Origin: Candidatus Daviesbacteria bacterium
GTDB lineage: Bacteria > Patescibacteriota > Microgenomatia > Daviesbacterales > UBA10151
Assembly: GCA_028715175.1 (NCBI GenBank)
Contig: JAQUSJ010000001.1
Span: forward strand, 472,368-536,367
Direction of reading: 5' to 3'
DNA length: 64,000 nt
Part shown: piece after piece, positions 1 through 64,000 of the stretch
Layout of the letters: every line of letters starts with the position of its first letter
How positions within the stretch are numbered: the stretch's first letter is position 1
Notes under the pieces: generated by a model
What the model saw: the letters and a program-made list of their open reading frames with translations, nothing else
What the model was told of the DNA's origin: nothing
Databases searched by the model: none
Made by a program: the position numbers and the translations under genes

Positions 1-743
1 ATCCTATAGCTATAGCCTCCAAGGCGTCCCCCTGGAGGCTGCCGGATTACAGGGTAGAGTTAAAGAATATTAACAGCTTTAGATTTATAGTAGCAGCAAT
101 TGAGTATGAAATTAAACGGCAAATTGAAGCTTTGGAAAAGAGAGAGAAACTTACTCAGGAAACCAGAGGTTGGAATGAGGACAAAAAGTGTACGTTTTTG
201 CAAAGAAGCAAAGAAGAAGCTCATGATTACCGCTATTTTCCCGAACCGGACCTGCCGGAACTCCGAATTGAAGAGTCTAGAGTCAAAAGCCTGGAGTCAA
301 GTTTGCCAGAATTGCCTTGGGATAAACTAAAAAGATTTGCGGAGGAATATGGTATTAGTAAAAATGATGCCCAGATTCTTTCTGAGACAAAAGAACTGGC
401 CGAGTTTTTTGAAAGTGCTTTAGAACATGGTAAAAAACATGGTGTTTCTATCAAAGAAGTGGCAAATTATATAGTTAACAGAAAGCCCGACATAAGTTCT
501 GTACTGCCAACACAGATTATAGAGGAATTAAAGGGTAAAAAAGTGGGAATAATAGAGAGCGAGAAAGAACTTGAAAAACTCGCTGAACAAGCTGTCAAAG
601 AAAATGCGAACGCAGTTCTGGATTATAAGAAAGGTAAAGAGGCAGCGCTGCAAGTTTTAATAGGCGGAGTAATGAAATTATCTTTAGGTAAAGCAGACAT
701 TGCTAAATTGAAGCCGATTCTGGAAAAATTACTTAAATCTTAA
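1..743 (+). CDS. gatB: Asp-tRNA(Asn)/Glu-tRNA(Gln) amidotransferase subunit B, C-terminal part (5' end lies upstream of window)
   Basis: Frame 3 is open from nt 3 with no stop; GatB signature YRYFPEPDLP and C-terminal GatB/YqeY helical domain; EYEIKRQIEALEK matches GatB. Confidence 0.85.
   Translation, partial: PIAIASKASPWRLPDYRVELKNINSFRFIVAAIEYEIKRQIEALEKREKLTQETRGWNEDKKCTFLQRSKEEAHDYRYFPEPDLPELRIEESRVKSLESSLPELPWDKLKRFAEEYGISKNDAQILSETKELAEFFESALEHGKKHGVSIKEVANYIVNRKPDISSVLPTQIIEELKGKKVGIIESEKELEKLAEQAVKENANAVLDYKKGKEAALQVLIGGVMKLSLGKADIAKLKPILEKLLKS
14..40. repeat. 27-bp GC-rich hairpin element, family A copy 1 (reverse orientation), in-frame inside gatB (encodes ASKASPWRL)
   Basis: agcctccaaggcgtccccctggaggct; stem AGCCTCCA/TGGAGGCT; reverse complement of the core seen at 4343, 39792 etc. 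Confidence 0.7.
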
Positions 744-780
744 ACTCCCTCTTGAAATAACATCCTAAGGTGCTGGTAAA

Positions 781-3700
781 ATGACAATCACAAAGACTAT
801 TATGCCTAAATTTGTTCACCTTCATGGCCACACCCAATATTCTCTTTTAGACGGACTGTCAAAAGTTCCGAAATTAATTAAGACTGTTAAAGATTTAGGT
901 ATGGAATCAATAGCCATTACGGATCATGGGGTAATGTATGGGGCAATCGAGTTCTACAAAGCTTGCCGGGAAGCCGGGGTAAAACCTATTGTCGGGGTAG
1001 AAATGTATGTTGCCAAAAGATCCCATAAAGACAAAGAAGGAAAACTTGACAGCGAACCGTTTCATTTAACAGTACTGGCTAAAAATTACCAGGGATATCT
1101 TAACTTGATGAAGCTGACAACTATTGCCCATTGTGACGGATACTACTACAGACCAAGGGTGGATAAAGCTTTATTGAAAGAGTTTCACGAAGGATTAATA
1201 GCTTTGTCAGGCTGTCCTGCAGGAGAATTTGTCAGGTCTTTAAATACGAGAGACCCCAAAAAGGCCGAGGAAGTAATCAAAAATTATTTAAGTATATTTG
1301 GCGAAGGTAACTTTTATCTGGAATTGCAAAGTCATCCATATCAGCAGTCTTTGGACGAAGCGGTGGACGATACAGTCAAAAAGGACTTGCAGGAGATACT
1401 GGATATACAAACCCAAACCTGGAGTACGGTAAAGCAGTTATCGAAAAAAATTGGCATACCAATAGTTGGAACCAACGATTACCACTATGTCGCAAAAGAA
1501 GATGCCCAGGCTCAAGATGCATTGCTTTGTGTCCAAACCGGAAAATTACTTAGCGATGTTGTAAGGCTTCGGATGATTGATACCCCGGATTATTTTGTGA
1601 AATCACCGGTTGAGATGGCGGAAAATTTTAAAGATATTCCGGAAGCTCTGGAAAATACTGTAAAAATTGCGAAACTGATTGATTTGGAAATTCCATTGGG
1701 GGTAGCCCGGTTTCCGGTATTTGAAACTCCAAACAAGGCTTCCTCAATGGAGTATTTGCGGGAGATAACATATCAAAAAGCAGCTGAAAAATTGGAATTG
1801 ACAAAAGAAATAAAAGAGCGTTTGGATTTTGAACTTAGCGTGATTGAGAAAAAGAAATATGCGGACTATTTTCTGGTAGTTGCGGATTTTATGGACTGGG
1901 CTCACCAGCGGGGGATTATTACCAACACCAGGGGTTCTGCGGCAGCTTCAATGGTTTTATATTGTTTAGGGGTAACTAACCTAAACCCTTTGGGTTATTT
2001 GCTGCCTTTTGAGCGTTTTTTAACAGTCTATCGGCCTTCTCTGCCGGATATTGATGTTGATATAGCTGATGACCGCCGTGATGAAGTGATAGATTATGTG
2101 ATGAAAAAATATGGTAAAGATCGGGTTGCTCACATTGTGACTTTTGGAACCATGATGGGCCGGGCTGCCATTAGGGATGTGGGCAGGGTTATGGGGATGT
2201 CTTACTCCGATGTAGACAGGATTGCCAAATTAGTTCCGCCCCCCCATCAGGGTTTTCACAAACCTTTAGGGTTGGCAGTTAAAGAAGTGCCGGATTTGCA
2301 GAATTTATATAGAAGCGATCCTCAAATTAAGAAACTTTTGGATTTGGCTGCCAGGATTGAAGGTACTGTGCGTCATGCTTCGGTGCATGCAGCGGGTATT
2401 GTTATTGCCCCGGATGAAATAACCAATTTTACCCCTTTGCAAAAAGAATCCAGCGGAGAAAGACTGGTATCCCAATATGACATGTTTGCGGTAGAAGATG
2501 CAGGTTTGGTGAAAATGGACCTTTTGGGTATCAGAAATTTATCAATTTTGGGTAAAGCCGTTGAATTTGTCAAAGAAAATAGAGGAATAAGCATTGACCT
2601 GGATAAAATCCCCCTGGATTACAAAAAGGCTTTTGAGCTTTTGGCCAAAGGCGAAACCATGGGAGTTTTTCAGCTGGAAGGTTCGGGTATGACCAGATAT
2701 GTAACAGAACTAAAACCAACCAGTATTACCGATATTCAGGCCATGGTGGCTTTATACCGCCCGGGGCCTTTGGGGGTAATCCCGGAATATATTGCCCGGA
2801 AGCATGACCCGAAAAAAGTGAAATTTTTTGACCCCCGGATGAAAGATTATACCGAAGCCTCCTTGGGTTTGCTGGTTTATCAGGACGATGTATTGCTTAC
2901 AGCTATTAACATTGCCGGTTATTCCTGGGAAGAGGCTGATAAGTTCAGGAAAGCCATGGGTAAAAAAATTCCCTCTGAAATGGCCAGGCAAAAAGACAAG
3001 TTTATTGAAGGGTGTATTAAAAACGGCATGAGAGCGGAAAAAGCGGAAGAGTTATTTGCCATGATTGCTCCCTTTGCAGCTTATGGATTTAATAAAGCTC
3101 ATGCGGCCAGTTATGCCATGATTGCTTATCAAACAGCTTACATGAAAGCAAGCTTCCCTGTTGAGTTTATGGCAGCGGTTATGACGGCCGAATCAGGAGA
3201 CAGCGATAAGATTGCTTCGGCGATTGAAGAATGTAAAAGACTTCAGATTGTAGTTTTGCCGCCTGATGTCAATAAATCGGGAATCGGTTTTTCTCTGGAG
3301 AAACTAAAAGAGCTTTCGCAGGCCGATCTGGAGCGAAGCTTGAGTGTTGGAGAAAGCGGTATAAAGCAGGGTATTAGGTTTGGCTTATCAGCTGTGAAAA
3401 ATGTCGGTATTTCTGCGATTGAATCAATCATTCTGGCAAGAGAAGATGGAGAGTTTGTGTCTTTGGCGGATCTTTGTTCACGGGTTGATACCCGTTTGGT
3501 GAATAGAAAAACCCTGGAAAGTTTAATTAAAGCAGGCGCCCTGGATCATTTGGGGAGCCGGGCCGGACAGCTTTTGGTTTTGGACTCTTGTTTGGAGCAG
3601 TCTCATAAGCAAAGTAGGGCAAGATTGTCGGGACAGGTGCTGCTGTTTGACAGCGAAGAGGATCAGGGAGTATTTGCTGTGAAACTGCCGGATGTTGCCG

Positions 3701-4344
3701 AGTTGCCTCTTGAACAATTGCTGGTTTTCGAAAAAGATCTTTTGGGTTTTTACCTGCATGAACCCCCTTTTCTTGCAGCACTTCAAAAATTAACCAGGTT
3801 TGTATCTATCAAACTTTCCGATTTGAGCGAGGAAAGTATCGGGAAAACTTTGAAACTGGGAGGAGTTATTGTTGCGGTTAAAAAAGTATTAACCAAAAAA
3901 GCAAGCAAGGAAATGGCATTTGTTAAAATTTCCGATGGGATTTTTAGTTTAGAAGTGGTAGTTTTTCCCAAAATATTTGAAACAAGCAAAGAATTTTTGG
4001 TTTCGGATCAGGTTGTTTTAATCTCCGGACGTGTTGAGAAAAGAGAAGAGGAGCTTTCTTTAATTGTTGAAAAAATTGCCCCGTTTGATCCGGAGAGCGC
4101 GGGTGATCTGCAGCAAAATAGCTTAATGGTTGAGATTTATATTCCGGCAGGGGCAGATATATCGGTATTACAAAATATAAACAGAACTCTGCGGGGATTT
4201 CCGGGAGGCACGCCGGTTGCGTTATTTTTAAATAGCGACAAGGGTGTAAGACGTATGGATTTGCCGTTTTCTGTTGATCCGCAACCTTTACTCGAGGAAA
4301 AAGTTAAAGAGATTCTAGGCAAAGAGGCTTTTAAAATAGTCTAG
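781..4344 (+). CDS. dnaE: DNA polymerase III alpha subunit
   Basis: 1187 aa; N-terminal PHP domain (FVHLHGHTQYSLLDG), polymerase core and C-terminal OB fold; typical DnaE length. Confidence 0.95.
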   Translation: MTITKTIMPKFVHLHGHTQYSLLDGLSKVPKLIKTVKDLGMESIAITDHGVMYGAIEFYKACREAGVKPIVGVEMYVAKRSHKDKEGKLDSEPFHLTVLAKNYQGYLNLMKLTTIAHCDGYYYRPRVDKALLKEFHEGLIALSGCPAGEFVRSLNTRDPKKAEEVIKNYLSIFGEGNFYLELQSHPYQQSLDEAVDDTVKKDLQEILDIQTQTWSTVKQLSKKIGIPIVGTNDYHYVAKEDAQAQDALLCVQTGKLLSDVVRLRMIDTPDYFVKSPVEMAENFKDIPEALENTVKIAKLIDLEIPLGVARFPVFETPNKASSMEYLREITYQKAAEKLELTKEIKERLDFELSVIEKKKYADYFLVVADFMDWAHQRGIITNTRGSAAASMVLYCLGVTNLNPLGYLLPFERFLTVYRPSLPDIDVDIADDRRDEVIDYVMKKYGKDRVAHIVTFGTMMGRAAIRDVGRVMGMSYSDVDRIAKLVPPPHQGFHKPLGLAVKEVPDLQNLYRSDPQIKKLLDLAARIEGTVRHASVHAAGIVIAPDEITNFTPLQKESSGERLVSQYDMFAVEDAGLVKMDLLGIRNLSILGKAVEFVKENRGISIDLDKIPLDYKKAFELLAKGETMGVFQLEGSGMTRYVTELKPTSITDIQAMVALYRPGPLGVIPEYIARKHDPKKVKFFDPRMKDYTEASLGLLVYQDDVLLTAINIAGYSWEEADKFRKAMGKKIPSEMARQKDKFIEGCIKNGMRAEKAEELFAMIAPFAAYGFNKAHAASYAMIAYQTAYMKASFPVEFMAAVMTAESGDSDKIASAIEECKRLQIVVLPPDVNKSGIGFSLEKLKELSQADLERSLSVGESGIKQGIRFGLSAVKNVGISAIESIILAREDGEFVSLADLCSRVDTRLVNRKTLESLIKAGALDHLGSRAGQLLVLDSCLEQSHKQSRARLSGQVLLFDSEEDQGVFAVKLPDVAELPLEQLLVFEKDLLGFYLHEPPFLAALQKLTRFVSIKLSDLSEESIGKTLKLGGVIVAVKKVLTKKASKEMAFVKISDGIFSLEVVVFPKIFETSKEFLVSDQVVLISGRVEKREEELSLIVEKIAPFDPESAGDLQQNSLMVEIYIPAGADISVLQNINRTLRGFPGGTPVALFLNSDKGVRRMDLPFSVDPQPLLEEKVKEILGKEAFKIV

Positions 4345-4370
4345 CCTCCAGGGGGACGCCTTGCAAGGCT
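4343..4370. repeat. family A hairpin element copy 2, overlapping the dnaE stop codon
   Basis: agcctccagggggacgccttgcaaggct; dnaE TAG at 4342-4344. Confidence 0.7.
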
Positions 4371-4418
4371 AAGCGGGTGCAGGTTGCCAGCAGGCTTAGA
4401 TTATGTTAGTATTCCTTA

Positions 4419-4733
4419 ATGATTTCAGTGAAAGTTGACGAGCAAAACATACATATTGGAGATACTGTAAGAGTACATAGTAAGGTGGTAGAAGGAACAA
4501 AAAGCAGAGTGCAGATTTTCGAAGGAATTTTAATCAGGCTTCGGGGCCGGGATGTTAATAAAACTTTCACTGTCCGTAAAATTGGAGCAGGAGGGATTGG
4601 GATTGAAAGAACCTGGCCACTGGATTCAAATTCTATTGTTAAAATTGAAGTTAAAAAAAAGGCCGGAAAAGTTAGAAGATCAAAGCTTTATTTTTTAAGA
4701 GGATTGACCGGTAAAAGCGCTGTAAGAGTTTAA
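4419..4733 (+). CDS. rplS: 50S ribosomal protein L19
   Basis: 104 aa; conserved [28 protein letters not shown]...GKVRR.KLY.LR pattern of L19. Confidence 0.9.
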
Positions 4734-4752
4734 TCATTCTTCCAATAATTCA

Positions 4753-5112
4753 ATGTCCAATACCGATATCGGAAATAAAGGAGAAGAACTGGCGTGCAAG
4801 TATCTTAAGAAACTGGGGTATAGAATTCTTGAAAGGAACTTTCGGATCAGGGGTGGGGAAATAGATATTGTAGCCAAAGATAGGGATACTTTGGTGTTTG
4901 CGGAGGTAAAAACCCGATACTCTCATGAGTTTGGTTTACCTTGTGAGTCCATGACGCCATGGAAAATTCGCTCACTTTTAAAAACTGCCAGATTTTATAT
5001 CCAAAAAATCAGCTGGGGTAATAGGGAATACAGGTTGGATTTTGTGGGGGTGGATTTTGCTGAGTCCGGGGATAATCCCAAAATAGAACTAATTAAGAAT
5101 ATCATCTTATAG
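4753..5112 (+). CDS. YraN/UPF0102 family endonuclease
   Basis: 119 aa; GGEIDIVAKD..LVFAEVKTR motif typical of UPF0102; common neighbour of rplS/rnhB. Confidence 0.7.
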   Translation: MSNTDIGNKGEELACKYLKKLGYRILERNFRIRGGEIDIVAKDRDTLVFAEVKTRYSHEFGLPCESMTPWKIRSLLKTARFYIQKISWGNREYRLDFVGVDFAESGDNPKIELIKNIIL

Positions 5113-5117
5113 TATTA

Positions 5118-5145
5118 CGCTCCAGGGAAACGCCTTGCGAAGCTG
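5118..5145. repeat. family A hairpin element copy 3 (degenerate) between convergent genes
   Basis: cgctccagggaaacgccttgcgaagctg, directly after the yraN stop (5110-5112). Confidence 0.6.
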
Positions 5146-5149
5146 CTCC

Positions 5150-6031
5150 TTATTTTTCCGCTACCACAAAGGGGATTTCTTCCCAGTCTTTAACTTTTCT
5201 AATTTTTTTATTAATTTCCCAAACTGTTTCCAAAAGTTTTGGATCAAGTTTTAAACTCTTAGCCCGGCCAATTAAGGCAACGATATCTTTAGGAAAACAT
5301 TTCCCCCCAAACCCTTTGGATGTAGTTACATCCAGGTGTGAGTTAAAAATCCGGCGGTCTGCCACAACAATGCTTTTAACTTCTTCATATTTAATACCTA
5401 AAGCCTGGCATAAATCATACATCTGATTGGCAAAAATTACCTTGGTGGCCAAAAAAGCATTAGCCATATATTTGACCATTTCGGCAGTTGTAGTATCTGT
5501 TTGGAAAACCTTGGTTTTCGGGAATCTTTGTCTGTATAAAGAGATCAATCTTCGGGAAACCGTATCGTTATTCGCTCCTACAACATTGCGGTCTGATTTT
5601 ATAAAATCCTCTAAATAATTTGCCTCTGTTAAAAATTCCGGGTTCATGGCAAAGTTGCTTTTTGGGTATTTTTTTTCTAAAGCAACAGTGGTGCCCGGTA
5701 CAACAGTTGATTTAATCACAATGATTTTGTCGGTATTGTCGGTATATTGGGTAATCTCTTTAATGTTTTCTTCGATGATGGAAAGGTCAATCCCCGACTC
5801 GTCTTCTTTCATCGGCGTGGGTAAACAAATAAAAATAAACTCGCTTGATGCAACTACGCTTTCTAAAGACTCGGTGTTTTTGTATTTGTCATAAAATCTA
5901 ATTTCATATTTATCTTTTATCTCCGGTTGGGAAAAGCCGTATGCCAGGGCCTGACCGACTATTCCGTAACCGATAATTCCAAGTTTGGCGGGGTTGATTA
6001 GTTCTGCGGAGTCCTCTTGTTGCTTATTCAT
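5150..6031 (-). CDS. UDP-glucose/GDP-mannose dehydrogenase family protein, short form lacking the C-terminal UDP-binding domain
   Basis: Start moved to ATG at 6031 (MNKQQ...). Rossmann GIIGYGIVG and catalytic GGKCFPKD motif present. 294 aa is shorter than canonical ~400 aa, so possibly truncated. Confidence 0.65.
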   Translation of the reverse strand: MNKQQEDSAELINPAKLGIIGYGIVGQALAYGFSQPEIKDKYEIRFYDKYKNTESLESVVASSEFIFICLPTPMKEDESGIDLSIIEENIKEITQYTDNTDKIIVIKSTVVPGTTVALEKKYPKSNFAMNPEFLTEANYLEDFIKSDRNVVGANNDTVSRRLISLYRQRFPKTKVFQTDTTTAEMVKYMANAFLATKVIFANQMYDLCQALGIKYEEVKSIVVADRRIFNSHLDVTTSKGFGGKCFPKDIVALIGRAKSLKLDPKLLETVWEINKKIRKVKDWEEIPFVVAEK

Positions 6032-6061
6032 GCAAAAAAAGTATAGCATAAAGAGTAAAGC

Positions 6062-6466
6062 ATGGGTATTATTAAAAAGGTAGCTTTGGCAGCGTTCAAA
6101 GACAAGAAGCTGCTGCAGGTAAGAACACACAAAGAAAGTCATGTGTTCTTTACGCTTGGCGGTAAACCGGAAAAGGGTGAGTGTGAAATTGAATGTTTAA
6201 AAAGAGAGGTTAAAGAAGAAATCGGGTGTGGGTTGGATGAGTCGTCAATAAAGTTTTTGACAGAATTTGAAGATGTGGCACACGGTAAAGATGGCGTTTT
6301 TGTAAACATCAAAATGTATGAAGGGAATTTAATCGGCAGTCCTAAACCCTCCTCAGAGGTGGTGGAAATTGGCTATTTTGATACCCGCTCGGATAAGAAA
6401 AATCTTTCAACAATTGCCCAACGAACAATTTTCCCCTGGCTCAAGGCTCATGGGTATATAAACTAG
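6062..6466 (+). CDS. NUDIX hydrolase
   Basis: Nudix box GGKPEKGECEIECLKREVKEEIG (GX5EX7REUXEEXGU). Confidence 0.8.
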   Translation: MGIIKKVALAAFKDKKLLQVRTHKESHVFFTLGGKPEKGECEIECLKREVKEEIGCGLDESSIKFLTEFEDVAHGKDGVFVNIKMYEGNLIGSPKPSSEVVEIGYFDTRSDKKNLSTIAQRTIFPWLKAHGYIN

Positions 6467-6469
6467 GCA

Positions 6470-6498
6470 TTGACAGGCACGAAATCTTATAATAATAT
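6470..6498 (+). promoter_or_regulatory. sigma70-like promoter TTGACA-N17-TAATAT for the 6505 ORF
   Basis: ttgaca at 6470-6475, 17-nt spacer, taatat at 6493-6498; 6 nt upstream of the ATG region. Confidence 0.5.
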
Positions 6499-6504
6499 CT
6501 GGAC

Positions 6505-6897
6505 ATGAGTAGCAGAGGTGAAGTCTATAGAGCTTTAGTTGAATCAACTGTAGCCCAGTTAATGGGAGCCCGTGTTCCTGATGTTACTGTTGTGGAGCAA
6601 CAAATAGAACGAGGTCATGTGGTTTCTGGAAATTGGTTAGGAGGAGTTACTAGGAACACACCTATGCCAGAAAGCTTGGTGAGGCGACTTGTTACTCAAA
6701 TAGAACCAAGAGTAAAAGCGGCTTTTGCAGATATGTCTGAGTGTACTCTCTCTATTCGTATATCGGAAGGATGGAAACCTCCTATAATTGATTCAGTAGT
6801 TCCTGATTTGCGGATAAGATGGCGCTTGCGACGTCTAAAGGAGCCTACTTTGTATCAACATGTAACTGGTCGATATGCAACTCAGCCGCTTGACTAA
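6505..6897 (+). CDS. hypothetical protein (lysine-poor, compositionally atypical)
   Basis: 130-aa ORF with consensus promoter; no recognisable motif; composition unlike neighbouring K-rich proteins. Confidence 0.4.
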   Translation: MSSRGEVYRALVESTVAQLMGARVPDVTVVEQQIERGHVVSGNWLGGVTRNTPMPESLVRRLVTQIEPRVKAAFADMSECTLSIRISEGWKPPIIDSVVPDLRIRWRLRRLKEPTLYQHVTGRYATQPLD

Positions 6898-6949
6898 GCA
6901 GTATTACACTTGAGAGTAATATTCAATTCCAGTATAATCTAAACAGTTT

Positions 6950-7023
6950 GCCGCGTTCGTCTAGTGGCCTAGGACGTTGGGTTTTCATCCCAGAAATCAC
7001 GGGTTCGACTCCCGTACGCGGTA
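6950..7023 (+). tRNA. tRNA-Glu (anticodon TTC)
   Basis: Hand-folded cloverleaf: acceptor GCCGCGT/ACGCGGT, D loop with GG, anticodon stem TTGGG/CCCAG, loop TTTTCAT, T loop TTCGACT; no encoded CCA. Confidence 0.8.
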
Positions 7024-7135
7024 CTAGCTCCAAAATTTAATCCTTGCGATTAAATTTCTGGAGATACTACTTCGTTAGAGTGAATCCTAGCTCGAAGAGC
7101 GGTTCGCCATCCGCCTTTGGCGGATGATCTGCGTT

Positions 7136-7151
7136 CTCCCGTACGCGGTAC
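7136..7151 (+). repeat. direct repeat of the tRNA-Glu 3' end (ctcccgtacgcggtac) followed by CCA; attL/attR-like scar
   Basis: Identical 16-mer at 7009-7024 (inside tRNA) and 7136-7151. The second copy continues with cca, while the intact gene continues with cta. Confidence 0.6.
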
Positions 7152-7163
7152 CAGAATTACAGA

Positions 7164-7742
7164 TTAGATTGTTATACCAAGCTTTTTAAGCTTTTCTTTT
7201 AAATCTTGTGGGTTATTAAACAGAATACCCTTCATACCTACGTTTACAGCGCCTGTGATATTGCTTTCTCTGTCATCGATAAATACTGCCTCTTGTGGTT
7301 TAACTCCCAACATCTCAGCTATTAATTGATACATTTTTGGATCAGGCTTTATCATCTTGTGTTCTGTAGAGACAATCATTGCATCAAAAACTTCTTTTAT
7401 ATTAAATTTTTTTAAAAGAATCTTAAGCCACTCTGATATAAAGTTTGATAAAAGACCAATCTTGTAATTCCTCTTTAATTTTTTCATTAACTTATAAACT
7501 TCTTTATTTAAAACAAAAGTGCTAAGAATTTCTTTTTTCACTTGTTTTGCTTCCTTGCCTGATTCTTTTGCAAGGTAATTTAAAAATTGATCGGGAGAAA
7601 TACTGCTGCTGTCAACTTTATAGGAAATATCATGGAAGAAATCTCTCCTTTTTTCAAGATTAGGGATATTTTTATGCAACCAAAGCCAATATGCCTCTGT
7701 CATAATAACTCCTGCGTTATCAAAAATAATGGCTTTAATCAT
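7164..7742 (-). CDS. HAD-superfamily hydrolase
   Basis: 192 aa; motif I FDNAGV (DxD-type) and motif IV FIDDR. Confidence 0.75.
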   Translation of the reverse strand: MIKAIIFDNAGVIMTEAYWLWLHKNIPNLEKRRDFFHDISYKVDSSSISPDQFLNYLAKESGKEAKQVKKEILSTFVLNKEVYKLMKKLKRNYKIGLLSNFISEWLKILLKKFNIKEVFDAMIVSTEHKMIKPDPKMYQLIAEMLGVKPQEAVFIDDRESNITGAVNVGMKGILFNNPQDLKEKLKKLGITI

Positions 7743-7845
7743 TGGGGTAAATATATCACGATTCTAATCCCTAATGGTAGTTATATGCTAGATTTGAAGT
7801 GAAGCTGTACTTGAGTAAAGCATCCCATGCCTGAAGTGTACCTAG

Positions 7846-7880
7846 AAGCTGGTTCTCCTTCGACAAGCTCAGGACTATAG
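7846..7880. repeat. solo copy of the cttcgacaagctcaggac motif (related to the family B TIR region in uvrA)
   Basis: ccttcgacaagctcaggactatag here vs ctttcgacaagctcaggacaagag at 35117-35140. Confidence 0.45.
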
Positions 7881-7955
7881 CAATTCTGAAACACTTGGGG
7901 TACTTATGAGCCCTATAGTTTGCAATTATTTTTCCATTTATAGTATAATTCCTTA

Positions 7956-8645
7956 ATGGCAAATTGCGAACAACAAACAGGCTTTTATGGGTTGGTTTCC
8001 AGAGTTAAAAGCGTGAATTGTAGATGTGGGCCAGGGATAAAATTTAATGATGTTAATCTAGCTAGATGGTATCCTCTAGATGTGCTTTGGAAAATGTTGA
8101 AATCAACAGGCAGGGGTGGAGATATGAGGGATATAGGTGGAACTGCTGTTCATCATGTGATTTATGATGATCAAATTAATGAGGGGGATATCAAATGGTT
8201 AAGTTCCCAATCAAAGTTTGGTTTGGAAAGATTTTTCAATAATTTAATTATTGCAGATGAAACAAGAGTTTTAGAAGTCATAAGGAATGATAGTTTTGCA
8301 TTAGAAAAGCCAGAGAATAAATTACACACATTAACTAGACGTTTGTCAGATTTGTTAGAAGTATTACCACATGGTTTATCAGCTGGATTACTGCTGGCAG
8401 TTGCAAACCCTTATTTTAGGAAGGTAGAGACAATGGATATTTCACAAGCACAGAAGACTCTAAATTATGCTAGAGATGCATTTGTTTTTCTTCCACCAGA
8501 CGCAAGACTTGATATTTTTGGCGAAATGGTTCAACTTTCCCCAGGTCCAAATGGTACTGCACGAAAGTTCTTGAGGTCAGTTGCTTTGAGTAATGGAGAT
8601 GCAGCAATTCCTTATAATGAACTGTTGCAATTAGTAGGAACTTAA
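7956..8645 (+). CDS. hypothetical protein (lysine-poor)
   Basis: 229-aa ORF preceded by a tataat-like box; no motif recognised; lies between tRNA scars. Confidence 0.45.
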   Translation: MANCEQQTGFYGLVSRVKSVNCRCGPGIKFNDVNLARWYPLDVLWKMLKSTGRGGDMRDIGGTAVHHVIYDDQINEGDIKWLSSQSKFGLERFFNNLIIADETRVLEVIRNDSFALEKPENKLHTLTRRLSDLLEVLPHGLSAGLLLAVANPYFRKVETMDISQAQKTLNYARDAFVFLPPDARLDIFGEMVQLSPGPNGTARKFLRSVALSNGDAAIPYNELLQLVGT

Positions 8646-8710
8646 ATGGCGAAAAAGCCTCTTAAGAAAAATTGAAGAAGTTAATGGCACGGAGCCACTA
8701 TTTCTTTTTG

Positions 8711-8782
8711 TGATCCGGCAGGGATTCGAACCCTGGACCAAGAGCTTAAAAGGCTCCTGCTCTACCGCTGAGCTACCGGACC
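8711..8782 (-). tRNA. tRNA-Lys (anticodon TTT)
   Basis: Reverse complement GGTCCGGTAGCTCAGCGGTAGAGCAGGAGCCTTTTAAGCTCTTGGTCCAGGGTTCGAATCCCTGCCGGATCA; anticodon loop CTTTTAA; T loop TTCGAAT. Confidence 0.8.
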
Positions 8783-9030
8783 AAGATATTTTTTAACCAA
8801 TCTCGACCTATATGTGACTTTAGGTACTTTTCTCTTTTTAATGCTTCTTGTCTCGTATTGTACTCTTCCTTATAAACTACATTCCATGGGCCCTTATTTA
8901 TTTTAGTATAGCTTTTAATTTTACTAGGTAACAAACCATTATGTCTTGCTAGTCTACTTTCTAAATTCCCTGTTTGCCCAATGTATATTTTACCAGTTGT
9001 TTTACTCTTAATTACATAAACACTGTACAT
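8773..9030 (-). CDS. GIY-YIG nuclease family protein (YhbQ/UPF0213-like, 85 aa)
   Basis: YVIKS..GKIYIGQTGNLESRLARHN matches the GIY-YIG core; 3' end overlaps the tRNA-Lys 5' end by 10 nt. Confidence 0.8.
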   Translation of the reverse strand: MYSVYVIKSKTTGKIYIGQTGNLESRLARHNGLLPSKIKSYTKINKGPWNVVYKEEYNTRQEALKREKYLKSHIGRDWLKNILVR

Positions 9031-9072
9031 AAACTAATAGAACCAATAGCTTAAAAGTCCGGCTGCGCCGGA

Positions 9073-9094
9073 TCTACCGCTGAGCTACCGGACC
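9073..9094 (-). repeat. 22-bp duplicate of tRNA-Lys(TTT) nt 1-22, followed by a CCGGC/GCCGG hairpin
   Basis: tctaccgctgagctaccggacc is identical at 8761-8782 and 9073-9094; the two copies flank the GIY-YIG gene. Confidence 0.65.
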
Positions 9095-9141
9095 TCGAAT
9101 GTATTGTACTAAATTTAAGCTGGATTTGCTATGATTTATCT

Positions 9142-10104
9142 ATGTTCTTCGGTCTGAACTGGGTTGATTTAGTGATTATCGGAATACTTCTCCTTTTTGC
9201 CCTGGAGGCTTTGGGCCGCCCTTTAATTTTAGAACTATTGGATTTTGCCAGCTTCCTTTTGGCAGGTATCTTATCCTTTAGTTACTACAATCTTCCTGCC
9301 AAATTTTTTGAAAGCCAGTTTCATATTCCCCATGGACTTACCCTGGTGCTGGGTTTTATGACTGTCTGGTTTTTATCTGAAATTGTTTTTTATTTGTTGG
9401 TTAGGTTCATTTTACCAAAGATCCCTAAGTTTAGGATCCTTCGGTCTAAAGTTTTATCTGCAGTTCCGGCAATGCTTAGGAGCTTGATTTTTATTGCCTT
9501 AGTTTTAGTGATGGTGGCAACTTTCCCTATCCAGCCTGCTATTAAAAAAAGCGTTCTGGATTCCAAAATTGGCAGCCGGATATTAAAAGCTGCATACGGA
9601 TTGGAATCTCCTGTCAAGAAAGTTTTTGGAGGAGTGGCTAATGATTCCCTGACTTTTTTGACTATAGAACCCAGGACAAATGAAAAAGTTAACTTGGGTT
9701 TTCAAACTACTCAGGTATCCCTTGATAGCGCTTCGGAAGATAAAATGATTGAGATGGTAAATAAAGAAAGGGTCAGCAGGGGAATCAGGGCCTTAGTGTT
9801 TGACGTTAAGCTTCGGGATATCGCCCGATCTCACAGCGAGGATATGTTTAAAAGAGGTTATTTTTCCCATTATTCACCTGAAGGTCAAACTGTAGCTGAT
9901 CGGGCTTTGAATGCGGGAGTGGATTTTTTGGTAATCGGTGAGAATTTGGCATATGCCCCAAGCGTGGAATTGGCCGGGCAAGGGTTGATGAACTCCCCGG
10001 GCCACAGGGCAAATATACTGTCTGCTGATTATGGAAGAATTGGGATAGGCGTAATGGACGGGGGAGTTTACGGTAAGATGTTTACCCAGGTATTTACAAA
10101 CTAG
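9142..10104 (+). CDS. fusion protein: CvpA-like membrane domain plus CAP/SCP (YkwD-like) domain
   Basis: N-terminal multi-TM region; C-terminal GHRANILSADYGRIGIGV motif of SCP/CAP. Confidence 0.6.
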   Translation: MFFGLNWVDLVIIGILLLFALEALGRPLILELLDFASFLLAGILSFSYYNLPAKFFESQFHIPHGLTLVLGFMTVWFLSEIVFYLLVRFILPKIPKFRILRSKVLSAVPAMLRSLIFIALVLVMVATFPIQPAIKKSVLDSKIGSRILKAAYGLESPVKKVFGGVANDSLTFLTIEPRTNEKVNLGFQTTQVSLDSASEDKMIEMVNKERVSRGIRALVFDVKLRDIARSHSEDMFKRGYFSHYSPEGQTVADRALNAGVDFLVIGENLAYAPSVELAGQGLMNSPGHRANILSADYGRIGIGVMDGGVYGKMFTQVFTN

Positions 10105-10129
10105 TAGCTGGTAGTACGTAGAACGTATT

Positions 10130-10705
10130 ATGGAGAAGCGCGTATTTGCAGGAATTTCGTTGCTCATTATTGGTTTTGGGATTTTGTGGTTTGGGTGGAA
10201 CCAGACAGCCAAAATCCAACCTGTTTCAGACAGTAGCCCTATACCTGTTGTTCAAGCACCCGAACTGGCTACAAGTTCTGCAACACAGGGTGTAGAAGGG
10301 GAAAGGGTGTTGGTGACCAGGGTGGTGGATGGAGATACCATAGTGTTGGATAATGGTAAAACAGTCCGTTTCATAGGCATAGATACTCCGGAAACCGTTG
10401 ATCCCCGCCGACCTGTAGGTTGTTTTGGTAAAGAAGCCAGCAGCGAAACTAAAAAGTTATTGACGGACAAAGTTGTGATTTTGCAAAAAGATACCTCCGA
10501 CACTGATAAATATGGCCGGTTATTGCGGTTAATCTTTCTTCCTTTGGAGAATGGAGAGATACTTTTTGTTAATGATTATTTGGTCAGGGAAGGTTTTGCC
10601 AGAGTCAAAACTTATATTCCTGATGTAAAATTTGAAAGCCGTTTATACGAGGCGGAAAGACAAGCAAAAGAAGCTAAAAAAGGACTTTGGGGTAAATGTA
10701 TTTAG
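10130..10705 (+). CDS. membrane-anchored thermonuclease (staphylococcal nuclease homologue)
   Basis: N-terminal TM; VVDGDTIVL...RFIGIDTPE...YGRLL..........NDYLVREGFA matches the SNase fold motifs. Confidence 0.8.
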   Translation: MEKRVFAGISLLIIGFGILWFGWNQTAKIQPVSDSSPIPVVQAPELATSSATQGVEGERVLVTRVVDGDTIVLDNGKTVRFIGIDTPETVDPRRPVGCFGKEASSETKKLLTDKVVILQKDTSDTDKYGRLLRLIFLPLENGEILFVNDYLVREGFARVKTYIPDVKFESRLYEAERQAKEAKKGLWGKCI

Positions 10706-10791
10706 TGTGGTAAACTAAACCGTAGGACTATAATTTGAAGAATTACAGTCTTTCGTAGAAAGTATATTTTCCTGCGGAAAAGAAAATTAAG

Positions 10792-11274
10792 GTGAAAAAA
10801 TTTGTTATTCAGATCATACTTTTACTTGTATTTATTGTTGGGGGAGTATATTTATATAAATCAAGCGGACAAATTTCCGGTTTGCCTTTTATACCTTCCG
10901 GGCCTGTATTTAAGCAAATACAAATTAACGGATCAAAATTTAATGTTGAAATAGCGGATACGCAGGAAAAAAGAGCTAAAGGTTTGGCCGGAAGAAGTAG
11001 TTTGGCATCGGATTCGGGAATGCTGTTTATTTTTTCCGAGCCGTCTAAACATTCATTTTGGATGAAAGGTCTTTTATTCCCGCTGGATTTTATATGGATT
11101 AGCGGGGATAAAGTAGTAGGTATTTTACAAAATGTTCCGCCGCCTGCTCAGGGTCAACCGGATTCGTCTTTGCCGATTTACCAGTCAAGCGTAGAGGTGG
11201 ATAAGGTTTTGGAAGTTAATGCCGGAGTAGTCCAGCGTTTAAACATTAAAGTAGGGGACATCCTGACTCAATGA
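10792..11274 (+). CDS. DUF192 domain protein
   Basis: N-terminal TM; KGLAGR..L....GMLFIF......FWMKGLLFPLDFIW pattern of DUF192/COG1430. Confidence 0.65.
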   Translation: MKKFVIQIILLLVFIVGGVYLYKSSGQISGLPFIPSGPVFKQIQINGSKFNVEIADTQEKRAKGLAGRSSLASDSGMLFIFSEPSKHSFWMKGLLFPLDFIWISGDKVVGILQNVPPPAQGQPDSSLPIYQSSVEVDKVLEVNAGVVQRLNIKVGDILTQ

Positions 11275-12767
11275 TTGAAGTTCTGCCAATTAGATTACTA
11301 ACAGATGAGGATGCGCCGATTTTCGGCAGCTTAAATTTGAATTTGGCAAAGCTGTTTCGGTCCGGAGTTCCTGTCGGGTCCGGGTTAGTTGTCACGCCGC
11401 CGCAGTTTAAACTCAAAACAGTTTTGGAAAATTATGATTTTGGCACCAAGGAGGTTTTTCAACAGTCTCTGACCCTGGTTAAAAGAGAAATACGTTCAAT
11501 TCCTGTCCCGGATGTTTTAATTAACGGTGTCAACCCAACCCACAGAAATTTTTTGCTTAATGGAGAAAAGATTAGCTCAATTAAAAATCTTTGGTTGAAA
11601 TTATTATCAATTTGGATAGAGCAAATTGAAAACAAGTTATGGAATAACGGATTTTATCCGGGTATTACCAGGGACTTGGATCCGCAGATTGTGATTTTTG
11701 TGAAAAAAATGGAATCCTCAGGAAACGCTTATTATGACCAGTTGCAGGATGATGTAGAAGTTCAAGTAAAAACAGGGAAACTATATCCGAACGATCTCAA
11801 AAAGATTATAGAAATAGTCCAGATAGCCGATAAAAAACTTTTTATCCCTCACGAATATGAATGGGTACTGGATGGAGGGGTAAAATTAGTTGGTCTAAAA
11901 CAATATACTCCTTCTGTTACCATTGAGCCTACCCCTATAGTTGCAGGCTCCAGGGGAACGCCTTGCGAGGCTAGAAACGCCGTTAAAGTATTTCTCGACT
12001 TATCCGCCGGATTGACCTTTGAAAAAGAAGTTGACGGGATATATATCGCATCGGAAAAAATATTTGACCTGGATAACCCTTCGGAATCATTTGAAAATTT
12101 GGTTTCCAGATTAGTAGAAGGAGCTATGACTTTTCCAAACTCCCCTATTTTTTTAAAATTGGCAGATAAGTCAGAAGGTATGGGTAAAGTGCGCGGAACC
12201 TTGCGCTTGCTTCACCAGAAAAGTCTATTTGATCCGTTAGCGAAAGTTTTGGATTTTGCCCGACATAAAAAAGGCTTAACAAATGTTCATATAGTTGTGC
12301 CGTTTGTGAGGGGTGTAACTGAACTGCTGAAAATGAAAAGGGAGCTGGCTGTCCGGAAGCTCTCCAGGAAAAATTCCCTGCAGCTTTGGATGGAAGTGGC
12401 CGTGCCGGAGAATATTGTTAATCTGGAAGATTATCTGGTTGCCGGCATTGATGGGGTGGTTTTAAACCTGGATGAGCTTGTATCTTACTTAAATGGTGTT
12501 GATTGTTCGGAGGAAGATTTAGTATTTTACAAGAGTGAAGTTTCGGGGTTACTTAAGTTTCTGGAAGATGGGATTAAGCTTTTGCATAAGTCAAAAGTCC
12601 CTTTCATGGTCTATGGCAGCTTGGTTCTTACCCCAAAAGTGCTGGAATTTTTGGTGGAAAAAGGGGTTTATGGAGTGGTAGTGGAAAAATATGAAGCTCA
12701 CTCAGCTAAGGATTTACTACATCAAGCAGAAAAAAGGATGATTCTAAAAAGAGTGGATAGAATATGA
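11271..12767 (+). CDS. PEP-utilising enzyme family protein (PPDK_N-like ATP-grasp plus C-terminal TIM-barrel domain, no central phosphohistidine domain)
   Basis: N-terminal FGSLNLNLAKLFRSGVPVGSGLVVT resembles G.K.aNL..l...GvpVP.GF; C-terminal VVLNLDELVSYL resembles fSIGTNDLTQ; no GGxTSHAAI motif. Confidence 0.45.
   Translation: MIEVLPIRLLTDEDAPIFGSLNLNLAKLFRSGVPVGSGLVVTPPQFKLKTVLENYDFGTKEVFQQSLTLVKREIRSIPVPDVLINGVNPTHRNFLLNGEKISSIKNLWLKLLSIWIEQIENKLWNNGFYPGITRDLDPQIVIFVKKMESSGNAYYDQLQDDVEVQVKTGKLYPNDLKKIIEIVQIADKKLFIPHEYEWVLDGGVKLVGLKQYTPSVTIEPTPIVAGSRGTPCEARNAVKVFLDLSAGLTFEKEVDGIYIASEKIFDLDNPSESFENLVSRLVEGAMTFPNSPIFLKLADKSEGMGKVRGTLRLLHQKSLFDPLAKVLDFARHKKGLTNVHIVVPFVRGVTELLKMKRELAVRKLSRKNSLQLWMEVAVPENIVNLEDYLVAGIDGVVLNLDELVSYLNGVDCSEEDLVFYKSEVSGLLKFLEDGIKLLHKSKVPFMVYGSLVLTPKVLEFLVEKGVYGVVVEKYEAHSAKDLLHQAEKRMILKRVDRI
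11946..11972. repeat. family A hairpin element copy 4, in-frame inside the PEP-enzyme-like CDS (encodes GSRGTPCEA)
   Basis: ggctccaggggaacgccttgcgaggct. Confidence 0.65.
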
Positions 12768-13303
12768 CAGAAGGCGAAATAAATCCAGAGGCGCCAGTAC
12801 ATGATTTAGCGCGCCGTAATGAGTGGTTAAGGAGAGAAGGACCCAACCATGGAATTGACCCTGAAAAATTTTTTCTGGGAGAGACGTTAGATACTGTTTT
12901 GGTTAGAATTTTAGATGATAGAAATTGCTTTTCTTGGCATAGACCACAGGATGATTTAGAAAACCCCGAGCGATTTCCAAGCGAGGCTCCTGGCGCGCGT
13001 ATGGACTACCTGGGACGTTTAGATGGAGAAATTGATACGTTAGATAGAGAGATTAATATTGTAGCGCCACTTTCAGAAATAAGTGCGGAGTTGAAAGGAA
13101 TAAGAGAGGATGTAAGATTAGCTGATTGGACAGTCAGAGACCAATTCTCCAGTGCTTATGGAAGATGGCAAAAATTAAGTGATCGGGTGGGAGAAATAAT
13201 TAAAGAAAATCCCGAACTTCAGGAAGCATCCGAATACTATATCAACAATATGGATAAGATTGCCAAATTATATTCAGCTTCATCCGGGCAAACGGAAGAT
13301 TAA
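12764..13303 (+). CDS. hypothetical acidic protein
   Basis: 179 aa; start overlaps the upstream stop (ATGA); 3' end overlaps convergent rsmI by 24 nt; K-poor and R/E-rich, unlike neighbours. Confidence 0.4.
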   Translation: MTEGEINPEAPVHDLARRNEWLRREGPNHGIDPEKFFLGETLDTVLVRILDDRNCFSWHRPQDDLENPERFPSEAPGARMDYLGRLDGEIDTLDREINIVAPLSEISAELKGIREDVRLADWTVRDQFSSAYGRWQKLSDRVGEIIKENPELQEASEYYINNMDKIAKLYSASSGQTED

Positions 13304-13972
13304 AACATATTCTCCCTTGGGTCCGCCAGCTGCCGGATTTTTTAGTTCTTCCAGCCATTCGCTAATTTTTTGCCCTTTCACGCTTTGGTGGATTTTGGTT
13401 AGTTCTTTTGCTAAAATTATTTCCATGTCCCCAAAAACTTCCTGCATATCCTGTAAAATTTTAACCAGCTTATGAGGTGAAACAAACAAAATATAGGTCA
13501 CTTTCATATAATCATTTTGTTCACGGTCGTGAACATTTTGAAATAATTTTAATCTGTGGCTTTCTTTTTCTGGAGGATATCCTAAGAACATAAATTTATC
13601 AGGCGGTAAACCGGAAAGGGTCAGTGCAGGCAGGATGGAAGATGGGCCGGGCAGAGAATCAACCGCAATTCCTTGCTGTAAGCATTCCCGGATCAGTTTA
13701 TACCCGGGGTCAGAAACGAGCGGTGTGCCGGCATCAGAAACTAAGGCCAGATTTTCTCCGGATTTTAACCTGTCAACAATCTCCAGGAAAATCCTTCCCT
13801 CATTATAGTCATTTAAAACAATCAGAGGTTTTTTAATTTGGTAATGGGAAAGCAGCAAACCAGTTCTTCTGGTATCTTCACAAATAATCGTATCCACAAA
13901 GCGGAGGACCTCTAGAGCCCTTAAAGTGATATCCTTTAAATTGCCGATTGGCGTTGGAATGATGTAAAGCAC
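13280..13972 (-). CDS. rsmI: 16S rRNA (cytidine1402-2'-O)-methyltransferase
   Basis: 230 aa; tetrapyrrole-methylase fold; N-terminal LYIIPTPIGNL..ITLRA...L and LVSDAGTP motifs typical of RsmI. Confidence 0.85.
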   Translation of the reverse strand: MLYIIPTPIGNLKDITLRALEVLRFVDTIICEDTRRTGLLLSHYQIKKPLIVLNDYNEGRIFLEIVDRLKSGENLALVSDAGTPLVSDPGYKLIRECLQQGIAVDSLPGPSSILPALTLSGLPPDKFMFLGYPPEKESHRLKLFQNVHDREQNDYMKVTYILFVSPHKLVKILQDMQEVFGDMEIILAKELTKIHQSVKGQKISEWLEELKNPAAGGPKGEYVLIFRLPG

Positions 13973-14196
13973 TGAATGAGTAGTATACTGTAAACACCTT
14001 TATTCTTTCAATTGCTTTTTCTTGAGATGACAAGGTTTCCAAAAATATAATCCAGAAAACTTTCCCTTGAGTTAATCTTATATGATTCTTCTTTGATGGA
14101 TTTAATAGCCGGAGCATCGGTAGGAGCATCCCAAAGTATCACAAAATCCCACAGAAATGTTTTCATCAGAAATTTTTTGATTTTTAACATAAGGTT

Positions 14197-14316
14197 TTAT
14201 TCAGCTGAAGGGTAGGCTTAAGAATTGTTGAGAAAGAACGTTTTACATAAATGTAGCTTTCCCGATATTCTTAGATATTTAACTTTTAAGTTAATTCCTA
14301 CCCCCAGCCTGAATAA
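14197..14316. repeat. 120-bp element with nested inverted repeats (20-bp arms) in the rsmI-receiver intergenic region; MITE-like or structured RNA
   Basis: ttattcagctgaagggtagg (14197-14216) vs cctacccccagcctgaataa (14297-14316); inner IR cttaagaat/attcttag. Confidence 0.4.
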
Positions 14317-14386
14317 GTTAAACATATCATTAGATGAAATAATAATCTGTAATTTAAATAACAATCCGAAGTTTTGAGTAGAAAGT

Positions 14387-14767
14387 CTAATGATCTTCTG
14401 GCTGTAATACTTCACTAACTTGTTTAACAATATCAGCAAGTTTGACTTCGCTTTTAACTAAAAAGTCATAAACTCCAATCTCTATTGCTTCAGATACTTT
14501 CTTTTGGTCGCTTAAATTCGACAGAATAATTACAGGTACTGTTTCTCCCCATGGATCTTGGCGAAGTTTTTTCAACATGGTCAGACCGTTCATTTTGGGC
14601 AATAGAATATCGAGTAAAATTAAATCCGGTAAGTTTTGTAAAGCCTTTTTTATGCCATCTTCCGCACTGGTGGCCTCACTAACAATAAAGCCGGAATCTT
14701 TAAATTTGTCAGACAACAGTTCCAAAAGTACCTGTTCGTCTTCAATGATTAGAATTTGTTTTTTCAT
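14387..14767 (-). CDS. stand-alone response regulator receiver domain (CheY-like)
   Basis: 126 aa; ILIIEDE, phospho-acceptor D in LILLDILLP, and conserved K in KSEV; no output domain. Confidence 0.85.
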   Translation of the reverse strand: MKKQILIIEDEQVLLELLSDKFKDSGFIVSEATSAEDGIKKALQNLPDLILLDILLPKMNGLTMLKKLRQDPWGETVPVIILSNLSDQKKVSEAIEIGVYDFLVKSEVKLADIVKQVSEVLQPEDH

Positions 14768-16674
14768 ACTGCGAAAGGAAGCATCACCATAAAAGTACTT
14801 CCTTTATTTACCTTCGATTCCACAATAATATTTCCCTTTAGATAATTTACCATAGCTTTGGTGATATACAAGCCCAGCCCGGTGCCTTCAACTCGATTTT
14901 TAACATTATTAGCCCGATATATTTTTTGGAATATCTTTTCTTGGGCTGATCTTGGAATACCAATGCCAGAGTCGGTAACTTGTAAAATAAGTTTATCATC
15001 TAATTTCTGTATTTTTAAGCGGATCCAACCACCGCTTGATGTAAATTTGACAGCATTAGACAGCAGGTTTCTTAAAATTATATAGATGGCGTTTGAATAA
15101 GTTTTGTATGGTTTAATATCTTTGTCAAAGAAAAAGTTAAATTTTATTTTTTTATCCTTAATTCTGTCTTTTAAGTTTTCAATAACATTTGAAGCAATCT
15201 CGATAGGATCAATTTTTTCGTGTGTGTATGAATGCACACCCAGTTCGATTTTGGTGGTGGTTAATAGGTTGCTGGTTAGTTCAATCATGTTTTGGGTTTG
15301 TTTATATATTTTATCTAAACTTTTCTTTTGTGAGTTAGAATAGAGATTTTGGTCTTCGAAAAGGCGTTCCAAAGACCAGGCTACAGCAGAGAGTGGAGTC
15401 CGCAGTTCGTGCGAAGCCAGGGAAACAAATTCGTCTTTAGCCTGGTTAATTGCCAGTTGCTGGCTATAATCACGATAAACGCTAATAGCTCCTACTATGG
15501 CATTATCCAAAATCACCGGTGAAGAAGTAATAAGTAGAGGGAATTTATCTTTTTTAACCAGGAAATAAACTCCGCGAACTACTTGAGCGGTATTCAGCGC
15601 TAGTAATGTAGGATGCAATTCAGAAGGTATTAAATTATCTTGTTCGTCTTCCAGCTCCACTTGTTTAAAAATCGATTTGCCTAATATCTTTTGTACATTC
15701 CAGCCAAATAAGTCTTCGGTTTTTCTATTTGCCTTAATGATCACTCCATATTTATCAACAACTATTATTCCATCCCCGATACTTTCAAATAAAGCTTCTT
15801 GTTTGGCAAGCATTTCCTCTAAGGAATTATTTAAAAGTTCTAGTTTTTGGGCATAGTTAGTAAGCTGTTCTTCAGCTTTTTTAAGCTCGGTGATATCATG
15901 GGTCATGCCTATGGATTTAATAACCGTACCTGATTTATTTTTAATATGCTCGCATTTTTCGTGTACAATTCGGATTTCACTGGTATTTTTTCTAATAATC
16001 CGGTGAATTATTTCGTAGCCATCTAATTTTTTACGAAGGGATTCAGTATATGCAAGGTTTACTTTTTCCCGGTCATCAGGGTGGACTGTTTTAAGAAAAG
16101 CTTCATAAGTGGCTTTAAATTCTTGAGGTTTTAGACCAAATATCCGGTAGGCCTCATCCGACCAAGTTAATTTATTATTTAAAAGATCAAGTTCCCAACT
16201 GCCTAACTGAGCAATTTCCTGAGATCTTTTAAGTAGCCTTTCGTTCTCACGCAAGGCCTCCTCGGCCTGTTTGAGTTCGGTGATGTCCTGATTCATGCCA
16301 ATCCATTCCAAAACTTTGCCATTCCCGTCAAAAATCGGTACAGCGGTACTTTTAATAATTCGGTATTCTCCTTTGGCATTTAATTGTCTAAATTCAACGC
16401 GAGAAGGGGTTTTTGTCTTTAAACGGTGGCGCCAGACTTTTTTAAGGAGGTTTCTATCGTCCGCATGGACGGCAGAGAGCCAATTCCAACCAAGAAAATC
16501 CTTGTATTTTCTGCCGGTAAAAATTCGCCAAGATAGTGAGTCTTCGATAATACCTCCGGAAGCATCAGTCACCCAGATCGCCTCGCTCGAGACTTCGATC
16601 AGCCGCCTGAATCTCTCTTCGCTTCTTCTCAAAGCCTCTTCGGACTTAGTTAGTTTAGTATTTAAGCTTTTCAT
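14764..16674 (-). CDS. cytoplasmic multi-PAS sensor histidine kinase
   Basis: 636 aa; three PAS-like repeats; HisKA H-box HELRTPLSAV; HATPase_c N/G1/G2 boxes (LLSNAVKFT, DSGIGIP, GTGLGLYI); no TM segments. Confidence 0.9.
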   Translation of the reverse strand: MKSLNTKLTKSEEALRRSEERFRRLIEVSSEAIWVTDASGGIIEDSLSWRIFTGRKYKDFLGWNWLSAVHADDRNLLKKVWRHRLKTKTPSRVEFRQLNAKGEYRIIKSTAVPIFDGNGKVLEWIGMNQDITELKQAEEALRENERLLKRSQEIAQLGSWELDLLNNKLTWSDEAYRIFGLKPQEFKATYEAFLKTVHPDDREKVNLAYTESLRKKLDGYEIIHRIIRKNTSEIRIVHEKCEHIKNKSGTVIKSIGMTHDITELKKAEEQLTNYAQKLELLNNSLEEMLAKQEALFESIGDGIIVVDKYGVIIKANRKTEDLFGWNVQKILGKSIFKQVELEDEQDNLIPSELHPTLLALNTAQVVRGVYFLVKKDKFPLLITSSPVILDNAIVGAISVYRDYSQQLAINQAKDEFVSLASHELRTPLSAVAWSLERLFEDQNLYSNSQKKSLDKIYKQTQNMIELTSNLLTTTKIELGVHSYTHEKIDPIEIASNVIENLKDRIKDKKIKFNFFFDKDIKPYKTYSNAIYIILRNLLSNAVKFTSSGGWIRLKIQKLDDKLILQVTDSGIGIPRSAQEKIFQKIYRANNVKNRVEGTGLGLYITKAMVNYLKGNIIVESKVNKGSTFMVMLPFAV

Positions 16675-17984
16675 ACTTTCATCTCTTGATATATCCTAGA
16701 CTCTTTTCCTTCGTGATGAAGAAGAGTTCTGAATCCGCCGTCACCAAAGATATGGCGAAATCTTAAGTGGTTAAGAATATACCTTTGCGAAACCACAAAT
16801 GGTTCTAACTCCTCAAGTTTAATCAGTCCTGCTTCTATAGTTTCACTACCTTCCGGTAGAAAAAAGTAAGTCTGTAAAACTGGTATTTTAGCTTGAGCTC
16901 CTTTCCTTTCAAGAACTTCTGATATTCTTACACCAAAATTCATTGAGGCAATGTCTTCGTCTGAAAAGCCCACTGCTCTCATTGCTGCGGAACGGGTAGC
17001 TCTGCCTTCTGGAGTTAGGAATTGACTTATTAGCTTGTTGTAATCACCTGTTTTAGCAATCCCAATCTCCGCAATGTGACCGGGTCGAATGATGCCACCA
17101 AAAAGATCAGCGGTGTATTTAGGAGGATTATTAGTAACTGTATTTCCGTAACAGATATTCACTACTCCCGGCTGTTCTGCTAGTTGTTTATATCTGTTTT
17201 TATCTGGTAAATTTTTCAATTCTTCAAACTTTTTATGTATACGTACAATTTCAACGTTATCACCAAAAGCCGCTTTTAGATTTTTAGAAGACTCCCTAAG
17301 CATGTCCATACTACAGTCAATTATCACTACAGTCACCTTTCGCCCGCTTTCCACGACTGCTCTCAAACGTTCAATTTCTTTCTGACAATCACCTGGGCCA
17401 TAAATACAGTAAACAGTTGGATTTCTACCAAGATATTGAGCTAGATCTCCGTTCGCGTCTTTAACGCCAAGCGCTTTGGCTTGGTCTTTTTCGTCCGCAT
17501 TGCTTTTTTGGCGATTAGCTGATGCTAAGAATTGAAGCATAAGCCGTCCGGAATCTTTAGCCCTAGTCAACGCCCAAGAAGGTATGTTGCCATTGCAAGC
17601 GTAGAATAAAAATGCCGGACTCTTCAAGGATCTGCCAATTTTCCGAGCCCGTTTATACTCTAATAATCTACCAAACATACCTTCAGGCGAGAAATGCATT
17701 TCTCTTCTTTCTTCTGGTATTTTATTTATATAGTACTGAATCATATCCAAATATGGTCTACGAACATTTGGATGTAGTTTGACGAAAGTAAGTTCACATA
17801 ACTGCGATAGAATAGTATTATCCCGCAAAAATGGTGCCCATATCTCACGAAGGCGAGGATAATTAGGATCAGCTTCTAAAATCGGTCTAGCTTTCTTCGC
17901 CTGATCACTTATGGGTAATAGTTCGACAGGTTTTTTAAATAGGACAGGTCTTTCGGGACTTCCACCAAAATTTACTGCATACAT
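16671..17984 (-). CDS. Methyltransf_33 (EgtD-like) SAM-dependent methyltransferase homologue with a ~190-aa N-terminal extension of unknown function
   Basis: CIYGPGDCQKEIERL....VTVVIIDCSMDML resembles ELGSGsseKtr.LL....YvPvDIS; ICYGNTVTNNPP resembles FLGSTIGNLtP; recalled from memory, not searched. Confidence 0.4.
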   Translation of the reverse strand: MYAVNFGGSPERPVLFKKPVELLPISDQAKKARPILEADPNYPRLREIWAPFLRDNTILSQLCELTFVKLHPNVRRPYLDMIQYYINKIPEERREMHFSPEGMFGRLLEYKRARKIGRSLKSPAFLFYACNGNIPSWALTRAKDSGRLMLQFLASANRQKSNADEKDQAKALGVKDANGDLAQYLGRNPTVYCIYGPGDCQKEIERLRAVVESGRKVTVVIIDCSMDMLRESSKNLKAAFGDNVEIVRIHKKFEELKNLPDKNRYKQLAEQPGVVNICYGNTVTNNPPKYTADLFGGIIRPGHIAEIGIAKTGDYNKLISQFLTPEGRATRSAAMRAVGFSDEDIASMNFGVRISEVLERKGAQAKIPVLQTYFFLPEGSETIEAGLIKLEELEPFVVSQRYILNHLRFRHIFGDGGFRTLLHHEGKESRIYQEMKV

Positions 17985-17986
17985 TT

Positions 17987-18628
17987 CTACTGATACTCCT
18001 TTTTTAATAATTCAAAGTTTGGAATAGTGATAAAACGGTTGTGGTAAATAATCAGCTTTTTGTTTATGAGATTATTAATTTCAATGGTAACCCGCTCGCG
18101 CGACAATCCAGCCAAAGTGGCAATGTCCCGATGGGTAAACCAGTACGAAATTACTATGCTTCTTTTGTCCTTTTTTCCAAAATATTTAGCCAGATCCAAA
18201 ATAGTGGCTATCACTTGTTTCCGGGCATCACCAAAAATTTTGGTTTCCAACTTTTTCATAAGTTCTAAAGAAAGCGAGGTTAATTGTTGGGTTATTTCTG
18301 ATCTAGCTGCCGGATTTTTGGTTAAAAATTGATATAGCTTATTTTTTTCGCATGAATAAACTTCAACCGGTGTTAAGGACTCAAAGTAATAACCATTAAA
18401 GTCCCCATTATTCTCTAACCAAAGAGGGAATAGGGAAGAAGGAGCAAATATGTGAAGCGTCAATTCGTTTCCTTCTTGCGATAAGGTATAAAGTCTGACA
18501 TAACCCTGATTTAGATAAAAAACTGTATTTGTAGAAGTTTCCAATCGACCTACCTCCTGTTTTCTTCTGAAAAGCATAGGTTTAAATTGTTTCAAGAAAC
18601 TTTCCAGTTTAGGATACGCTGTATTCAT
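17987..18628 (-). CDS. Crp/Fnr family transcriptional regulator
   Basis: 213 aa; N-terminal cNMP-binding beta-roll; C-terminal HTH (RDIATLAGLSRERVTIEINNL). Confidence 0.8.
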   Translation of the reverse strand: MNTAYPKLESFLKQFKPMLFRRKQEVGRLETSTNTVFYLNQGYVRLYTLSQEGNELTLHIFAPSSLFPLWLENNGDFNGYYFESLTPVEVYSCEKNKLYQFLTKNPAARSEITQQLTSLSLELMKKLETKIFGDARKQVIATILDLAKYFGKKDKRSIVISYWFTHRDIATLAGLSRERVTIEINNLINKKLIIYHNRFITIPNFELLKKEYQ

Positions 18629-18764
18629 CTATAGAGAGATTACAAGAGAAAGTGTCAGGGCGAGTATAACACTTTAAGCGTTTAGCCTACAACCTAAAAG
18701 TCTTCCTCTATTTTCTGCTATATTTATTTTTAAATTTAATCTATACTGGTGACAATGTTATTTC

Positions 18765-18780
18765 TGTAATCTAGATCACA
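18765..18780. promoter_or_regulatory. CRP-consensus-like site TGTAATCTAGATCACA (TGTGA-N6-TCACA, 1 mismatch)
   Basis: Lies in the divergent crp/dedA intergenic region, about 140 bp upstream of the crp start. Confidence 0.5.
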
Positions 18781-18784
18781 AATT

Positions 18785-19393
18785 ATGCTGGAAATTGTGG
18801 CAGGGTGGATCATTGATGTTATCTCAACTCTCGGATATCCGGGCATTGTTATTACCATGGCTATTGAATCAGCTTTGATTCCGTTGCCTTCAGAAATTAT
18901 CATGCCATTTTCTGGCTATCTGGTATCTACAGGCAGGTTTGATCTTAACCTGGTGGCTTTGGCAGGAGCTTTCGGCAATGTTTTAGGGTCGTTAATTGCT
19001 TATGCTATCGGTTTTTATGGACATGAAAAATTAGTCAGAAGATTTATCAGAAAATTCGGCAAATGGATTTTAATTAGCGAAAAAGAGTTGGATGAAACCG
19101 AAGTTTTGCTTCATAGATTTAAGGATTTGGTAGTTTTGGGAAGCAGGGTGATACCGGGGATTAGGACAGTTATTTCCCTGCCTTGCGGGTTTGCAAAGCT
19201 GCCTTTGGGGAGGTTTATAGCATTAACTTTTATCGGGTCGCTTGTCTGGTCATATTTCCTGGCCTGGATTGGGTTTGTTTTAGGGCAAAACTGGAGAACA
19301 ATTGGCCCATATTTCCACAAAGCAGATGTAGTGATAGTGGTACTAATTATTGGAGTAGTTACCTTTTACATTTATCACAAAGTTAAAAAATAA
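18785..19393 (+). CDS. DedA/SNARE-associated (TVP38) family membrane protein
   Basis: 202 aa; GYPGIV...IES..IPLPSE..MPFSGYL DedA signature; multiple TM segments. Confidence 0.85.
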   Translation: MLEIVAGWIIDVISTLGYPGIVITMAIESALIPLPSEIIMPFSGYLVSTGRFDLNLVALAGAFGNVLGSLIAYAIGFYGHEKLVRRFIRKFGKWILISEKELDETEVLLHRFKDLVVLGSRVIPGIRTVISLPCGFAKLPLGRFIALTFIGSLVWSYFLAWIGFVLGQNWRTIGPYFHKADVVIVVLIIGVVTFYIYHKVKK

Positions 19394-19421
19394 ATTCTCA
19401 AAGGTTTCTCAATCAGGGTAA

Positions 19422-20786
19422 TCAGGGGATTTCTTGATCTGAATCCCTCCTCTCTCGATTCTCCCTCTCTCGCAGTTCAAGTAACTCCTGCATCGCTTTA
19501 CGATTACTCTCTCGCATTCGATTTCTCCACGACGTCTTATTATGTGCAGTTTTTGTATTTTGTTTTGTACCCTCTCTATGGGCTTTGTAAAATGGATAGT
19601 CATTTTTTATATCTCCATCTCCTGCAGTTTTTGTTCCTGGTGCTTGCAAACTACTTAAGACATTGGCCAAAAAATCCGGATTACTAAAGGCATTATGAAG
19701 ATTAACTAAATCTGTGCTGCGTTGATGCTTTCCGTGACCTAAATATGGCCATGCATCAACCTCTTCCATATATCCTGTATGGAATTTAGTTACCTCTACC
19801 ACCACAGCTATTCTTGGTTTACTATCACCGGTTGTTTGCCTAACTGCTATTGTTAGATATAAATTATCTTTTGTCTCTTCTGGCGTAAAACATTTTCCCA
19901 ATCTCATGCTTTCGCTTTTTTGATCGCATTGCCTCGCAAATTCAGCAAGATCAAATCCTGCAAATTTTAACTCAATTTCCCCATTCTGCAATAATCTAAT
20001 ATCAACCGGAATCCAAGTTCCTTCGAGAGGGAAAACTGCTCTTCTAGTCTCCTCACCTGCCGCCATTTCATTGCGTACAGGGCGTACAGGATAAGTTTGA
20101 ATCCTATCCCGCAATTCATCAAGAACTGCTTGGGGAGTATCCACAGTCGTTTTTGGAGTTTCTTGAGTGTTTGTTTCCTTCATCAGGTCTGCTGGGTTGA
20201 CTAGTCTGCCATTACTGACTACCTCTCTCCATCTGGCCGGCAGACTGAGTGGTCCAATGTATAAGCACTTATTTTTTGGATCATCAACCATCAGTAGTAC
20301 ATCATTTGATCCTAGACGTATTGCATCTATAGGCGGTGAGTTACTAGTTCTAATGCTAATTCCTGGTGGATTTCTTAATTCTGACTCAGATATTCCAGGC
20401 AACAGAAATAGTTTATTGGAATCTTCTACTTCTTCTGGAATAGGTAAAATAACAGAACTATTCCAATTAGGCAATACTTGCCTTATATTTAAAAAAAGAC
20501 TTTTATTGGTATCCCAAACAGAGTGATATCTAACTTTGGCTATTACTAAGCCACTAACAGATTCTGGGCAATCAGTAACAATTATTACTGGTAAACCCCC
20601 TAATCCTTCCATTTTCTGTAAAGCTGGAGTTGTCTCAGTACCTTGTTCCATAACGACTGTGGGAAAAAGAATCTGTTTAGGATCGATGTTCTTCACAAAA
20701 GGCCTACCTCGGAGTACTGCAGCTTCTCCTCGTATTCTCCTTGTAACTATATCAAGCAGACTAGCGTTTGATGATGTTTCTACCAT
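19422..20786 (-). CDS. hypothetical protein (454 aa, lysine-poor, Arg/Glu-rich C-terminal tail)
   Basis: Long ORF with non-native composition; no motif recognised; sits between the dedA 3' end and its diverged duplicate. Confidence 0.5.
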   Translation of the reverse strand: MVETSSNASLLDIVTRRIRGEAAVLRGRPFVKNIDPKQILFPTVVMEQGTETTPALQKMEGLGGLPVIIVTDCPESVSGLVIAKVRYHSVWDTNKSLFLNIRQVLPNWNSSVILPIPEEVEDSNKLFLLPGISESELRNPPGISIRTSNSPPIDAIRLGSNDVLLMVDDPKNKCLYIGPLSLPARWREVVSNGRLVNPADLMKETNTQETPKTTVDTPQAVLDELRDRIQTYPVRPVRNEMAAGEETRRAVFPLEGTWIPVDIRLLQNGEIELKFAGFDLAEFARQCDQKSESMRLGKCFTPEETKDNLYLTIAVRQTTGDSKPRIAVVVEVTKFHTGYMEEVDAWPYLGHGKHQRSTDLVNLHNAFSNPDFLANVLSSLQAPGTKTAGDGDIKNDYPFYKAHREGTKQNTKTAHNKTSWRNRMRESNRKAMQELLELRERENRERRDSDQEIP

Positions 20787-20832
20787 AATAATTTAAGATA
20801 AGATCGGATGATATCTTATAAGGTGAATTTAG

Positions 20833-20918
20833 TCAACATTTCTACAAAGCAGATGCAGCAATAGTGATTTTAATAATCGGAGCAATCATTTTCTATATCT
20901 ACCACAAGATTAAAAACT
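20833..20918 (+). repeat. diverged duplicate of the dedA 3' end (encodes FYKADAAIVILIIGAIIFYIYHKIKN*)
   Basis: About 73 percent nt identity to 19310-19393 (FHKADVVIVVLIIGVVTFYIYHKVKK*); same orientation. Confidence 0.7.
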
Positions 20919-20976
20919 AGGGATAATCCACAGTTTCTACCATCAGTTTCTGTCACTACGTTCAGGATGACAGTCT

Positions 20977-21594
20977 TTAGTTAAATCTTCTAATCACTGC
21001 AGAGCATTTACCTTGGATTTTAACATCTGTTGCATAAATAGGAGCCATAGAAGAATTGGCCGGTTCCAAACGGATCCGGTCAGCTTCCTTAAAGAATCTT
21101 TTTAAAGTGGCCAGGCCATTATCTAACAGGGCTACCACAATATCCCCGTCTGTGGCTGTTGCTTGTTCTTCAATAATAACGTAATCCCCGTCCAAAATCC
21201 CATCTTCGATCATCGAATCACCTTTGACTTGCAAAACATACGAACGTTTTTTGCCTGAAACCATATTGGGAGCAACTTTAATAGTGGCATCGGGATCAGT
21301 ATAGGTCATAATAGGTTGACCCGCGGCAATAAATCCCAAAACCGGAAGTTCAATTCCTTTTAGAGCGGAAGAAATTTGCTGGTCCAAAACCTCAATTCCT
21401 CTGACAGCCCCTTCAAATTTTTTAATGACGCCTTTTAGAACCAGAGCTTGGAGGTGTTCGTGTATTGTAGCCAGGGAAGAAACGCCGATCGCCTCGGCAA
21501 TCTCACCCAAAGTCGGTGAATAACCGTATTTGTCTATATATTGTTTTATGAAATCTAAAATTTGCTTTTGTCGGCGGTATAAAGTTATCGGCAT
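20977..21594 (-). CDS. lexA: LexA repressor
   Basis: 205 aa; N-terminal wHTH; S24 peptidase domain with catalytic S in GDSM and K in TLKRF; AG cleavage site in FIAAGQP. Confidence 0.9.
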   Translation of the reverse strand: MPITLYRRQKQILDFIKQYIDKYGYSPTLGEIAEAIGVSSLATIHEHLQALVLKGVIKKFEGAVRGIEVLDQQISSALKGIELPVLGFIAAGQPIMTYTDPDATIKVAPNMVSGKKRSYVLQVKGDSMIEDGILDGDYVIIEEQATATDGDIVVALLDNGLATLKRFFKEADRIRLEPANSSMAPIYATDVKIQGKCSAVIRRFN

Positions 21595-21638
21595 AGTATT
21601 TCTACATTACCAAAGATTACCCGAACTTGTCAACTAGG

Positions 21639-21657
21639 TTAAACTGTATCAGTTTAA
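21639..21657. promoter_or_regulatory. 19-bp perfect palindrome TTAAACTGTATCAGTTTAA between divergent lexA and the ECF sigma gene; candidate operator
   Basis: ttaaactg-tat-cagtttaa; the only strong palindrome in this 89-bp intergenic region. Confidence 0.35.
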
Positions 21658-21791
21658 GGTATTGAAATTTAAAGACTCATAGTTTGTATTTAGAGCTTAT
21701 TTTTGGTATGATCGCATTGCTAACTTTTCTAATGAAGGTTCATAAGCCTCAAAGTAGTCAAGAGAAAAATGACTATTCTTCGAAAGAAGAA

Positions 21792-22310
21792 ATGAGCCAC
21801 TTGGTTGCTTTAGCAAAAGCTGGAGATGTACAGGCTTTTGGCAAAGTTTATGACCGGTTAGTAAAAAGGGTCTATCGTTTTGTTCAGTTTAGGGTAGGCA
21901 TAAGGGAAGAGGTAGAGGATTTAACCGAAGAGATTTTTTTAAAAGCCTATGAGAAACTTGAAAGTTTTGATGAAAGCAAGCATGTTCCTTTTGAAGCTTG
22001 GCTCTTCAGAATTGCCAGGAATCATATAATCGATTACTATCGGACTGAAAAAAAGAGATTAATGATTGATCAGCGGGAAATCGCAGATGATTGTATTTCT
22101 ACCGAGGAGGCACTAGAAAAACAACTTTTGTTAAAGGATGTGATGGAAGCCTTAAAGAAACTACCTTTAAGCTATCAGGAAATTGTGATTTTGAAATTTA
22201 TAGAGGATCGGGACAATAAAGATATTGCCCATATTTTAAATAAACGTTGTGATCAGGTAAGAGTCTTGCAAAGCAGGGCCCTTAAAGCCTTAAAAAAGAT
22301 ATTAAAATGA
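21792..22310 (+). CDS. ECF-type RNA polymerase sigma factor (sigma-70 regions 2 and 4)
   Basis: Start set at ATG 21792 (MSHLVALAKAGDVQAF...) giving a typical 172-aa ECF sigma; the ORF track starts at 21684; region 2 FLKAYEKL...ARNHIIDYYR and region 4 HTH present. Confidence 0.8.
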   Translation: MSHLVALAKAGDVQAFGKVYDRLVKRVYRFVQFRVGIREEVEDLTEEIFLKAYEKLESFDESKHVPFEAWLFRIARNHIIDYYRTEKKRLMIDQREIADDCISTEEALEKQLLLKDVMEALKKLPLSYQEIVILKFIEDRDNKDIAHILNKRCDQVRVLQSRALKALKKILK

Positions 22311-23071
22311 AAAGAAAAATAACTAATAAAAATTTAATAGTTTTGCTGGGTTTACTGCGCCGTTTTAATAAAGATCCGGAACCACGTTTCTGCCGGCAGG
22401 CGAGAGAAAGATTGTTGGAGAAGATCTCTCCGCGTAAAAGGTTTTGGCTTTTGCCATCCATAAACTCTCATCCTTTAATATGGAGGCGGTTAACTGCTGC
22501 ATCTTTTAAATATGGTTTGAGTATATTTTTATGTTTTGTGTTGCTGGGAGCAAGCACAGCTTTAGCTGCCCAATCCAGCTTACCCGCTTCACCGCTTTAT
22601 CCTATTAAAAAAGCTACAGAACAGGTTTTTTTAACTGTTAGTAAAGTGTTTTCACAACAAACCCAAATAGAGCAAAAAATTACTAATGAGCGTTTTAAAG
22701 AAGTTCAGAAATTAGAAGAACTGATAGAAGAGACTGCTAAGGAATATCACAACAATGTAGAAAAGTTTGAGAGAATAGATCCACAGTTTAAGAAAGAAGC
22801 CCGTGAGCAGGTTGTCCGACAAAAGGCAATTTTGGAAAAGAATAGCGCTAAAAAAGAAGAGCAAAATGAAACTAAACTGAATAACCAGGATAATATTTTA
22901 AACAACGCAACGGAGGTTCAACCAGTCAAAGAAGAAAGAGTAGTAACTAAGGAAAAAGAAGCACCTGTCTCGAATGATACTAAACAACAAAAAAATAGTG
23001 AAGAAAAGAAACAGGATAATCCTCAGCCGCAAAAGAATGAAGATAAATCTTCTAAAGATCATAAAAAATAA
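22307..23071 (+). CDS. putative anti-sigma factor (single TM, DUF5667-like extracytoplasmic domain, K/E-rich tail)
   Basis: Overlaps the sigma gene stop by 4 nt; N-terminal cytoplasmic segment, one TM (LSIFLCFVLLGASTALAA), coiled-coil ectodomain. Confidence 0.5.
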   Translation: MKRKITNKNLIVLLGLLRRFNKDPEPRFCRQARERLLEKISPRKRFWLLPSINSHPLIWRRLTAASFKYGLSIFLCFVLLGASTALAAQSSLPASPLYPIKKATEQVFLTVSKVFSQQTQIEQKITNERFKEVQKLEELIEETAKEYHNNVEKFERIDPQFKKEAREQVVRQKAILEKNSAKKEEQNETKLNNQDNILNNATEVQPVKEERVVTKEKEAPVSNDTKQQKNSEEKKQDNPQPQKNEDKSSKDHKK

Positions 23072-23140
23072 GCCTCTTTTTTAAAAAAGTGTAACGTTTT
23101 TTAACTTTCATCGTATTAACAAGAAAGACTGACTATTCTT

Positions 23141-26100
23141 GTGATTAAAAAGTTAAAAAGCGCAAGCCAAGCTTTATTTAAAACTATTTGTTTTTTTACA
23201 ACACTTCTTATTATCTTTCAACCTGCGATGGTTTACCCTCTTTTGGCTCAGGAAGCTACTTTATCTGCAGAGTCTGTGGTTTCTGAAACTCCTAATCCTA
23301 CGCCTGCCCCTACTGATCAGCCGGCAGAAACTCCAACTCCGCAGCCAAGTGAGCCGACAATCACCCCTGAACCATCTCCTTCCGTTACCCCGATACTGGA
23401 ACCAATACCTTCCCCGACTGTTGAACCAACTATAACTTCGGAGGCTTCACCTGTGCTGACTCCCTCACCAAGTCCTTCGATTGAATCTTTACCAACCGAT
23501 CAAGTTGAAAGTAGTAGTACATCTGAACCAACTGTAGGACAACCCAACGCTCCGCCTGAAATTCCGGTTCCTTCTGATGCTCCAACACCCAGCCCCAGTC
23601 CAACCATAACTCCAGTTCCAAACATTCAGGGGCACCTGGCAGCAACAATTGTAGAAAGTTCCGCGCTAAATTCTCTAAACCTAGATCTTAACCCGGCAAA
23701 TACCAATACCAGTGCCAGTTTAACAACCGACAAGCCTGATTATGCCCCTACCGAGATGGTAATTATTTCCGGGACTGATTTTTTGCCGAACACAACTTAT
23801 ACGCTAAGGATTGCTTCTTCAGATCCGCCTCCGGTTGACTTCCAGGCTGAAGTTACCACTAATGATAAAGGTACATTTATATATAGTTATCAATTAGATG
23901 GTAATTACAGGCCAAATTATTTAGTAGAAGCCAAAGATTCCAGTGGAAATATTGTTGCAACAGTCACATTTACTGACTCTCCGGCGCCAAGCAACACAAA
24001 ATTATATCAATGGGAAACCATACCATCAGGAAATTGGATAACAGGTGCTCTAAATTCAAGTAATTCAAATTATTTAGAAGGTGAAACCGTTCCTTTTGAG
24101 CTAGACCTAGGAAAAATTTCAACATCAGGAAATCCCTATACTTTTTCTATCTGTAGAGATTATCAGAGCGGATCGCACTTTGGATATATCTCTTTGCAAC
24201 TGTTCAATACTAGCAGAGCTGCTGTTCCAGATGGTGCAATATCTACTACAAATAACCCGTTTAGCGGATCAAATATCTCAAGTATTAATTTTACAGAGGT
24301 TGGCGGGCAAGGCGCTTGTAGTTCTGGACAAAGAGAAACACAGCTATCGATTAATGTTACAAGCGAAAGCGTAAACACATACCTTTTATGGGGAGGAAGA
24401 TTAGCATCCCCATCAGACTTGGGTGTTGGAGCAGGTAACGGTTCTTCTTCCTATCCAGGCGGAAGTCTTCATATGCATTTATTATCCCCGAACAAAGATG
24501 TTGGAATACAAACAAATGCAATCATACAACTTGCCCAAATAACTGTTACAAAAGTAGTTGATAGCGGTTCTGCAAATACTAACCAATGGTGTTTTAACAT
24601 TTCTCCTGATCCAAACGGACAATCGGGCACTATATGTGGGCCTTCCGGTATTTTTACAGGATTACCAACAGGCAGTTATACCATTACCGAGAGTTCTGTA
24701 AGTGGATATTCATTTGCTTCAGGGATAGGAACGAATTGTACTTTTTCCGGTTCTACTGCCACTGCTAGTGTTACTGCTGCCACAACTGCTGTGAATGCCT
24801 CATGTACTTTTCATAACACCTTAAGTCAAGGAACGTTAAGAGTTATTAAGTCTGTCACTAATAATAGTGGAGGTACAGCTGTTCCTGGTAATTTCAACCT
24901 TCATGTTAAAAGTGGGGGTGTTGATGTTTCCGGCAGTCCTGCGGCAGGGTCAGTAACCGGTACAGTTTATACTTTGCCTGTTGGTACTTATGCGGTTAGT
25001 GAAGACGCGCCGCCTGCCGGTTATACTCAAACAGGCTTTAGCGGTGATTGTGATAGTCAAGGTTCGATAACGGTTGTTGCAGGTGTTGAAAAAACCTGCA
25101 CAATTACTAATGATGATCAGCAGGGAACATTAATTGTCAAAAAAATAATAGTTAACGATAATGGTGGAGTTAAAACTGCTTCGGACTTTTCTTTCTCAGT
25201 TAATAGTGCAACCGCTGTCAACTTTGAAGCCGATGGTCAGAATGATTTGACTGTAAATGCCGGAACTTACAACATAGTTGAACCAGCTGTTTCCGGCTAC
25301 GATACAACCTACGATAATTGCTCAAATGTCCAAATCCCTAATGGTGGTTCTGCCACTTGTACGATCACTAATAATGACAAAGTCGCGCATTTGGTAGTTA
25401 TTAAGCATGTTGTTAATAATAACGGTGGGACTGCTTCAGCTTCCGCATTCACGATGACAATTAATAATGTAGTTACATCAGGTGGTAATTCATTTGCCGG
25501 CAATGAGGGTGGAGTTAATAAGACTTTGACCAGCGTAGGTTTCTACAGCGTGATTGAAACAGGTCTTTCCGGTTATGCGCAGTCCGATTCCGCAGATTGT
25601 TCTGGTACTATTGCTTTGGGTGAAACTAAGACTTGCACAATCACCAATGATGATATTGCTCCCTCCTTGACCTTGAACAAAATCACTAACTACACCCACG
25701 GTGGCACGGCTCCTGAGTCTTCTTGGACTTTAACTGCTAGCGGTCCAACATCAATTTCAGGTCCTGGTGCAGCAGGTTCCGCCGACGTAGTTAGCGACGG
25801 AACTTTCTCTGCCGGTACTTATACCTTATCTGAAAGTACAGCCCCAACCGGCTACACCAACGGTACCTCATACAGTTGTGTGAAGAATGAAAGCGCACCG
25901 GTCTCTGGTAACAGCATAATACTCGCTATCGGTGACACCGCGGTTTGCTCCATCACCAACACTGACGTGCAGGCGAAATTGACTGTTACAAAGATCGTTA
26001 ACAATCACGGCGGCAGCAAAGTAATCTCTGATTTTCCGCTCTTTGTCGGGGCGACCGGTGTGACAAGTGGTGTGCAAAATGGATTCGATGCTGGTTCGTA

Positions 26101-28063
26101 TACCGTTTCTGAAACCGGCGACTCGAACTATACAGAAACGATCACAGGAGACTGTGCAGCAAATGGCAATGTGATGCTCGCCGTCGGCGATGTGAAATCC
26201 TGCACCATTACAAATGAAGAGAAGCCGGCCAAGTTGGTCGTAACCAAAGTTGTTGTAAATGATAATGGTGGTACTGCATCCGAGTCTGCCTTTCCGCTTT
26301 TTGTTGATCAGACCGGCGTAACTTCCGGTGCGATGAATACATTTAATTCCGGTTCGTATATTGTCTCTGAGACTAATCAGCCTGGTTACTCTGGTACGGT
26401 TAGTGGGGACTGCGATGCAAACGGGAATGTGATCCTGGTTCCAGGACAAACAAAATCTTGTACAATTACAAATGATGACCAGCCTGGAAGAATTAGCGGA
26501 AAGAAATTTAACGATATAGATGGTGATCATTTGTATACTGATGGTACGACAGATCCAAATTTATCAGGTTGGACTATCACACTAGATAAGCAGAACGACA
26601 TTAATCCCCCTGTTTGTACGAGTGGAACCATAGTTGGTGAACTTTGTGTCGAAATGACTAATTCTTTCGGTAATTATGCTTTTTATGGTCTTGAACCCGG
26701 GACTTATATTGTCAGCGAAGTTTTGCAAAATGGATGGTTCCAGACTAGACCTGAGGCTAATGGAACATATATTCTAACAATTGGATTGGGTGATGATATA
26801 GATGGCCGTGATTTTGGTAATCAAGGTAGAGGAACAATTAAAATTAATAAGATAGTTAATCCAGCTGATGATTCTCAGTGGGATTTTAGGGTAACAGGAA
26901 GTGTGGGAGGATATGATCAAAGCAGGACTTTAGGAAATGGAGGGACCAGTACTTTAACAAATGTTCCTGCTGCTAATTACACCATAACTGAGGTTACCAG
27001 TTCCGCTTACACTACTACGATTGATTGTGGAAGCAACGGCAGTGTTACAAATAATGCAATAGATTTCACTGTTGATCCTGGTGAGAATGTTGAGTGTACT
27101 TTTACCAACACCAGAAATACTGGCGTAATTATAGTTCATAAAGCTGTTGATCAAGGAAATGGTTACCAGGAAGATGATGTTGAAGCAAATAGGCTAGGTT
27201 TTAGATGGATTCTTGATGGAGGCAGTGAATATGAAATGGGTGCAAGCGCCAGTGCTGCCACATCTGATAATCATGATATTAATGAAAATTCTATCCCGGG
27301 TTATCAATTCACCGGCTGGTATGAGACCGGGAACGAACAATTCAGTTGTGCTGAACCCGAATCAACCAGTTTGCCGGTTTCTCTGACAGTGACAAAGAAT
27401 CAGACCAGGGGCATAACTTTGTGCAACCAGCTGAAAAATCCAGTTTTGACCATTACTAAATCCAATGATAAAACCGGAGTTGATTTAACAGCCGGCAGCA
27501 GTGTTTTATATACCATTACTGTTGAAGCCACGCAGGCTGCTGCTTCAAATGTGGTAGTTAAAGATTTATTGCCTGATGGGTTTAAATACAGGGGTGGTTC
27601 CTGGGCTGTAAATTCCAGTACCAGAGGGAATATCACCAGTTTAATTATTGAGCCAGTTTATGCCTCTCCGGGCACCTGGAGTTTGGGTGACATGGCTAAA
27701 GACGAAAAAATAACTCTTACTTTGACAGCAGATATTGATGGTTCCAAGCAGCCCGGTCTTTATAAAGATTTGGCTTGGGCCAAGGGAGAATCCTTTGCCT
27801 CAACTCAAGTTTTGGCTAATGCGGAGGATCCCGGCTTTGTGGATAGTAACTTTGTGGGTACAGAGGTTAATATTGTTAAAAACCCGGACGGAACAGCTGC
27901 CAATATTGAAAATGAAGAATTAAGGGGTGAGGTGTTGGGCGCCTCAATAGCCTTGCCGTCAACCGGAGCCAATGCTTTATGGATAATTCTGGCTATTCTG
28001 CTTTTGGTAGGCGGTAGCGGATCTATTGTCCTGGGGCGAACTTTAAGGAGGGAAAATGGTTAA
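23141..28063 (+). CDS. giant LPXTG-anchored cell-surface protein (1640 aa) with a Pro/Thr/Ser-rich stalk and many ~100-aa repeat domains
   Basis: Signal peptide; PTPAPT/PSPS linker; repeated GTL.V.K.V.N..GGTA....F motif (SdrD-B/DUF11-like); C-terminal LPSTGA + hydrophobic segment + RTLRREN sortase sorting signal. Confidence 0.85.
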   Translation: MIKKLKSASQALFKTICFFTTLLIIFQPAMVYPLLAQEATLSAESVVSETPNPTPAPTDQPAETPTPQPSEPTITPEPSPSVTPILEPIPSPTVEPTITSEASPVLTPSPSPSIESLPTDQVESSSTSEPTVGQPNAPPEIPVPSDAPTPSPSPTITPVPNIQGHLAATIVESSALNSLNLDLNPANTNTSASLTTDKPDYAPTEMVIISGTDFLPNTTYTLRIASSDPPPVDFQAEVTTNDKGTFIYSYQLDGNYRPNYLVEAKDSSGNIVATVTFTDSPAPSNTKLYQWETIPSGNWITGALNSSNSNYLEGETVPFELDLGKISTSGNPYTFSICRDYQSGSHFGYISLQLFNTSRAAVPDGAISTTNNPFSGSNISSINFTEVGGQGACSSGQRETQLSINVTSESVNTYLLWGGRLASPSDLGVGAGNGSSSYPGGSLHMHLLSPNKDVGIQTNAIIQLAQITVTKVVDSGSANTNQWCFNISPDPNGQSGTICGPSGIFTGLPTGSYTITESSVSGYSFASGIGTNCTFSGSTATASVTAATTAVNASCTFHNTLSQGTLRVIKSVTNNSGGTAVPGNFNLHVKSGGVDVSGSPAAGSVTGTVYTLPVGTYAVSEDAPPAGYTQTGFSGDCDSQGSITVVAGVEKTCTITNDDQQGTLIVKKIIVNDNGGVKTASDFSFSVNSATAVNFEADGQNDLTVNAGTYNIVEPAVSGYDTTYDNCSNVQIPNGGSATCTITNNDKVAHLVVIKHVVNNNGGTASASAFTMTINNVVTSGGNSFAGNEGGVNKTLTSVGFYSVIETGLSGYAQSDSADCSGTIALGETKTCTITNDDIAPSLTLNKITNYTHGGTAPESSWTLTASGPTSISGPGAAGSADVVSDGTFSAGTYTLSESTAPTGYTNGTSYSCVKNESAPVSGNSIILAIGDTAVCSITNTDVQAKLTVTKIVNNHGGSKVISDFPLFVGATGVTSGVQNGFDAGSYTVSETGDSNYTETITGDCAANGNVMLAVGDVKSCTITNEEKPAKLVVTKVVVNDNGGTASESAFPLFVDQTGVTSGAMNTFNSGSYIVSETNQPGYSGTVSGDCDANGNVILVPGQTKSCTITNDDQPGRISGKKFNDIDGDHLYTDGTTDPNLSGWTITLDKQNDINPPVCTSGTIVGELCVEMTNSFGNYAFYGLEPGTYIVSEVLQNGWFQTRPEANGTYILTIGLGDDIDGRDFGNQGRGTIKINKIVNPADDSQWDFRVTGSVGGYDQSRTLGNGGTSTLTNVPAANYTITEVTSSAYTTTIDCGSNGSVTNNAIDFTVDPGENVECTFTNTRNTGVIIVHKAVDQGNGYQEDDVEANRLGFRWILDGGSEYEMGASASAATSDNHDINENSIPGYQFTGWYETGNEQFSCAEPESTSLPVSLTVTKNQTRGITLCNQLKNPVLTITKSNDKTGVDLTAGSSVLYTITVEATQAAASNVVVKDLLPDGFKYRGGSWAVNSSTRGNITSLIIEPVYASPGTWSLGDMAKDEKITLTLTADIDGSKQPGLYKDLAWAKGESFASTQVLANAEDPGFVDSNFVGTEVNIVKNPDGTAANIENEELRGEVLGASIALPSTGANALWIILAILLLVGGSGSIVLGRTLRRENG

Positions 28064-29039
28064 AACTCTGTTTGCGACAGCTACTATGTTTATTTTGACT
28101 CTCTTGCTGACAACCGTTGTTTATGCTGCCAATTTATCTGTGAGAATTGAGGTTCCCAAAACACCTACTAACCAGAACGCTTTTAAAATAAATTTTGTTA
28201 CCATGGATATCTTGGGAAGATCCGTGGATGTTCAATGCTTTAAAAAAGGACCCGGGGATTCTTCATCTTCCCAATTTGGATCTACTCTTAATTTATCCGC
28301 CGGAGGGAACAGTGGAAATTGTGAAGTGACGTCGTCTATTGTCTCTGCCGAGGGAACTTACGAATTTTATGTGATAGCTACAGCAGGTTCAGATACGGCA
28401 ACCAGTTCTACTGTCAATGTGGAATATAAAACTTCTGCTCCCTCTACCCCCGGAAATTATAACAAGGAACTTCTTGGCAGTTGCCAATATAAAATAACTT
28501 TTAAAACTGCTGATGACGGAGGCAGAACCTCTAGGGTAGAAGTTTACAGGTCAGATCAGACCAGTTTTACAGCTGACAGCGGTACCAGGGTAGGGACAGT
28601 TTGGATTGGTTCTAATTTAGAGGGCAGTTTTATTGATAATGTGCCTGATTGTGGTAAAGGCTATTATTATGTTATCCGGGCCTTTGACGGGGCAGGAAAC
28701 GGTTCCGGTATTGCAGGCGATAGTGTGACCAAAGTTACTATAACTTCCACTACTACAACGACGACGCAAACTTCTCCTGCACCTACCGCAGCAGCAGGAG
28801 CTATTCTTGCTGTTACTTCTCAAGTTGGACAGGGAGATATTCTGGGAGTTAACGGAGAAGAGGCAACTTCAGAAGGAGATATTTTAGGAGAAGGAACGCC
28901 TTCTTCAGAGGAAGCCGGACCATCTGAAACCGTAACCCCGGAGAAGAAACTACTTACACCTAAAAACATTTTTCTTGCAACTCTTGTCCTGATTATTTTA
29001 GGTGGTGGCTATTATTACTACAGATCCAGACAAAAATAA
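28056..29039 (+). CDS. secreted surface protein with two FN3-like domains and a C-terminal TM anchor
   Basis: Signal peptide; YYYVIRAFDGAGNGS FN3-like ending; Thr-rich linker; C-terminal LATLVLIILGGGYYYYRSRQK. Confidence 0.5.
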   Translation: MVKTLFATATMFILTLLLTTVVYAANLSVRIEVPKTPTNQNAFKINFVTMDILGRSVDVQCFKKGPGDSSSSQFGSTLNLSAGGNSGNCEVTSSIVSAEGTYEFYVIATAGSDTATSSTVNVEYKTSAPSTPGNYNKELLGSCQYKITFKTADDGGRTSRVEVYRSDQTSFTADSGTRVGTVWIGSNLEGSFIDNVPDCGKGYYYVIRAFDGAGNGSGIAGDSVTKVTITSTTTTTTQTSPAPTAAAGAILAVTSQVGQGDILGVNGEEATSEGDILGEGTPSSEEAGPSETVTPEKKLLTPKNIFLATLVLIILGGGYYYYRSRQK

Positions 29040-29048
29040 TTTTCCCGA

Positions 29049-29645
29049 ATGAAAATATCATCTATCCTGATATTTATAGGATTTTTATGCATAATTTTAG
29101 GCATTGCTATTTTTGTAAAAACTTATTTTCCGGTGATTTCGCTTGAGCTTAATTATCAAGTTAATGCAGCTCAGGGACAGTTAGCGATTAAAAGGGAAAT
29201 CAAACCCCAGGATAGTCAGTTTGGAATAGTTATTCCTAAAATTGATGCAAATGCCAAAATTATTCCCAATGTGGATCCGTATAATGCCAGGCAGTACCAG
29301 GTGGCATTAACAAAAGGCATAGCTCATGCCCTGGGAACAGCTTTCCCGGGCAACGAGGGTGATGTTTTTTTATTTTCCCACTCCTCTGTCAATTTTTATG
29401 AAGCTCAAAAATATAATTCTATTTTTTACCTTTTAAATAAAATGGAAAAGGGAGACGAGATAGACCTTTATTATAACAACGGGAAATTTAAATACTTAGT
29501 CACTGATAAAAAAACTGTGGCTGCAGAACAGGTGAAATATTTATCAGGAAATGGATCAAAAAAAACTGTCACTCTGATGACCTGCTGGCCGCCGGGTACA
29601 ACCTGGGAGAGGCTGCTTGTGACAGGAGAGTTAGTGAAAGATTAA
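29049..29645 (+). CDS. sortase (class A/E-like transpeptidase)
   Basis: N-terminal TM; catalytic TLMTCWP (TLxTC) and LFSHSS His motif. Confidence 0.85.
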   Translation: MKISSILIFIGFLCIILGIAIFVKTYFPVISLELNYQVNAAQGQLAIKREIKPQDSQFGIVIPKIDANAKIIPNVDPYNARQYQVALTKGIAHALGTAFPGNEGDVFLFSHSSVNFYEAQKYNSIFYLLNKMEKGDEIDLYYNNGKFKYLVTDKKTVAAEQVKYLSGNGSKKTVTLMTCWPPGTTWERLLVTGELVKD

Positions 29646-29687
29646 AACTTGATAACTATAAATTATAAATAGAAGGGGGGTGAAAAA

Positions 29688-30428
29688 ATGAATATTAAAA
29701 AAATGTTAATTGGTACAGCAGCAGGTGCTCTAATGCTTGGAAGTATTACAGCAATAGCATTAGCTGTAGGAAGCAATGGAAGTCTTGAAACTGGTACTAA
29801 TCCTGGTGTATTTATAACGCTTACATCGCCTAACACCTCCGATATTACGGATTGGTCGGTTGATTCTGGAAGCGTTGATTACATCGGCAGCTATTGGGTA
29901 GCATCTAATGGGTCACGGAGTATCGATCTTAACGGTCTTGCAGCAGGATCTGTTAGTCAAGCATTAACAACAGTAACTGGAGCTACTTATAATGTTACCT
30001 TTGATTTGTCCGGAAATCCGGATAGTCGGCCAGCTGAGGATCCTCTCTTCAGTCCGAGCAATAAAGTGTTAAGAGCTAGCGCAACCGGTGCAGTTTCTCA
30101 AGACTTTAGTTATGATACAAGTTCTAAAGGTAATAGCCTCTCTGATATGAAATGGGAAAGCCAGTCTTATTCCTTCGTTGCAACGGGGATAAGTACTGTC
30201 TTGACTTTTGCCAGTCAGATTCCAGGTGCTTTTGGTCCTGCATTGGATAATGTAGCAATTGCAGAAATTTTACCAACTCCATCTCCGTCACCGACTCCTA
30301 TTGGTCTACCGACCAACAAGGATCAGTGCAAAAAAGGTAAGTGGGAGGACTTTGGTGTGTTTAAAAACCAGGGGGATTGTGTTTCATTCGTAGCAACAGG
30401 CGGTAAAAATTTACCAGCAAATCCATAA
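29688..30428 (+). CDS. secreted beta-rich protein (DUF642/choice-of-anchor-like, tentative)
   Basis: Signal peptide with RBS aagggggg; Ser/Thr/Gly-rich; C-terminal Cys pair. Confidence 0.45.
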   Translation: MNIKKMLIGTAAGALMLGSITAIALAVGSNGSLETGTNPGVFITLTSPNTSDITDWSVDSGSVDYIGSYWVASNGSRSIDLNGLAAGSVSQALTTVTGATYNVTFDLSGNPDSRPAEDPLFSPSNKVLRASATGAVSQDFSYDTSSKGNSLSDMKWESQSYSFVATGISTVLTFASQIPGAFGPALDNVAIAEILPTPSPSPTPIGLPTNKDQCKKGKWEDFGVFKNQGDCVSFVATGGKNLPANP

Positions 30429-30446
30429 GCTGCGATTTTTTTAAGC

Positions 30447-30507
30447 AACCCATCGGGATGGCCCTTCGATATCGCTCAGGGTTATAACTTGGTGGGTTGT
30501 TTTTTTA
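30447..30507 (+). terminator. putative intrinsic terminator or structured element (caaccca...tgggttg stem followed by T8)
   Basis: 7-bp stem arms at 30447-30453 and 30493-30499 with a 39-nt interior (includes an inner ccc-atc-ggg hairpin), then tttttttt. Confidence 0.35.
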
Positions 30508-30508
30508 G

Positions 30509-30539
30509 TTGACAGCCTTTTTGACAAATAGCCTATAAT
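30509..30539 (+). promoter_or_regulatory. sigma70-like promoter (TTGACA ... TATAAT) upstream of the 30560 ORF
   Basis: ttgaca at 30509-30514 and again at 30521-30526; tataat at 30534-30539. Confidence 0.45.
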
Positions 30540-30559
30540 CTGGTAGTATTTCCTCTAAT

Positions 30560-31228
30560 ATGGTAATTGAATCAGGGAGTTCTCACCTCAGACAAGCAAT
30601 AATTGCCTATGATGCCTGTAGAGATAGATTGACACCACAGTTAGTCACTGCATATTGGCGGACAAAATTCAGAGTTAATGGAGCAAAAGTAGGACTTGAT
30701 ATAGTTGTACCAGACTGTGATTGGACAGAAGAGGAAATTAGAAGACCGATGATGAGTATATCAGGTGAAGGAGTTCTTGGAATGATGGTATATAGACCAC
30801 CAGAAATTACTCTCCCGCTTTTAAACAGGTTGTATCCTTTAATGGGGATGGCGACTGATTTTGTTGAAGAAGACTCTCTCGTAATCGATACTCATGGTAC
30901 CACTGGATGGATAAAAGTTGAAGCAACTATTGATGCTCCAAATTGTAATACTTTCCAAAAAGATCTGAAGAGTTTTATTGAAAGGAGTGGATATTTTGGA
31001 CAAAGACTGATTGTTTATATTTTAGCTTCTCAAGCTAGTAAAGATTTAACTGGTCGATATTTTGATCAAGAACTTATTTATTGTAGACTGTTTGGGTCTC
31101 ATCTGGATGGAGGCGGGATTATATCCGCTGGCTTTGATCCGAGTGGCTATCTGGGGTTCGACTGGCGCCTCAATCCCAACTTTCGCGACCGATTCCTAGG
31201 TGCTCGTTTTGAGGAGATAAAAAGATAA
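30560..31228 (+). CDS. hypothetical protein (222 aa, lysine-poor)
   Basis: ORF with its own consensus promoter; no motif recognised; composition atypical for this genome. Confidence 0.45.
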   Translation: MVIESGSSHLRQAIIAYDACRDRLTPQLVTAYWRTKFRVNGAKVGLDIVVPDCDWTEEEIRRPMMSISGEGVLGMMVYRPPEITLPLLNRLYPLMGMATDFVEEDSLVIDTHGTTGWIKVEATIDAPNCNTFQKDLKSFIERSGYFGQRLIVYILASQASKDLTGRYFDQELIYCRLFGSHLDGGGIISAGFDPSGYLGFDWRLNPNFRDRFLGARFEEIKR

Positions 31229-31240
31229 ATATTTTCAAAA

Positions 31241-31268
31241 TTGACATTTATCAGTTATAGGGTAAAAT
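31241..31268 (+). promoter_or_regulatory. sigma70-like promoter TTGACA-N16-TAAAAT
   Basis: ttgaca 31241-31246; taaaat 31263-31268; followed by a weak hairpin plus T5 (31279-31303) and RBS aaggaggtg. Confidence 0.45.
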
Positions 31269-31324
31269 ATAGTTAGTACCATGACTCAAAGGTCGTGGTT
31301 TTTGTTAAAAAAGGAGGTGAAAAT

Positions 31325-31564
31325 ATGCCAGAAAGAATGAGAGAAGTATTAGAAATGGTTATTGGGAGAGCAGGTATGAGAATGAGGAGGAGTGGATATC
31401 CATACGGTGGGATTACTCGTAGTAATGATGTTGTTTACGGCTTATCGTTCAAAAAAGGGGGAAAACCTAGGGAGGATCCGCGTAACGGACCTGTGATTAT
31501 TTTAAGAGCTGCTGGTAAGCAAGATCATCCTCCTTTAGAAAAAAACCAAGACAATTCAAAATAG
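31325..31564 (+). CDS. hypothetical small protein (79 aa)
   Basis: Start moved to ATG 31325 (MPERMREV...), 6 nt after the strong RBS aaggaggtg; ORF track start 31295 lacks an RBS. Confidence 0.4.
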   Translation: MPERMREVLEMVIGRAGMRMRRSGYPYGGITRSNDVVYGLSFKKGGKPREDPRNGPVIILRAAGKQDHPPLEKNQDNSK

Positions 31565-31605
31565 CTTTTTTAGCCTTTTCGTCTTTTATTTGGTAGATGG
31601 TATAA

Positions 31606-33636
31606 TTGGCTGTTATGCCGAAATTCCAAATTGTTTCTGATTTTAAGCCAACCGGTGATCAGCCACAAGCCATTGGAAAACTTGCGACAGGTCTCAAAAA
31701 TGGGTCCAAACACCAGGTCCTTTTAGGGGTAACCGGCTCCGGTAAAACTTTCACCATAGCCAATGTTATTGAAAAAGTCCAAAAGCCAACTTTGGTTATT
31801 TCCCACAATAAGACTTTGGCAGGTCAGCTAGCCCAGGAATTTAAATCCCTTTTTCCCCGAAACGCCATTGAGTATTTTGTTTCCTACTACGATTATTATC
31901 AACCCGAAGCTTATATTCCCCAATCCGACACCTATATAGAAAAAGATGCCTCGATTAATGAGGAAATCGAAAAACTCAGGTTATCCACGACTGCCTCGCT
32001 TTTAACGCGCAAAGACACCGTGGTGGTGGCTTCTGTTTCCTGCATTTATAACCTGGGTTCTCCGGTTGAATACGGTCAGGCGATATTGGAAATTGGCAGC
32101 GGTATGAAAGCCGGAAGGCAAGCAGTGATGAAAATCCTGCAGAAAATGTATTACGAGAGAAACGATATTGATTTCCAAAGAGGTGCATACCGGGTGCGCG
32201 GTGATACTTTGGATATTTTCCCGCCGTATTTGGATCAAGGTTACAGGCTACAATTTTTAGGGGACAGGGTAGAGAAAGTAAGTCAACTCGAAGTTGTGAC
32301 AGGTCATGCCACAAAAATGCAAGGAGTACAAATTATTTATCCGGCAAAACACTACATTACTCCGGCACAGCGGATTGTCCCCGGAATAAAACAAATAGAG
32401 AAGGATTTAGAATCTAGAGTCAAGAGTCTAGAGTCTGGTGGAAAGCTGGTAGAAGCTCAAAGACTCTTACAAAGAACCCATTACGACTTGGAGATGATAA
32501 AAGAGTTTGGATATTGTAACGGGATTGAGAATTACTCCCGTTATTTTGATGGGAGAGAGCCGGGTGAGCCCCCTTTTACTTTGATGGATTATTTTCCCAA
32601 GGACTTTTTAACTATTATTGATGAATCCCATATTACTATTCCGCAAATCAGGGGGATGTATAACGGGGACCGTTCCAGAAAAGAAACTTTAATTGATTTT
32701 GGGTTTAGATTACCTTCTGCGCTGGATAACAGGCCTCTTAAATTTGATGAATTCCAGAGAAGGGTTAATCAGGTAATTTATGCTTCAGCCACACCTGATG
32801 ATTATGAAGTGTCTTTGGCGCAAACCTACAATCCCGGTTTGTCAAGCCAAATTCAAACCGGGATTGAAAACGTAAATGGTATAGCAGAGCAATTGGTTAG
32901 GCCTACAGGAATTCTGGATCCGGAAATCAGTATAAGACCCACTCAAGGGCAGATAGAAGATTTAATACGGGAAATCAAATTGCGGGTAGTGAAACATGAA
33001 CGTACCCTGGTAACAACACTGACAAAACGTATGGCTGAAGACTTAACAGATTATCTGGCTGAAAAAGGAATTAAGGTACAGTATTTGCACTCTGACGTGG
33101 CTACGCTTGAACGTTCTGATGTGCTGCAATCCTTAAGACTTGGTGAATATGATGTGATTGTAGGTATAAATTTGCTCAGAGAAGGGTTGGATTTGCCGGA
33201 AGTTTCGCTGGTAGCTATTTTGGACGCTGATAAAGAAGGGTTCTTAAGATCTAAAACTTCCCTTATTCAGACCATGGGACGGGCTGCAAGACACGTTAAG
33301 GGTAAGGTAATCATGTACGCGGAGGCGGTAACCGGTTCAATAAAAGCTGCAATTGAGGAGGTAGAGAGGAGAAGAAAGTACCAGGAAGCATATAACAAAA
33401 AGCACCATATTATTCCCAAAAGTATTGAAAAAGCTTTGAGGGAAAGACTGGTTGAAAAAGTAGAGGAATTGGAAGAAAAGTTGGGTAAAAGGGATCTGAC
33501 AATTGATGACATTCCTCCCAACGAGCGGAAAAAGATGGTTAGAAATCTGGAGGCCCAGATGAGGGAAGCAGCAGAGCTTTTAGACTTCGAAGAAGCAGCC
33601 AAACTTCGGGATCAGATTAAGGAATTGAGCATGTAG
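31606..33636 (+). CDS. uvrB: excinuclease ABC subunit B
   Basis: 676 aa; Walker A GVTGSGKT, DEAD-like helicase motifs, beta-hairpin region, C-terminal UVR domain. Confidence 0.95.
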   Translation: MAVMPKFQIVSDFKPTGDQPQAIGKLATGLKNGSKHQVLLGVTGSGKTFTIANVIEKVQKPTLVISHNKTLAGQLAQEFKSLFPRNAIEYFVSYYDYYQPEAYIPQSDTYIEKDASINEEIEKLRLSTTASLLTRKDTVVVASVSCIYNLGSPVEYGQAILEIGSGMKAGRQAVMKILQKMYYERNDIDFQRGAYRVRGDTLDIFPPYLDQGYRLQFLGDRVEKVSQLEVVTGHATKMQGVQIIYPAKHYITPAQRIVPGIKQIEKDLESRVKSLESGGKLVEAQRLLQRTHYDLEMIKEFGYCNGIENYSRYFDGREPGEPPFTLMDYFPKDFLTIIDESHITIPQIRGMYNGDRSRKETLIDFGFRLPSALDNRPLKFDEFQRRVNQVIYASATPDDYEVSLAQTYNPGLSSQIQTGIENVNGIAEQLVRPTGILDPEISIRPTQGQIEDLIREIKLRVVKHERTLVTTLTKRMAEDLTDYLAEKGIKVQYLHSDVATLERSDVLQSLRLGEYDVIVGINLLREGLDLPEVSLVAILDADKEGFLRSKTSLIQTMGRAARHVKGKVIMYAEAVTGSIKAAIEEVERRRKYQEAYNKKHHIIPKSIEKALRERLVEKVEELEEKLGKRDLTIDDIPPNERKKMVRNLEAQMREAAELLDFEEAAKLRDQIKELSM

Positions 33637-33659
33637 ACAGGTATGTTATAATAATAATT

Positions 33660-33947
33660 ATGGCAGGACCAGGAAAAGAAAGAACAGGGGAAAAACATCC
33701 TTCTAGGACTAGAAGATGTCTGAACTTAATAGAGAGAATAGAAATACTAACAATGGAATTGCCAGGCAGGCCCGCAATTACAGCAAGCCCTTTTGATGGC
33801 TGTGGTATTAAGACTCCTGAACAAGTTGAATCAGAAAGAAGACGGACGAGTGATGTAGAACGAATAAGAGTCCAAAGAAGAGCCCTAACTGAGTCACTAA
33901 AAACTAACGCAATAGATATATTAGGTGTTCCTTTTAGATTACCCTAG
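33660..33947 (+). CDS. hypothetical small ORF (95 aa), possibly non-coding
   Basis: ORF only; R/E-rich, atypical composition; lies in the 700-bp uvrB-uvrA spacer. Confidence 0.2.
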   Translation: MAGPGKERTGEKHPSRTRRCLNLIERIEILTMELPGRPAITASPFDGCGIKTPEQVESERRRTSDVERIRVQRRALTESLKTNAIDILGVPFRLP

Positions 33948-33989
33948 ATAAGCTTCTTTAAAATTTCAATTTATGATATTTATATTAAT

Positions 33990-34193
33990 ATGAATATAGG
34001 AGTAGAATCGAGCATAGAATACAGGAGAAATGGACTTATTGATGCTAGTGTATTTTCTAGTAAACAACCTGGTTTAAATTCAACGGGTTCAACAGTAATA
34101 GATAGAATAGGTGGATTTAGTGGTCCTTCGTGTCGGGATATGATTAAGAGAATTATAAAGGAAGATCCTGAATTTCATAAACGACTCCATTAA
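33990..34193 (+). CDS. hypothetical small ORF (67 aa), possibly non-coding
   Basis: ORF only; no motif. Confidence 0.2.
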   Translation: MNIGVESSIEYRRNGLIDASVFSSKQPGLNSTGSTVIDRIGGFSGPSCRDMIKRIIKEDPEFHKRLH

Positions 34194-34284
34194 AATTTAA
34201 TTTTTTTGGGATAAATACCCCTTTTCAAATCTTGCAAAATGGTGTAAAATAAATCATTCATTTTCGGGAAAAATTCGTCCTTCC

Positions 34285-34347
34285 TGTCATTCTGAGGCGA
34301 AGCCGAAGAATATAATTATATCCTTCACTAATCGCTCAGGATGACAA
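34285..34347. repeat. 63-bp element with terminal inverted repeats, family B copy 1, immediately upstream of the uvrA start
   Basis: tgtcattctgag...ctcaggatgacaa; TIR tgtcattctgag/ctcaggatgaca (1 mismatch). Confidence 0.7.
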
Positions 34348-34351
34348 TAAT

Positions 34352-37300
34352 ATGGCTATAGACAAGATAGTTATCAAAGGAGCTAGAGAACATAACCTTA
34401 AAAACGTTGACCTGGAAATTCCCAAAAACAAGCTGGTAGTTTTAACAGGAATTTCCGGTTCAGGCAAGTCTTCTTTGGCTTTTGATACCCTTTATGCCGA
34501 AGGTCAAAGAAGGTATGTAGAATCACTTTCTTCCTATGCCAGGCAGTTTTTGGGGGTAATGGATAAACCTGATGTGGATTTGATTGAAGGGCTTTCTCCG
34601 GCCATTTCTATTGACCAAAAAGGTGTTTCACATAATCCCCGTTCAACTGTCGGTACGACCACCGAAATCTATGATTATTTGCGGCTGCTTTTTGCCCGGG
34701 TTGGCCATCCACATTGTCCTGTCTGCGGCAGAGAAGTTGCCAAGATGAGCGTGGAACAGATAGTGGAGAAAGTAATAAGTGACAAGAAACAAGTAACAAG
34801 TAAGGGGAAAAGAATTATGATTTTGGCGCCGGTGGTTAAAGATAGGAAAGGGGAATATTCCCAGCTTTTTGAAGACTTTAGAAAAAAAGGATTTTCTAAA
34901 GTTAGAGTTGATGGACAAGTAAGAGATCTTGATGACTCGCCTCGCTCCGCGGGCGGAGCGGGAGATCTGGTGTTAATTAAAACTAACAAACACACGATTG
35001 ATTTGGTAGTAGACAGATTAGTGTTAGATAAAACTGTCATTCTGAGCGAAGCGAAGAATATAAAGTTATATCCTTCGGCTACGCCTCAGGATGACAAGAG
35101 TAAAAATAGTGTTCATCTTTCGACAAGCTCAGGACAAGAGAACAATATGTACTCAAGATTGTCACAAAGTATTGAGACAGCGCTTAAATTAGGCGAAGGA
35201 TCAGTGATTATCTCGCAAGTTCTGGATGCTTCTTTAGAATTTCCACAGTACCCTAAAAAAATGGATGACCGTCTTTATTCGGAAAGGTTTGCCTGTCCGT
35301 TGGACAGCATTTCTCTTCCGGAAGTTGAGCCAAGACTTTTATCTTTCAATTCGCCTCATGGAGCTTGTTCCGTCTGCGCCGGACTGGGTAGTCTTTTGGA
35401 GATAGATGAGACAGCGGTTTTAAATCCAATTCTTTCTATTGCGGAAGGCGGAATACTTCCCTGGTCAAGACTTGCTTCAAGTGATACCTGGTTTAGCAGG
35501 TTGATTGAAGCTGTTGGGAAAAAATACGGTTTTGATTTAAATACCAGACTGGGAAATTTAACAACTGAGGCTAAAAAGATTTTGCTTTTCGGCAGCGGAC
35601 AAGATCAATTTAAAGTGGAAGGTAGAAACAGACAAGGCAGATGGACCCATTTTTATTCGGAGTTTCAGGGCTTGGTAGCTTATCTTAAGCAAAGATATCA
35701 GGAATCGGAATCAGACTTTGTTAAGGCCGAAATTGAAAAATATATGGTGAAGGAAGTTTGTCCGAAATGTAAGGGTGCAAGATTAAAGGATGAGGCTCTT
35801 TCAATCACCATAGACGGATTAAATATTGCTGAAGTCACCAGCCAATCAATAGTGCAAGTGCTGGAATGGATATCACACCTCGGAGGTGTGATATCGGAAC
35901 GCGAAGCGCAAATTGCCACACCGATCGTAAAGGAAATTATATTACGCTTAAGTTTTTTAATTGATGTTGGTTTGGATTATTTAACGCTTGACCGTCCTGC
36001 TTCGACTTTGGCCGGGGGGGAATCACAACGGATCAGGCTGGCTTCTCAAATTGGTTCAGGGCTCTCCGGGGTACTGTATGTCTTAGATGAACCATCCATT
36101 GGTTTGCACCAGCGGGATAACCGTCGCTTGATTGAGACTTTAAAAAAGCTGAGAGATTTGGGTAATACGGTTATTGTTAATGAACATGATGCTGAAACAA
36201 TGGAGGCTGCGGATTTGCTCATAGAGATTGGTCCGGGAGCTGGTGAACACGGAGGCAACATTATCTTTATAGGAACTCCGGAGCAAATGAAAAAAAATCC
36301 GAATTCTTTGACAGGGCAATATTTATCCGGCAAGAAAAAAGTGACTCCGATATTTCATCGGAGTCATCCTGATCCGGCTTTACCGGAGAAGGATCTCTCG
36401 AATAACAGGGCTTTAACCGTATTTGGAGCCACAGAGCACAATTTAAAAAATATCAACGTTTCCTTCCCTTTGGGGCAATTTATTGCTGTGACAGGTGTTT
36501 CCGGTTCAGGTAAATCAACTTTAATTCATGATATTTTGTACAAAGCTTTAGCGCAAAAAATATACAGGTCAAGAGAAAAATCCGGAGGACACAAAGGGAT
36601 GGAAGGAGTAGAAAATATAGATAAAGTTGTTTTGGTGGATCAGTCGCCGATTGGCCGTACCCCCCGCAGCAATCCAGCCACTTATACCGGCGCATTCACT
36701 TTTATCAGAGATTTATTTGCACAGTCTCCTGAAGCGAAAATAAGGGGATATGGACCGGGCAGGTTTTCATTCAATGTCAAAGGAGGAAGATGTGAGGTTT
36801 GCGAAGGCGAAGGTACTCTTAAAATCGAAATGCAATTTTTGCCGGATGTTTATGTTACTTGTGAGTCGTGTAACGGCGCAAGGTATAACAGGGAGGCTTT
36901 GGAAATTAATTTTAAGGATAAAAACATAGCGGAAGTGTTGGATATGACGGTAGAAGAGGCCTTGAGGTTTTTTGAGAATATTCCTCATATTAAAAACAAG
37001 CTGCAGGTTTTATTTGATGTCGGGCTTGGCTATATTAAACTGGGGCAACCGGCCCCCACACTGTCAGGAGGAGAGGCTCAACGGATTAAACTGTCTTCGG
37101 AGCTCTCCAAACGGCCCACAGGGCACACCATGTATATTTTAGATGAACCAACCACCGGACTCCATTTTGCAGACATTGAAAGACTCTTGACGATTTTGCG
37201 AAAACTGGTAAATTACGGCAATACTGTGATCATTATTGAGCACAATTTAGATGTCATTAAAAATACGGATTGGATTGTAGACCTTGGGCCGGAGGGCGGA

Positions 37301-37396
37301 GACAAAGGCGGTAAAGTTGTAGCGGAAGGTACCCCCCGGCAGCTTGCCAAAATAAAATCTTCCTACACAGGCCAGTATTTAGCTAGGATAATTTAA
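34352..37396 (+). CDS. uvrA: excinuclease ABC subunit A
   Basis: 1014 aa; two ABC ATPase modules ([20 protein letters not shown]), LSGGE signatures, zinc-finger cysteines; carries in-frame repeat insertions. Confidence 0.95.
34937..34963. repeat. 27-bp GC-rich palindromic in-frame insertion in uvrA (encodes SPRSAGGAG)
   Basis: tcgcctcgctccgcgggcggagcggga; stem CGCTCCGC/GCGGAGCG; flanked by AGATCT on both sides; 9 aa extra relative to my recollection of E. coli UvrA. Confidence 0.5.
35035..35097. repeat. family B 63-bp TIR element copy 2, inserted in-frame inside uvrA (encodes [21 protein letters not shown])
   Basis: tgtcattctgagcgaagcgaagaatataaagttatatccttcggctacgcctcaggatgacaa; about 85 percent identical to copy 1; 63 bp = 21 codons. 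Confidence 0.7.
35107..35134. repeat. partial TIR-like repeat adjacent to B2 (ctttcgacaagctcaggacaagag)
   Basis: Repeats ctcagga(tga)caagag of the B2 right end; shares an 18-mer with 7850-7868. Confidence 0.45.
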
Positions 37397-37419
37397 AGGT
37401 ATTTTGCTACAATAATCAG

Positions 37420-39312
37420 ATGATTAAAAAGATTTCTGTTTTAATTATTTTCTTAATTCTTTTGGTTTTGCCACAGACTGTTTTTGCAGAAGGGGAATTT
37501 GCCACATCTTATGATGTTTTGTATGACGTTTCGGAGGCTGGAGTGACTACAGTCACAGAAAAAATTACCCTCAAAAATCTGACCTCACAATACTATGCCA
37601 ACCAGTTCAAATTAACTATTGGGGCAACCCAAATTTCCGATATTAAGGCTGCAGACCCCGGAGGAGCATTGGATGTAACCTCAGAGCAAAAAGATACAAC
37701 CACCACGATTAGTGTTAAATTTAACCAGCAGGTGGCGGGTTTGGGTAAGAGCTTGCCGTGGACTCTTTCTTTTAAGTCAAAAGATTTTGCTGAAAAAGTC
37801 GGTAAGGTTTGGGAGGTTAGGGTTCCAAGAATTTCTTCAACCACGAATTTGGAAGCCTATAACCTGACTCTTTCGGTACCGCAGAGTTTCGGCCAACCTT
37901 CTTTGATTAGTCCGAACCCCAAAAACCAGACTGTTTCCTCCGGAAGAATATTTTTGACTTTTGATAAAAGCCAGCTTACATCATCCGGTATTTCTGCAAA
38001 TTTCGGCAGCATGCAGATTTTTGATTTTGATTTGAGTTACCATCTGGAAAATAAAAACCTGGTGCCGATATTAACAAACATCGCGCTTCCTCCGGACACA
38101 TCTTTCCAGGATGTCATTTTTCAGCGCATAGACCCAAAGCCGCTTAACGTGACAGTAGACAGCGATGGTAACTACCTGGCCTGGTATAGATTAAACCGCG
38201 GACAAAAAATCGATGTTAAAGTTTTTGGCTCGGCAAAACTTTATACAAACTCTAAGGTAAAGCTCCCTGTGCTGGATGAGGCCTTAAGAAAAAAATATAC
38301 CGAATCTCAAAAATACTGGGAAAAAGATAACCCCCAAATTATGAGTAAGCTGGATGAAATTTTGGGTGACAGTCCCCCGGGCGATTTTGAAGGTAAAGCT
38401 AAGCTCATTTTTCAATACGTAGTGAATTCCCTGAAATATGATTCCGGCCGGTTAAAAAATAGTGATATTGAACGGCTTGGAGCTGTTACGGTTTTAGATA
38501 ACTCCAATTCTGCTGTTTGCATGGAATTTACCGATTTATTTCTGGCTTTATCCAGAGCGGCCGGCATTCCGGCCAGGGAATTAAACGGGTATGCGTACAC
38601 CGAGAATACAACGCTGCGGCCGCTATCTTTAACAAAAGATGTTTTACATGCATGGCCGGAGTATTGGAACGAACGGCGCGGATGGGTTATGGTTGATCCT
38701 ACCTGGGAAAATACCACCGGCGGCGTGGATTATTTTAATAAGCTGGATCTTAATCATTTTGTTTTTGCGGTTAAGGGTTCATCTTCACAGGAGCCAATTC
38801 CTGCCGGTTCGTATAAATATGCGGGTCAGGACAGTCATGATGTAAAAGTAACCTTATCGGAAAATGATTTTCTTGGTAAACCGCAGATTGATGTTGTGAT
38901 TGATGCTTTAAGCCCGATCTTGTCCGGTTTCCCCGGGGTTATCAAGGTGAAAGTTACAAATACAGGCAATGCTGTTTATCCCTCTGCGCCTCTTCAGATT
39001 TCCGCTGATAAACTCACAGCGCTTAACGGAGAGAATCAAAAAACAGGCCCTATACCCCCCTTTGGAAACGGCGAATTCAATTTTAATATCCGGACCAAAT
39101 CGCTTTTTGATTCTTATAAGGATCAAATTGTGATTAATATAGGCAGCCAGAAGTTTACTAAGGATGTGGTAGTAAAACCCTTTATCGTATTCCAACCTGT
39201 TTCTCTTTTGATAGCCGGAATATCTGTTGCTATGGTACTAATCTATTTTGTAGTGCTGGGCGGCCATATTTACCGTAAAAGAATTAAGAATGAACCTGTC
39301 AAAAAATCATGA
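37420..39312 (+). CDS. secreted transglutaminase-like domain protein with a C-terminal TM anchor
   Basis: Signal peptide; transglutaminase core Cys in AVCMEFTDLFLALSRAAGIPARELNGY, His in DVLHAWPEYW, Asp in VDPTW. Confidence 0.7.
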   Translation: MIKKISVLIIFLILLVLPQTVFAEGEFATSYDVLYDVSEAGVTTVTEKITLKNLTSQYYANQFKLTIGATQISDIKAADPGGALDVTSEQKDTTTTISVKFNQQVAGLGKSLPWTLSFKSKDFAEKVGKVWEVRVPRISSTTNLEAYNLTLSVPQSFGQPSLISPNPKNQTVSSGRIFLTFDKSQLTSSGISANFGSMQIFDFDLSYHLENKNLVPILTNIALPPDTSFQDVIFQRIDPKPLNVTVDSDGNYLAWYRLNRGQKIDVKVFGSAKLYTNSKVKLPVLDEALRKKYTESQKYWEKDNPQIMSKLDEILGDSPPGDFEGKAKLIFQYVVNSLKYDSGRLKNSDIERLGAVTVLDNSNSAVCMEFTDLFLALSRAAGIPARELNGYAYTENTTLRPLSLTKDVLHAWPEYWNERRGWVMVDPTWENTTGGVDYFNKLDLNHFVFAVKGSSSQEPIPAGSYKYAGQDSHDVKVTLSENDFLGKPQIDVVIDALSPILSGFPGVIKVKVTNTGNAVYPSAPLQISADKLTALNGENQKTGPIPPFGNGEFNFNIRTKSLFDSYKDQIVINIGSQKFTKDVVVKPFIVFQPVSLLIAGISVAMVLIYFVVLGGHIYRKRIKNEPVKKS

Positions 39313-40628
39313 GTTGGCTCCGCTTTAAATCCGAAATTCCGCGAAGACCAGGTGTCTATATATTTAAAGATAAAGACGGGAAGATTTTATATGTCGGAAA
39401 GGCTGTTGATCTTTATCAGCGCGTTACTTCATACGGTGTCAACCTAACCCACACCAGGGGTGGGATACGCATACACCGTGATAATACTAAAGTAGCAACT
39501 CTTGTTGAACATATCGCCAAAGTGGAAACAATTACAGTTGAATCGGAGCTTGAAGCTTTGATCCTGGAAGCCAATCTTATTAAAAAATATTTGCCTCCGT
39601 TTAATGTCAGACTCACAGATGACAAGGATTATTTGTACATTGCAGTCAGTAAAGAAGCTTTCCCAAAAATTGTGACTGCCAGGAAAAAAGATCTCCAGAT
39701 AATGAAAAAACATTGGGGTCCATTCCCTTCAAGCAGAACTGTCAGGGAAACATTAAAATCATTAAGAAAAGTCTTCCCCTGGTGCGCTGCAGCTTCGCAA
39801 GGGGACGCCTTGCGAAGCAAAACACGATTCCGTCCATGTTTTTATTATCACCTGAAACTATGTCCAGGAGCGTGCATTGGCTTAATAAGTAAAGAAGAAT
39901 ACAACAAAATTATTAACAGGTTTTCCAAATTTATGGACGGAAAAAAGGAGCAACTGATTACCGAACTGACTGCCGAAATGAAGCAAGCAGGGCAAAAACA
40001 AAAATTTGAGGAAGCAGCTAAGATCAAAAAAACAATCGAGGGTATTTTCTATTTAACCCAAACCAACAGGACCGGGCTTTATTTAGAAAATCCTAATTTT
40101 TTACAGGATGAAGGAAGCCTTGCCCTTGAGCAATTAAAAAAAGATTTAAACCTGGGGAAACTACCTGAAAGGATAGAAGGGTATGATATTTCAAATATCC
40201 AGGGCTATGAGGCCACCGGTTCAATGGTTGTTTTAACTAAAGGGGAAATTGATAAATCGCAGTACAGGAAATTTAAGATTAGCTCGTCAGCCGGCGGATT
40301 CAGTCGTCCAAACGATGTGGCTATGATACGTGAGGTGCTGCGGCGCAGATTAAAGCATACCGAGTGGCCTTTGCCTGATTTAATATTAGTAGACGGCGGT
40401 AGAGGACAAGCTAGAGCTGTTCAGGTAACAATTCAACAATTTAGCAATGCAGCAATTCCCGTATTTGGTCTGGCAAAACGGATGGAATGGCTTTATCCGC
40501 CTAAAGGTGAAATTCTAAAGCTTCCAAGAAAAAGTCTTTCTTTGAAATTGTTGCAAAAGCTGCGTGATGAGGCTCACAGGTTTGCCATTAGCTATCACAG
40601 GAAACTTCGTGATAGGATTATAGTATAA
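39309..40628 (+). CDS. uvrC: excinuclease ABC subunit C, short form lacking the C-terminal (HhH)2 domain
   Basis: 439 aa; N-terminal GIY-YIG (GVYIFKDKDGKILYVGKA, ELEALILEANLIKKY), UvrBC motif (KFEEAAKIKKTIEGI), RNase H-like endonuclease domain (EGYDISN); no HhH at the C-terminus. Confidence 0.8.
   Translation: MSWLRFKSEIPRRPGVYIFKDKDGKILYVGKAVDLYQRVTSYGVNLTHTRGGIRIHRDNTKVATLVEHIAKVETITVESELEALILEANLIKKYLPPFNVRLTDDKDYLYIAVSKEAFPKIVTARKKDLQIMKKHWGPFPSSRTVRETLKSLRKVFPWCAAASQGDALRSKTRFRPCFYYHLKLCPGACIGLISKEEYNKIINRFSKFMDGKKEQLITELTAEMKQAGQKQKFEEAAKIKKTIEGIFYLTQTNRTGLYLENPNFLQDEGSLALEQLKKDLNLGKLPERIEGYDISNIQGYEATGSMVVLTKGEIDKSQYRKFKISSSAGGFSRPNDVAMIREVLRRRLKHTEWPLPDLILVDGGRGQARAVQVTIQQFSNAAIPVFGLAKRMEWLYPPKGEILKLPRKSLSLKLLQKLRDEAHRFAISYHRKLRDRIIV
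39792..39818. repeat. family A hairpin element copy 5, a perfect 11-bp stem, in-frame inside uvrC (encodes ASQGDALRS)
   Basis: gcttcgcaagg-ggacg-ccttgcgaagc. Confidence 0.75.
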
Positions 40629-40694
40629 GAGTAGCTAGTGATGAGTCAAAATAAAAAGACTCATCACTCTTATCTTAGTTACTCGTATCCTAAT

Positions 40695-41096
40695 ATGAAA
40701 ACTTTGCTCCGCTATTTCCTGATCAATACAGTTTCCCTTTGGATGGTTACAAGAGCGGTCCCCGGTTTGACTTATTCAGGCGGGGTAAAGAGTTTGTTTC
40801 TTGGGGGATTGGCATTTATGCTGATAAATTTTCTCCTGGTTCCCATACTTAAAATATTGTTTCTGCCGCTAAATCTTTTGACGCTGGGATTTTTTGCCTG
40901 GGTTACAAATGTTTTGGCCCTTTATGCCCTGACTACAATTGTTTCCGATTTTCAATTAGTTCCTTATACTTTTCCCGGATATAGCTACAACGGATTTAAC
41001 CTTCCCCCTTATGATTTATCTCCTTTTTTGGTGGCAGTCGTAGTCTCTTTTTTAATCGGGGTAATTACCCATTTTCTGCAGTGGCTTACTCATTAA
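40695..41096 (+). CDS. YvlD/DUF360 (phage_holin_4_2 superfamily) small membrane protein
   Basis: Start moved to ATG 40695 (MKTLLRYF...); four predicted TM helices with the pattern LINFLLVPIL...N.L..Y.LT. Confidence 0.5.
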   Translation: MKTLLRYFLINTVSLWMVTRAVPGLTYSGGVKSLFLGGLAFMLINFLLVPILKILFLPLNLLTLGFFAWVTNVLALYALTTIVSDFQLVPYTFPGYSYNGFNLPPYDLSPFLVAVVVSFLIGVITHFLQWLTH

Positions 41097-41121
41097 AGTT
41101 TGGTGTATAATCTAACCGATT

Positions 41122-41337
41122 ATGAAAGCTGCAATCTCGCTAATTCAAATAATACTGGGTATTCTTTTGATTTTGATAATTATTATTCAACAAAAAGGTT
41201 CAGGTTTAGGTACCAGCTTTGGCGGCGATATGTCTTTTTACCGCACAAAAAGGGGAGCGGAGAAACTCCTTTTCTATGCAACTATTGCTGTAGCCTTAGC
41301 CTTTGTTTTATTTTCCTTAATCGGTTTAATGGTTTAG
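41122..41337 (+). CDS. secG: preprotein translocase subunit SecG
   Basis: 71 aa, two TM segments, central GSGLGTSFGG motif. Confidence 0.75.
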   Translation: MKAAISLIQIILGILLILIIIIQQKGSGLGTSFGGDMSFYRTKRGAEKLLFYATIAVALAFVLFSLIGLMV

Positions 41338-41343
41338 TAAATT

Positions 41344-42717
41344 ATGAATCTTAGATCCGTGAGGCTTTTTCTTTTGATTACCCGGGAATACCTGAAAAGA
41401 AATGCAATCCGGGTTATAGGCGGCATAGTTTTGATCATGCTTCTGGTGATTTTTCAGACCAGGCTAAAGCTTTTCTATTCACCGGACATTATCAGGGTAG
41501 GTTTAATCGGGACTTATCAGGAACATGATCTGCCTATTGAGGTAACAAGACTGTTATCTTCCGGCTTGATTGAAGCAAGCAGCGACGGAAAAATTAAACC
41601 AAACCTGGTAAGCGGCTGGGAAACCAATAATGATGCCACAAGTTTTAAGTTTAAATTGAAGGATTTAAAATGGGTTGATAAAGAAACTGTAAAAGCATCC
41701 GATCTGGAATTTTCTATCCCAAATACAAACGTTTCCTTTCCGGATGATAAAATAATTCAATTCGACCTGAAGGAATCATATTCTCCTTTGCCCTCGCTTC
41801 TAACGAAACCTATTTTTAAAAAAGGTACTCTGATTGGGACAGGTCCGTATAAGATAAAAAAGATTGAAAAAAGCAGGATTTTTATTACGAAACTTATTCT
41901 GGAACCGCAGGATGGTAAATCTCCAGGTATAGTTGTAAGATTTTACCCGAACGAGAAGATAGCCGTTACAGGTTTTAATTTGGGAGAGGTACAGGTTTTA
42001 ATGGGTTTAAGCAATCCAAAGCTGGTTGGTTCAAGTCCCTTAATCGGTGCAGTGCAAACTATTGATTACTCAAAAATTGTCACAATTTTATTCCAGACAA
42101 CGGATTCGCTTTTGCATAACCGTTCACTCCGTCAGTCATTAGCTTTCCAGACTCCTAAAATAGAAAATGAAGAAGTTGCTAATAATCCTTATCCTCCGCA
42201 ATCCTGGGCCCGCGACAGCGATTCCAAAAAATATCTGTCTAATCCTGAGGAAGCAGCAGCAGCTCTGGAGCGGGCAAAGTCGACTCTACCGGATGATCAG
42301 CTGCGTTCGGGGTTAATTCTAACAGCGACTCCGAATTTGGAGGAGGTGGGAAAAGTTGTTGTAGAATCCTGGAAAAAGTTGGGATTTGACAGTAAGCTCC
42401 GGATAGAATCAGGTATCCCTCAAAATTTTCAAGCGCTTTTAATCACCCAAAGCATACCGGTTGATCCTGACCAGTATTTTCTGTGGCACGCAACTCAAGC
42501 AAAAACCAATTTAACAAGATACGATTCCAAAAGAGTAGATAAGGATTTAGAGGACGGAAGGAAGATAATTTCAGAGGAAGATAGAAAGGTAAAATATTTT
42601 GATTTTCAAAAAACCCTGCTGGAAGATGCTCCTGCAGTATTTTTATATTTCCCGAAACATAATGTTATTTACCTTAAAAAGTTGGAGCCGTTTTTGAATA
42701 AAATATTAATTCCTTAA
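41344..42717 (+). CDS. family-5 solute-binding protein-like (peptide/nickel ABC substrate-binding fold), membrane-anchored
   Basis: N-terminal TM; loose SBP_bac_5 similarity (IGTGPYKIKKIE..., LRSGLILTATPN...). Confidence 0.4.
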   Translation: MNLRSVRLFLLITREYLKRNAIRVIGGIVLIMLLVIFQTRLKLFYSPDIIRVGLIGTYQEHDLPIEVTRLLSSGLIEASSDGKIKPNLVSGWETNNDATSFKFKLKDLKWVDKETVKASDLEFSIPNTNVSFPDDKIIQFDLKESYSPLPSLLTKPIFKKGTLIGTGPYKIKKIEKSRIFITKLILEPQDGKSPGIVVRFYPNEKIAVTGFNLGEVQVLMGLSNPKLVGSSPLIGAVQTIDYSKIVTILFQTTDSLLHNRSLRQSLAFQTPKIENEEVANNPYPPQSWARDSDSKKYLSNPEEAAAALERAKSTLPDDQLRSGLILTATPNLEEVGKVVVESWKKLGFDSKLRIESGIPQNFQALLITQSIPVDPDQYFLWHATQAKTNLTRYDSKRVDKDLEDGRKIISEEDRKVKYFDFQKTLLEDAPAVFLYFPKHNVIYLKKLEPFLNKILIP

Positions 42718-43083
42718 TTTAGGAAGATGGTTGCCGGTAGACTTTAAAATGCTGCCTCTTTTTAAGGCATTAAGCTCGTGTTGCATTGCTTTTATCTGAT
42801 GTCCGGTATAAATTAAGCCGTTGTAGGTTTTTTCTTCACCTTCCTGGAGTTCTTCTATATGTTTTTTTACCTCATCCAGACCTTTGGTGTTTTTGTTAAC
42901 AGATATCTGAATCAGGGTTGTAAGGTAAAGTACCTCCAAAAATACTGCCATAACTAAAATAAACTGAATTAAACCCGTTGTCAGCCCAAGCAGTCCGAGA
43001 ACAAAAATTCCACCAAAAAGCAGGAGATTTATTATTAAAGGCAGAAAAATTTTTTTAGATGAAAATAATTCTTTCAAAATCAT
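42706..43083 (-). CDS. small membrane protein (two TM segments + coiled-coil tail), uncharacterised
   Basis: 125-aa ORF, hydrophobic N-terminal half. Confidence 0.35.
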   Translation of the reverse strand: MILKELFSSKKIFLPLIINLLLFGGIFVLGLLGLTTGLIQFILVMAVFLEVLYLTTLIQISVNKNTKGLDEVKKHIEELQEGEEKTYNGLIYTGHQIKAMQHELNALKRGSILKSTGNHLPKLRN

Positions 43084-43196
43084 GCTTCCCCCTAAATCAC
43101 TAAAAAAATCTCTTAACCTGCTCTTTTAACGGTTTTAGAGATTTCTAAATTAATTGTCTACCTGTTGGTTTAATATGTCAACACCCCAAATTAGCT

Positions 43197-44288
43197 TTAA
43201 AACCAACCTCTTTTTTTAAAATAAAGGCTCATTAAAAGAGCAGGAATTGTACCCGTGATCAGGATAATTATAAATGTGGTGTATTTTCCTAAAAAGGTCC
43301 AGGATCCGGCTTCTATTCCTCCCGGGAGTAAAACATTCATCCCAAAAAATGTTCCGATAACTGTAGCCGGAAGGGTGAAGGTAAAAAGAATAGTCAAAAC
43401 AGCCAAAGTTTTGTTGGTTTTTTCTGAACTGATAGTAAAATCCGCATCTTTATAAATATCAACCGTTTCCCGCGCTTCTTCTAAAGTTTCCCAGGCTTTG
43501 TCAATCGAATCGGCAATATTCTCAAAATAAATGGATAAATTAGTTGAACTGAATTTGTTTATTTTAGTGGTCATCTCTGCCATTAATGATTTTAAAGGTC
43601 TGATTACCCGCCTTGAGGAAAGTATCTTGTGTCTTAATTGACCGATTTTATAAACTCCGGATACCTTATCGTCAAACACAATATCCTCTGTTTCATCTAC
43701 CTCTTTTAAGATTATTTGCAATAGTTGAGTTAAGTCATCGGTTAGCTGGTTAATAATGGTGTACAACAAGTTGGCAGAAGAATTATCAATGTACACCTTT
43801 CGTTGTTCTTTGCTTTCTTTACACTCATTAAATATCCTGGAAACCGTATCTTTAGAGCTGTCATGGACGGTAACGAGGTAATTTTTACCTAAAAAGAAGC
43901 ATATTTGATTAATAGTGATACTTTCTTCATTGGCATTAAGCGCGGGAAAACGAAGCAGTAAAAATAAATATTTATCCTCTGAATTTTGCTCAATTTTAGG
44001 GAAATGTCCTTTAGACATACAATCTTCAAGGTGTAAAGGATGGAAAGGATATTTTTGGACCAGTTCGCTAATTTCCTTTCGGCTGGGATTTCTGACATCT
44101 ACCCAAAGGATCTTGCCGTTGCGGATTGATTGTATTTTATCATTTTTTTGGTCTGAATCTATTTCTTGCTTTCCATCTTCTTTGATATTGAGGAAGCTTA
44201 AATAGTATTTAAGAGCCCCGACCAGTTTTCTAGGTTTACCCAGTAAAATTTGTATATCTTTTAGTGTTCCGGTTAAAGTTTTGGTCAT
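43197..44288 (-). CDS. corA: magnesium/cobalt transporter CorA
   Basis: 363 aa; C-terminal two TM segments with the GMN motif (FFGMNVLLPGG). Confidence 0.9.
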   Translation of the reverse strand: MTKTLTGTLKDIQILLGKPRKLVGALKYYLSFLNIKEDGKQEIDSDQKNDKIQSIRNGKILWVDVRNPSRKEISELVQKYPFHPLHLEDCMSKGHFPKIEQNSEDKYLFLLLRFPALNANEESITINQICFFLGKNYLVTVHDSSKDTVSRIFNECKESKEQRKVYIDNSSANLLYTIINQLTDDLTQLLQIILKEVDETEDIVFDDKVSGVYKIGQLRHKILSSRRVIRPLKSLMAEMTTKINKFSSTNLSIYFENIADSIDKAWETLEEARETVDIYKDADFTISSEKTNKTLAVLTILFTFTLPATVIGTFFGMNVLLPGGIEAGSWTFLGKYTTFIIILITGTIPALLMSLYFKKRGWF

Positions 44289-44303
44289 AATTTTTCCCCT
44301 TTT

Positions 44304-44343
44304 AAAAAAGCGTAGGAAGAAAAGATACTTGCTTCTTCTACGC
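44304..44343 (-). terminator. intrinsic terminator/attenuator in the corA 5' leader (12-bp stem, then U6, then RBS and ATG)
   Basis: Minus strand reads gcgtagaagaagcaagtatcttttcttcctacgc + tttttt + aaaagggg + N9 + ATG. Confidence 0.6.
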
Positions 44344-44517
44344 TCAACAAGTTAAGTTTAGTCCCCTGCTTTGAGGCTTGTCAAGACTGCAAATTGGCTT
44401 CATTAAACTTAGGTTTCTCCAATAGTACAAGAAGTTCTAGCACCTGTTAACTAGAGTAACTCTTGCTCAATTTTAGGGAGTTGTGAATCATGTAGTTTTT
44501 GAATTACAGGATATCTT

Positions 44518-44988
44518 TTGATATTATTATCTGCTATGGCAGGCAAAGAAGCTCCTTGGTTAATAGACCTAAGAAAAACTCTTAAGACAATGAGGGATAC
44601 AAATGCCGATTACTTGGTAGCTGATGATGGTTACAATAAGACTGTTATCAGACGGCGTAGCCATACCTCTGTTCCTAAAGGATTTTCTCCAGAAGAAGAC
44701 CTTCCCAATTATGAAAATGAGACAAGATATTCACAAATAAAGGCTCCTTTTACTGGTGTTTTATACCGAAGACCTGAACCAGAAAAACCATATTATGTAA
44801 ATGAAGGTGATTTCGTTGAAGAGGGCCAAATTGTGGCTATGATCGAAGCCATGAAACTTGTTAATGTAATCGAGGCAACAAGGTCGGGACAAGTAATTAA
44901 AATTTTTTGCCAAGATGGAACAACCGTCAATAAAGACGATATCTTAATGGTTTTAAACCTTACCAAAATTCCAATGCAAAACCACTAG
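44518..44988 (+). CDS. biotinyl/lipoyl-domain protein (BCCP-like), orphan
   Basis: C-terminal EGQIVAMIEAMKLVNVIEA resembles the biotinyl domain with an AMK motif. Confidence 0.55.
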   Translation: MILLSAMAGKEAPWLIDLRKTLKTMRDTNADYLVADDGYNKTVIRRRSHTSVPKGFSPEEDLPNYENETRYSQIKAPFTGVLYRRPEPEKPYYVNEGDFVEEGQIVAMIEAMKLVNVIEATRSGQVIKIFCQDGTTVNKDDILMVLNLTKIPMQNH

Positions 44989-45044
44989 ACTACTTGGAAG
45001 GTGATTAGCTTGAATCATGCGATATTTCTTGTTACTATTCCAGA

Positions 45045-45527
45045 ATGAAAAGATTGTCTGGTGTTGCGGATCAGGCTAGGTTGAGTGATGCTAAATCGAT
45101 CCAAAAGCTAGTCAATCATTTTGCCGACCAGGATAGAATGCTTCACCGTAAGTTAAAGGATATCCGCAAAGACATCGGTGATTTCATCGTCTACAGAATG
45201 GACGGTGAAGTTGTGGGATGTGCTGCTCTTCATAGGCTCTCAGACAATTTGGCTGAAATTAGAGCAGTGGCAGTCCGGGAAAAAGATCAAAAACATGGTA
45301 TTGGGAGAAAGCTGGTTGAAGCTTGTCTGGAAAAAGCCCAAACTTCAGGAATCCCTGATGTACTTTTACTCACATATGAACCTGGTTATTTCGGACGTTT
45401 TGGCTTCGAGAAGACCAAAATCAAAATAGAGAATTTTCATCACAAATTGTACGGTGAATGCTTAAATCGTCCTAAAGGTCCACCAGGTAAATGCGGCGAA
45501 ATTGCCATGGTTTACCATTTATCCTAA
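45045..45527 (+). CDS. GNAT family N-acetyltransferase
   Basis: AVREKDQKHGIGRKLVEACLEKA acetyl-CoA binding motif (Q/RxxGxG/A). Confidence 0.75.
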   Translation: MKRLSGVADQARLSDAKSIQKLVNHFADQDRMLHRKLKDIRKDIGDFIVYRMDGEVVGCAALHRLSDNLAEIRAVAVREKDQKHGIGRKLVEACLEKAQTSGIPDVLLLTYEPGYFGRFGFEKTKIKIENFHHKLYGECLNRPKGPPGKCGEIAMVYHLS

Positions 45528-45598
45528 TACTGGTGCTGGCAGACTGTTAGTAGGTAAGTTTCCCTAAGTACTTTTTCTACAGCTTGCCAGCTTTTTCT

Positions 45599-46015
45599 TT
45601 AATCTGTTTTAACTTCTATCCTTTTAGGCTTTGGTGCAGGAACTTTTTCAAATATTGCATGCATCATGCCATTTTTATAAGTCACCTTTGGCTCCTTTTT
45701 GCTATCCAGGCTTTCTGGAACAACTACAGAGTAAGCAAATTGACTGGTTGCTTTTCTGTAAAACTTTTTTCCTTTCTCTTCTTCTTTTCCTTCTCCTCGA
45801 ATATGTAATATCCCTCTATCAAAAGTTACCTCTATATCTTTAGGACCTAGACCAGGAAAGGCTGCATCTACGTAATAGCTCTTTTCATCCTCGGAAACTG
45901 ACAATCCGCTCGGAATAGTATCTAGCCTAGTTTCGCTCATCAGATCTTCCCAAATAGATGGCAACATGGTTTTAGGAAAGGTCCAAAAATCTCGTAACAT
46001 TAAGCCGTTTGGCAT
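45599..46015 (-). CDS. Hsp20/alpha-crystallin family small heat-shock protein
   Basis: 138 aa; alpha-crystallin domain (DAAFPGLGPKDIEV...GILHIRGE). Confidence 0.85.
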   Translation of the reverse strand: MPNGLMLRDFWTFPKTMLPSIWEDLMSETRLDTIPSGLSVSEDEKSYYVDAAFPGLGPKDIEVTFDRGILHIRGEGKEEEKGKKFYRKATSQFAYSVVVPESLDSKKEPKVTYKNGMMHAIFEKVPAPKPKRIEVKTD

Positions 46016-46050
46016 TATTTTTCACCTCCAATCTGCCTCTAGATGAGGAG

Positions 46051-46395
46051 TTAATAACCCAATCTTGTCCTGGGTTCTCCTTGAAACAGCTTGATCCCTG
46101 CCAGAATTACCGTTATCCCTCCGATGATCATTAATGTCCATACCGCCGCAGTTACGGTAGTAAAGTTTAAAACAAATGGAGCTAAAATGGTTCCTATGCC
46201 GGCAATGCCAACAATCCAGTATTCCCAGGTATCTTTACCTTTAGCAAAACCTGCTAAAGTTGATGCCACAATTAAAACTGCTCCAAAGATAAAGCTAGTC
46301 CACAGTGCGCTAGGATTATCACTGTAATTCAATAAGTAAGGAGTAATAATTGAAACAAAACCTAATAAACCTGTAAACCAGTGCATACTTTTCAC
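46051..46395 (-). CDS. SPW-repeat-like small membrane protein
   Basis: 114 aa, four TM segments with repeated ITPY/LAPF motifs. Confidence 0.4.
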   Translation of the reverse strand: MKSMHWFTGLLGFVSIITPYLLNYSDNPSALWTSFIFGAVLIVASTLAGFAKGKDTWEYWIVGIAGIGTILAPFVLNFTTVTAAVWTLMIIGGITVILAGIKLFQGEPRTRLGY

Positions 46396-46452
46396 CTCCT
46401 CTCTTGTAAAGATTTTATATTTTCAACTATAAAACGAGATACAAGTTTTTGC

Positions 46453-46468
46453 AGTGATCTAGATCACG
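46453..46468. promoter_or_regulatory. CRP-consensus-like perfect palindrome aGTGATCTAGATCACg
   Basis: GTGATCTAGATCAC; about 60 bp upstream of the 46395 start of the SPW membrane-protein gene. Confidence 0.5.
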
Positions 46469-46510
46469 GGAGAATTAAAAGTTACTACAAAGCAAGAGTG
46501 AGTTGCTTGT

Positions 46511-46540
46511 GACCCCGGAGCGATTTGAACGCTCGACCCA
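46511..46540 (-). other. tRNA 3'-half-like fragment (T arm GAGCG-TTCAAAT-CGCTC + acceptor 3' strand CGGGGTCA) next to a GC hairpin; no matching 5' half
   Basis: Minus-strand sequence gtcgagcgttcaaatcgctccggggtca. The adjacent ccccgcctctggcgggg hairpin (46551-46567) is part of the same observation. No complementary GACCCCG 5' acceptor was found. Confidence 0.4.
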
Positions 46541-46589
46541 TGGATAATACACTCCCCGCCAGAGGCGGGGCAAGAGTCCATAGATGCTG

Positions 46590-46661
46590 TGAGCCGGGTG
46601 GGATTCGAACCCACGGCCAATGGATTAAGAGTCCATTGCTCTACCGCTGAGCTACCGGCCC
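46590..46661 (-). tRNA. tRNA-Lys (anticodon CTT)
   Basis: GGGCCGGTAGCTCAGCGGTAGAGCAATGGACTCTTAATCCATTGGCCGTGGGTTCGAATCCCACCCGGCTCA; anticodon loop CTCTTAA. Confidence 0.8.
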
Positions 46662-46728
46662 ATTGTTGTATATTCTAACAAATTGAGAGATCCTTGCGCC
46701 ACCGCTAAAGCTACGGCGGCACGCGGTC

Positions 46729-46747
46729 GCTACGCTTCAGAATGACA
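46729..46747. repeat. partial family B element (right TIR portion gctacgcttcagaatgaca), overlapping the annotated start of the downstream ORF
   Basis: Matches the B2 right end ggctacgcctcaggatgacaa. Confidence 0.45.
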
Positions 46748-47461
46748 GTAGTGAGAAGTGTTGTTATACTAATTCTAATGTTCTATTTTATTACTTTTCT
46801 GTTTGAACTTATTTTACTTTTCTTTTTATCCAGGAAATTAATCAATTCTTTAGTTAAATTAATCTACAAATTAACCAGAAGCCATAGGGTTGTAGTGCAT
46901 ATTTTAGCCCTTATATTCTTACCCGGTACAATAATACACGAACTGGCACATCTTTTATTTGCCGGAGTAGTGCTGGTTCCGGTCGGAGAAATGAATGTAT
47001 TACCGGAGATTGAAGAAAAAGGAGTTAAACTGGGCAGCGTACAGATTGGTTATACAGATCCGTTGCGCAGGATGATCGTAGGGGTGGCTCCGGTCCTTTT
47101 AGGTATGATTTTAATTTTTTCAATTTTTCTTCTGGTCAAAATAGGAACCTCTCCCTGGTGGCAGGTGATTTTAGCCATTTACCTGCTTTTTGAAATCGGC
47201 AACACCATGTTTTCTTCAAGAAAAGATATTGAAGGCAGTATTCTTTTTGTAATTTTAATCCTAGCTGTTGCTGCAGCAATTTTAGTAGTTTTATATTTTC
47301 TAAATCCGGCCCTTATTCAAAAAATTTGGCTTTGGTCGAATGGTTTGAATTTGGAGGGAGCTTCAAATTTTTTTGAAACGGCATCAATCTATCTTATTGT
47401 GCCTGTTGTGTTGGATTTTTCAGCCATATTTTTAACAAAACCTTTTGCAGGTAGAAGCTAG
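46742..47461 (+). CDS. polytopic membrane protein with an HExxH motif (putative intramembrane metalloprotease)
   Basis: HELAHLLFAG within a TM helix; six or more TM segments; true start may be a downstream Met. Confidence 0.45.
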   Translation: MTVVRSVVILILMFYFITFLFELILLFFLSRKLINSLVKLIYKLTRSHRVVVHILALIFLPGTIIHELAHLLFAGVVLVPVGEMNVLPEIEEKGVKLGSVQIGYTDPLRRMIVGVAPVLLGMILIFSIFLLVKIGTSPWWQVILAIYLLFEIGNTMFSSRKDIEGSILFVILILAVAAAILVVLYFLNPALIQKIWLWSNGLNLEGASNFFETASIYLIVPVVLDFSAIFLTKPFAGRS

Positions 47462-47504
47462 GTTATAGTTTTTGTGGTATAATAAGCATACTGCTGAAAT
47501 GGAA

Positions 47505-47526
47505 CCCCGCCATGGCGGGGTTTTTT
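47505..47526 (+). terminator. rho-independent terminator (ccccgc-catg-gcgggg + T6)
   Basis: GC stem then tttttt; 44 nt after the upstream stop. Confidence 0.7.
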
Positions 47527-47540
47527 AATGGCAGATCATT

Positions 47541-49328
47541 ATGACAAACATACGAAATGTAGCTATCATTGCCCATGTTGATCATGGCAAAACTACCTTA
47601 GTGGATGCTTTACTTCGTCAATCCAAAACTAAGCTTGGAAAGCAATTTACAGACACTTCAGAGCTAATTATGGATTCCAATGACCTGGAAAAAGAGCGGG
47701 GGATTACCATTTTTTCCAAAAATGCCTCAGTGAACTGGAAAAATACCAAAATCAATATTATTGATACTCCGGGGCATGCTGATTTTGGCGGGGAAGTGGA
47801 ACGGGTTTTAAAAATGGCTGACGGAGTTTTACTTTTAATTGATGCCAAAGAGGGACCAATGCCGCAAACCAGGTTTGTTTTGAAAAAAGCACTGGAGTTG
47901 GGCCACAAAATAATTGTGGTTATTAACAAAATAGACAAACCTGATGCCAGAATAGAATATGTTATTAATAAAACTTTTGATCTCTTTTTAGAATTGGGGG
48001 CTGATGAAGAAACTGCGTATTTTCCCACCATTTATTCCTCAGGTAAGCACGGCAAAGCCGGACTTAAAACAAATCTTTCCAAAATGGATGATATTTCACC
48101 TGTTTTTGATGCCATATTAGAGCATATTCCGGCACCTCATGATGATATAAGCAAACCTTTGCAAATTTTAATTACCAATACTATTTATGACAATTTCAAA
48201 GGCAGGATTGCTACAGGCAGGGTTTACAATGGTACCATTAAAGCCGGTCAGGAAGCAGCCTACATAAACAGGGATGGGGTTATCAAAAAATTCAGGCTGA
48301 CTTCTTTAATGGGTTTTGAAGGGTTAGACAGAGTTGATATTAAAGAGGCTCATGCCGGTGATATTGTGGCTCTTTCCGGTATTCCTGATATTACTATTGG
48401 TGAAACCATTGCAGATTCCAGCAGTCCCGTTGCTTTACCTGTTTTGGATATTGAAGAGTCTACTGTCAGAATGAATTTTGGGGTCAATACTTCTCCTTTT
48501 GCCGGACTGGAGGGTGAATTTAAAACTGCCAGACAAATCCGGGAAAGGCTTTTCAAAGCAGCAGAGGCAGATGTAGCTTTAACGGTTGAAGATGGTTCTT
48601 CCGGTGACTTGATTGTTAACGGCAGGGGAGAACTGCATCTGGCTATTTTAATTGAGCGGTTGCGAAGGGAAGGCTATGAATTTCAGGTCGGCAAGCCTCA
48701 GGTTATTGAGAAAACAATAAACGGAAAACTCATGACCCCATATGAAAAAGTAGCTATCGAGGTTCCGGAAGCTATGTCAGGGACAGTTATGCAAAAAATG
48801 GGTCTTAGACATGCCGAGTTATTAGATATGAATACCGAGAACGGTATTGTATACCTGCTGTTTTGTATTGCCACCAAGGAGTTTTTTGGCTATAGAAGTC
48901 AGTTCATGACCGATACAAAGGGTTTGGGAATAATCAGCAGTTCATTTTTGGAATACAGGGAGGATAAAGGAGGAAAGTTTGAAAGAATGCAGGGGTCTTT
49001 GGTAGTACATGAATCGGGAACTACCAAGCTATATGCCCTGGTAGGTGCTCAAGATAGAGGAATTCTGTTTGTAGGGCCCGGTATCAGTGTTTATAAAGGG
49101 CAGGTTATTGGTATGAATTCCAGAGGGGATGATATTAAAATAAATGTTTGTAAGGAAAAACAGCAAACAAATCACAGATCCAGCGGGGAAGGAACCAGCG
49201 AGCATTTTAATACTCCGAAAATCATGAGTTTGGAGCAGGCTATCGAATATATTGATGAGACGGAACTGGTAGAAGTTACCCCCAAAAACATCAGAATCAG
49301 AAAAATTGACTTAAACTCTAAATTCTAA
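47541..49328 (+). CDS. typA: translational GTPase TypA/BipA
   Basis: 595 aa; G1 AHVDHGKTT, G3 DTPGHADF, G4 NKID; EF-G-like domains III-V. Confidence 0.95.
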   Translation: MTNIRNVAIIAHVDHGKTTLVDALLRQSKTKLGKQFTDTSELIMDSNDLEKERGITIFSKNASVNWKNTKINIIDTPGHADFGGEVERVLKMADGVLLLIDAKEGPMPQTRFVLKKALELGHKIIVVINKIDKPDARIEYVINKTFDLFLELGADEETAYFPTIYSSGKHGKAGLKTNLSKMDDISPVFDAILEHIPAPHDDISKPLQILITNTIYDNFKGRIATGRVYNGTIKAGQEAAYINRDGVIKKFRLTSLMGFEGLDRVDIKEAHAGDIVALSGIPDITIGETIADSSSPVALPVLDIEESTVRMNFGVNTSPFAGLEGEFKTARQIRERLFKAAEADVALTVEDGSSGDLIVNGRGELHLAILIERLRREGYEFQVGKPQVIEKTINGKLMTPYEKVAIEVPEAMSGTVMQKMGLRHAELLDMNTENGIVYLLFCIATKEFFGYRSQFMTDTKGLGIISSSFLEYREDKGGKFERMQGSLVVHESGTTKLYALVGAQDRGILFVGPGISVYKGQVIGMNSRGDDIKINVCKEKQQTNHRSSGEGTSEHFNTPKIMSLEQAIEYIDETELVEVTPKNIRIRKIDLNSKF

Positions 49329-49330
49329 TT

Positions 49331-49717
49331 TTATCGTCTCTCAGGACACGCAGCTCTATTATATGCAGCTAATTCTGCCTTACCATGATCCCAAGGACCA
49401 TTATATCTTGCCCGCCTTAATTGGCTTTCCAGTTCATCAAGGGACATTTCTCCGTTGCAGGTTTTAACTTTTGTTCCACAAGCTGCATTATTGTAGGCTC
49501 TGAGTTCTTCACCAAGATTTTCTCGGCCCAGAGGACCATTATACCTTGCCAGATTTAATTCTTTTTCCATCTGACCAACAGTAATCTCTTCTCCTTTACA
49601 GGTTTCAATCATATTCTTTCTGTAAGCCCCACTATCTGCACAAGCTGAAAGCAGAGACGCAGCAAGAGCAATTCCAACTCCTCTTAATAATCCTCTTCGA
49701 AGATCAACATAACGCAT
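49331..49717 (-). CDS. lipoprotein with two ~40-aa tandem repeats (TC.GE...ARYNGP....AAC)
   Basis: Signal peptide with lipobox LLSAC; internal repeat visible by eye. Confidence 0.45.
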   Translation of the reverse strand: MRYVDLRRGLLRGVGIALAASLLSACADSGAYRKNMIETCKGEEITVGQMEKELNLARYNGPLGRENLGEELRAYNNAACGTKVKTCNGEMSLDELESQLRRARYNGPWDHGKAELAAYNRAACPERR

Positions 49718-49771
49718 AATTTTGGAATAGTAGCATTGTTCTTACCATAAATCAACTCTTCTAGCGCTTTG

Positions 49772-49844
49772 CGCCCCTGGAAGGAATTGCACCCTCGACC
49801 CTTTCGTCCGAAGCGAAATGCTCTATCTGCTGAGCTACAGGGGC
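49772..49844 (-). tRNA. tRNA-Arg (anticodon TCG) with an unusual T loop (TGCAATT)
   Basis: GCCCCTGTAGCTCAGCAGATAGAGCATTTCGCTTCGGACGAAAGGGTCGAGGGTGCAATTCCTTCCAGGGGCG; acceptor GCCCCTG/CAGGGGC. Confidence 0.7.
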
Positions 49845-49893
49845 ATATATTCACTAATATTAACAAATTATATACTCAATGTATAATTCTCAT

Positions 49894-49931
49894 TTGACAA
49901 ATATCTAACGATCGTCAATAATTTGTCAACA
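49894..49931. promoter_or_regulatory. 38-bp nested palindrome R1 (TTGACAAA-TATCTA-ACGATCGT-CAATAA-TTTGTCAA) overlapping the -35/-10 of the PaaX-like gene
   Basis: Outer IR ttgacaaa/tttgtcaa, inner acgatcgt; contains a TTGACA -35 box. Confidence 0.55.
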
Positions 49932-49937
49932 TACATT

Positions 49938-50465
49938 ATGGTTAGAAAAAGATCAAAATTAGTTAATGCTGCACTTTTTGCTTTGGAGAAATCTGTTTGG
50001 GTTGGAGCGACGATTTACGATTTTGCAACTTACATGCACCAATATTCTCATGGAAACCCGCAAGGAGCTGACCGTTATGAATTCTACCAACTTATATGGA
50101 GGTTAAGAAAAGAAGGTTTTATCGAAAGAACAAAGGATTTAAATGATGATAAAATAATTCTCAAATTAACGGCAAAAGGGGAAAATTACTTAAAGATAGA
50201 GAATGCTTTAAGGGATGAGAAATGGGATGGTAAATGGAGACTGGTTGTGTTCGACATTCCGGAAAGCAAAAGAAGATTGCGAAATACCCTAAGACAAAAG
50301 CTGAAAGAATGGGGGTTTAAATACTGGCAAAAAAGTTTGTGGGCCAGCAAAAAAGACGTTGCAGAACCCTTAAGGGAATTTATACAAGAATTGAGTCTTT
50401 CAGATTTTGTGCTCGTAGTAGTATCAAATGATCTCGGTACTTTCAGCAAGTTGACAAAAATCTAA
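49938..50465 (+). CDS. PaaX-family-like transcriptional regulator (wHTH + PaaX_C-like domain)
   Basis: Start moved to ATG 49938 (ORF track uses TTG 49923); C-terminal W.GKWRLVVFDIPE..R..R..LR..L...GF...Q.S.W motif. Confidence 0.5.
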   Translation: MVRKRSKLVNAALFALEKSVWVGATIYDFATYMHQYSHGNPQGADRYEFYQLIWRLRKEGFIERTKDLNDDKIILKLTAKGENYLKIENALRDEKWDGKWRLVVFDIPESKRRLRNTLRQKLKEWGFKYWQKSLWASKKDVAEPLREFIQELSLSDFVLVVVSNDLGTFSKLTKI

Positions 50466-50488
50466 CGATCGTCAATTGTTTGTCAACA
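50451..50488. promoter_or_regulatory. 38-bp nested palindrome R2 (35/38 identical to R1), overlapping the stop codons of the convergent PaaX-like and glucokinase genes
   Basis: ttgacaaaaatctaacgatcgtcaattgtttgtcaaca. Confidence 0.55.
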
Positions 50489-51296
50489 AATAGAGTGCTC
50501 CGTATAAGCCTGCGTCATGACCTAATGTAGCTTTAACTACTTCCGGAGCTTGGGGGAAAATTGTCAGAAACTCACTAAGATAGGTTTTGACTTTTTCCAA
50601 AGGAATACTTTTGGAAACGCCGCCTCCTAGGATAATAATATCCGGAGTCCAATGAACAGTTGTATTGACCAAACTGATTGCCAGATATCTTGATATTTCA
50701 TCCCAGATTTTTGGATCAGTAATATCTTCCCCTTTTTGTCCGTACATTTTTTCAAAATATGATCCGGAAACATACGCTTCCATATGGCCTTTGCCTCCGC
50801 AATTACAAAGATTTCCATCAGGTACGATAATTTGATGCCCGGGTTCAAAATTAAAACTGTCGTTGGAAATTTTTCCGTTAACAATCCTTTTTCCGCCTAC
50901 CCCTGTGCCAATAGCTATATATCCCACTATCTCCTTGCCTATTCCCGCTCCTTTTACAGCTTCACCTATGCCACCCGTGGCAGTATCATTTTCCAAAATT
51001 ACCTTGCAGTCAAAAACTGTTTCTAATTCGGTTTTTAAAGGTTTATTAATCCATCCAGGAATGTGAGGACTGGTAACCAGCATAGTTTTTTCCTTATCAA
51101 GAGGGCCGGCAACACCTCCGGCAATCCCAATAATTTTTTCGCCATGCGATAGCTCGTCTGCAGTTTGCTTTAAGGTTTTCATTCCTTCATTAAAATCTTT
51201 CGGAGTAGGAATAATTTTTGATCCGGCAAAAGTTTCACCGTCAGAAGAAGTGGCTAGACGCATATTTGTTCCGCCAATATCAAAACTTAAGTACAT
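50472..51296 (-). CDS. ROK family glucokinase
   Basis: 274 aa; N-terminal DIGGTNMR ATP motif; ROK Cys/His zinc motif (CNCGGKGHMEAY). Confidence 0.85.
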   Translation of the reverse strand: MYLSFDIGGTNMRLATSSDGETFAGSKIIPTPKDFNEGMKTLKQTADELSHGEKIIGIAGGVAGPLDKEKTMLVTSPHIPGWINKPLKTELETVFDCKVILENDTATGGIGEAVKGAGIGKEIVGYIAIGTGVGGKRIVNGKISNDSFNFEPGHQIIVPDGNLCNCGGKGHMEAYVSGSYFEKMYGQKGEDITDPKIWDEISRYLAISLVNTTVHWTPDIIILGGGVSKSIPLEKVKTYLSEFLTIFPQAPEVVKATLGHDAGLYGALYLLTNN

Positions 51297-51310
51297 GATA
51301 TAATTCTACC

Positions 51311-52273
51311 ATGAAAATTGGGTTTATTGGACTGGGCAGAATGGGCAAAAATATGGTTTTGCATCTTTTGGAAAAAGGGGTCGAGGTAGTAGCTTGGAAC
51401 AGGTCTCCTGAGCCTCGCGAAGAATTAAAAAAGGAAGCTAATACGCTTGCAAGGGGACGCCTTGCGAGGCTAACGGCTGCAGAAGACTTGGATGGGTTGA
51501 TTGGTAAACTTGATGCCCCTAGAATCATATGGTTAATGGTGACTGCTGGACCGGCAGTTGATGAACTTCTAGCCCAACTTGCCAATAAGTTAAATCCAGG
51601 GGATTTGGTAATTGATGGCGGTAATTCTTTCTACAAAGATACGATTAGAAGGGCAAATGAGTTAAAAAGCCATGGTATCCATTTTATGGATGCGGGTACC
51701 TCGGGCGGTATAGAAGGAGCAAGAAACGGTGCATGTATTATGGTGGGGGGTTCACAGGAGGATTTTAAGAGGGTTGAACCTGTTTTAAAGGTGGCTGCCG
51801 TCCCTGAAGGCTATGCTCATCTGGGTCCAGCGGGTAGCGGACACTTTGCCAAAACCGTTCATAATGGTATTGAATATGGCATGATGGAAGCAATTGGAGA
51901 AGGAGCAGCCATCCTGAAATATTCACCGTTTAACTATGACCTGCGGGAAGTATTTAGAATTTATAATAACGGATCAATCATTGAATCACGTCTGGTAGGC
52001 TGGTCTTTGGCAGAATTTAGGAGTGATCCTGATTTATCCAATATATCCTCTGTAATTGGATCAGGTGGAGGTGCTGGAAAAATCAAGGGGGAAGCACACT
52101 GGACACTAAAGTTGGCACAAAAGCTGGGGATAGATACACCGGTAATTGAGGCTTCAGTCAAAGTCAGAGATAACTCAGACAAAGATAAAGAAAATTCTCC
52201 AAACAGTTTCCGTAACAAAGTAGTTGCTGCCATGCGTTGGCAATTCGGCCGCCATCCTGTTAAAAAATCTTAA
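51311..52273 (+). CDS. gnd: 6-phosphogluconate dehydrogenase (decarboxylating), short-form Gnd
   Basis: 320 aa; Rossmann IGFIGLGRMGKNM; 6PGDH catalytic region; contains an in-frame family A element. Confidence 0.8.
   Translation: MKIGFIGLGRMGKNMVLHLLEKGVEVVAWNRSPEPREELKKEANTLARGRLARLTAAEDLDGLIGKLDAPRIIWLMVTAGPAVDELLAQLANKLNPGDLVIDGGNSFYKDTIRRANELKSHGIHFMDAGTSGGIEGARNGACIMVGGSQEDFKRVEPVLKVAAVPEGYAHLGPAGSGHFAKTVHNGIEYGMMEAIGEGAAILKYSPFNYDLREVFRIYNNGSIIESRLVGWSLAEFRSDPDLSNISSVIGSGGGAGKIKGEAHWTLKLAQKLGIDTPVIEASVKVRDNSDKDKENSPNSFRNKVVAAMRWQFGRHPVKKS
51445..51471. repeat. family A hairpin element copy 6, in-frame inside gnd (encodes LARGRLARL)
   Basis: gcttgcaaggggacgccttgcgaggct. Confidence 0.7.
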
Positions 52274-52775
52274 AAGGGAATTCTCCTACAATTTGCCAAT
52301 CGTCCACCTCTCCACCTTTGATCAGGGTAACTTTATTTACTTCCCATTGAGCTGATTGATCTCTGCCGATTTCTTTTATAATCTTCTCTTTGAGTTCAAC
52401 TGGAAAAGTTCCGTATAAGAGGCTCAAATGTGCCATATATTGTGGAATATTAGTCATATTAAAAATTTGTTTAGCCCTGTCATGCAGAGCTTGTAGTTCT
52501 TCGGTGATTTTAGCTTTGACGAAAAGTGTCCTGAAGAAAAAATCCTCATAATAAATTTGTCCAAGTTCCAAAGTGAATGACTTTTGACCTTTTACTAATT
52601 CTTTAGTTTTCTCAATACATTCTTCTTCCGTCTGCAAAAATTCACCCAATAAGGTAACATGGGGGCGAAATACTGGAGCATAGTACTGCTTGGACAGCCT
52701 TTGTATTAAATTGTTAAATTTCTCAAAAGCCTCGCCTGTCGGTACTAACCAGAGTGTGTAACCTTTTAATTTCAT
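52260..52775 (-). CDS. 2H phosphoesterase superfamily protein (LigT/2'-5' RNA ligase-like)
   Basis: Two H-x-T/S-x motifs (PHVTLLG, AHLSLLYG). Confidence 0.65.
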   Translation of the reverse strand: MKLKGYTLWLVPTGEAFEKFNNLIQRLSKQYYAPVFRPHVTLLGEFLQTEEECIEKTKELVKGQKSFTLELGQIYYEDFFFRTLFVKAKITEELQALHDRAKQIFNMTNIPQYMAHLSLLYGTFPVELKEKIIKEIGRDQSAQWEVNKVTLIKGGEVDDWQIVGEFPFKIF

Positions 52776-52777
52776 GG

Positions 52778-53578
52778 TTATTTATTTAATAAATTCAGTA
52801 TAGCAGTATGCAAAATCCCATTAGAAGCCAGCATTTCTGGATTAAAAACATTCCATTTGTCGCCGTTGGGAGTAGTGATTTTACCGCCGGCTTTTTCAAT
52901 TAATAAAGAAGATGCTGCTGTATCCCAGGGTTTTAAGCCAGAATGTAAATAAATGTCTATACTGCCATCTGCCAAACTGGCCAGATCTGCTACAGCAGAA
53001 CCCATGCATTTAATTTGTCTGACAAAGGCATTTACTTTTTCCAACCATTTAACAACTGTGATCCTTGTTTCTAAATTCCAACCCCAATCACAACAAAACA
53101 CAACCTCTTTTAAATCACCAGTAGTAGAAACTTTAATCGGTTTGCCGTTAAGAAATGCTTCATTCCGGTCAGCCTGCGCCCAATATAACTTATTTTCTAT
53201 AGGAAGATAGACTACGCTAAGTTGTGGTACGCCCTTGTTAACTAAACCGACCGATATGGCAAAATGCGGATGATGCCTTGAAAAATTAACTGTTCCGTCA
53301 AGCGGATCAATAATCCATAAATTATCTGCATTTTTTAATGATGAATAGTCTTCAGGTGCAGTTTCTTCTGTTAACAGTTTAGATTTAGGATATTGTTTTT
53401 GAATATTTTCCCTTAAAAACTGATCTACTTCCTCATCAGCCTCAGTTAAAAGATCTACACCACCTTTTGATCTTGAAGTAAATTTACCGGACTCAAAGTA
53501 TTTTTTTAAAATCTTGCCTGCCTGTAAAACTAATTCAGTTATATATTGTCGTACCTCTGTTAAATCTATGTCTTTCAT
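52778..53578 (-). CDS. inositol monophosphatase family protein (SuhB-like)
   Basis: Start moved to ATG 53578 (ORF track uses GTG 53590); IMPase motifs WIIDPLDGT and WDTAA. Confidence 0.85.
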   Translation of the reverse strand: MKDIDLTEVRQYITELVLQAGKILKKYFESGKFTSRSKGGVDLLTEADEEVDQFLRENIQKQYPKSKLLTEETAPEDYSSLKNADNLWIIDPLDGTVNFSRHHPHFAISVGLVNKGVPQLSVVYLPIENKLYWAQADRNEAFLNGKPIKVSTTGDLKEVVFCCDWGWNLETRITVVKWLEKVNAFVRQIKCMGSAVADLASLADGSIDIYLHSGLKPWDTAASSLLIEKAGGKITTPNGDKWNVFNPEMLASNGILHTAILNLLNK

Positions 53579-53585
53579 ATAGTTA

Positions 53586-53613
53586 CGCACCCAAGGGGAC
53601 GCCTTGCGAGGCT
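53586..53613. repeat. family A hairpin element copy 7, between the zwf stop and the IMPase start
   Basis: cgcacccaaggggacgccttgcgaggct; overlaps the zwf stop codon at 53612-53614. Confidence 0.65.
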
Positions 53614-55036
53614 AAATTCTGCAAAAATCCATTGAAGGTTCAAGCCAAATCCTTCCGTCTTTTTCTATTAACTCATCAGCTTCTTTTGGCCCCCAGGACC
53701 CGGGTTCGTAAATTGCGGGTTTCCCGCGGACTGCAATTAAGGGATCTATAAAGGCCCATTGTGCTTCCACTTCCTCCGCATCATTAAAGAATGTCTGATC
53801 GCCTCTGATTGTATCGATCAGCAAACGTTCATACGGGTCGGGAATCTTGTGCGTATATGGATTGGGTCTGTAGCAATACTGCATATATTCCGGTTGCAAT
53901 TTTGCATCATAGCCCGGTACTTTGGTTAAAATCTTAAGCACAATTCCCTCATTCGGCTGAATACGGTAGATTAAAACATTTGGTTCATCCCCGCTATCTG
54001 CGCTTTTGAATAGTCTGTTAACATGATTTTTAAAGACAATAGAGATTTCCGTCACTGTTTGCTTTAACTTTTTCCCGGCTCTGATATAAATCGGGACATC
54101 CTTAAAACGTTCGTTGTTAATATAAGTTTTTAAGGCATAGAATGTATCTGTATTGGACTGCAGAGAAACATTTTCTTCTTTTCGATAACCCTCATATTGA
54201 CCGTAAACTACCTTGTCAGGCATAGGTATCAGGTTTTTGAGAATCTTGATCCTCTCTTTGGTGACTGCCTCATTAGAGAATTCACTTGGTGCATCCATGG
54301 CGGCAAAAGCCAGCATCTGCAGTTGATGATTTTGACCAACATCTTTTAACGCCCCTACCTGATCATAATACCCGCCCCGTTTGCCAATGCCGAAATCCTC
54401 GGCAGCAGCAATTTGGATGTGGTCAATATAATCTTTATTGATAAGGGGTTCAAAAATATCATTGGCAAATCTAAAGGTAAGAATATTTTGCAGAGTTTCC
54501 TTGCCTAAATAATGATCCAGCCGGAAAATTTGATCCTCTGTAAAATATTTTAAAAGCAGCTTGTTTAGCTTCTTAGCTGAGGGAAGATTACAACCAATAG
54601 GTTTTTCAATCATTAACCTGATCCAACCCTTGTTTTGTTTGTTCAAATTATTTTTTTGTAAATTCTCGAAAATTTGATGATAGAGTTCAGGGTAGGTAGC
54701 CAGATAAAAAATTCTATTGCCATGTTTTAAGATATTACTTAGCTTTTCATATAAATTTTGGTCTTGAATTTGACCGCTTAGATATGTAAATTTCTTACAA
54801 AGTCTTTTAAAAACTTCTTCTTTAATTTCATGTTTATGATGGATATTTTCCAGATGCAAAACGGTGTGAACATAATGCTTTAATTCCTCATCAGACATTT
54901 CTTTTCTGGCAATACCGACAATAGTCATATCAGATGGCAAAAGGTCTTTTTCCTCCATATCATAAAGAGCCGGAATCAATTTGATCTGGGCGAGATTTCC
55001 GGTAATGCCAAAAATAATTAAGGTAAAAGAGTCCAT
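53612..55036 (-). CDS. zwf: glucose-6-phosphate 1-dehydrogenase
   Basis: 474 aa; N-terminal GDLA-type NADP site; RLDHYLGKE signature. Confidence 0.9.
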   Translation of the reverse strand: MDSFTLIIFGITGNLAQIKLIPALYDMEEKDLLPSDMTIVGIARKEMSDEELKHYVHTVLHLENIHHKHEIKEEVFKRLCKKFTYLSGQIQDQNLYEKLSNILKHGNRIFYLATYPELYHQIFENLQKNNLNKQNKGWIRLMIEKPIGCNLPSAKKLNKLLLKYFTEDQIFRLDHYLGKETLQNILTFRFANDIFEPLINKDYIDHIQIAAAEDFGIGKRGGYYDQVGALKDVGQNHQLQMLAFAAMDAPSEFSNEAVTKERIKILKNLIPMPDKVVYGQYEGYRKEENVSLQSNTDTFYALKTYINNERFKDVPIYIRAGKKLKQTVTEISIVFKNHVNRLFKSADSGDEPNVLIYRIQPNEGIVLKILTKVPGYDAKLQPEYMQYCYRPNPYTHKIPDPYERLLIDTIRGDQTFFNDAEEVEAQWAFIDPLIAVRGKPAIYEPGSWGPKEADELIEKDGRIWLEPSMDFCRI

Positions 55037-55068
55037 GTTATAATGGATTATATACTATACCTTAATTT

Positions 55069-55677
55069 ATGTTAAAGCCCTATGCTCCCAGATTGCATGA
55101 AATGATGAAGGAAGTGTTGATGAAACCGGATGCGTCTGGTCCGGAAATTCACTATTACATGGTCCGGGGCGGCAAAGACAAGACAAACATAACGGTTTGG
55201 GAAACAGGTACGGTGGGTGGTGAATATATTAAGACCTACGGACATTATCATGTTGGTCAGCTTGATGAAACATATCATGTAGCCGCCGGTGAAGGAATAG
55301 TTCTGCTGCAAGAGAGGAAGCTAGATTCCAAGGGCAATCCGATTGATGATGAAATAGAAACTTTTTATGCAATACCTGTAAAACCCGGGGACAGCATATT
55401 TATTCCTTCGGGTACCGGACATTTAATTGCAAATACCGGAAAGACTTGGCTGGTGATGGTTGATAATTCTCCTGTGAACTTTGAGGAAGTTGATCCGGTA
55501 TCTTTACCCGGTCATGCAGATTATGAACCGGTCAAAAAAATGCAGGGGTTTGCTTATTATGTGATTGAAGAGGATGGAAAACCAAAATTAGTGAAGAATC
55601 TCAAGTATAAAGTTGTTCCGGAACCAGTTTGGTTTACCCCTGAAGAATACGCCCAAAAAATTGCCTCAAAACCCTAG
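55069..55677 (+). CDS. cupin-type (archaeal-like) glucose-6-phosphate isomerase
   Basis: TYGHYH metal-binding motif and GTGHLIANTG cupin motif; about 200 aa as in cPGI. Confidence 0.55.
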   Translation: MLKPYAPRLHEMMKEVLMKPDASGPEIHYYMVRGGKDKTNITVWETGTVGGEYIKTYGHYHVGQLDETYHVAAGEGIVLLQERKLDSKGNPIDDEIETFYAIPVKPGDSIFIPSGTGHLIANTGKTWLVMVDNSPVNFEEVDPVSLPGHADYEPVKKMQGFAYYVIEEDGKPKLVKNLKYKVVPEPVWFTPEEYAQKIASKP

Positions 55678-55718
55678 GTGTAGCTTCACTCCTACCTCCG
55701 AGGTGGGATACAAATTGC

Positions 55719-56909
55719 TTATTCATATCTTAATGCCTGGATGGGATCTAAGCGGGCAGCACGGATAGCCGGAGCAACTCCAAAGATTATTCCCACCAGA
55801 GTAGAGAATCCAAAAGAGAGTAATACCGACCACCAGGGTACTGTGGTAGTAAAAAATCTGCCGACAATCAAAGATATTCCTACTCCTAAAACAATACCGA
55901 TAATTCCTCCAAAGCCGGATAAAATAATTGCCTCAACCAAAAATTGATTCCGAATATCGGAAGGTCTTGCTCCAACCGCCTTTCGCAACCCAATCTCCCG
56001 GGTTCTTTCCGTAACCGATACCAGCATGATATTCATGATTCCGATGCCTCCTACCAATAGCGATATTGCCGCAATTCCCCCCAATGCCGCTGTTAAAACT
56101 CCCGTAATTTGAGAAATGGTAGATAAGGTTTGCTCTTGGCTTTGTACAGTAAAATCATCTTCAGTTAAGCGTTTTTTCAAAATCGCTATAGCCTTTTTTT
56201 GAACGCTAGCAACATTACTGGAATTATTGGCCCCGATGTAAATGGTATTTAATCTGTCAATGCCGAATTGCCTTTGTGCTGTAGTAATCGGCATATAGAT
56301 TGAATTATCCTGGTCAATTCCAAAAATCGAACCTCTTGGTTCCAAAATACCTATTACGGTATACTTTTGGCCTGCCACATCAATTGACTGGTTTAATGGT
56401 TGGCCCTGGGCAAACAAATTATTCTTTACTGTTTGGCCGATCACGGCAACACGCCTCGCAGCTTGTTGATCAACTTCCCTGAAAAATCTTCCGCCGGATA
56501 GCTTAATGGAGATAATTTTGGGATAAGTTGCCTCGACTCCAAAAACAGCTGCTCCTTTATCATTTTTATTTTTGAATTGTAATGTTGCATTCTTTTGGAC
56601 AGCACCGGATATTTCTGCTTCACCTGCCAATTTCATTTTAAGATTTAGGGCATCTTGATATACCAGTTTGTTTTCCTGAATACCTCCTGGAGACCTTGCC
56701 CCTCCGACCCTGCCCGGAATAACAAACAACAAATTTGACCCTAAACCTTGAATTTGAGTTGTAATAAAGGTTTGAAGACCGGAAACAACAGCTATCAGTA
56801 AAATTACTGAAGTTACTCCAATAACTATGCCGAGGGTTGTTAAAAATGACCGCACTTTGTTAGCTAAAATTGCAGTAAAAGCTGATTTTATAGTTTGAAC
56901 AATTTCCAT
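55719..56909 (-). CDS. ABC transporter permease, MacB/FtsX family
   Basis: 396 aa; N-terminal TM + periplasmic MacB_PCD + C-terminal FtsX 3-TM domain. Confidence 0.85.
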   Translation of the reverse strand: MEIVQTIKSAFTAILANKVRSFLTTLGIVIGVTSVILLIAVVSGLQTFITTQIQGLGSNLLFVIPGRVGGARSPGGIQENKLVYQDALNLKMKLAGEAEISGAVQKNATLQFKNKNDKGAAVFGVEATYPKIISIKLSGGRFFREVDQQAARRVAVIGQTVKNNLFAQGQPLNQSIDVAGQKYTVIGILEPRGSIFGIDQDNSIYMPITTAQRQFGIDRLNTIYIGANNSSNVASVQKKAIAILKKRLTEDDFTVQSQEQTLSTISQITGVLTAALGGIAAISLLVGGIGIMNIMLVSVTERTREIGLRKAVGARPSDIRNQFLVEAIILSGFGGIIGIVLGVGISLIVGRFFTTTVPWWSVLLSFGFSTLVGIIFGVAPAIRAARLDPIQALRYE

Positions 56910-56910
56910 A

Positions 56911-57576
56911 TTAAGTTATTTCTCCATCCTTGATTTTGATAACTCTTCTGGCATTCTTAGCTATATCGGCTTCGTGGGTAATCATGACAATGGTTTTGCC
57001 TTGATTGTGTAGCTCCTGGAAAATTTTCATGATTTCCTGGCCAGATTTGGAATCCAGATTTCCTGTGGGTTCATCTGCCAAAATAATTTCCGGGTTATTC
57101 ACCAGTGCCCGGGCAATTGCTACCCTTTGCTGTTGGCCTCCGGAAAGCTGGCTTGGGCGGGAGTTAAGTTTATCGTCAAGCCCTACCTGCTCCAGGGCTT
57201 TTTTTGCCATATCTTTTCGCTTATCTTCCGAAACCCCTGCATAAATTAAAGGTATGGCTACATTATCCAAAGCAGATGTTCTTGGAAGTAGATTAAATGA
57301 TTGAAAAACAAAGCCTATTTTTTTATTTCTGATCCTTGCCGAGTTATCTTCTTTCAAACGAGAGGTATCTTGTCCGTCAAGTTCATATAATCCTGTTGTG
57401 GGTTTATCCAGCAAACCAATGATATTCATAAGTGTTGATTTTCCCGAACCTGAAGCCCCGATAATTGCTACGAATTCGCCTTTTTTAATATCCAGGTTGA
57501 TATTTTTCAAAGCCTGGAATTTTACTTCTCCTGAATTGTAGATTTTATTGATCTTTAAAAGTTTTACTAGAGTCAT
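56911..57576 (-). CDS. ABC transporter ATP-binding protein (MacB/LolD-like)
   Basis: Walker [10 protein letters not shown], signature [15 protein letters not shown], Walker B ILADEPT. Confidence 0.9.
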
Positions 57577-58622
57577 TTTACATTTGTTGGTAATTTGGCG
57601 CCCGGAGCAGGGGGGTTTAGTAAAACGGTTTCTCCCTCACTCAGTCCATCTTTAATTTCTACATCTGTATCCGAACTGATTCCCGGAGTGACTTTTTGTA
57701 CGCTTAATGTATTGCCTTTTTTCAAAACAACACTATTGTCGTCACGTAAAGCTTCTTGCGAGATAGTCAGGACACTGCCTTCTTCTTTCGTTATAATTGA
57801 TACTTGTCCTGTTAAACCGTTTACTAAAGATAAATTCTGATCATTCAGTTTAATTCTGACAGTTACCACATTGGCTCCCTGCGTGGTAGTCTTTGTCTGG
57901 GGAATTATTCGGTCAACAATGCCTGTTAGTGTTTTATCCGGGTACGCATCTAAAGTTAGATCTGCTTTCATGCCCAAAGCAATGCTGCCGTAATCCGCTT
58001 CATCAATATCAGCATCAAAAAAAATGGCCGAAGTATCAACAACTTGAGCGATTAAGTCGGATTGAGAAACTATTTGGCCGGAAACTTCAATTGCCTGCGT
58101 CACTATTCCATTAATAGGTGAGATGATTACAGCATCCTGGAAAGCTCTTTGGGCAGCCTTCACAGCGTCAAATGCAGAGTCTCTGGCAGCTTGGGCAGTA
58201 GTTCTGGTTACTTTTTGGGCGAATGATTCATCGCTTGAGTGATCTTTAACATCATCTTCGGCTTTCTGCGCAATTGCCTGTTTGTCTCTTAAAGTATTTT
58301 GTGCTTGCTGAAGGGCAATAGCAAGATCCTGAGTATCCAGTCCGGCAATAACTTGACCGGCATAAACTTTATCTCCGGCTTTAACATTTGAGTAACTCAA
58401 TTTTCCTGATGATTTAAACTTCAAATTGACAGTATTTTTACCTGTTAACGTACCGGAGGATGAAACAGTAGCTTTGATATCCTGTTTTTTAACATTTGCA
58501 AATTGTAATGGGGTTTCTTTCTTTTGGCCGAAAAAATAAAAGCCTGTTATTGCTGCTATGATTAAAAGACCCAGTATAAAGATTTTCTTTTTACCGGGTT
58601 TTAAGATATCCGGAATTCGCAT
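57573..58622 (-). CDS. HlyD/MacA family periplasmic adaptor
   Basis: N-terminal TM; coiled-coil hairpin and beta-barrel/lipoyl-like segments; translationally coupled to the ABC genes. Confidence 0.8.
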   Translation of the reverse strand: MRIPDILKPGKKKIFILGLLIIAAITGFYFFGQKKETPLQFANVKKQDIKATVSSSGTLTGKNTVNLKFKSSGKLSYSNVKAGDKVYAGQVIAGLDTQDLAIALQQAQNTLRDKQAIAQKAEDDVKDHSSDESFAQKVTRTTAQAARDSAFDAVKAAQRAFQDAVIISPINGIVTQAIEVSGQIVSQSDLIAQVVDTSAIFFDADIDEADYGSIALGMKADLTLDAYPDKTLTGIVDRIIPQTKTTTQGANVVTVRIKLNDQNLSLVNGLTGQVSIITKEEGSVLTISQEALRDDNSVVLKKGNTLSVQKVTPGISSDTDVEIKDGLSEGETVLLNPPAPGAKLPTNVK

Positions 58623-58638
58623 GATCCGTGTATTTTAA

Positions 58639-59232
58639 TCATTTCCTGATTAAGTTGCAAACGCGGCTTACAGCTTCATCCAGTTTACCGGGGATATTTT
58701 CAACAACAAAATCATAGCTATCTTTAAACTCTTGCCAAAATTTGGCATCTTCACTCATTCTTTTGGCAATTTCTTCTTCCCTTAAACCGCGCTTTTTTAA
58801 CCTTGTTAAAACAACATCATCATTGACAGTTAAATAGATTACCTTGACTTTTTTTAACAAATCTTCAGCCAAGTTAGGTTCAAAAGAGTCTTTTATAAAT
58901 TTTCTAATTTGGCCGGCTCTAGATGGATCTATCCTCCAGATTAAATTTTTATGCAAATTGTTGGTAATTTGAGATTTCTCAGTGCCATATAAATTCCCTC
59001 CGTACTCCACATATTCAATGAAGTCACCCTTGTCTATTTTTTCTCTAAAATCCGGCTCAGAGATAAAATTGTAGTCCACGCCATTTTTCTCTCCAGGTCT
59101 TAGATGTCTTGAAGTAGTGGTAATTACTCTTTCAAAACCAGGGAATCTAGAAAGAAGCTTAGCCATTACAGTATCCTTACCCGAAGCTGTTTTTCCGGTG
59201 AGAACTACCAGAAGTTTAGAAGATTGTTCCAC
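58639..59232 (-). CDS. gmk: guanylate kinase
   Basis: TTTSR..RPGE..GVDY.F.S...F...I....F.E.....GN.YGT pattern. Confidence 0.8.
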   Translation of the reverse strand: MEQSSKLLVVLTGKTASGKDTVMAKLLSRFPGFERVITTTSRHLRPGEKNGVDYNFISEPDFREKIDKGDFIEYVEYGGNLYGTEKSQITNNLHKNLIWRIDPSRAGQIRKFIKDSFEPNLAEDLLKKVKVIYLTVNDDVVLTRLKKRGLREEEIAKRMSEDAKFWQEFKDSYDFVVENIPGKLDEAVSRVCNLIRK

Positions 59233-59235
59233 TTC

Positions 59236-59595
59236 TTAATTATGGTCAATGGAGATTAATTTTTCAATAGTATGATCTTTATAGATAATCTTGCGGTGCT
59301 CTTTGGGCAAAGTCAATCCGTGGATGATTCCGCCCAAAAGAATGCCTTTGGTAACAATGTAATCGACTACGCCGAGGGACACGAAAAATGAAACCAGGAG
59401 AATTACAGAAAAATATATCCAGTGATGAAAATGTATCACTCTGCCAAATATTTTAACTCTTAGCACAGGAAAAACCTGGACTCTTTTTGTCTTAATGCTT
59501 GGCATTTTCCTTCTGATTCGTGAAGTCGGGTGAGTTACTGTTCTGGATGCTAAATAACCTAGTGCCGTAGCTGGTATTAATGATAAATATTCCAT
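59236..59595 (-). CDS. hypothetical membrane protein
   Basis: 119-aa ORF with two hydrophobic segments. Confidence 0.3.
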   Translation of the reverse strand: MEYLSLIPATALGYLASRTVTHPTSRIRRKMPSIKTKRVQVFPVLRVKIFGRVIHFHHWIYFSVILLVSFFVSLGVVDYIVTKGILLGGIIHGLTLPKEHRKIIYKDHTIEKLISIDHN

Positions 59596-59635
59596 AAACT
59601 AACCATGTATATATGGTACTAAAAACAGCTTCCCT

Positions 59636-59911
59636 ATGCAAATTCTAAAGCGTGGTATAATAACTTCCGTGAACACGACGCAAGACTTTTTAAACATTAT
59701 ATTGACTTTAGGACTTCTTGTTATAACAGTCTGTATAGTTTATGTTTCCTATTATTTGGTGAAGGCTCTAAAATCGGTTACCAATCTTTCGGATTCTCTG
59801 GAAGATACGGCTCAGGGCATAAAAGATAAAATTCAAATTAAGGCATTGGCTGCAATTCCTGCTCTTTTAGTAGCTATTGCCGGAAAAATAATCAAAAAGA
59901 AAAGGGGGTGA
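59636..59911 (+). CDS. small membrane protein (DUF948-like, tentative)
   Basis: 91 aa, single TM then an amphipathic helix. Confidence 0.3.
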   Translation: MQILKRGIITSVNTTQDFLNIILTLGLLVITVCIVYVSYYLVKALKSVTNLSDSLEDTAQGIKDKIQIKALAAIPALLVAIAGKIIKKKRG

Positions 59912-59915
59912 GTTT

Positions 59916-60176
59916 ATGACAGAAGAAAATAAAGGTCCAAATCCGCTGGCAACCGGTGTGGCTGGCGCAATTATTGGCGCCGCAGCCGCAGCCGCAGCTA
60001 TCGCTCTTTCGGATGAGAAAAATAGGAAAAAAGCAGAAAAAGTTTTAGAGGGTTTACAAAAAGAAGGCAATAAAGTCTTAAAAGAAATCAGTAAAAAGGC
60101 GATGGAGATAAAAGATTCAGTCAGCCGGACTCAAGAAGTGAAAGAAACCAAAAAATTAAAAGCTAAAGGAAAGTAG
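59916..60176 (+). CDS. YtxH-like small protein (Gly/Ala-rich TM + coiled-coil)
   Basis: GVAGAIIGAAAAAAAIAL segment followed by a K/E-rich helix; RBS aaaagggggtg 6 nt upstream. Confidence 0.4.
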   Translation: MTEENKGPNPLATGVAGAIIGAAAAAAAIALSDEKNRKKAEKVLEGLQKEGNKVLKEISKKAMEIKDSVSRTQEVKETKKLKAKGK

Positions 60177-60590
60177 GATTATTTGGTATACTTAAAAATA
60201 TATGTTTATTCAAAGTCGGCCTAATGCTTTTTTCGTGGTAATTTTCCTGTCAATTATAGTTATTTTTCTTTATAGTTTGGGTTTGCTTCATTTTCTTGCC
60301 TGCAGCAGCCAAAACCCAACTCTTTTCTCTGTTTTGGGCTTCATTGAGAGTGTTTTAGGTATTTCGTATCCGCTGGGTACAAGAGTCATTAGCACCTATA
60401 TGCCCTTAACAAATTGCAGTTTCTAATTTCTGGTGAAAATTATGCCCACTGTCTTTTATAGAGAGGGTGTGCTATACTTAATAATAGTTGATTTAGAATT
60501 TTAAGCTACAGAGATCATTTTTTCCTCTAAGGACTGACTTTTCAAGTAGCTCCTGATATTTTTAAATATTAGTTTTCTTTTTCATACCTT

Positions 60591-61880
60591 ATGTACAACA
60601 GTAATCGATATAAGCATAGCTTGAAATCTTCGCTACGCTCAAATTATAGAAACAGAGTATCAATCCGCCATAGCGGTTCAGGTAATGGATTTTCCGGATC
60701 CTCTCGCAGAGGCAGGTTTGGTAATCCCGGATTCTCTTCAAATAACAGACAAAACACCCAAAGAAAGAGCCAGCTTGAAGGGGCAGACATTAACATGTTT
60801 ATCCGTAAATCCTGCCAAAATACTTTTGAACCGGAACAAAATACTGCTCAAACCTTTCAGAATTTTAACCTTAATCCAATTTTAAAACAAAATATAGCGG
60901 ATAAAGGCTACCTGCAACCCACCCCAATTCAACTTCAAGCGATAAACCCTATTTTAGAAGGCCGTGATGTAATTGGTCTTGCTTCCACAGGCACAGGAAA
61001 AACAGCTGCTTTCCTTATCCCTCTTATTCATAAAATCTATCTTAATGAAAGTCAAAAGGTATTAATTGTTGTTCCAACCAGGGAATTGGCCCTGCAAATT
61101 CAGGAGGAATTTAAGAATTTAAGCCGGAATATGAATTTGTATTCGGCATTTATAATCGGCGGAACCAATATGCGAAGACAAATTCAGGACCTGAGAAGAA
61201 ATCCGCACCTGGTAATCGCAACACCCGGACGCTTGAAAGATCTGATAGAGCGGAAAGCCATATTCCTGGATGATTTTCCCAATATTGTTTTAGATGAAGT
61301 AGATTTGATGGTAGATATAGGGTTTATCAGGGATGTTAAATTTTTTATCTCACTCATGCCAAAGGCGCGCCAGTCACTTTTTTTCTCTGCAACAATTCCA
61401 CCAAAAGTACAGGATATTCTTCAATCCTTTGTTACCAATCCAATAACTATTTCAATAAAGAAACAGGATACGCCGGAAAATGTTACGCAGGATGTTGTAA
61501 GGGTAGAGAAAATGGAAAAAAAGATAGACCAGCTTCATGATATATTAATTAAAGACGGTTTTGACAAAGTGCTGATCTTCGGCAGAACTAAACACGGGAT
61601 TGAAAAACTCAATAGGGAGTTGGAATCCCGGGGTTTTAAAGTGGGGGCAATTCACGGAAATAAAAGACAAAGTCAAAGACAAAGGGTCTTGCAGAGTTTT
61701 AAAGCTTCAGAAATACAAATCCTTTTAGCCACAGACTTAGCCTCCCGTGGTTTAGATATAGATAATGTTACACACGTTATAAACTATGATCTTCCTCAAA
61801 CTTATGATGATTATATTCACAGAATTGGAAGAACAGGCAGAGCCGGAAAAACAGGTTTTGCTCTGACATTTGTCAGTTAA
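60591..61880 (+). CDS. DEAD-box ATP-dependent RNA helicase with an RG/S-rich N-terminal extension
   Basis: Q motif, ASTGTGKTAAF, PTRELALQ, DEVD, SAT, HRIGRTGRAG; alternative start at ATG 60795 with an AGGGG RBS. Confidence 0.9.
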   Translation: MYNSNRYKHSLKSSLRSNYRNRVSIRHSGSGNGFSGSSRRGRFGNPGFSSNNRQNTQRKSQLEGADINMFIRKSCQNTFEPEQNTAQTFQNFNLNPILKQNIADKGYLQPTPIQLQAINPILEGRDVIGLASTGTGKTAAFLIPLIHKIYLNESQKVLIVVPTRELALQIQEEFKNLSRNMNLYSAFIIGGTNMRRQIQDLRRNPHLVIATPGRLKDLIERKAIFLDDFPNIVLDEVDLMVDIGFIRDVKFFISLMPKARQSLFFSATIPPKVQDILQSFVTNPITISIKKQDTPENVTQDVVRVEKMEKKIDQLHDILIKDGFDKVLIFGRTKHGIEKLNRELESRGFKVGAIHGNKRQSQRQRVLQSFKASEIQILLATDLASRGLDIDNVTHVINYDLPQTYDDYIHRIGRTGRAGKTGFALTFVS

Positions 61881-61898
61881 TAGTGTTATACTAAGTCA

Positions 61899-62348
61899 GT
61901 GCAAACCTCCTTTTATGCAAGCGGATTCCTTTACAGCCTCAAAACCCACCAGATTCTTTTGTTAAAATCCCAACAGAAAGACAGCACGGATTTTTTATGG
62001 TCTACCCTGGGAGGGGAAAGCAGCGATGGGGAAGAGGCTCAAACCGCTTTTCAACGGATTATAAATGAGTCATTGAACTTGAATCTTAAAACAAAAGATA
62101 TTTATCCGGTCTATGATTACTTTTACGACGCAAGGGATAAAATTAATTATGTGTTTTATGCTGAAGTACAAAGTCCCAAAGAATTCGATTCTTTTAAAGG
62201 AGATGCTTTTTCGTGGGTGGCCTTTGGTGAAATAGCCAAACTTCCATTTACCACCCGTACCAAACAGGATGTTATAGTTGGCGAGCGTGTTATTAGTGCT
62301 AAATGGAGAGAAGATGAGGCTAAAAAGAATGGACCAAGCCTCATTTGA
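61899..62348 (+). CDS. NUDIX-like protein with a degenerate Nudix box
   Basis: GGESSDGEEAQTAFQRIINESLNL approximates GX5EX7REUXEEXGU with substitutions. Confidence 0.35.
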   Translation: MQTSFYASGFLYSLKTHQILLLKSQQKDSTDFLWSTLGGESSDGEEAQTAFQRIINESLNLNLKTKDIYPVYDYFYDARDKINYVFYAEVQSPKEFDSFKGDAFSWVAFGEIAKLPFTTRTKQDVIVGERVISAKWREDEAKKNGPSLI

Positions 62349-62358
62349 CAGATAAGGG

Positions 62359-63105
62359 TTATTTAACTGCTGAAAAAGTAATACTTGATGCATATTCCGG
62401 TAAAAAGGCTGGAATTTCTTTGTGAATGGTGAGATTTGAAAATCCGGCACTTACAAGAAGTCTTAGATAATCTTGTTTCAAAATCGCACCGCTGACACAA
62501 CCTATTAGCAAGTCTTTATCATCTTTTAACTCATCAGGTAAGGGTTTTATTAAGACAACATCAGAAACCATCAATCTTCCACCAGTTTTTAATACTCTGT
62601 ATGCTTCTTTAAACACTTTTTCTTTATTGGGAGCTAAATTTATAACGCAGTTTGAGATAACTACATTGACTGAGCTATCTTCAACCGGCAGGTGCTCAAT
62701 ATCTCCTTTCCTAAACTCAACATTTGTAAAACCGCCCTTTTTAGCATTTTCCCTGGCTTTTTCCAGCATCTCATCTGTCATATCAACTCCAATCACCTTA
62801 CCGGTATTACCAACTCTTGAGGCAGCTAAAAAGGCATCAAAACCAGCTCCGGAGCCTAAATCCAAAACCACCTCACCTGGCTTTAATGAGGCAATCGCAA
62901 CAGGATTACCACAACCTAACCCTAAGTTTGAACCATCAGGAGCTTGTTTCATTTCATCTTGCGAATAACCCATCTGTCCTGACTGTAATTGAGCTGTTTG
63001 GTTAGCATTGGAGCAGCAACTTTTGCTTCCACAACACCCTGAAGTCTTGGCAATATTACCATACGACTGTTTAACTATTTTTTTAATATCCCGGGGACTA
63101 CTCAT
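62359..63105 (-). CDS. arsM: arsenite S-adenosylmethionine methyltransferase
   Basis: [23 protein letters not shown] motif plus conserved Cys pairs (CCGS, CC) typical of ArsM. Confidence 0.8.
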
Positions 63106-63587
63106 ATGTTGATTTTAGATAAAGAGTATAACCATTTGCTGTTTAAAAATAAATAGGTGGTATTAAAATTAAAGCTAATAAGCTCTTATAGCTATTACCC
63201 TGGTATAGCCCTAAAGTCTAAATCAGATGGTGAAAAACCAACACCAACTTCTAGTACTCTGGCTACTCCAGCTTTATTTAGAGCTTCAGCTAAATTATCA
63301 GTTCCCATAAAACTTGTTATATCTCTAAGGTCAGCTCTAATAGGAATTTCTTTTCTCATAATAGTAGAAATTATAAAGAATTCGAGGAAATAATGCAACC
63401 TATAGTTGATGGGTGGCTGGGCAGATTATAATTCTGAGTGAAGAATTTACTTCGTACCCAGATAAAGGAATTTCAGCCTGTTTATATGATTACAGATTAT
63501 TCATATAAATATGAAAAATGAATGTTTAAATGCTTGATATAGATAATCTATCTTGTCTTTTCGAAGTTTTGGAGTTAACATAAATTT

Positions 63588-63878
63588 ATGGATGAGAATA
63601 AGTTAAAAACAATAGTTGAGGAAGTTGTAAATAAAGCTGTAGATCCTATAAAAGAGGATTTAGCTGGAGTTAAACAAGACTTGAGTGGAGTTAAGGAAAC
63701 ACTAGAGGACCATACTAGGAAATTAGAAGCTTTGTCAGGAGATATGGAACAGGTTCTTTCGGAAGTAAAAGCCACACATGATGAAATAGGCCTTTGGCAT
63801 CAAAGAGACAAAAGAGAAATTGATCAAATCAAAAAACACCTGGATTTACCTCTCATACCAGATATACCCCAAGCTTAA
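63588..63878 (+). CDS. hypothetical coiled-coil protein
   Basis: 96-aa ORF, heptad-like K/E-rich sequence. Confidence 0.3.
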   Translation: MDENKLKTIVEEVVNKAVDPIKEDLAGVKQDLSGVKETLEDHTRKLEALSGDMEQVLSEVKATHDEIGLWHQRDKREIDQIKKHLDLPLIPDIPQA

Positions 63879-64000
63879 GACAATTAGACTTACTTCATAC
63901 CAACTACAAGAATTTAAGCCTATTTATAGGATTCCAGATTATCGCTTAGGATATGAGTGATTTGCATTGATTTATAGCTTGCAGTAAAATCCCAGCATAT

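Follow-up and report, generated by a model that had tools for sequence, protein, structure and literature searches.

The gene of a minimal PaaX-like protein in the 64-kb window (i.e., the whole stretch of DNA that was analyzed, from an uncultivated Daviesbacteria bacterium) lies between two near-identical palindromes (R1, upstream; R2, downstream; Table 1). On the basis of sequence comparisons, we consider it probable that the three elements constitute an operator-gene-operator unit, in which R1 would mediate autorepression and R2 would act as an auxiliary operator by looping and/or as a roadblock. The palindrome-bracketed gene is most likely a self-contained, self-repressing module.

Table 1. 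Features of the palindrome-bracketed gene and its surroundings (positions are those of the window)
Feature	Position	Strand	Description
Orphan palindrome of the family frame	13513..13540	.	CATTTTGTTCACGGTCGTGAACATTTTG; inside an rsmI-like coding sequence
tRNA-Arg(tcg)	49771..49844	-	divergent neighbor; 5' end 49 bp from R1
Second promoter-like site	49860..49887	+	just upstream of R1; TTAACA-16 nt-TATAAT, 11/12 match
R1 (upstream copy, U)	49894..49931	.	palindrome TTGACAAATATCTAACGATCGTCAATAATTTGTCAACA; putative operator
Promoter-like site inside R1	49894..49922	+	-35 TTGACA (49894-49899), -10 AATAAT (49917-49922), 11/12 match
Minimal PaaX-like protein gene	49938..50465	+	175 aa; N-terminal winged helix, Cas2-like central domain
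R2 (downstream copy, D)	50451..50488	.	palindrome TTGACAAAAATCTAACGATCGTCAATTGTTTGTCAACA; putative operator
ROK-family sugar kinase gene	50472..51296	-	convergent neighbor, outside the module; C-terminus ..YLLTNN encoded by R2

The two nested palindromes are identical at 35 of 38 positions and start 557 bp apart. Their outer arms (TTGACAAA and TTTGTCAA) and inner part (ACGATCGT) are as an earlier note on this DNA had described them, and the dyad center (CGATCG) is located at 49909-49914 in R1 and at 50466-50471 in R2. R1 ends 7 nt before the ATG at 49938. R2 covers the five final codons of the regulator gene as well as the end of the ROK coding sequence and, in agreement with the earlier note, holds the stop codons of both convergent genes (TAA, 50463-50465; TGA on the minus strand, 50472-50474). 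At three or fewer mismatches, the window contains no copies other than R1 and R2, and none appeared in 100 shuffled sequences. A check for a generic dispersed repeat revealed no third copy in the window and about 360 kb of related loci; with only two copies in the window, this candidate was ruled out. A dispersed repeat of the REP/RAYT type was likewise rejected, given two copies per 64 kb and, local duplications excepted, no third copy in approximately 422 kb (42 sequences, i.e., the window and 41 related loci). It counts against an operator pair that, for a regulator with strong detectable sites only beside its own gene, the physiological output is not obvious.

The proposal that R1 contains the likely -35 and -10 elements of the regulator gene held up (TTGACA-17 nt-AATAAT). 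The 17-nt spacer contains the palindrome center, and transcription from this site is predicted to start 1 to 9 nt ahead of the ATG. The geometry of the site (TTGACA-N24-TGTCAA, carrying the -35 and -10 elements) would correspond to a widely spaced inverted repeat over the gene's own promoter. If the second promoter-like site were used, its transcript would contain R1 at about +1 to +38. Since there are two candidate promoters, one inside R1 and one just upstream of it, the transcription start of the regulator gene is uncertain. Hexamers like those of the second site are also visible in loci L021 and L002.

The encoded protein is related to PaaX, although not through the domain that the earlier note had named: we found the Cas2-like central domain PaaX_M (PF20803; 81.9 bits versus a cutoff of 24; E = 3.5e-23; residues 94 to 167), while no match to the PaaX_C effector domain (PF08223) was found in the 175-aa sequence, which ends just past PaaX_M. 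The domain search also returned no match to the N-terminal PaaX domain (PF07848), and the score for the PaaX equivalog model TIGR02277 (31.6 bits) was under its cutoff (264.55). The best PDB match is nevertheless E. coli PaaX (8a39), with Cas2 and VapD next, and the regulator profile aligns with the PaaX winged helix (8a39; chain residues 57 to 171) and with PadR/MarR winged helices. In the predicted monomer model, the N-terminal domain has a helix-helix-helix-strand-strand order with lower pLDDT values (52 to 82), and a Foldseek search with the model retrieved many Cas2 chains (probabilities mostly 0.75 to 1.0). The WDGKWRLVVFDIPE motif, which had been placed at the C-terminus, is central (residues 96 to 109 of 175), and the resemblance to Cas2 is not superficial as had been thought: the domain is the Cas2-like PaaX_M, its fold matches Cas2/VapD, and the protein passes the NCBIfam cas2 cutoff (TIGR01573; 26.1 bits versus 24.5; residues 100 to 136 only). 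The family also keeps the Cas2/VapD-type motifs FDIPE and QKSxW. As stated earlier, no CRISPR array or other cas gene is present in the 64-kb window, in which neither a known RNA family nor a tandem CRISPR array was detected.

The layout of the module is conserved far beyond the window. Relatives of the regulator were found in metagenome contigs (at least 592), and both palindrome copies (U and D) flank the gene in 22 of the 22 genome-derived relatives and in at least 54 of the 73 evaluable metagenome relatives (29 to 99% identity; palindromes of approximately 30 to 47 bp). The arms differ between genomes but match within one locus (arm identity, 22.3/32 within genomes versus 13.6/32 between genomes). 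Two paralogs in one MAG (L011 and L015) each have their own palindrome pair, which indicates that each locus itself encodes what determines the specificity. U and D have a common unit that extends from -12 to +16 around an invariant CGRYCG center; within genomes, U-D identity is 0.6 to 1.0 inside this unit and at background level beyond it. Dyad symmetry is significant across 12 positions per side but amounts to only about 60% per position, with the inner 5 + 5 nt unpaired, a pattern that is typical of a dimer site rather than of a stable hairpin. When distances between sites were compared with distances between proteins (Mantel test), the winged helix and the Cas2-like domain both correlated (r = 0.28 and 0.25), which does not discriminate between the two domains as the seat of specificity.

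The two copies are not equivalent. TTGACA at -15 to -10 is specific to U, the right arm of U is bent toward a -10 element, the center-to-ATG distance is 21 to 22 nt in 16 of the 23 loci, and the A of the ATG sits at +16 from the center across relatives. On average, D is the more perfect palindrome (in distant relatives, it can be a perfect palindrome of 30 to 47 bp); most D copies are devoid of the -35 element, and the D center is located 1 to 40 nt past the stop codon. The U-D distance ranges from about 516 to 793 bp without a signal of helical phasing (P > 0.18), an absence that is uninformative at such a distance and neutral, not supportive, with respect to looping. Positions that are asymmetric in U and D are mostly shared in direct orientation (46 loci versus 10), and the two central bases of U and D change together between close relatives, including the asymmetric CGACCG. 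These two features hint at copying between the sites; plain dimer binding needs neither. The idea of an autoregulatory operator pair is considerably strengthened by more than 70 bracketed relatives, by the co-variation of the arms within loci, and by the promoter elements unique to U. The proposed coupling to the glucokinase/PPP cluster, however, was not sustained: relatives with the same ROK/6PGD cluster have no module, and elsewhere the module has unrelated neighbors.

Gene and palindromes are present or absent together. At two syntenic positions, Daviesbacteria relatives without the gene are also without any palindrome, and none was found at four empty syntenic loci (L106, L107, L108, and L110). 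Since the gene-free loci are also palindrome-free, we conclude that the sites go with the gene and that gains and losses involve the complete unit. Ranked by ROK identity, genomes with the module are interspersed with genomes that lack it. Between the window and L001, the module shows 98.4% nucleotide identity, whereas most of the neighboring ROK/6PGD region is 84 to 92% identical. Homology begins 6 to 12 bp left of R1, and the flanks are mosaic, with patches of 98 to 100%. The spacers at the insertion boundaries, which were examined for target-site duplication, are too diverged to reveal one. In module-free relatives, the same tRNA gene is located 14 to 15 nt past the ROK stop codon, while in the window tRNA-Arg(tcg) relies on a promoter in the segment that arrives with the module. 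The ROK C-terminus in relatives reads ..ELLK(W/S). The neighbors in the window (the tRNA, the ROK kinase, and 6PGD) are unrelated to those of other lineages (e.g., DprA, Mur ligase, M1 peptidase, and GT2), and no common function connects them.

We infer that R1 and R2 are two cognate operator copies of the enclosed gene and that its product, a minimal PaaX-type DNA binder (i.e., a winged helix and a Cas2-like domain without a ligand-binding domain), binds them and represses its own transcription. A single dimer would probably cover a whole palindrome (roughly 30 to 38 bp). On R1, the protein would cover the -35 element in the left arm and the -10 element in the right arm; since the promoter lies inside R1 and the start codon follows within 7 nt, the bound protein would occlude RNA polymerase. 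The gene would thus be under negative autoregulation, with an mRNA that is leaderless or nearly so. The promoter-less R2, which starts within the last codons of the gene, most likely functions as an auxiliary operator. A loop of approximately 557 bp, with the gene inside it, could allow R1 and R2 to cooperate; bound R2 could also be a roadblock at the 3' end that keeps out both read-through and the convergent ROK transcript. The entire unit would be inherited, gained, and lost as a block.

A different explanation is that R1 and R2 delimit a small cassette of a mobile or selfish kind, whose winged-helix/Cas2-like protein would recognize and possibly cut its own terminal palindromes. We regard this as unlikely and are just as doubtful that such a unit moves or copies between intergenic sites, often on the 5' side of a tRNA gene. 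It is favored by the clean presence/absence at the two syntenic positions with interleaving by ROK identity, by highly diverse downstream neighbors, by the palindromes that tRNA 5' ends face in six independent contexts, by the higher identity of the module than of the ROK/6PGD region between the window and L001 with its boundary just left of R1, by the direct orientation of U/D asymmetry and the concerted centers, by the conserved FDIPE and QKSxW motifs, and by partial local duplications of U and the gene 5' end in L057 and L092. However, each locus has exactly one family gene, no locus or genome carries multiple near-identical copies, an alignment-based scan found no relatives on viral contigs, and the domain search detected no recombinase or transposase domain in the regulator or the module. 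Within clades, different species retain the U-specific and D-specific features, implying vertical inheritance over long periods, and synteny around the module is stable within lineages. The palindrome-free empty sites leave resident att-like integration and U x D excision unsupported, and a site-specific recombination cassette (att/dif-like or integron-like) was rejected on the basis of the four palindrome-free empty loci and the lack of a recombinase domain. The flank patches of 98 to 100% between the window and L001 indicate that ordinary homologous recombination could suffice. We give no greater credence to a bolder version, in which the module would be an autonomous genetic unit of CPR bacteria of a kind not described before, and its Cas2-like dimer, bearing winged helices at both ends, would measure the terminal palindromes as a molecular ruler; in this version, protein-mediated copying or insertion at promoter regions by tRNA genes would perhaps underlie the gain and loss of the whole unit. 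If true, it would make the module a free-living relative of the Cas2/repeat relationship and not an ordinary regulator.

R2 might instead act mainly outward, as an operator (or promoter plus operator) over the transcription of its surroundings (the genes downstream in other lineages; an antisense or convergent transcript in the window), with R1 acting likewise over the tRNA gene and the bracket being a by-product of a local regulon. The downstream gene is co-directional in about 70% of the lineages and starts 40 to 120 nt past D, every tRNA neighbor has its promoter side toward a palindrome, promoter-like hexamers occur on the minus strands of R2 (TTGACA-16 nt-TAGATT) and R1 (TTGACA-18 nt-GATATT), L057 has additional U-like copies ahead of other genes, and the orphan palindrome of the window indicates that family sites can exist apart from a family gene. 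We nonetheless judge this quite unlikely, as D is retained with a convergent neighbor in four lineages (the window clade, L004, L006, and L007), is mostly without a -35 element while being the purer palindrome, and has neighbors without a common function; moreover, neither L002 nor L022 conserves the promoter-like hexamers on the minus strand of R2. Very unlikely, in our judgment, is that the palindromes function as nucleic acid hairpins, with R2 as a bidirectional terminator or 3'-end stabilizer and R1 as a terminator or insulator for the upstream unit. The position of R2 exactly between two convergent stop codons, the perfect D palindromes of distant relatives, and the RNA fold of the R2 minus strand (-12.9 kcal/mol; z = -2.5) would fit such a role. 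Against it, the folds in the window are weak (z = -1.4 to -2.5), a T-run is absent, and a terminator scan reported neither R1 nor R2, and an intrinsic (rho-independent) terminator was rejected on these grounds. Additionally, the incomplete pairing of the dyad and its unpaired inner positions disfavor a hairpin, a terminator role leaves the locus-specific sharing of sequence between U and D unexplained, and R1 would not be transcribed if the promoter inside it is used.

The operator-gene-operator reading has partial counterparts among known systems. The Cas2-like domain is the dimerization domain of PaaX, and PaaX (E. coli; 8a39; TIGR02277) is the best sequence and fold match of the window protein, sharing with it a winged helix followed by a Cas2-like domain with the WDGKW signature. 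The window protein differs from PaaX in length (175 aa without PaaX_C versus 316 aa) and in keeping FDIPE and QKSxW (at least FDIPE is lost in PaaX), and no paa genes are among the immediate neighbors of its module. E. coli PaaX binds an inverted repeat of the 6-N27-6 type, TGATTC-N27-GAATCA, and autorepresses its promoter Px through occlusion of RNA polymerase (PMC9493321). A widely spaced inverted-repeat operator and repression of its own promoter would be likenesses of the window protein to PaaX. As a bracketed precedent, E. coli paaX was rejected, as the gene overlaps with paaY and none of its upstream sequence is repeated on the downstream side. In the lac (O1-O2), gal (OE-OI), and deo (O1-O2) systems, repression involves an auxiliary operator a few hundred base pairs away. 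The window would resemble these systems in having two similar operators approximately 0.5 kb apart, one of them over the promoter (range tested, 0.1 to 1 kb). In contrast to them, its auxiliary site directly follows the regulator's own stop codon, so that a loop would enclose the regulator gene; the arrangement is family-wide regardless of neighbors; and bridging of the two sites by a tetramer or higher oligomer of the protein is hypothetical.

With Cas2 and VapD, the protein shares a ferredoxin-like fold in which an N-terminal beta-strand ends in a conserved Asp and is followed by a Q.SVF-like strand. Unlike Cas2, it carries a fused winged helix, and neither cas1 nor another cas gene nor a CRISPR array occurs in the window; its "repeats," in contrast to those of CRISPR, are two and are separated by 557 bp. 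RAYT transposase genes are also single small genes bracketed by palindromes (REPs), which their products are thought to recognize. A REP, however, occurs in tens to hundreds of scattered copies. The window has two flanking copies only, and its protein lacks an HUH/Tyr transposase domain. The C proteins of restriction-modification systems are encoded by leaderless, autoregulated small genes with a compound palindromic C-box operator of approximately 35 bp in the promoter, to which R1, a compound palindrome at the promoter of a small, putatively leaderless or near-leaderless gene, is similar. C proteins have an Xre-type HTH and no downstream C-box copy, while the window protein has a winged helix and a Cas2-like domain, a downstream copy is present, and no restriction-modification genes are adjacent.

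To our knowledge, almost no transcription factors of CPR/Patescibacteria have been characterized. In the literature that we searched on PaaX, Cas2-like winged-helix proteins, and Patescibacteria, we found no description of a palindrome-bracketed PaaX-like gene, and the PaaX literature searched contained no counterpart of a second site directly past the stop codon. The analysis provides sequence-level operator predictions for hundreds of family members (at least 592 metagenome relatives; palindromes of approximately 30 to 47 bp). Given that paralogs in one MAG use different palindromes, the family may constitute a naturally occurring collection of repressor/operator pairs that are potentially orthogonal. 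A Cas2-type domain in an apparently sequence-specific DNA-binding protein that keeps Cas2 motifs bears on the kinship of Cas2 and PaaX. It also poses an annotation hazard, as the protein passes the NCBIfam cas2 threshold though it is no CRISPR protein. If the conserved second site supports looping around a repressor gene, or if the sites delimit a mobile unit, the architecture would be new in regulatory or genetic terms.

Among the related loci, rsmI was not seen as a neighbor of the module, and no second family gene or pseudogene remnant was found in the window, including near the orphan palindrome. The family frame is expected 0.055 times per window by chance, and the orphan scores 34.2 bits with a PWM built from the sites of other genomes, versus a maximum of 16.5 bits in 100 simulated windows. 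It is probably the target of a paralogous regulator encoded beyond the window.

The two 38-bp palindromes that bracket the regulator gene, R1 and R2, are identical at 35 of 38 positions and have the outer arms and inner element that the earlier note had described. At three mismatches or fewer, the 38-mer occurs at only these two places in the 64-kb window (0 in 100 shuffles), as does the looser pattern TTGACA-N(10-36)-TGTCAA; within this scope, it is not a generic repeat. As also claimed, R2 spans the stops of both convergent genes (regulator TAA, 50463-50465; ROK kinase stop, 50472-50474).

Positions of the palindromes, the regulator gene, and a second promoter match in the window
Feature	Position	Description
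Orphan palindrome	13513-13540	CATTTTGTTCACGGTCGTGAACATTTTG, inside rsmI-like CDS 13280-13972, minus strand
Second promoter match	49860-49887	TTAACA-16 nt-TATAAT, just upstream of R1
R1	49894-49931	Upstream palindrome copy; outer arms TTGACAAA/TTTGTCAA, inner ACGATCGT
Regulator gene	49938-50465	175 aa from the most plausible start, ATG at 49938
R2	50451-50488	Downstream palindrome copy; outer arms TTGACAAA/TTTGTCAA, inner ACGATCGT

In Pfam, the regulator matches PaaX_M, the central Cas2-like domain of PaaX (81.9 bits; residues 94 to 167), and has no match to PaaX_C. Its NCBIfam PaaX match is weak (31.6 bits; cut-off, 264), and it barely passes NCBIfam cas2 (TIGR01573; 26.1 versus a curated cut-off of 24.5) over residues 100 to 136 only. 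With a profile of 42 homologs, E. coli PaaX (8a39) ranked first, followed for the N-terminal half by the winged helices of PadR, MarR, and AspA; residues 100 to 135 matched Cas2. The AlphaFold model (pLDDT, 76 overall and ~90 in the C-terminal domain) structurally matched PaaX, Rv0674, VapD, and many Cas2 chains. The invariant residues of the family are W96-D97-G98-K99, R101, R115, Q131, and S133, and W100, F105, and D106-I107-P108-E109 are kept in at least 90% of the sequences; the family FDIPE aligns with LLLLSEGLDKS in E. coli PaaX. On the basis of these domain matches, the profile, the model, and the motif conservation, the regulator is a minimal PaaX (i.e., a winged helix and a Cas2-like domain still near Cas2). 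It is not a PaaX equivalog, since it lacks the effector domain, scores far under the cut-off, and has no adjoining paa genes. It is no CRISPR Cas2 either, yet the resemblance, which the earlier note called superficial, is more than that, since the protein has the Cas2 fold and passes the cas2 cut-off. Family members are thus prone to misannotation as Cas2.

A palindrome copy was found before and after the homolog in all 22 loci of the genome set (20 from species-representative genomes, 33 to 99% identity, and two from Logan assemblies). In nearly all of the 45 sites aligned on their centers, the center was CGATCG, CGGCCG, or CGACCG (CGRYCG; exceptions, the downstream copies of L006 and L014). 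The unit common to the upstream (U) and downstream (D) copies extends from -12 to +16 relative to the center, with a per-position U-D identity of 0.6 to 1.0 within the same genome and background levels beyond. The mean arm identity was 22.3/32 within genomes versus 13.6/32 (SD, 3.6) between genomes; the arms also differ between two paralogs in one MAG (L011 and L015; assembly JAJYNW01), and each locus carries one family gene. The family-conserved positions are C-11, A-10, A-9, A-8, the center, T+1, T+10, and G+11. To either side of the center, dyad symmetry reaches significance over 12 positions, yet only ~60% of the positions pair, as expected where a symmetric protein binds and not where a stable hairpin forms. 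In L014 (1165-1215), D is split at its center by a ~30-nt G+C-rich hairpin (CTCGCCTCGCTCCGCTCGTCGGAGCGGGT), while the rest of the genome is A+T-rich.

Of the relatives detected in a metagenome scan (at least 592), 80 loci (29 to 46% identity) were retained. Comparison of upstream with downstream regions, without prior assumptions and with shuffled and gene-internal controls, flagged 59 of 78 loci as bracketed (54 of 73 after removal of five contig-edge artifacts). Distant relatives have other centers (GCGATCGC, GCTATAGC, GCCATGGC, CGTACGTACG, and more) and palindromes of up to 36 to 47 bp, some of them perfect. Bracketing extends to a 250-aa relative that matches PaaX_C weakly; no bracket was found at a 237-aa relative wedged between overlapping genes or at the E. 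coli paaX locus. One distant relative carries the JGI name "CRISPR-associated endonuclease Cas2." The source genome belongs to Candidatus Daviesbacteria (CPR, Microgenomates); the L001 homolog shares 99% protein identity with the regulator, and the ROK kinase is 100% identical to a protein on a Daviesbacteria contig at NCBI. In L002 (2998-3506), the homolog is broken by a frameshift into two overlapping frames with both palindromes retained, and may represent a pseudogene or an assembly error.

The U copies carry TTGACA at -15 to -10 and a -10-like hexamer at about +3 to +9, whereas the D copies have no consensus at -15 to -13. The A of the ATG is at +16, and the center-to-ATG distance is 21 to 22 nt in 16 of 23 loci; given these promoter elements and the close ATG, transcription would be predicted to begin at the start codon or immediately upstream of it. 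The right arm of U is skewed to TATAAT or TAATAT in distant clades, while D stays symmetric. The mean palindrome perfection is 12.1 of 16 positions for D and 11.3 for U (D>U in 37 loci; U>D in 21), and the D center lies 1 to 40 nt past the stop codon, regardless of what comes next. Since the -35/-10 features are in U and D is more symmetric, U would be a promoter into which an operator is built, and D a site alone. When bound at R1, the protein would prevent expression from either this promoter or the second match just upstream.

The interpretation with the most support is that the regulator would bind both R1 and R2, given the locus-specific covariation, the symmetry of the sites, the winged helix, and a scale like that of the PaaX operator. 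The latter is TGATTC-N27-GAATCA, and PaaX blocks its own promoter (Px), as the regulator is predicted to do, by occluding RNA polymerase (PMC9493321). Together with the U promoter, these features favor the autoregulatory operator pair proposed in the earlier note: a dimer at R1 would exert negative autoregulation, and R2 would be an auxiliary operator that raises R1 occupancy by looping or, alternatively or additionally, a roadblock at the 3' end of the gene. An auxiliary operator is the simplest role for R2, because it is kept even where no promoter role is possible. Auxiliary operators of lac, gal, and deo raise the occupancy of the main operator by looping. The U-D spacing exhibits no helical phasing, which is uninformative at ~550 bp. 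Judged from sequence, the module (i.e., U, the regulator gene, and D) would be an autoregulated repressor with an auxiliary operator, a known kind of arrangement. What sets it apart is that the second site is fixed at the gene's own stop codon, and that the layout is kept across a large CPR-centered family in which the unit is gained or lost whole. No description of the bracket turned up in the literature searched, which comprised non-subscription journals. The likeness to RAYT/REP systems is superficial, because the module palindromes are not dispersed.

The downstream neighbors vary (ROK kinase, GT2, Mur ligase, DprA, M1 peptidase, amino-acid kinase, and unknown proteins); they are oriented convergently in four lineages and in the same direction as the regulator in about nine. 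No third palindrome copy was found in ~422 kb (the window and 41 related loci, each scanned with its own site) beyond partial local duplications (L057 and L092) and a tandem site (L045). Three loci of related Daviesbacteria (L106, L107, and L108) have the ROK/6PGD/BipA synteny without the regulator gene; the ROK stop is followed after 14 to 15 nt by tRNA-Arg(tcg), with no palindrome at this junction, where L105 has the module. At a second position, between tRNA-Leu(caa) and an M1 peptidase gene, L109 has the module, and in L110 this interval is 92 bp long and contains no palindrome. The sites go with the regulator gene rather than with its neighbors. In the ROK identity matrix, genomes with the module are interspersed among those that lack it; therefore, the module has undergone at least two gains or losses. 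The varied neighbors and the synteny kept by gene-free relatives do not support the coupling to a glucokinase/PPP cluster that had been suggested. The ROK kinase of the window genome ends in ..GALYLLTNN, with its last codons within R2 (50472-50488), and those of relatives (L105-L108) end in ..GALELLK(W/S); the R2-ROK spacer was evidently lost by deletion, and the ORF now runs into the palindrome.

Presence and absence at syntenic positions, together with the shared asymmetry of U and D and the identity pattern described next, would also fit a mobile or selfish unit. The asymmetric positions shared by U and D are mostly in direct orientation (46 versus 10 inverted; L068 is clearly inverted), and the centers change together: in a clade with near-identical arms (L008, L009, L011, L012, L027, and L033), the central dinucleotide is GC, AC, or AT and always equal in U and D, the asymmetric AC in the same orientation too. 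Loci with mismatched centers (L006, L016, L021, L032, L039, L092, and L098) look like intermediates. Since a symmetric dimer does not demand matched asymmetric centers, there may be copying between U and D or a need for identical centers. Between the window and L001 (compared over 49888-52300), the module is 98.4% identical in nucleotide sequence, while the adjoining ROK/6PGD genes are mostly 84 to 92% identical (64 to 92% outside patches of 98 to 100%, which include 51100-51350); homology starts 6 to 12 bp left of R1, and the sequences are unrelated further left.

However, neither multicopy genomes, recombinase or transposase domains, nor relatives on viral contigs were found, and the U-specific and D-specific features are kept across species. 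We therefore consider a mobile unit improbable and retain the autoregulatory operator pair. The lack of a palindrome at empty sites speaks against integration at a resident att-like site, and likewise against U x D recombination as a route of excision, since one copy should then be left. The contigs of three close relatives (L001, L021, and L022) stop within ~140 nt of U.

A tRNA adjoins the module in six independent contexts (divergent upstream, Arg-tcg, Leu-caa, Glu-ttc, and Trp; co-directional downstream, Arg-cct and Ser), and its 5' side faces the palindrome in all six (chance, ~0.016 by our own arithmetic if orientation is random). The module parted the tRNA-Arg of the window from ROK, and the tRNA promoter must lie in the 49 bp before R1; being so confined, tRNA-Arg may be influenced by the regulator. 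A 128-aa ORF on the minus strand (49331-49717) has a lipoprotein-like N terminus (..LLSAC) and no NCBIfam match; a 58-nt direct repeat (49394 and 49532) gives it an internal duplication of ..ARYNGP..AAYN.AAC.. in the protein.

The orphan palindrome fits the family frame CA-N9-CGRYCG-N9-TG and scores 34.2 bits (simulated maximum, 16.5) against a matrix of D sites that come from other genomes with members of the DprA-associated clade. Neither a family gene nor a remnant of one was found near it, and a paralog encoded beyond the window probably targets it. Among the related loci, L092 (4584-4830) has a partial duplicate of U and the first regulator codons ~1.2 kb upstream, with two unrelated ORFs between. 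L057 has two extra partial copies of the same kind (1385-1440 and 1590-1625), one preceding a methyltransferase-like gene. In L057, the repeat CCCC(T/G)TCGCCCAAAT(T/C)CC(G/A)GCGGGGGA precedes several genes (1282-1305, 1468-1495, 1670-1690, 3283-3312, and 4025-4055) and may be a structured leader or a Shine-Dalgarno element of that genome.
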